Below are positions 1 through 64,000 of a DNA stretch of 64,000 bases, piece after piece. Origin of the DNA: Salpingoeca rosetta (taxonomy: Eukaryota; Protista; Choanoflagellata); contig JAWQFM010000013.1 in the NCBI GenBank assembly GCA_033442325.1, forward strand, positions 1,647,160 to 1,711,159, read 5' to 3'. Made by a program: the position numbers and the translations under genes. How positions within the stretch are numbered: position 1 is the first letter of the stretch; each line of letters begins with the position of its first letter. The notes under the pieces were generated by a model that had not been told where the DNA came from, made no database searches, and was given only the letters and a program-made list of their open reading frames with translations.

Positions 1-2882
1 GCGCGGGTCTGCCGGTGGCCCGACAAACGACAACGGCAGTGGAGGAGACTCGTCGTACGATTCTGCGGGAGAGGAAACGGGCCACTCATCCCGCGATACA
101 CGCGCTCTCCACACTCGTCACAAACGCAAGCACATGTTCGAGTCGAAACCCGTGCATGTGGATCCATACAGTGCGCTGAGGGCGCGCTGGGAGGAGCAGA
201 TTCGGACGGGCCTGTCGCTTGATGACTGCCGACCAGCGAATGCAGATGCAGTTGTTGTGTTCGAGGTTGTTGATCCGCCAGCCGTGAACATTGCCAGTGT
301 GAAGCCTGCGGCTGCAGGAAGCAAACCAAAGGGGCCTCGGTTCGACCAGGAGTTTACACACGCGGTTGCCTTTCTTGACATGGCGACGCTGCTGGAGTAC
401 CGCCGCAAACAGCAACAGCAGCAGCATGAGGAGGAGGGGGAGAAGGACGGGGGAGAGGAAGAGGAGGAGCAGCAGCAGCGACGGGCGAAAAGGCGTGACC
501 GTCAACAAAGGAGCGGCTCAGGGGACCCAGCTGATGAGGAAGGGCACGAGATGGGGGCGAAGGGGGGCGTCGTCGAACACACGGGTGCAAACGAGCGACA
601 ACCCGCGTCGAGTGGCAGCTCGCAGTCACTGACGCTGCCACATCTGCGGCTGCAGCTCTATCGACTCCACCACCTCACCTGGCTCGAGCGCTTACGGCGC
701 TTTCGCCGACCTAGTGGACCTGCTGGCGCGCTTGACACCGCAGCACAACCGCCGTCATCAACGTCGACGTCATCGCAGTTGCGTGAACCATCACCACTCC
801 CGCTGCGGCCGCTGTCGGCGTTCTACCAGCCGCCACCGGGCATGGAGGCGGAGCGGTTTGGCGGATACCTTGACGTGTCCATTCGAGCAACGCACGACGA
901 CTCGATGGCGACGGCAGCGGCAGCGGCGCACACGGTCGAGCAGCGAGCAGCGGAGGCGCAGCACAACCAGGTGAAGCCAGCACATTTGCCGCTGTGCACA
1001 TCCCCCATGTGATTGTGTGTGTGTGTGAGTGAGTGAGTGTGAGTGAGTGTGAGTGAGTGTGTGAGTGTATGAGTGTGTGTGTGTGTATGAGAGTGTGCGT
1101 GTGTGTGTGTGTGCGTGCGTGTGCTCTCCTGTTTTGTTTTTCTTTGACGCGGTGTTGTATGGCCGTGGCAACCTTCAACAATGCTCATCTGCGCTCATCA
1201 CCATCGTGTTGATCAATTGCTAGGCTGCTGCTGGCGATGGTGGTGACAACAACAGCGACGACGACGATGACGACTGGAACCAGCATCCACTCGAGCGCAT
1301 TCCCGATGACTGGTACGCACGTTGGCCCGTTTTAGCCATGCGTATGTGCCTGTTGTATTGTGACGTTGAGCAGTACCGCCTCGATCACACTCACGAGTTC
1401 GAGGTTGGCACCATGCACACGGCTGTATGCTTCTGTTTGCGTACATCGTTTTGCACGTGTATGTGGATACGTGTGTGTGTGTGTTTGTGTCTTCAGGGAT
1501 CCGCACTGGGATTTGCTCGAATCAGAGGCACGAAAGGTTCCCGCTGTGGTTCACGACCCATTAGTACCAGGCACGCAAATCACGCTCGCACTTGCTCATG
1601 TGTGCCAGTGTGCGTGTGTGTGTGTGCGTGTGTGGGTATTTGTGCGTACGTTGTGTGCGTGTACATTTTGGTTTGTCGCACGTGTGCTGCAATTTGTTCC
1701 CCATGTGTGAGAAGCCGACCTCACTCCGTCTTTACTCTTGACCAAGCACACACACACATGCATACATATACATACATGCACACATGCACACATACACACA
1801 CATGCACGCATATACATACATGCACCCATGCACACATACACACACACACACGCTCACGTGCCCATCACTGCCACCAACCACAATCACCGCTGCTGCGTGT
1901 CCTGTTTTGCCAGACCAATCGGGCGGCTGCCATCGCGTTTCCTTCTCCAACAGCGGTTTTCTCGTCGCAATTGCCGCCCTCGCACGCTTCCCAACGTATG
2001 CTCGGCACCGTGCTGTCAACACGTGGCTGCTTACAGCACGTATCAGCGCAGCCCCACTTGTGTGCATATGTGTGGACATTTGCACATGTTTGTACGCTCA
2101 CCCGCCAATGTGTAGTTCGATCACGTGCACATTTGTGATTATTCACGTCCGTCTGTGTTTCTTCACGTACGCGCTCGTGTATTCTTCATGTGTGTTTGCG
2201 TGTGTGCGGTCGTGTATTCTTTGTGTGTGCGTGTGTGCGCGTGTGTTTGCGTGTGTGATGCCAGCGGTGCGAATCAGGAGAGCGGTGGCGGCGGCGAGGA
2301 CGCGCCGTCAGCCATGAAGGAGCAGCACGTCGTGCACGTGTATGGCGTGAGCGGGGTGAGCCAGCAGCGGCAGCCGTTTCTCATCCAGGAGTACCGCGCG
2401 CACACGGGGATCATCTACAACATTGACTGGTGAGCGCACGCAGCAGACCAAGCGTGCGAGATGGGTGATTGCGAGTGTGGCAACTCGAATACACTCATCA
2501 CTCACTGCCTGCGCACGTGTTCACAGTGCATTCAATCGCCAACATCGACATGGCTAACACAACATTCTCACGTATAACACACACACACGCGCGCGCGCTT
2601 GTGCACCTTCGTTGACGTGTGTGTGCACGCATAGGACACCGGACGACACGTGTTTCCTGACGTGCTCTGCCGATGGCTTTGTGTGCTTGTGGGATGCAGT
2701 GACATTCAGCCCACAGCCGCTGGCGGTGAGGAAGAAACAGGGTGGCACACGCATGCAAGTGATTCTATCGGCCTTTACTTTGAGCTGTAGAGACTGCAAT
2801 GTTCTCGTTCGCCTGTACTCACACGCATGTACAAATCTCGCACACACACACACACACATCTCGCACACACACACACACACAT

Positions 2883-2950
<68 letters not shown>

Positions 2951-5217
2951 TACGCGAAACAATTGGTATTGTGCGACTTGCTGTACACATTGCAGGTGCT
3001 GCCCCATTCGTCATTCGTGTACGACGCACGGTTCCTGCGCACTTCTGCCCATCACGAGCACACACGCGCACGCGAACTGCATACACACCCAGTCGTTGAC
3101 GACAGTGATGGTGAGAGTGCCAGTGATGGCGATGGTCATGGCGGTGGCAGCGATCGTTCCGATCGCGACGGTGGCGGTGTTGTGCCGCTGGAGCCCCCCG
3201 GTCACGTTGGCGGCGTGTTTCGTGCATCGCAGAGACGACGACGACAGCGCCGACGCCATGGTGGCGATGGTCACGGTGGCGGTCACGGTGGACGGAAGCG
3301 GGGAGCACTGGCGCAGCGCGTGAAGCAGCGGCGGCCTGTGGACACACACGCGCTGGCGGAGGCCGTGCAGGTGGTGACGGCAGCGTACGATGGGCTGGTG
3401 CGCGTGTGGGAGCTGAGGGCACAGCGGCAACGCCGGCTCACCCTCTCCCTCGCGCACTCGCTGCGAACAAGCGGACAGCTGGAAGGAGCAGTGGTGTGTG
3501 AAACCAGAGCAGGGGCAACGACAACTCCCGCCATTTCCTCGGATCAGCAACAGCAACAGGGGCAACAGCAGTCGTCAGGTGGACTGGCCACAGCACCGGT
3601 TGCTGCCGTGAACGCGCTCGCCATTGACCGGCGCCACACGCGCGTCTTTGCCGGTGACGCCAGCGGACGCATCTGCGTCTGGCTCGTCGACACGTCATCG
3701 TCACCATCAGCACAATCATCATCACCGCCATCGCAAGTGCTGAGCGGGGCGCGGGAGCTGCGTGACCCGGAGATGCGCGGGTTTGGCGTGACGAGCGTTG
3801 TTCTAGACAGCAGTGAACGCCGTCTCATCTGCCTCTCCCGCGACGCCACCATCCGATTCATCAACCTCACAAACATGCTTGTCGACCAGGTGATTTGTCG
3901 TATGTGTGCAGGGTGTGTGCAGTGTGTGTGTGCGCACGTGTACAGTGTATGTGTTTTGCGTGTGTGTGTGTGTGCAGTATGTGTGTGTGTATGTGCAGTA
4001 TGTGTGTGTGTGCGTGTGTGGTGTGTGTAAATGGCACGAGTTCCATTTCGCGCGGAGTGCAATTGTGCGTACATGTTTCTTCTGTGTTCACCTGTCACCA
4101 CTCCCCTTCCATCACGGTTCTGCAGAAAATCCACGTTGGTGCACGCCAGGTGACGGGAATGGTTCGCTGCTGTCTTTCGCCCTGCGGCCGTCTCCTCTTC
4201 GCAGGTGCGTGCATGCGTGTGTGTGCATGCGTGTGCATGTGAGTGCATGTATGTATGTACGTGCACGCGTGCGTGTGCGTGTGCGTAGGTGTATCTTTAC
4301 GTTTGAACCGTGCATCTCAGCGCACAGAGTCATATCCACTGGCCAACTCAATTCATATGGCTGGTGCACGCTTGTGTGTTCTTGTGGCGTTGTGGGCTGG
4401 GTGTGTTCTCATTGCTGCAGGGGGTGACGATGGACGAGTGCTGTGCTGGTACACGGACACAGGTCTGGCATGCCGCACACAGCCAGCGCTGCCCACAAAG
4501 TAGGGACCTTACCACTGGCTGTGGTAGTGTTATGGCTCATGCTGCTTTCACTTTGAAAGCACCACTCTCGTTCCCCCTATTTACACACACACACACACAT
4601 GCACGCATACACACACGAACAAACGCTCACACCCATACGTTCACCTGTTGACAGCCTGCCGATCATCGACGTTGCGTTCCATCCGCACGACAACATCTTG
4701 GCCGCGTGTGTGTTCGCCTCTCCAGGCGCCGCCTTCTTCCTCTCAACACCACCACGCAGTGAGAGCACACACACACACACACATACACACACACACACAC
4801 ACGCACATACACACACACACACAAGCTCACGCTCATGCACGCATGTTGACTGTTGCTGTTCTTTCCGTGCGCTTGAGACGCAATGCGCGATGCGTTTGAT
4901 TCAACCGCCTCCGCATCACACGCATGTTCATTCAATCCCCATCCTCTCACGCGTGCCTGAATGACTTCAAATGCTGCCCTCATCATCGCACTTCAGAACA
5001 CGCCCACGGCCAACCAGTGCCATCCGCATCTATTCCTTCGTCCCTCCGCCAGTCGCTGCCGCCTGGTCTGCTGGAGAGGTACAGCCACGCAGTCATGAAG
5101 AGGAAGGGAGTGTGGGTGGCAAATGGGCAGGGAGGAAGAGCACGGGTTTGTCACCATCAGGTGTGATGCGAACATCTGCGTCTGTCTCGTCGATGTTCAC
5201 TCATCGATGGCGCTTAT

Positions 5218-5281
<64 letters not shown>

Positions 5282-6257
5282 TGACCAGGAAACCGCCGCC
5301 AATCTTCCTTGAGCCGCCGGCAGCGTCGACTGCCCACGGCGACGCTGATTCGCTGTCGGGAACACAGCAGCACGACCCGCATGAGCTCGCCCGGTACCGG
5401 CAGCTTAAGGAGCAGCATGCAACGCGACTGCTTCGCGACGCCATGGCAACCATCGACGAGCGGTTAGATCAAGTTTGTGTGCTCTGTGTGTGTTCTGTTT
5501 GTGTTTGTTGTCTCTGTCTCTGTCTCTGTCTCTCTCCTATGCTGTGTGCTGTGTGCTTTACATCACCCCACCTCACACCATCCGCCATCCATGCACTTCG
5601 CATCATCAACAGGATCCTGGACCTTCAAGGCGCCGGCCACACCGTCGGTCGCGCGTGGACGGCAGCGGAGACAGCGCCGGCGCGCACGTCGCAGTTTGCG
5701 GCGCCGGCAGCCAGAAGCGACGACGTGAACGAGAGCGTGGATGCAAACGCGACGCGGGCGAATGTGGCAATGGAGATGCAGAGGTTCATGCAGATGGCGC
5801 CAGCGCAAACAATGGGCGACACCTCGACGACAACGGCAGCAGCGACATCGACCACCGCCAGTGGTGATGGTCGTGACGATGACTCTGCGCGGGCGCCACT
5901 CGCTGCAATTCGCCTCCAACCACTGAAGAAAGCAGCCGTAACCACCACCAACACCACATCACCACCACCACCATCGTCATCGTCGTCAACGAGTGGTCGG
6001 CGGCGGCGACAGCGGCCCGTCGGGAAATCGCGCGCATCGCAACGACGCAGCGTCGCAGGCCGTGACGATGGAGCGAAGGGTGATGGTGGTGATGGAGCAA
6101 AGGGTGATGGTGGTGCTGCGCACGACACGACTGCGCCACCGTCGCGTGCCAGTCGACGGAGGCGGCCGGCGGCGCGCAGTCGAGCAGCACGACGCCGCGC
6201 TGGTGGTGGTGAAGATGGAAGGGATGTGACCAAAGCAGACACGATGCACCAACCGCC

Positions 6258-6322
<65 letters not shown>

Positions 6323-6465
6323 GGGGTGAGGGAGGACTGCAGCCACCACCGCCGCCGTCATCATCATCGTCTTCATCGTCCTCGCGTGTGCGTTCACCGA
6401 AGATGCGGCGCTCGCGGTTTGGGGGCGGGATCCAACTGGAGGGAACAGCAGACATCGACCTGTAG
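1..6465 (+). CDS. AHI1: AHI1/Jouberin-like WD40 ciliary transition-zone protein; multi-exon, 5' end lies upstream of the window
   Basis: Exon peptides match AHI1 in order: VVVFEVVD...AVAFL (C2-like region), GGCHRVSFSNSGFLVAIAA, QEYRAHTGIIYNIDW, FLTCSADGFVCLWD, VLPHSSFVYDARF, VVTAAYDGLVRVW, CCLSPCGRLLFAGGDDGRVLCW, LPIIDVAFHPHDNILAACVF. Last exon is low-complexity with poly-Q, stop at 6463-6465. Not all exon boundaries were resolved. Confidence 0.75.
6259..6321 (+). repeat. (CAG)n poly-glutamine tract in the last exon of the AHI1-like gene
   Basis: About 21 perfect CAG units, in frame. Confidence 0.9.
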
Positions 6466-6746
6466 CAGGCGCGGTGTACATGTGCGCGCGCGCGTGCGTG
6501 TGTGTGTGTGTGTGTGCACTCTGTGTGTATAGGTAGTTTACATTGTCTTTGACGCTCACGTTGTACCCTTTTGGGTTTTCCTTCGTGTCCATAAGAGTCG
6601 TGTGCATATGCCTGAGGGCAATGTGAGGTTTGTGCTAACAATTTACGTGTTCGTGTAATGGAAATACAAGACGTTGTTCAAACAACAAAACAACACTACC
6701 CCATACAACCGAACCAGCACCACGTGCGAACGACACATGTCATGGT

Positions 6747-7443
6747 TCATGGAAGTTTCATGTTCACACGAAGACCGCGGCCATCCGGTCCCTGCGTCCA
6801 CGTCACGCTGCAATGCACACACGCACACGCACACACGCACACACACACACACACACACATACACGGATATGAGCCGAGGAACTGAGTAAACGTGCATGTG
6901 AATGCGTGTGGGTTGCGTGCAAGGGAAGATGTGCGTGAGGGCTCAAGGGCATAACCATATTCACGTGGTCTGCGCACCTGGAGTTTGGATCAATGAGCAG
7001 GGAGTCGCCTTGATTCATGCTGTGATCAATGTCATTCACCCGCACCGTGGATGTCCCAGACTACACAGCACAGGCGAATATGTGCATTATGTGCATGTGT
7101 GAGTGGACGCATTGGGCGCAAGCAGCGGCAAACAAACACGTTCAACAATCGAATCGACTGCCGACACAGACCGACAGGCAGACAGACAGACAGACAGACA
7201 CACACACACACGCGCGCGCGCGCACACACAAACGCACGTGTTGCCAGATCCATGTTTGCTGCTGTGTTGGCTCAAACGAGGCCTTGCATCCGTTTCCACA
7301 CGCGTGCACCTGTGGATGGTGGATGAACAGATGAAGTGATGGGACAAACAGCAGCACGCGTGAGCACGACAAGCAGCACGACAACAAACCAACCCATTTC
7401 ACAGGAAAACACAGCATGGCCCAAAGCCCCGTACACACACACA

Positions 7444-7484
<41 letters not shown>

Positions 7485-8559
7485 ACACACACACCGACAC
7501 CACGTCATGGTGGAGCGCACCTGAAATTCTCCCTTTGAGAACATGAGCGTGGGTTTGTCTGCCACGTCATCGGCGTGCTCCTCAAACCACTGCAGTCAAT
7601 ACAGGAGAATTCAAGAGCACGCCAAAGCACAACACAGCACAACACAGCACGTGCGGCCACAGCAGAGATGAGGAGGAATTGCACCTCATCCACCAAATCA
7701 GCGCCAGCAGAAACTCATGCACAAGAACATGCGTATGCACAAACACACACACACACACACACACCTGCTGAAGTGAGAAGGGTGCGTCCACGGTTGTCGT
7801 TGTGTCGATGTTGATGGGAGTTGGGTCAGTCACGTTCTCTGTAGGAGGCGACAAGAGGCGTGAATATGCGATTGGCTTTGCAGAGGAAGATGGCGTGGTT
7901 TGTGTCTGCACCTGCAAAAAAAAAAAAAAAAAAAAAACACGCGAACACAACAAACAGACAGGCGGACACACGTGGAGGCACGCTTGACACGTGCTTGTTA
8001 TACCTTTGGTTGGAGTGTCTGTCTTGTGCTCTTCGCTGGCAAAGAACCTGGGGAAGGCAACAGCAAGAAGCAGCAGCGCCCCGACAACGGCGACGTGAGT
8101 GTGGGACATCTGCAACAAAAGAAGGAGCAGGAGCAGGAGAATGTGGAAAGAGCAAAGTCCATGCACCAGGCAGACACCCGGACAAACTGGCGGAAGAACG
8201 GCGGGACATACAGACGGACAGATAAGCAGGCAGACACAAAACATGCCCGCACCCACACATGCACACACATGCACACACACATACACACACACATATACAC
8301 ACACATGCAACCCCACACGCACACACACGCACACACACGCATGCACGCACTCGTCAATGACGGGCTTGAGCTGTGTGCCGAGGTCGTAGCAGTGGAACCA
8401 GCGTTCCCAGAGCGGCGTGCTGTCGTCCTGTTTGCGGTAGTAGCGGAGTCCATCAAGCTCCTTCTCGCTGCGCTCGCGCTCAATCACCAGCCCAACCGTG
8501 TCCTCAAACCGCTGTGGGGAGTGGGGAATGCGCCCGGGCAGCACAAAAATCTGCAATCG

Positions 8560-8614
<55 letters not shown>

Positions 8615-8694
8615 GGTTGGAGGGCGTGCGAGAAGCGCAAACGCGAGTCATCTGTACATGGTTCCGTCATGTTGCAGAGGAACACACACACAGA

Positions 8695-8737
<43 letters not shown>

Positions 8738-9465
8738 ACAGACATACACACAGACATACACAAACACAAGCAAAAGCAGCGCGGGTGGCACCTCTCCCTC
8801 CTTGATCTTGACGTCCTTTGGTTTGCCTTGCTCCATGATCTTCAGAACCATGTCTCCCTTGAGCTGGAAGAAGAGCTGCCGTTACCATCGAAGCAGCGCA
8901 GGGGACGAACATGAGTGGCACAGTTGCATGCAGGAAGCAAGTTGTCGTGGCGTAACGGTGTGGTGTGGTGCTAGCAACGAGCACCAACGCAGCCTGCGAG
9001 AGGGGGGGGGAACATGGAGGCGGCAACACTTGCATCCAGTGCCTGCATCCAGGGTTATCACCTCCTCGCCTTCCTCAATGTGGAAGTCCCGGCGGATGTT
9101 TGGTCCACCTACGAACATGATCTTCAACAAGCCATCGCCATGCCTGCTCGCACGCACGCGCACAGCGTATGTGTCACGAAAGTGAGCGGGATGAGTGCTT
9201 CACCACCCACGTGTCAGGAGGCACCGCTGTTTCCTCAACACACTCACACGCACATATTCACGCACACCGCATATATGTATATGTATTCACGCAAACACAG
9301 GTTCACCCACCCACACAAAGCCACCCCCCCACACACACAGTTCCACACACCCACACGCACGCACATACACACACATTCGCTCACGCACATGAGCTTGTTG
9401 CAGACGGGTGGAGCGAAGGATGCCTTGTTCTCCTCCACCCAGCCCTCGATGTTCACCAGTGTCAT
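6747..9465 (-). CDS. HAAO: 3-hydroxyanthranilate 3,4-dioxygenase (kynurenine pathway, de novo NAD+ synthesis); about 10 exons
   Basis: Spliced peptide [108 protein letters not shown]...[30 protein letters not shown]. The Fe ligands (H, E, H) are present. The 3' exons ([30 protein letters not shown]) are less certain. Confidence 0.95.
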
Positions 9466-9753
9466 CTTGGTTGGTTGATTGCTTTTGTCGCGGCGCAAAA
9501 CAGTCAGCGGATGGGGTAATGGTGACTCCAGTTTATGCTGTTGTCGTTGACCTAGAAACATGGTGTACGACTTCAAAGGTTTTTCGGAACTGCCACGACT
9601 CTGGGTCTGGTGGATACGAACAATTGATTCATCGAAATGCGCGATAAGCACAAAGTTGTGACCAACAGTCATAGATTGAGGCAGAATTTTTTTGGCACAC
9701 TTTTTTCTGGTTGGTTTGTCAGTGGAGACAAGCGAGAGCAACGAACAACCAAG
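9466..9753. promoter_or_regulatory. Short divergent (bidirectional) promoter region between HAAO and SSR1
   Basis: The two ATGs face away from each other 288 bp apart, in microsatellite-free sequence. Confidence 0.55.
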
Positions 9754-11711
9754 ATGCAGCTGAAGTGGCTGTCTGTGCTGGCCATCGTGGCACTCCTGCT
9801 CACGCGTGAGTGCTGCTCGCAGTGGGTGGTGGTGCTGGTCCCGCTGGTGTTGGTGCTGGTGCCGAGGGTGTGGAGAAGGCAGAAAGGGTCGATCATTGAG
9901 CTCCACATGTGCATGTATTGGTGCGAGCATGGGTGACTGTGCAAAGAGTGGAGGTTGGGCATGTACGTGTGTTGGTGTTGGTGCTGGTGTTGGTGCTGAT
10001 GTATGTCAACGCTCACATCATTGTCATCATGATCTGTCCAACGTTTGTGTCCTGTGACTTTGTCTGTTGAACGTGCACAGGCCTTCCCCCTTCTTCCCTG
10101 GTTTCTGCAAACGATGACGACACCGTGACTGGCGAGGATGTGGGAGACGACATGGACAACGTCGCCGTCGATGAGGAGGTGTGTGTGTGTGTGTGTGTGA
10201 GTGAATGTGAGAGAGAGTGTGTATGTGCGTGCGTGTGTGTGCGTGTGTGTGTGTACGCGTGATTGTTCTGCTTGGGTGATGCGTTCATGCCACGCCGCAC
10301 CCACTGAGCAGGCGGAGGAGGAAGAGAGCGACATTGATGATTTGGAGCTCGGGCCAACAAAGCTCGTCGACGTGACTGCCATCTTCCCGGATTTTCCAAC
10401 CCTCGGTGCGTGTCACACAGTCGTGGGTGAATACGCGTGCGTGTGTGTGTGTGTGTGTGTGTGTGCGTGTGCGTGGGCAGCAAAACACCTCTTGTCTTGT
10501 CTTTGATGTTGACACGTGTTTGACAGCACTCTCATTTGATGCTGCCAATGCGTGTGTTCACTGTGGCGCAGAGATTCCTGCTGGCGCCATTGTTACCGCC
10601 GTCGTTGGTCTTGACAACAAGGCCGACTCGCCCTTCGTCGTCAGCTCCATTGAGGGATCCCTTGGGTACGCTTGTGTGCTGGCACAAAGAGCAGCGGCGG
10701 TGCACCTCAGACATGTCCGGTTGCTGTCAGTGTTATTCTGAAACCTCCCATGCTGACCACCCATCCTTTCGCTCATTTTCCATGCTTTTTTCTTGCTGCA
10801 TCCTCGCTGTCGTCACAGTGCGCCTTTCGACTACACCCAATCATTCCAGAACGTAAGCGATCGTCCCGTGCCGGCCTTTCATACCTTGTCACCCGCAGCA
10901 GACACACACACACACACGCACACACACACACGCACGCACGCACATACACATGCATCAACATCGTTGCTGTTGTTGTTGATGTTGTTGTTGTTCTCGCCTC
11001 ACGTCCATCCTGCGTTTGCTGTGACTCGATGTGCAGTTCACTGCCATGCCGATTGAGCTGCGCGTGGACGCTGGCCAGCAGGCGACGTTCACCTACAAGT
11101 TCCGCCCCTCGGACCGCTTCGAGCCCCGCGACTTTGCGCTCGCCGTTGTCGTCAACCTCAAGGGTGCGCTGCGCGGTGTCCCTGGTGTCCCTGTGCGCGC
11201 GTGTGCATTTATATGCCTGTTTGTGAAGCTGGTGTATCTGTTTGTGAAGCTGCGTGTACCTGTGTGCCTGTCTACCGATGCATGTGCATGTGCCAGCTTG
11301 GCCTGCTTCTCTGCAACCTGTCTGTGAAACTATTGCGGCACTCCTCCTGCCCTTCTCTCCGCTGCCATCGCGCCACATCTCATTGACACATGCACGTATG
11401 ACTGTGCTGCGCGGGATACAGACCAGAGCGAGGGCCTGTTTGTGAACACCGCGTTCAACCAGACCATCACGCTCACGGACCCCGAGTCTGACGTCTCGTC
11501 CAAGGCCATCTTTGGCTACATCCTGTTTGCTGCTGTTGGCGTGCTCGCGTTCCTGTACAGCCGGCCCAAGCCCGCCACCAAGCCAACCAAGCAGGCAGCG
11601 AAGCGCGTTGAGACGGGCGCAGGCATGGTGCAAGAGGACGAGTGGCTCGCCGATACCAATGTGTACGTATCCTGCATCCAACATGGTTGGTGGTGTTGGT
11701 GGCGCGAGTTG

Positions 11712-11749
<38 letters not shown>

Positions 11750-11961
11750 AGAGGAAAGTGTTTGCTTGTGATGAGTCGTGTGTCTGAGGTATTTATTTGC
11801 TCTGCCGTTGATGCTCGTGATCACTGTTGCTGTCACATCACGGCCTGTGCGCATGTTCGCGCACTCCATTCACGCATGACTCCGCTTGCACATGCATGTC
11901 GACCTTGCATTTATTCAGCGTACAGCCCCGTCGCCGCAAGCGCTCGGAGCGCAAGAACTAG
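9754..11961 (+). CDS. SSR1: Translocon-associated protein subunit alpha (TRAP-alpha); about 8 exons
   Basis: Signal peptide MQLKWLSVLAIVALLLT, then an acidic stretch, then IPAGAIVTAVVGLDNKADSPFVVSSIEGSL, PFDYTQSFQNFTA, QQATFTYKFRPSDRFEPRDFAL, AFNQTITLTDPE, TM AIFGYILFAAVGVLAFLY, VETG...DEWL and a basic tail RRKRSERKN*. Confidence 0.9.
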
Positions 11962-12772
11962 ACCACACACGTGGTGCTATTGGTGTTGTGTTGTTTCGTT
12001 CCCCTCATCATCATCATCATCAACATCATCATTGTTGTGGTTCTGTCTGCACCCACGGCCGTGCGTGTGGTGGATAACCGGGCGAATACTCATGTGAATC
12101 GGTGAACTTGCGGGCGGCTTTCGTGTCTTCCGCAGGTCGCGTGTGCATGCGAGCAAACGTATCTCGCATCACCGCAATGCGCCAGCAATAAACATGACCA
12201 AAGCATGCAGACGTACAGTTGCCACTGGTGAGTGAGCTCAGGGGTGCAGCAGCTGTATGAACAGCAGAGCACGCACTTGCTTTGGCCTTATCCGTTCTCA
12301 CGTCACGTTCACGCAACACCAAACGTTTCGCGCTTCCAAACTGAAAACTGTGGTTTCGTTTATTGGAGGCATGAAGCGACACAGGACCAGCAACCATCAT
12401 CATTTCACACACAGGACAGGACCGGACAGAGAGACAACGCCTCACAACAGCAGGGGGGTTAAGCAGACATCCAAGTGTTTTGCGGTAGGGAGGTGAATAT
12501 ATGTAAACAAAAACAACACCCGTCATGGCTGGCACAGCAGGACAGCAAAGCAAGGAAGGAGGGGTGGTGGTGTTAGGAGGTCAAACAGACAGGTGAATGA
12601 AAAGAAACGCAGATGAACAAAATGGTGCAACAAGCAAGCAAGCAAGCATGGTCATCATCCCGTCATCGTCATCGTCGTCGTCGTCACAGAGAGCAAAGCA
12701 GCAGCCGGCACTGCCTCTGTCGCTGCTGCTGGTGATGCCTCTGCTGTCAGCTGCTGCTGCTACTGCTGCTGC

Positions 12773-43746: not shown

Positions 43747-46590
43747 ATGGACGAGATTGACGCGCGTGGTGTGTCGGCGGGGTTCCTGCGCCGGTTCCTG
43801 GAGGAGGTCAAGGCAAGTGACCCAGAGCATTATGCAGCATTGACCACGAAGGACGTGTGCGACAAGATTGTGGTGCCGCACACGAGCGATGAGCGTGCGA
43901 TCGAAGATGTGGGGCACGCGTGCGCGTACGTGGATTTGCTGGCAGCACGCACGCCGCAGGACGTGGCGGCAGCAACCGTGTTTGTCTCGCACGCGTGGCG
44001 CTACAAGCTTGTGGATGTGCTCACCACACTGCTCGAGTTTGCTGACGAAAACAACAGCGAAGAAGATTGCCCCGTCTTCTTTTGGTTTGATCTTTTTATC
44101 AACAACCAACATGAGGACGTCACTGCCAACCTTCCCCAAGAGTGGTGTGTGCGCGTGTGTGCTTTGTTTTGTGTATGTGTGTTTGTGTTTTTGCATGTGT
44201 GTGTGTGTGCGCGAGTTTGTTTACACTTGTACGTGTGCGTGTGTTTGGTTCAGACGTGTATTGTCACCGTGTTACATTGCCCGCCCGCCCAACACCCCCC
44301 CCCCGTCCCCATTCGCCTTCAGCAACGACCTCCTGCCCCCTCCTCGTGTTCTCTCTCACATACAACAACAACAACAACAACAAACAACATCTGCACCTGC
44401 GTGCAGGTGGAGCACGACATTCAAGGAGTCGATTGCACGGATCGGCAAGGTGGTGCTGGTGCTGACACCTTGGGACGACCCCGTGCCACTGACGCGGGCG
44501 TGGTGCCTGTGGGAAATCTTCTGCAGCATCAGCCACGGCGAGGACGTCACGCTCAGCATCCGCCTACCAACCACGCAGCGCGCCGCCCTGCGAGAGGCGC
44601 TGCTGGAGAGCCACGACGCCGTGACAGACACGCTCGTGCGCGTGCAGGCCGAGCGGGCAGAGGCGTGGAATCCAAAGGACAAGGAGATGATCTTCAAGGC
44701 GATTGAGGAGAGTGTCGGCTTTGGGCAGCTGAACCGTGCCGTGAAAGACCAGATGCGCAGCTGGTGCCTGCGGCAGGTGGTGCAGTTTGTGGAGGACATG
44801 GAGGCGCAGGGCCAGGACCGCACAGAGGCGTTCTCCTCGCTGGCATACCAGGCCGCAGTCGCCATGCGCCAGTTTGGCGACCACGCGCGCGCAGCCAACT
44901 TCCTCGGCAAGTGCCTGCGCATTGAGCTTGAGGTGCACGGTCCCCAGCACACCAACGTCGCCGTCACATACGGGCTTCTCGGCCTCCTGCACGAGGACCT
45001 GGGCAAGTACGACCGCGCCGTGCAGCTGCTCGAGTCGTCGCTGGCCATCCACGTCGACACGGCGGGGCCAGACCACCCGCACGCGGCGTCCGCATACAGC
45101 AACTTGGCCGGGGTGCTGAACAAGCTGGGCGAGTACGACCGCGCCGTCGACCTGTACCAGCACAGCCTCGCCATCAACCGCAGGGTGCACGGGGAGGAGC
45201 ACCCGGACACGGCAGGCACGTACAGCAACCTGGGCCTGGTGTACGACAACAAAGGCGACTACGACTGCGCCATTGAGTGCTACGAGCACAGCCTGCGCAT
45301 CAAGCGCGCCACGCTGGGCGCCAAGCACCCGTCGACGGCAACCACGCTGGGCAACCTCGGCCAGGTGTTCGAGGGCGCGGGCCAGTTTGACAGGGCCATT
45401 GAGCTGTACACACAGAGCCTGGACATCAAGCTGGAGACGTTGGGCGAGGACCACCCGTCGACGGCAACCGCGCTGTCCTCGCTCGGCAGCGCCTACGACA
45501 GCGCGGGGCAGCACGACCGCTCCGTGGAATGCTACACGCGCTGCCTGGAGGTGTCGCTGGAGGCGCTTGGGCCCATGCACCCGGACACGGCGCTGACGTA
45601 CGGCAGCCTTGGCAGCGTGTACCACAGCAAAGGCGACTACCCGCGCGCCCTGGAGTGCGGTGAGAAGTGCCTGGCCATCTTGCGCGACACGCTCGGGGAG
45701 CAGCACCCGACGACAGCAGCGGCCATGGAGAACCTGGGCCACCTGCACCACACGCTCGGCGACGCCAGCGCGGCAGCAGACCTGTTCCAGCAGTGCCTGC
45801 GGATTCGGCTGCAGGCGCTCGGGCCAAAGCACCCGTCCACGGGCACGGCGCACAAGAACCTGGGGCTGCTGCACCACGCGCGCGAGCAGCACCCGCTGGC
45901 CATTGCCAGCTACACGGAGTGTCTCGGCGTGTACAGGGAGGCGCTTGGCGAGAACCACCCGACCACGGCATCCGTGTACCGTTCGCTGGGGGACGTACAC
46001 GAGGACATGGAGGACTATGGCGCTGCGATTGAGTGCTTCGACAAGTGCCTGCGCATCTTGCTGGCCACGCTGGGCCGGAACCACACGTTTACCGCCGCTA
46101 CGTACGCGTGCTTGGGCCGCGCGCACCAGAGCAACAGCGAGCACGCGGCGGCGGTGGAGTGCATGGAGCAGGGGCTGGCCATCTGCTTGGAGACGGTGGG
46201 CGAGAAGCACCCAGCAACGGCGTCTGCGTACCACACCCTGGGGCGCGTGCATGATGACCAGGGCCGCCACGACCAGGCCATCGCGTGCTTCGAGAAGGAC
46301 CTGCAGATATCCATCGACACCCTTGGGGAGGACCACCCAGAGACAGCGACCACCTTGCATGCGCTTGCCTGTGTGTATGACAGCAAGGGCGACTATGCTC
46401 GCGCTGCCCACTATGCAGAACGGAGCCTGCAGATCAAACGCAGTGCATTTGGAGAGGAGCATCTCACCACGGTGTGTAGTTGAGGGAGGTAAAGAGGATG
46501 GGGAGGGGTTGGTTGGTTGTGCGCAGTGAGAAGGGTGGGGGGTTATTGTGTGTGTGTATGTGTGTGTATGTGTGTGCGTGCGTGTGTGTG

Positions 46591-46622
<32 letters not shown>

Positions 46623-48325
46623 CGTGTGTGTGTGCGTGTGTGTATGTGTGTCTTGGACGTCAGAAGCCACTGCTCATCCTGATCCTCTTGCCATTCACAT
46701 GCACACACACACGTATACACACACACACACGCACACACACGTATACACACGCAATTTGCCCCCGTGCAGAGCGCGTCGTACTGCCGGCTCGGGAAGATCT
46801 ACGACAGCCTCGGGCGGTATGAGGACGCGTTGGCGTGCCTGGAGAAGGACCTCAAGGCATCCCGCACCGTATTTGGTGATGATCACACGAACACCGCCGC
46901 CACGTTGCTTCGCATCGGTCGGGTGTGCACGCACACGGGAGACTACGACCGTGCCACGTCGTGCCTGCAGCAAAACCTGGCCATTTGCCTCAAGGAGCGG
47001 GGAAACCACCACGCCGATACAGCGGAGGCGTACCTTCGTCTTGGCGAGGCGCAGCACGGCCGCGGTGACCTGGACGATGCCCTCAGCACCCTGACCAGCG
47101 CGCTGGAGGCCTGCCAGGACAAGACGAAGAAGGGTGGTGAGGATGACGAGGGTGGTGAGATGAAGGGTTGCGATGAAGGTAAAGATGGTGATAAGAAGCG
47201 TGGCAGTGAGGGCGGTGAGGGTGGTGAAGGTGGTGAGGGTGAGGATAACAGCAGCGACAAGGGGAAGGGCGAGGAGGAAGATGGGCACAGCAGCAGCAGC
47301 AGCGGTGAAGAAGACGAAGCCACAACAGCGGCCAACAATGGGTATGCAGACGATGGGCAGCGACAACTCGTTGCATCGGTGCACAATGCCCTGGGTGCTC
47401 TCCACCATCGCATGGGCGACTTGGACGCGGCACTGGAGCACCTGGAGACGGCCGAGCAGCTGTACGCGGGAGCGAGTAAGCCACAGCAGCCAGCACCCGC
47501 CGCTGTTGCTGAGGCGTGCGCCAACTTGGGCCGCCTGCACCTCGCGCTTGGAGATGCCGACCGCGCCCTCGACTACCACACGAGGGCGCTGCAGATGTGC
47601 GCCGAGGCGCTGCCTGAAGGACATCCCTCCATTGCTCCCGTGCACAGCGGGCTGGCTCAGGTGCACCATCATCGGAGCGACCCCGCGCCGGCCGCTGAAC
47701 ACGAACAGCAAGCGGTGGCCATTCTCACCGCCGCGTTTGGGCCAGATCATGCGCGCACCAAGGCGGCGCAAGTGCAAGTGCAACACGCCGACACAGACGA
47801 CAAGCACAGCGTGCGTGTGTGTGTGCGTGTGTGCGTGCGTGTGTGTGTGCGTGTGTGTGTGTGTGTGTGTGGAGTGTGTGTGTGTGCATTCTGTTGCCGC
47901 TGCTGCTACTTGTTGCTTGTGCGCAGCGTGTGTTGTTTGCTCGTGCAACTCACATGGTTTGGTTCCTCTCACACGCACGCACATACACACACACACACAT
48001 TACGTAGGGTGCTGCCTTGGACCCGAGTGTACACGCGAGGATGACCGGCTGGCTGCGGAAGCGCGGGCAGTGGAACAAGGCGTTTCGTGCGCGCCATTTT
48101 TGGCTCACGGACGCGGCGCTTGTGTATGGGACGAGCGAGGAAGCCAGCAGCGAGCGGGGACGAATTCACCTGCAGCACATGCAAGCATTGACGCTGAACG
48201 ATGACGGATTGCGACTGCGCGTGCAAGTGCCAAATCGCACATTCGTTCTGCAATGCCACCCCAAGCTGTCGGCCCACTCACTCGAAGACTGGCACGCCGC
48301 TTTGTCACAGCAGATGCCTTCATGA
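43747..48325 (+). CDS. TIR/HET-like domain + about 18 kinesin-light-chain-type 42-aa TPRs + C-terminal PH domain. Exons 43747-44144, 44407-46471, 46770-47810, 48008-48325.
   Basis: N-domain motifs [42 protein letters not shown]. TPRs recur with G-x-x-HP-x-TA-x-x-Y-x-NLG. Last exon [22 protein letters not shown]...LVY...RGRIHL...RTFVLQ...EDWHAAL is a PH domain. All three GT-AG junctions keep the frame. Confidence 0.85.
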
Positions 48326-48415
48326 GATGCGTCCGCGTTTGGTGTGGGTGCGTGTGCGTGTGTGTTTGTGCTTGCGTGCGTGTACGTGCGTGTGTGCGTG
48401 TGTGCGTGTGCGTGC

Positions 48416-48475
<60 letters not shown>

Positions 48476-48832
48476 GTGTGTGCGTGTGTGCGTGTGTGTG
48501 TATGTGTGTGTGCGTGTGTGCGTGTGCGTGTGTGTGTGCGTGTGGGGTGTTTTTTAGGGCGACCACCCTGCGCGGGTTTGCGTGGTCTTTTATCGTGCAT
48601 GGCCCGACAGAAGTGTCGCGTAACGTGCAAGAAATCGTGTGCTATCAACTCAATATCACCACATCACCATATACAAGCAGAAGAGGAGGGCAAACGGCCG
48701 AAAGTAGGAAAGCGGGCATCTTGCACACACACATACACACACATACACGTACACGCACATACACACACACATACACACACATACACGTACACGCACATAC
48801 ACACCAAACACACACACTACACACGGTCGCGT

Positions 48833-50227
48833 TTACATGATCAGGCATTTGCGACAGCCGCTGCTTTCTCCTTCATCGTAGTAGTGCATGGCGCGTGCAA
48901 CCACTTCACCGTTGATGGTGAGCTCACGAATGCTGCGAAGGAGGTCTGGTACGTGGCTGGCAACCAAGCCAAGGTTGAAGTCGTACTTGCAGCGCACGCG
49001 CGGGAAGTTCCGCACAAGCGCAATGTTCTCATCAATGGGGTCATCGGTGGTGAACGTGAGGTCGTTGTTGTAGACGACACCCGTGGCGTCCTCCACCCCA
49101 AAGAAGAAGGTCTCCAGCAGCCTCACGGGGTCCTCCGTCGTGATGAGGCGCGGGTAGAAGGTGACCATCATGCCCCAGTAGAAGGGTTCGGCAATGGACG
49201 CCTGCACGAACGCCAGGTACTTCTCCTCGCTGTGCGTTGTGGATGGGGCGCTGACGTACTCAAACAGCACCGGGCTGAACAGCTTCTCCCCGCCATCGTA
49301 GAGGTTGCGAAGCGTGTTGACAATCTTGCTGCGAAAGTCCGCTGGCACGCGCGTGGAGTAGATGGGCTGCAGGCGCTGGAAGTCCTTGTACTTCTGCTTG
49401 TAGGTGGCGTAGATGTTGGCCACCTTGTCCGCGTCGGTGCTGTACGAGCACTGAATGCCGTGCTTCTCAAACGCAGCCAGGATGGTGTCTGCCGTGTCCA
49501 GCTCTTCAATTTCCGCCAGGTACTCTGGGGCCTGGGAGGCAAAGTCGAAGTAGTTGGCGGGCGTCTTGTCGCGGGCCGCGGACATCTCCTTGACCTCCTG
49601 CATCATGTTCAGCGGAGCGGCGCGCTCCCGCTGGTGCGCGCGGGTGTCGTAAGCCTCGCTCACGTCGTAGAACATGAGCAGGCGCAGCGTGCGCGCGATC
49701 AGCACTTCCACAATGCACCAGCCGCGGGAGAACTCCGAGCCGTCCCACAGGCACACGGTGTACGAGTGCTCGAGGATGGTGTGCAAGTTGCCCATGACCT
49801 GCTGAAACAGCCCTTCCTCCTCTGCAGAGCGCGGGTGCTGCGGCGCGCACGTCCAGTCGAACCAGACGTTGATGTCGTTGAGGTACGCGAAGATGTCTCT
49901 GATGCACTCCTCCGAGAGGCGGGCGGTGTCCAGGAAGGGCTCCAGCAAGGCCACCTCGTCCTTGGTGGGCGTCAAGATGTGCCGGAACAGGTCGTAACCC
50001 ATGCTGCGATCCTGCAGGTACTCCGGGTTGAACATCTTCCAAGGAGCAGAAATGGGGAAGGGAACCGGGGAAGTGGGGGTGGTGACTGGGGGGGGGGGTT
50101 CCGGGGATGAGGGTGTCAAAAGGTCAACGGGGGACTCGACACACGACATGTTACACTGTGCAAGTGTCTAAGTGTGTAGCAAAACGCAGCCACGGCGAGG
50201 GCGATACATACAAACAGATCGCCGCAC

Positions 50228-50290
<63 letters not shown>

Positions 50291-50426
50291 GGCAGGCAGA
50301 CAGACAGACAGACACACACAGACAGATACACAGACAGACACACACACACACAGACAGACAGACACAGACACATACACACAGACAGACACACACACAGACA
50401 CACACAGACAGACAGACAGACAGACA

Positions 50427-50459
<33 letters not shown>

Positions 50460-50706
50460 TGCCCATGCTTGTTTTCTCATCGTCAAGAAATTTGATGTTG
50501 ATGCAACGGTTGATGATGCGAAGGAGACAGCCAACAAACTGCTTGTAGTAGCGGCCGTCATCGGCCTGCTCCTTGCTGAGCCAGCGGTGCGACACAAACA
50601 GGTTCAGTGCGTACGGGTTGAACTCTTGCAAGTCCTTGCGGCAGTCCTGGAACTTGGGGAAGCACCCATACTTGAGCAAATCCACAGCCAAGATGCTAAA
50701 ACTCAT
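48833..50706 (-). CDS. TIR/HET-like domain protein with a C-terminal CaaX prenylation motif. Exons 50706-50458 and 50155-48833.
   Basis: LFVSHRWL (exon 1), then INVWFDWTCAPQ and EFSRGWCIVE (exon 2). The phase-0 AAG|gt...cag|TGT junction is in frame. Ends GCRKCLIM*. Confidence 0.8.
50233..50456. repeat. Intronic (GACA)n/(CA)n microsatellite
   Basis: Directly visible. Confidence 0.9.
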
Positions 50707-51034
50707 GACTGGTGAACGGAATGCTGGTGGGAGGGGGGAGAGACTTGGGACGTGACGGTGTGCTGGCTGGGGAACGTGGGAACGTGGGAAGGTGGGGGAG
50801 GGAGGAGGGAGGAAGAGGAGGGGGGGGGGGGAGAAAGCAAAATGGCAAAACGCGCGCTTGTGTGCGTGGCTAAAGGGAAAACAAGAAGGCAAGACGCGGA
50901 AACCGCAGAAGCGCAGAGGCGATTCTTGGGTTGAGATTTGGCAAATTGTCGTGCTTGCAGGCAGGGCGTGTCTTGCTTGTGTTTTGCTTGCGAAAAGAGG
51001 TGAAACGCTGTCTGGTGTGTTGTTCTTGTTGTAG

Positions 51035-51035
51035 G

Positions 51036-51095
<60 letters not shown>
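51035..51095. repeat. Intergenic (GTT)n microsatellite
   Basis: About 20 perfect units. Confidence 0.9.
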
Positions 51096-51096
<1 letters not shown>

Positions 51097-51349
51097 ATGC
51101 GTGCGTGTGTGTGTGTGCGCGTGCATGCGTGTGTGGTGGTGATCGTGGTGTTCTGGAAGTGTTTGAGAGCCTGGTTGGAGTACATACTGCCGTTGTTTCA
51201 TGTCAATAAAGTTGCACGCGGAAAGACAGAATCATCAACGACGACAGGAGGTGGAGAACGAGAAAGAAGAGATTCATTTGACCTTTTTGACCACACCTTT
51301 CTCTCTCTCACACACACACACACGCACACACACACACACACGCGCGCGC

Positions 51350-51402
<53 letters not shown>

Positions 51403-51491
51403 TTCTCTTACACGGCACACAATCACACGCATTCTCTTACACTCACACACACACATACACCCAACCTAACACCCCCCCCACTCCACTCCAA

Positions 51492-57791
<6,300 letters not shown>

Positions 57792-58388
57792 GGAGGGGAG
57801 GGGGCGTGAGGCAGGGACGGTGTGTTGTTGTCCGTTTCAGCGGGTTGCGTTAGCTCTGTCTTGCTTGCTTCTTGCTTGTCGATCTTTGCACGCAAAGTGG
57901 CGATTGTCGAAAGATTTTCATTGATGTTCTTCGAAGCAGCGCCTTGAAGCTCTTCCTTCTACCACCCCACAGCACTCCCACTTCCTTGCACGCCCCTCTG
58001 ATTGTCCTTCACCTTTTCTGGACGGGTGCTTGTCGTGGGAGTTATACAGTATGTACAGCAACAGAACAACGCACAATCAACGCACAACGCAACTTGAGGC
58101 CATGAAACGGAGCAGTGCTGCCGTGAAGTGGAGTCAGGTTGAGCTGAGTGACACGTTACAACATTGCATTACAAGACGACAAGAAAACAGGAGGCGCGAA
58201 GCGAGGAAAAGAGCAGAAACAGAGCCAGGTAAGTGGTACAATCATGTGTACGGCTCAGGCGCAAGAATAGCAGGAACAAGCACAAGGAGAAGGAAGAACA
58301 GAAGCGTCTATGGGTGAAGCAAATGGTGACGGATTGTGTTAAAACAACAAGAAGAGCAAAATAGACCTCAAGACGCTACTCTTTTGTT

Positions 58389-61177
58389 CTACACACTGCA
58401 CTTCTTCGCCTGCTGCACAAGCTTCATGGCGGGACCCATTGCCACACCGGAGGCCCGAAGCGTCTGCTTTGTCAAGTCACCCTCGTGCACGAGCCCAACA
58501 AGAACCTCCAGGCTATCGATACCGTGCTCCACCAACGCGGCTTCGACGTGCGGTAGCAGCGAGTGGCGGTTGAGCCATTCAATTAACTCGGGCTCAAATG
58601 CAGGTGGCGGTGCGAAAGGTGTCATGACGGTGGAGGACGAGGAAGACGACTGCACGGCAGACAAGTTAGAGGGCTGAGTGAGACACAGCACGCGTGCCAA
58701 GCGGAAGAGAGAAAGCGCACGCTTGCATATCTGCAGACATGCAAACAGACACACACAGACACAAACACAGACACAGACACACACATGCACACACACACAC
58801 AAAGCCATACCTGCGTGGAACGACGTGCAGTTGTTGGTGCCTGCGCTGCCTCGCTTCTCGCGGAGACGACGACCTGGCGCACCCTCTCTGCAATGTCGCG
58901 CAGCTGCGACGTACGGTCCACACCGGAATCCACCGCAATCACCGCATCAATGTCAAACAGAAACAGCACCACTTCACGCACGCTCTTGTGTTGCTGGGGT
59001 GGTGGGAGGTGCAGCACCTGAGAAAAGAACTGGTCCATCGCTGCTGCCGTCTTCTCACTCACAACATCCGGCAACTTCGTTGCCAGCCGCTTCAGGCGAT
59101 CAAACGAGTCGTACTCGCTCACCTCTGCCGTGCTCATACCATGGTGACTGCTGTCGTGCCATCCACTGCCGAGGAAGAGCGGAACGATGCGGCGGAGGTG
59201 GATCTGGTCCTGGTGCTGGCGAGCAAGCTGCTGCAGCTCCAGCATGGCCATCCACTCCAACAAGACGTTATCGCACGTGTCAGTGTGGCCGAGCGAGCGC
59301 ATCTGATGGATGGCACCCACGGAGACGACGGGGCAGGTGACAGTGCTGTTTTGCAGGGCTGTCACGCATGCGTGCTTGAAGTTGACGCCTGTCTCCAAGT
59401 TGTTGGCGTCCACAAAGGTCACCAGTCCGTGTTGCTCCAACTTTGGGTACAATGTCATCACCAAACCCCGGTTGCCGCGTTGCCTGTGACGTAGTGGTGA
59501 ATATCGAAATGAGAAAGGAAGAGAGAGGCAAGGAAAGACACCCAGTTCGCACCGCACACACACACACACGCACACACACACACATGTCCCACCTGTAGCT
59601 GATGAAGGCGTCGTACTTGCTCTGCTGACCCATAACTGGCAAGAGTGGCCCATACTTGGCGACCAGATCCCCTGGTGACAGCAGCTGTGAGCGGCCAACG
59701 CGAAGCGCTTTCTTGTTCATGTGGTGGGTGTGCACGTCCTCGAAGAACAGCAGCCTTGTGTCATTAAATGGCAGCAGCAACGTGGCCTTGAGCTCGGGGT
59801 AGCGCTGCGTGACAGCTGTGGTGATGGTGTCGTACAGCATGTGCACCAGCGTGCGAGGACGTGCAGTCATGACCTTAATCTTGATGCCACCGACAGCCGG
59901 CACGAGCTGCATCTCGATCTCAGCAGCATCCATGAAGATCACGGCGTCTGTGCGGCTCAACATGGGCGGTTCCGTTGCACCATGCTGCATGTGTGCCATC
60001 ACGCGTGCCAGAACCATCGTGAACAGCCCCTCTGGCAGGAAAGAGGCTTGCTGCGTGTCTGCAATCTTGACGCTTACACCCCTCTTGAACTCCCTCAGGC
60101 TGAAGGCGACGTAGGCTGTCTTCTCCTCAGATCCAACATACGGATTGGCCTGCTGTGCTGCTGCCGTGCTCAGCGTCACCGACGACGACGCCTGTTCATC
60201 CTCCAGCGTCATCGGCAGGATGGCTGGGACGAGGTATTGCTGCTGCTGTTGCTGTTGTTGCTGTTGAGGGCCGAACAGCAGCACCGTTGGTGCCGTGTAC
60301 TGGATACACAGCCCGTACTCCATCATGAGTTGGAGAAAGGGCTCAACCATGCCACCTTCCAAGTCCCTCCACAACACCTCAAGTAGACGGCGATGCAGGA
60401 TGCCACGGTCAATGAGGTCGTCCCATAGCTGTGCGCCAACGGCCCTCGCCTCGCTATCCCGCACGTCGTGATGCAGGTCAAAGTTACGGATGACGCGCGT
60501 CATCATGTCCACCGCCCACTGCGGGCTCAGGATCACATAGTCCTCCATGCCTGGCACACTGTCGTAGAACAGCACCATTGAGTACAAGTGCAGGAACTGC
60601 AGGCAGGCTCTCGTCTCCTGGCGTGTGCGCAGCCCACAGGTGCGTGCAATCTCCACCACCTCGTCAAACGTGAGCAGCGGGCGCTTCTCGTTGCGGGCAA
60701 TGGCGTGGAGTTTGTCGTAGAGGTGGAGGTACGGCACCGCCACCTCCTGGCTCACGTACTCCTGCGCCAGTGCTGTGGAGGAGATGGTCTGGCGCAGGTC
60801 CTGGATCATGGGGTCATTGATGGACTTGGTGTTGTCGACGGGCCAGAACCACAGACCATGCTTGTCGTTGTGGACGACGCCAGGGAAGGCCGGGTTGTGG
60901 CGAAGGCGGCTGTAAATGTCGCGCGAGATGTTCTCGTGCTGCTTACGCTTGCTGACCACATCAGCAAAGGTGCCGACGATGAGGACGGGTGCACCCTTGG
61001 CGTGGAGGTGGAGGGAGGAGAGCCAGTGCTCCATAAACTCCCACGCCTCAGCTCGCTTGCTGGCATCTTGGTGCAGCAAGTCCTCCATCGAGAACACCAG
61101 CAGGTACACCGCGTACCTGGTGTGGGTTGCATGTGTGGTGAGGGTGGAATATATTGGGGTGAGTGAGTGAGGAGGCC

Positions 61178-61249
<72 letters not shown>

Positions 61250-61801
61250 GACCCACTTTGTGAGGAAGAAAGGGTGGAAGATGTAGAAGGTGGACTGGCC
61301 GCCCAAGTCAAACACCTTGAACGTGACCCTGGCTTTGCCCTCGCCAATGACGGCGTCCACGTTGAACTCCTTGATCGCTTTCTCCATTTCCTCCGCAGAC
61401 ATGCCGGTTGTGGCGGTGTTGTTGTGATTGCGGGCAGCAGCATCACTTTGGCTCGAAGAGTCCAGGGTGGCCTGCTTCTTGGATGCAGATGCTGAGTCAT
61501 GAGATGCCTTGGTGGGTTTGGGGACGGTCGATGGCGACGTGTGTGAGGATGGACGTGGCCGCGTCTCCTTTGCATTCTGTAACTGCTTCTGCTTCAGCTT
61601 GGCAGCTGTTGCTTTCGGTGTCTTATCAGATTCCTGCTGCCGTTGTTGCTGTTGGTGTTGGGTGATGCGGCTCTTCAGGTCCGCCTTTGCCTTCATCATC
61701 GCCTGCTTCATCTGCAAGTCCACGCCCGATTCCTGCGCCAGCGCCGTGCCGCAGAGGCTGCGCATCAACTCCGAGATCTCCGCATCCAGCTCCTGCAAAG
61801 G

Positions 61802-61854
<53 letters not shown>

Positions 61855-64000
61855 TGAACGCTTGTGCGAGGGGATGATCGTGTCAACCACCACCTCTCTT
61901 CACACCCATCGTCGCACACATCACATGCTCGCACCAGACAAGGGTACACACCTGCCAGTCGTGAATGTCCAAGGACTCAACAATGACGGTGAGGTCGGTT
62001 GAGGCGGCGCCATGCGTGGAGTGCTCATGTTTGTTGAACATGTGACCCATGAGCGAGTGGAACGTGGAAGTCTTGCCGGCGCGCCCCTGACCGATGAAGA
62101 TGAGCTTGGCCCTGCCCGCCATGGTCGCGTTGAAGCGTGCTATGACCTCCCGCATGCGCTGCTGGAGACGCTCCCTGCGCGCCTGCTCGGGCTGCTGCTG
62201 CTGGTGGCGGTGGTGACGGTTGTGTGAGACATCATGATTATGCTTGATACGAGACCACGGAGAGCGTGATGAAGGAATGGTATGGGTGACGTGATGCATT
62301 TGCTTGTGCGTTGCAAGCAAGCACTTGTCTCATCACTCACGTCTTGCGCTGCTTGTTCTTCTTGCTTCGGTCCGGCGGCAGGAGTGGGCGCAGGTGGCTC
62401 TTGTTTTGGTTGTTGCTGTTGTTGTTGCTGTTGCTGTTGTGGTTGCTCCAAAGGCTTGCCGCCTGGCTTCAGCCCTTGGATGCTGGTGATGGCAGTATGA
62501 CCGCTGGCTTGTGCCACATCATAGGGCGTCTCTCCCTGCGTGTGTTGGAAAGGTAAAACGCATGAGTTGAGGAAGGAGGGAAGCAGGGAGAGGGGGAGGA
62601 CACAGCGCAAATCAAAGAAGCAGTTGTGTCACGTCTTCAGAAACAGCCACACGACGCGAAGCACACCTTCTTGTTTTTGACGGCAGTGTCTGCGCCTTTC
62701 TCGAGGAGCAGCTCCACGACGGCGGGCTGGTTGTGCCTGCAGGCAACGTGCAGCGGCGTGTCGCCCTGTTATTGGGTGGGGGGCAGCAAGGCGCATGGCA
62801 CGTGTGGTGAGGATCTATTGAAAACGAACACACGGCCGGTGCAACCATGAGCGAGCACCGTTCACATACGAGCACAACACAAACACACACACACACATAT
62901 TGCACACACCTGTGCATTATGTTGGTTGATGTCTGCATTGTCCTCGATGAGGGAGGTGACAGCGGGAGCGTCGCCATCCCTGCAGGCGGAAAACAGTTGC
63001 TCATGCTGCCGCTTCTTCTCCGCGCGTGCTTCGTCGAAGGCGGCCCTGCCCTCATCGTCGCCACTCCTGTGATCTCACGCGACATTGGACGCAAGCACCA
63101 CGCAGCGTGTGTGTGTGTGTGTGAGGTGTCGAGAGAGAAGGCAGGGAGCAAACGACTAGAGTGGAAGCACGCGTTGACTGACCAATCCCCTGTGATGAGT
63201 TCTCGGTCGACGGGCAGCGCGGCACCAAAGGCGCGGGCAGTGGCGGTGGAGTTGTTCTCGATGCTGAACGAGGACACGTGGTGGTAGCGTGTGGTTGGAA
63301 CAAGCAGCAAGTGCGGTGCGGTGCGTCAGGAGGGTTGGTGGTTAGGGTTGTGGAGAAATGCAAGCAAGCAGAGAGGAACACACAGTGTGGCGTGCACTCA
63401 AAGAGTGGCGATTGGTCACACAAATCTACAACAGGACACAGGCGTTCATGAGGCAGGCGCAACGCAATTGACGTACTCAAGCCGAGACATGGTGCGGTTC
63501 TGGTCCAGTGCGGCACCCAGCGCCGCACCGCCAACCGGGGTGATGGAGTTCTTGGTCAAGCTGCAAGTGGCAAGAAATGCATGTTGGAAGAGCAGGGGGA
63601 ACGGGTGGGCAAGCAACACGTGTCAGTGTCATGGATAAAAGTGGGTTGCAGATGGACCACGTGCACGCGTACTCGCTCGCACATCAGGTCCTACGACATT
63701 GAAGTCACAATGGCGGAGGCAAAGGGGGGCAAATGCAAATTGCACAGGATGTGGCAGCACTTGTGGCAGCACAGGTGAAGGATGGAATCATTTGTTGGTT
63801 GGACAAACAAGCATGTCGCACAGACATCGTGGGTGGCTTGCGGTGCCTCCATCTGCACATGGGTACTGCGGAAGAAGCGCCTAAAGACACACATTGCAAA
63901 GAGGAGCTTCCACTCACTTGAGTATTTCGAGGGTCGTGTTGTGCTTCAGCACCTTCGCCAACGCCACGGCGCCCTCATCGCCGATGGAATTGTCCCACAG
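58389..64000 (-). CDS. Roco protein: LRR - ankyrin - Roc - COR - TIR - SAM; 5' end lies beyond the window. Exons >64000-63918, 63560-63477, 63263-63183, 63066-62910, 62765-62667, 62535-62341, ~62200-61952, 61792-61257, 61116-59593, 59483-58811, 58673-58389.
   Basis: LRR LWDNSIGDEGAVALAKVLKHNTTLEIL. ANK GDTPLHVACRHNQPAVVELLLEKGAD and GETPYDVA. Roc AKLIFIGQGRAGKTSTF, STHG, VFDLGGQSTFYIFH, LIVGTFAD. COR LQFLHLYSMVLFY, VILSPQW, YLVPAIL, LPEGLF. TIR YDAFISYR...TFVDANNLETG...ALQNS..TCPVVS...DNVLLEW...IVPLF. SAM LIEWLNRHSL...LVEHGIDSLEVL...LRASGVAMGPAMKLV. Confidence 0.88.

What the first reader, a model, noticed from the sequence alone, without database searches (positions are those of the whole stretch)
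48833..50706. TIR/HET-like protein ending in a Ras-like lipidation signal (GCRKCLIM*)
Seen: FVSHRW...WFDWTCAPQ...SRGWCIVE motifs, a Pro-rich insertion between the first two motifs, a ~270-aa C-terminal region I do not recognise, and a terminal CLIM with an upstream Cys and basic residues. Established: CaaX with X=Met is a farnesylation signal, and a nearby Cys is often palmitoylated. Inference: a membrane-anchored effector with no sensor repeats, possibly the executor partner of neighbouring sensors.
Basis: partly seen in the sequence, partly recalled or inferred. Interest (0 to 1): 0.7.

Follow-up and report, generated by a model that had tools for sequence, protein, structure and literature searches.

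The report
Lipid-tailed TIR/HET-like protein of a choanoflagellate
This is a real but almost silent gene of the choanoflagellate Salpingoeca rosetta for a stand-alone enzyme-like domain related to the TIR and HET immune and cell-death domains; it ends in a Ras-type lipid-anchor signal where its closest relatives carry a membrane-binding PH domain.

Summary
The locus is Salpingoeca rosetta PTSG_05783, a 483-aa hypothetical protein. It has two exons on the minus strand (50706-50458 and 50035-48833).

Confirmed: the three motifs, the terminal GCRKCLIM and the stop codon.

Not confirmed: the "Pro-rich insertion". It is the 3' end of a 422-nt GT..AG intron read through. A 43%-identical relative aligns across the junction without it.

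No Pfam, NCBIfam, PADLOC or PDB sequence model matches the N-terminal domain. It belongs to a sharply conserved family (SHxW / WxDxxCxPQ / RxWCxxE) with 153 representatives in protists and bacteria. Its confident AlphaFold model is closest to TIR domains and nucleoside 2-deoxyribosyltransferases (Z 5-7.5). HET is the commonest sub-threshold Pfam hit. The invariant W189xxxE193 sits where TIR enzymes carry their catalytic glutamate.

The CaaX box is not conserved. However, four of the closest relatives have a PH domain at that position, and two distant members independently end in canonical CaaX boxes. Membrane tethering therefore looks like the conserved requirement.

RNA reads show only trace expression and no junction reads.

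The gene is single-copy and lies in a cluster of receptor-like genes. Nothing links it functionally to those neighbours.

Best reading: a lipid-anchored TIR/HET-like effector, probably enzymatic. Activity and lipidation are untested.

Other notes of this scan, untested here, report CaaX tails on other TIR-type proteins of this genome.

The parts
50458..50706 (-). Exon 1 (residues 1-83): N-terminal strand and helix, motif 1 FVSHRW (50598-50581) and D49
   Evidence: The N-terminus MSFS.. matches relative P0002 MSFT... The match to the A3 profile has E 2e-13.
50036..50457 (-). Intron, 422 nt, GT..AG, filled with (TG)n/(TCTG)n microsatellites. Its 3' end was misread as a Pro-rich insertion.
   Evidence: The relative P0002 aligns across the junction without the Pro-rich stretch. 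No junction reads were available.
49385..50035 (-). Exon 2, first part (residues 84-300): rest of the TIR/HET-like domain, with motif 2 WFDWTCAPQ (49864-49838), motif 3 SRGWCIVE including W189xxxE193 (49729-49706), and a helical extension ending in the family-wide G-x-x-C-S/T...D..VA element
   Evidence: conservation; pLDDT above 90 over most of residues 1-300; TIR and 2-deoxyribosyltransferase structures are the top matches.
48890..49384 (-). Exon 2, subfamily-specific C-terminal region (residues about 301-465), fold unknown
   Evidence: Shared only with P0002-P0008. No Pfam hit. pLDDT below 50. No Atlas lead.
48836..48889 (-). Predicted flexible tail (residues 466-483) ending G-C476-R-K-C480-L-I-M. 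This is a CaaX box (CLIM) with a second Cys four residues upstream and two basic residues.
   Evidence: pLDDT 33-43. It aligns with the start of the PH domain of the relatives.
48833..48835 (-). Stop codon TAA, followed by a (TG)n-rich 3' region that overlaps the plus-strand 3' UTR of the convergent neighbour gene
   Evidence: Plus-strand RNA reads cover 48000-48787. No remnant of a PH domain lies downstream.

Best explanation
PTSG_05783 is an intact, single-copy, two-exon gene. It encodes a stand-alone effector of 483 residues in three parts.

1. Residues 1-300 form a TIR/HET-like alpha/beta domain of a family with no library model, here called SHRW-type. All family-invariant residues are kept, including a WxxxE element on the helix after the third strand. 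That is the position of the catalytic glutamate in TIR NAD-cleaving enzymes.
2. Residues 301-465 are a subfamily-specific region of unknown fold.
3. The last residues are a disordered tail ending in a farnesylation box (CLIM), preceded by a possibly palmitoylated Cys and two basic residues.

Inferred mechanism: the protein is prenylated and sits on the cytoplasmic face of a membrane. There its TIR/HET-like domain acts as an enzyme, most likely on NAD+ or a related nucleotide, in a defence or cell-death pathway. It is kept almost untranscribed in ordinary culture. Relatives in other protists achieve the same membrane placement with a C-terminal PH domain.

Shown: the gene structure, the family, the fold class, the conserved residues, the tail sequence, the PH domain in relatives and the low expression. 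Inferred: lipidation, membrane localisation, enzymatic activity and biological role.
For: Gene model:
- Exons 50706-50458 and 50035-48833 translate exactly to P0001.
- P0002 (43% identity) aligns from Met1 across the exon junction.

Family:
- Exhaustive HMMER search found 153 hits, 9 below 1e-30.
- Twelve positions are at least 90% conserved, and P0001 keeps all of them.

Fold:
- AlphaFold model of the N-domain: pLDDT 86, pTM 0.82.
- Top structural matches are SpbK TIR (Z 7.5), Hydra TRR-2 TIR, IL-1RAcPb, ThsB, MyD88, SARM1 and nucleoside 2-deoxyribosyltransferases, at Z 5-7.
- In the Atlas the same fold is fused to Ank, LRR, TPR and MORN repeats, and it resembles HET and ThsB_TIR clusters.
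- HET is the most frequent sub-threshold Pfam hit, in 4 of 56 members.
- With the family-specific insertion removed, an HMM-HMM alignment to S. rosetta TIR_2 domains pairs SHRW with SYxW, WxD with WxD, and RxWCxxE with SxxCxxE (E 0.01, weak).

Membrane targeting:
- Canonical CaaX box at the terminus.
- Three loci for prenyltransferase beta subunits in the genome.
- Relatives P0002, P0004, P0005 and P0008 extend into a PH domain exactly where P0001 stops. P0008 scores 31.6 bits against a Pfam PH cut-off of 25.1. A profile of these C-termini hits PH domains in the PDB in 8 of 9 matches.
- Two of the other 149 family representatives end in canonical CaaX boxes, against 0.09 expected (P about 0.004).
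- The sampled copies of the other HET-like family of this genome end in PH domains or Cys-rich hydrophobic tails.

Expression: only a few reads, on the expected strand, out of about 46 million read.
Against: - No RNA read spans the junction or the 3' end, so the stop is supported only by the genome, the annotation and the lack of room downstream.
- The CaaX box is absent from every close relative. It could be a chance by-product of truncation at the start of a lost PH domain. Such a tetrapeptide occurs at about 6 in 10,000 positions, so several chance cases are expected in any proteome.
- ICMT was not detected by its Pfam model. The search was exon by exon, so this is not conclusive.
- Structural Z-scores are below 8, which the tool calls middling. 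Foldseek found nothing significant.
- No TIR or HET Pfam model reaches its threshold.
- No biochemical activity is known even for fungal HET domains (PMC10890737).
- Near-silence in RNA-seq is also compatible with a decaying gene.
Confidence: 0.5

Rival explanations
1. The CaaX box is fortuitous. The S. rosetta gene is a truncated descendant of a PH-bearing ancestor that lost its membrane module. The protein is cytosolic, or the gene is drifting towards loss, and the CLIM ending has no function.
For: - Close relatives lack CaaX and have a PH domain instead. The S. rosetta tail aligns with the first residues of that PH region.
- No PH remnant is left downstream.
- Expression is near zero.
- Chance CaaX-like termini are expected in any proteome; the internal frequency is 6e-4.
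Against: - The reading frame is intact over 483 codons and every family-invariant residue is kept.
- The ending is more than a bare CaaX. It has a second Cys and basic residues, as in the Ras hypervariable regions (established knowledge).
- CaaX endings recur in the family beyond expectation.
- Membrane modules are the rule at the C-termini of the HET-like proteins sampled in this genome.
Confidence: 0.25
2. The domain is a non-catalytic adaptor. It is tethered to the membrane and nucleates or receives homotypic assemblies with the HET-like domains of the TPR receptors encoded next door (at least 62 copies genome-wide). This is the first reader's 'executor partner' idea, and resembles how TRAM and MAL bridge Toll-like receptors.
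For: - The gene lies between a HET-like+TPR+PH gene (43747-48325) and Roco-PARP and Roco-TIR genes.
- The two HET-like families share motifs 1 and 3 (hhalign E 1e-4, probability 57%).
- TIR domains often act through homotypic filaments; several of the top structural matches are filament structures.
Against: - There is no co-expression or interaction evidence.
- The strict invariance of about 12 polar and aromatic residues from bacteria to protists is typical of an active site, not of an adaptor surface.
- The close relative examined sits beside an acetyltransferase gene, not a recognisable sensor.
- The A3 profile does not detect the neighbour family at E <= 0.01, so the two domains are distant.
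Confidence: 0.1
3. The protein is not an immune or death effector. It is a conserved membrane-associated metabolic or signalling enzyme of the wider TIR / 2-deoxyribosyltransferase fold class, for example one that processes nucleosides or nucleotides, and it merely happens to lie in a receptor gene cluster.
For: - It is single-copy in S. rosetta, unlike the expanded receptor families.
- It is 43% identical to a protein filed under a chrysophyte transcriptome in EukProt (Epipyxis sp.; provenance not checked), with a conserved architecture. That suggests purifying rather than diversifying selection.
- Nucleoside 2-deoxyribosyltransferases score as well as TIR domains in the fold search.
Against: - A housekeeping enzyme would be expected to be expressed, and this gene is nearly silent.
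- Elsewhere the domain is fused to Ank, LRR, TPR and MORN repeat arrays.
- In bacteria it sits in a two-gene cassette with a TPR-like protein and with varying flanks, as conflict systems often do.
- Several close relatives have lost the invariant residues, which is unusual for a core enzyme.
Confidence: 0.1

Closest known systems
TIR domains with NAD+-cleaving activity (SARM1, plant TIR receptors, bacterial ThsB, SpbK and AbTir)
   Same: - Same fold class and strand/helix order.
- Best structural matches (Z 5-7.5).
- A WxxxE element on the helix after the third strand, where these enzymes have their catalytic Glu (placement from established knowledge; positions).
- Occurs both alone and fused to repeat arrays.
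   Different: - No Pfam TIR or TIR_2 match at threshold.
- A helical insertion of roughly 50 residues between the first and second strands, plus an N-terminal strand/helix and a helical C-terminal extension to about residue 300.
- A different set of invariant residues: SHxW, D49, WxD, PQ, RxWC.
- Activity unknown.
Fungal HET domain (Pfam PF06985), the cell-death domain of heterokaryon incompatibility
   Same: - Three-block pattern (hydrophobic-S-x-x-W / W-x-D-x-x-C-x-x-Q / R-x-W-x-x-x-E).
- HET is the commonest sub-threshold Pfam hit of the family (one member at E 0.002).
- The Atlas HET cluster resembles the model (TM 0.47).
- HET is itself regarded as a remote TIR relative with unknown mechanism (PMC10197012, PMC10890737).
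   Different: - P0001 itself does not match PF06985.
- The family is found in protists and bacteria rather than being specific to fungi.
- A C-terminal lipid box or PH domain instead of NACHT/WD40, lectin or other fungal partner domains.
Membrane-sorted TIR adaptors of animals: TRAM (N-myristoylated) and MAL/TIRAP (phosphoinositide-binding)
   Same: Two alternative devices, a covalent lipid or phosphoinositide binding, place a small TIR-type protein on a membrane. This parallels CaaX in S. rosetta versus PH in its relatives. The facts about the adaptors come from established knowledge.
   Different: - Those proteins are canonical, largely non-catalytic TIR adaptors, with the targeting device at the N-terminus.
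- Here the domain is a divergent, probably catalytic family, the device is C-terminal, and no upstream receptor is known.
Ras-family hypervariable tails (H-Ras, N-Ras, K-Ras4B)
   Same: C-terminal Cys-aliphatic-aliphatic-Met, with a second Cys a few residues upstream and basic residues, on a disordered tail. That X = Met directs farnesylation is established knowledge.
   Different: The tail is attached to a TIR/HET-like domain, not a GTPase. Lipidation is untested, and the box is not conserved in orthologue-like relatives.

Membership tests
TIR domain (Pfam PF01582 / PF13676) | Sequence match to the family models above the curated cut-off | tested here: not met
   No TIR hit for P0001 or P0002, even at E <= 10. 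One of 56 family members has a sub-threshold hit at E 0.061. A profile search against PDB sequences found nothing.
TIR domain (Pfam PF01582 / PF13676) | Flavodoxin-like fold with parallel strands in the TIR order (bA-aA-bB-loop-aB-bC-aC-bD) | tested here: met
   The model has pLDDT 86. About 17 of the top 22 structural matches are TIR (or the related SEFIR) domains or nucleoside 2-deoxyribosyltransferases, at Z 5.2-7.5 over about 95-110 residues. The Z-scores are moderate and Foldseek alone was not significant.
TIR domain (Pfam PF01582 / PF13676) | Catalytic glutamate in a WxxxE-type element at the start of helix C | tested here: inconclusive
   W189 and E193 are at least 90% conserved or invariant and lie on helix 188-199, after strand 175-180. 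They align with the SxxCxxE glutamate of S. rosetta TIR_2 domains only in a weak HMM-HMM alignment (E 0.01). No residue-level superposition was possible.
TIR domain (Pfam PF01582 / PF13676) | NAD+ hydrolase or cyclase activity | not testable with these tools
   Needs an enzyme assay.
HET domain (Pfam PF06985) | Match to PF06985 above 22.5 bits | tested here: not met
   No hit for P0001 or anywhere in the genome, but that search's control did not ring either, so it is uninformative. Four of 56 family members have sub-threshold hits, best E 0.026 (0.0022 for one whole protein).
HET domain (Pfam PF06985) | Three conserved blocks in order, ending in R-G-W-x-x-x-E | tested here: met
   FVSHRW, WFDWTCAPQ and SRGWCIVE occur in that order. 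The comparison with the HET blocks rests on established knowledge of the family, not on an alignment made here.
HET domain (Pfam PF06985) | Induces cell death when expressed | not testable with these tools
   Needs expression experiments.
CaaX-prenylated proteins | Cys at position -4, two aliphatic residues, and X = Met/Ser/Gln/Ala/Cys at the true C-terminus | tested here: met
   C480-L-I-M is followed by TAA at 48835-48833. That this is the end of the mature mRNA is not confirmed by reads.
CaaX-prenylated proteins | Prenylation and processing machinery encoded in the genome | tested here: inconclusive
   Prenyltransferase beta-subunit repeats are found at three loci, best E 8e-81. The ICMT Pfam model found nothing in the exon-by-exon search. 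Rce1 and the alpha subunit were not searched.
CaaX-prenylated proteins | Box conserved in orthologues | tested here: not met
   None of P0002-P0009 ends in CaaX. Four of them have a PH domain instead. Two distant members have CIIL and CVML.
CaaX-prenylated proteins | Actual lipid attachment and membrane localisation | not testable with these tools
   Needs labelling and imaging.
SHRW-type TIR/HET-like family (defined here) | All twelve conserved positions present (S39 H40 W42 D49 W141 D143 P148 Q149 R187 W189 C190 E193) | tested here: met
   P0001 has the full signature. The profile matches both exons at E 1e-29 and 2e-13.

The most novel reading that the evidence does not exclude
The SHRW-type domain is an undescribed, pan-kingdom branch of the TIR/HET superfamily. 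It occurs in Streptomyces, Variovorax, cyanobacteria, haptophytes, chrysophytes and choanoflagellates, and has its own catalytic constellation (S-H, D, W-D, P-Q, R-W-C-E). Its stand-alone protist members would be constitutively membrane-tethered death or signalling enzymes, anchored by prenyl or PH. The single-copy, genetically tractable S. rosetta gene would then be a way to discover the long-unknown biochemical activity of HET-type cell-death domains.
Probability: 0.25. Interest if true: 0.7.

Novelty: new variant of a known kind. Interest (0 to 1): 0.45.

Why it matters
How HET-type domains kill cells is still unknown, although they are among the most abundant death domains in fungi and are thought to be remote TIR relatives (PMC10197012, PMC10890737).

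This locus shows that a sharply conserved HET/TIR-like family, one that four curated libraries do not model, reaches from bacteria to the closest unicellular relatives of animals. In one lineage it is a small, single-copy, sensor-free protein whose only other recognisable feature is a membrane-targeting signal.

That is a simple object for testing two things: whether such domains are enzymes, and whether their site of action is a membrane. The exchange of a CaaX box for a PH domain is also a clean natural experiment on membrane targeting of TIR-type effectors.

If the CaaX box proves to be accidental, the gene is just one more unstudied hypothetical protein in an immune-receptor-like gene cluster.

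Tried and rejected
- RNA evidence for the splice junction and 3' end. Three raw RNA runs gave only about 3-4 reads on the gene and no joints.
- A contig joint in run X1 (48233->51439) that would delete the whole gene. Its shorter side is only 21 nt, both ends lie at microsatellites, and X1 also holds the gene itself. I treat it as an assembly artefact.
- Pfam, NCBIfam and PADLOC scans of P0001 and relatives: nothing.
- PDB sequence-profile search with the domain alignment: nothing.
- Foldseek against PDB: nothing significant.
- hhalign of the full domain profile against nine S. rosetta TIR_2 domains aligned only motif 1. After removing the family-specific insertion it aligned end to end, but weakly.
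- The idea that the neighbour gene's plus-strand PH exon (48017-48325) is the captured PH of this gene. There is no similarity to the PH region of the relative tested, P0002. RNA reads splice that exon to the TPR gene.
- Search for a degenerate PH remnant downstream of the stop, or anywhere in the window: none.
- C-terminal region 300-483: no Pfam hit, no Atlas lead, and the AlphaFold model is unreliable there.
- Alternative acceptor at 50155, which would keep the Pro-rich stretch in frame. Rejected because the relative has no such stretch and the annotated protein uses 50035.
- The first attempt at a genome-collection scan with the broad alignment failed for lack of conserved stretches. A narrower bacterial alignment worked.
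- No self-joined spliced model was sent to any search. The exons were searched by reference. The full-length searches used the database protein P0001 returned. Its identity to the joined exons was checked only in a local script.
Full report
**Identity and gene model.** The window is Salpingoeca rosetta DNA (G000:C13:1647160-1711159). The finding coincides with the annotated hypothetical protein PTSG_05783 (P0001, 483 aa), which a word-based protein search returned for the exon-2 ORF. The minus-strand sequence and a local script give this model:
- exon 1 at 50706-50458 (83 codons);
- an intron at 50457-50036 (422 nt, GT..AG), full of (TG)n/(TCTG)n microsatellites and ending in a polypyrimidine tract;
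- exon 2 at 50035-48833, including the TAA stop.

The joined translation equals P0001 exactly. I sent no self-joined model to any search tool. The exons were searched by reference, and the full-length searches used the database entry P0001.

**Checking the observation.** The "Pro-rich insertion" is not part of the protein. It arises from reading ORF 48833-50149 from its own ATG, through the last ~115 nt of the intron. The closest full-length relative is P0002 (639 aa, filed under the chrysophyte Epipyxis in EukProt). It is 43% identical, aligns from Met1 across the exon junction, and has no Pro-rich stretch there. The start codon is supported by the shared N-terminus (MSFS.. versus MSFT..).

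**Expression.** About 46 million raw RNA reads from three runs of the species were laid on 5,901 bases. They put only some 3-4 reads on the gene, on the strand expected for a minus-strand transcript. The flanking genes reach depths of 1-6. No read crosses the junction or defines the 3' end. Plus-strand reads cover 48000-48787, so the convergent neighbour's 3' UTR comes to within about 50 nt of the stop. No further exon of the subfamily's PH type was found downstream.

**The N-terminal domain.**
- Library searches were empty. Pfam, NCBIfam and PADLOC have no model that matches P0001 or its relatives. A profile search of PDB sequences found nothing.
- An exhaustive HMMER search of 1.84 billion representatives found 153 proteins at E <= 0.001. 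Nine were below 1e-30 and share the whole architecture. The rest share only residues about 1-300.
- Twelve positions are invariant or at least 90% conserved across 150 representatives: S39, H40, W42, D49, W141, D143, P148, Q149, R187, W189, C190, E193. P0001 keeps all of them. Several of its closest relatives (P0003, P0004, P0005, P0007) have lost some.
- With a 56-sequence domain alignment, AlphaFold gives a confident model (pLDDT 86, pTM 0.82). The full-length model is confident to about residue 300 and unreliable beyond.
- Foldseek against PDB found nothing significant. An all-against-representatives structural alignment put TIR domains and nucleoside 2-deoxyribosyltransferases at the top: SpbK at Z 7.5, then Hydra TRR-2, IL-1RAcPb, ThsB, MyD88, SARM1, MAL and TIR-1, at Z 5-7. 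The tool calls these scores middling, but the list is coherent.
- In the ESM Atlas the same fold occurs fused to ankyrin, LRR, TPR and MORN arrays in haptophytes and ascomycetes. It also resembles HET and ThsB_TIR clusters.
- HET is the commonest sub-threshold Pfam hit among members.
- In the model's secondary structure, SHRW sits on the first core strand, WxD on the second, and RxWCxxE opens the helix after the third. I know of no other place for the catalytic glutamate of TIR enzymes (the WxxxE element of SARM1 and plant TIRs) than this position; that is established knowledge, not tested here.
- Canonical TIR_2 domains of the same genome read SYxW / WxD / SxxCxxE at the corresponding places. 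With the family-specific insertion removed, an HMM-HMM alignment pairs all three blocks, but only at E 0.01.

I therefore call the domain TIR/HET-like in fold and motif logic, but not a member of either Pfam family.

**Distribution.**
- The family is not confined to eukaryotes. Contigs carrying members have bacterial neighbours. A pattern scan of one genome per prokaryotic species found 39 loci, in Streptomyces, Lentzea, Nocardia, Saccharopolyspora, Variovorax, Trueperaceae, Acidobacteriota, cyanobacteria and others.
- In three unrelated bacterial contigs the ~735-aa protein is followed by a ~300-aa TPR-like ORF, which overlaps it in the two loci where I mapped the ORFs. The flanking genes differ between the contigs.
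- In S. rosetta this subfamily is single-copy. A different HET-like family, fused to TPR arrays, has at least 62 genomic matches. The neighbour gene at 43747-48325 is one of these.

**The C-terminus.**
- Residues about 301-465 are conserved only within the close subfamily and have no recognisable fold.
- The last 18 residues are predicted disordered. They end in C476-R-K-C480-L-I-M.
- By established rules, Cys-aliphatic-aliphatic-Met is a farnesyltransferase substrate, and a nearby Cys is a typical second, palmitoylated site, as in H-Ras and N-Ras.
- The genome encodes prenyltransferase beta subunits at three loci. ICMT was not picked up by its Pfam model, which is inconclusive in an exon-by-exon search.
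- None of the close relatives has a CaaX box.
- However, four of the closest relatives (P0002, P0004, P0005, P0008) continue into a further domain exactly where P0001 stops. That domain is a PH domain: P0008 scores 31.6 bits against a Pfam cut-off of 25.1, and a profile of the four C-termini hits PH domains in 8 of 9 PDB matches.
- The S. rosetta tail aligns with the first residues of that PH region. No PH remnant lies downstream.
- Two of the other 149 family representatives end in canonical boxes (CIIL, CVML), against 0.09 expected from the internal frequency of such tetrapeptides (Poisson P about 0.004).
- The sampled copies of the TPR-fused HET-like family in this genome end in PH domains or in Cys-rich hydrophobic tails.
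- Other notes of this scan, which I did not test, report CaaX boxes on several TIR-type proteins of this genome.

Taken together, a membrane address at the C-terminus looks like the conserved property, and CaaX is a plausible local replacement for PH. I put about 60% on the box being used.

**Context.** From about 43.7 kb to the end of the window, every gene is receptor-like:
- HET-like+TPR+PH (plus strand);
- this gene;
- a Roco gene ending in a PARP domain (PARP hit at E 3e-10);
- a Roco-TIR-SAM gene.

The first 43 kb holds ordinary genes: WD40, 3-hydroxyanthranilate dioxygenase and a lectin/Fringe glycosyltransferase. Adjacency is the only link between PTSG_05783 and these sensors. The contig examined for one close relative shows an acetyltransferase neighbour and no sensor.

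**Interpretation.** The best-supported reading is a stand-alone TIR/HET-like effector that is tethered to a membrane by farnesylation, possibly with palmitoylation as well. It probably acts as an enzyme on NAD+ or a related nucleotide, and it is transcriptionally silent under standard culture.
- Shown: the gene model, the family with its invariant residues, the fold class, the tail sequence, the PH domain in relatives, single-copy status and trace expression.
- Inferred: lipidation, localisation, catalysis and a defence or death role.
- Rivals: a fortuitous CaaX on a truncated protein (0.25); a non-catalytic adaptor for the neighbouring receptors (0.1); a non-immune membrane enzyme (0.1).

**Comparison and novelty.** TIR-type proteins placed on membranes by a lipid or by phosphoinositide binding are known (TRAM and MAL, from established knowledge), and HET is accepted as a remote TIR relative. 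The kind is therefore known. What appears new is:
- the family itself, which has no model in four libraries and spans bacteria to choanoflagellates;
- its distinctive invariant residues;
- the sensor-free architecture in which CaaX and PH alternate.

I rate it a new variant of a known kind, with moderate interest.

Noticed in passing
window 43747-48325 (+) and at least 61 other places in the genome (loci L019-L058): The neighbour gene belongs to a HET-like+TPR family with at least 62 genomic matches to its first exon. Sampled copies end either in a PH domain or in a Cys-rich hydrophobic tail, so C-terminal membrane modules seem to be the rule in this family.
   Followed up: partly
L049-L057 (paralogues of the neighbour gene): Long 'intronless' open frames of 700-1000 aa are an illusion. 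The (TG)n-rich introns stay open in one frame and read as CVCVCV... runs. Raw ORF lengths therefore overstate exon sizes in this genome.
   Followed up: yes
L059:6475-9597, L064:3377-6504, L067:3407-6510 (bacterial contigs): Bacterial members of the SHRW-type family (~735 aa, with a conserved HPGGLFR-like C-terminal motif) are followed by a ~300-aa TPR-like ORF, which overlaps them in L064 and L067, and the flanking genes are unrelated. This looks like a mobile two-gene effector+TPR cassette. No PADLOC or NCBIfam model matched the family members scanned.
   Followed up: partly
window 48233 -> 51439: One contig of run X1 (probably DNA) joins these two points and skips 3205 nt that contain the whole gene. 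The shorter side is only 21 nt and both ends are at microsatellites. X1 also holds the gene itself, so this is probably an assembly artefact and not a deletion allele.
   Followed up: partly
window 48008 (+): RNA reads of three runs carry the same upstream sequence spliced onto 48008. This shows that the PH exon at 48017-48325 is joined to the TPR gene on the plus strand, and that its 3' UTR runs to about 48787, close to the stop of PTSG_05783.
   Followed up: partly
G000:C25:201603-201815 (+), locus L005: This is the only other S. rosetta match to the SHRW-type profile. It is weak (E 0.005), covers motifs 2-3 only, and lies in a 532-aa open frame. It was not examined further.
   Followed up: no
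window 7585-8769 (-): An ordinary 3-hydroxyanthranilate dioxygenase gene (NAD+ biosynthesis) lies 40 kb from the cluster of NAD-related effector genes (PARP, TIR). This is most likely coincidence.
   Followed up: no
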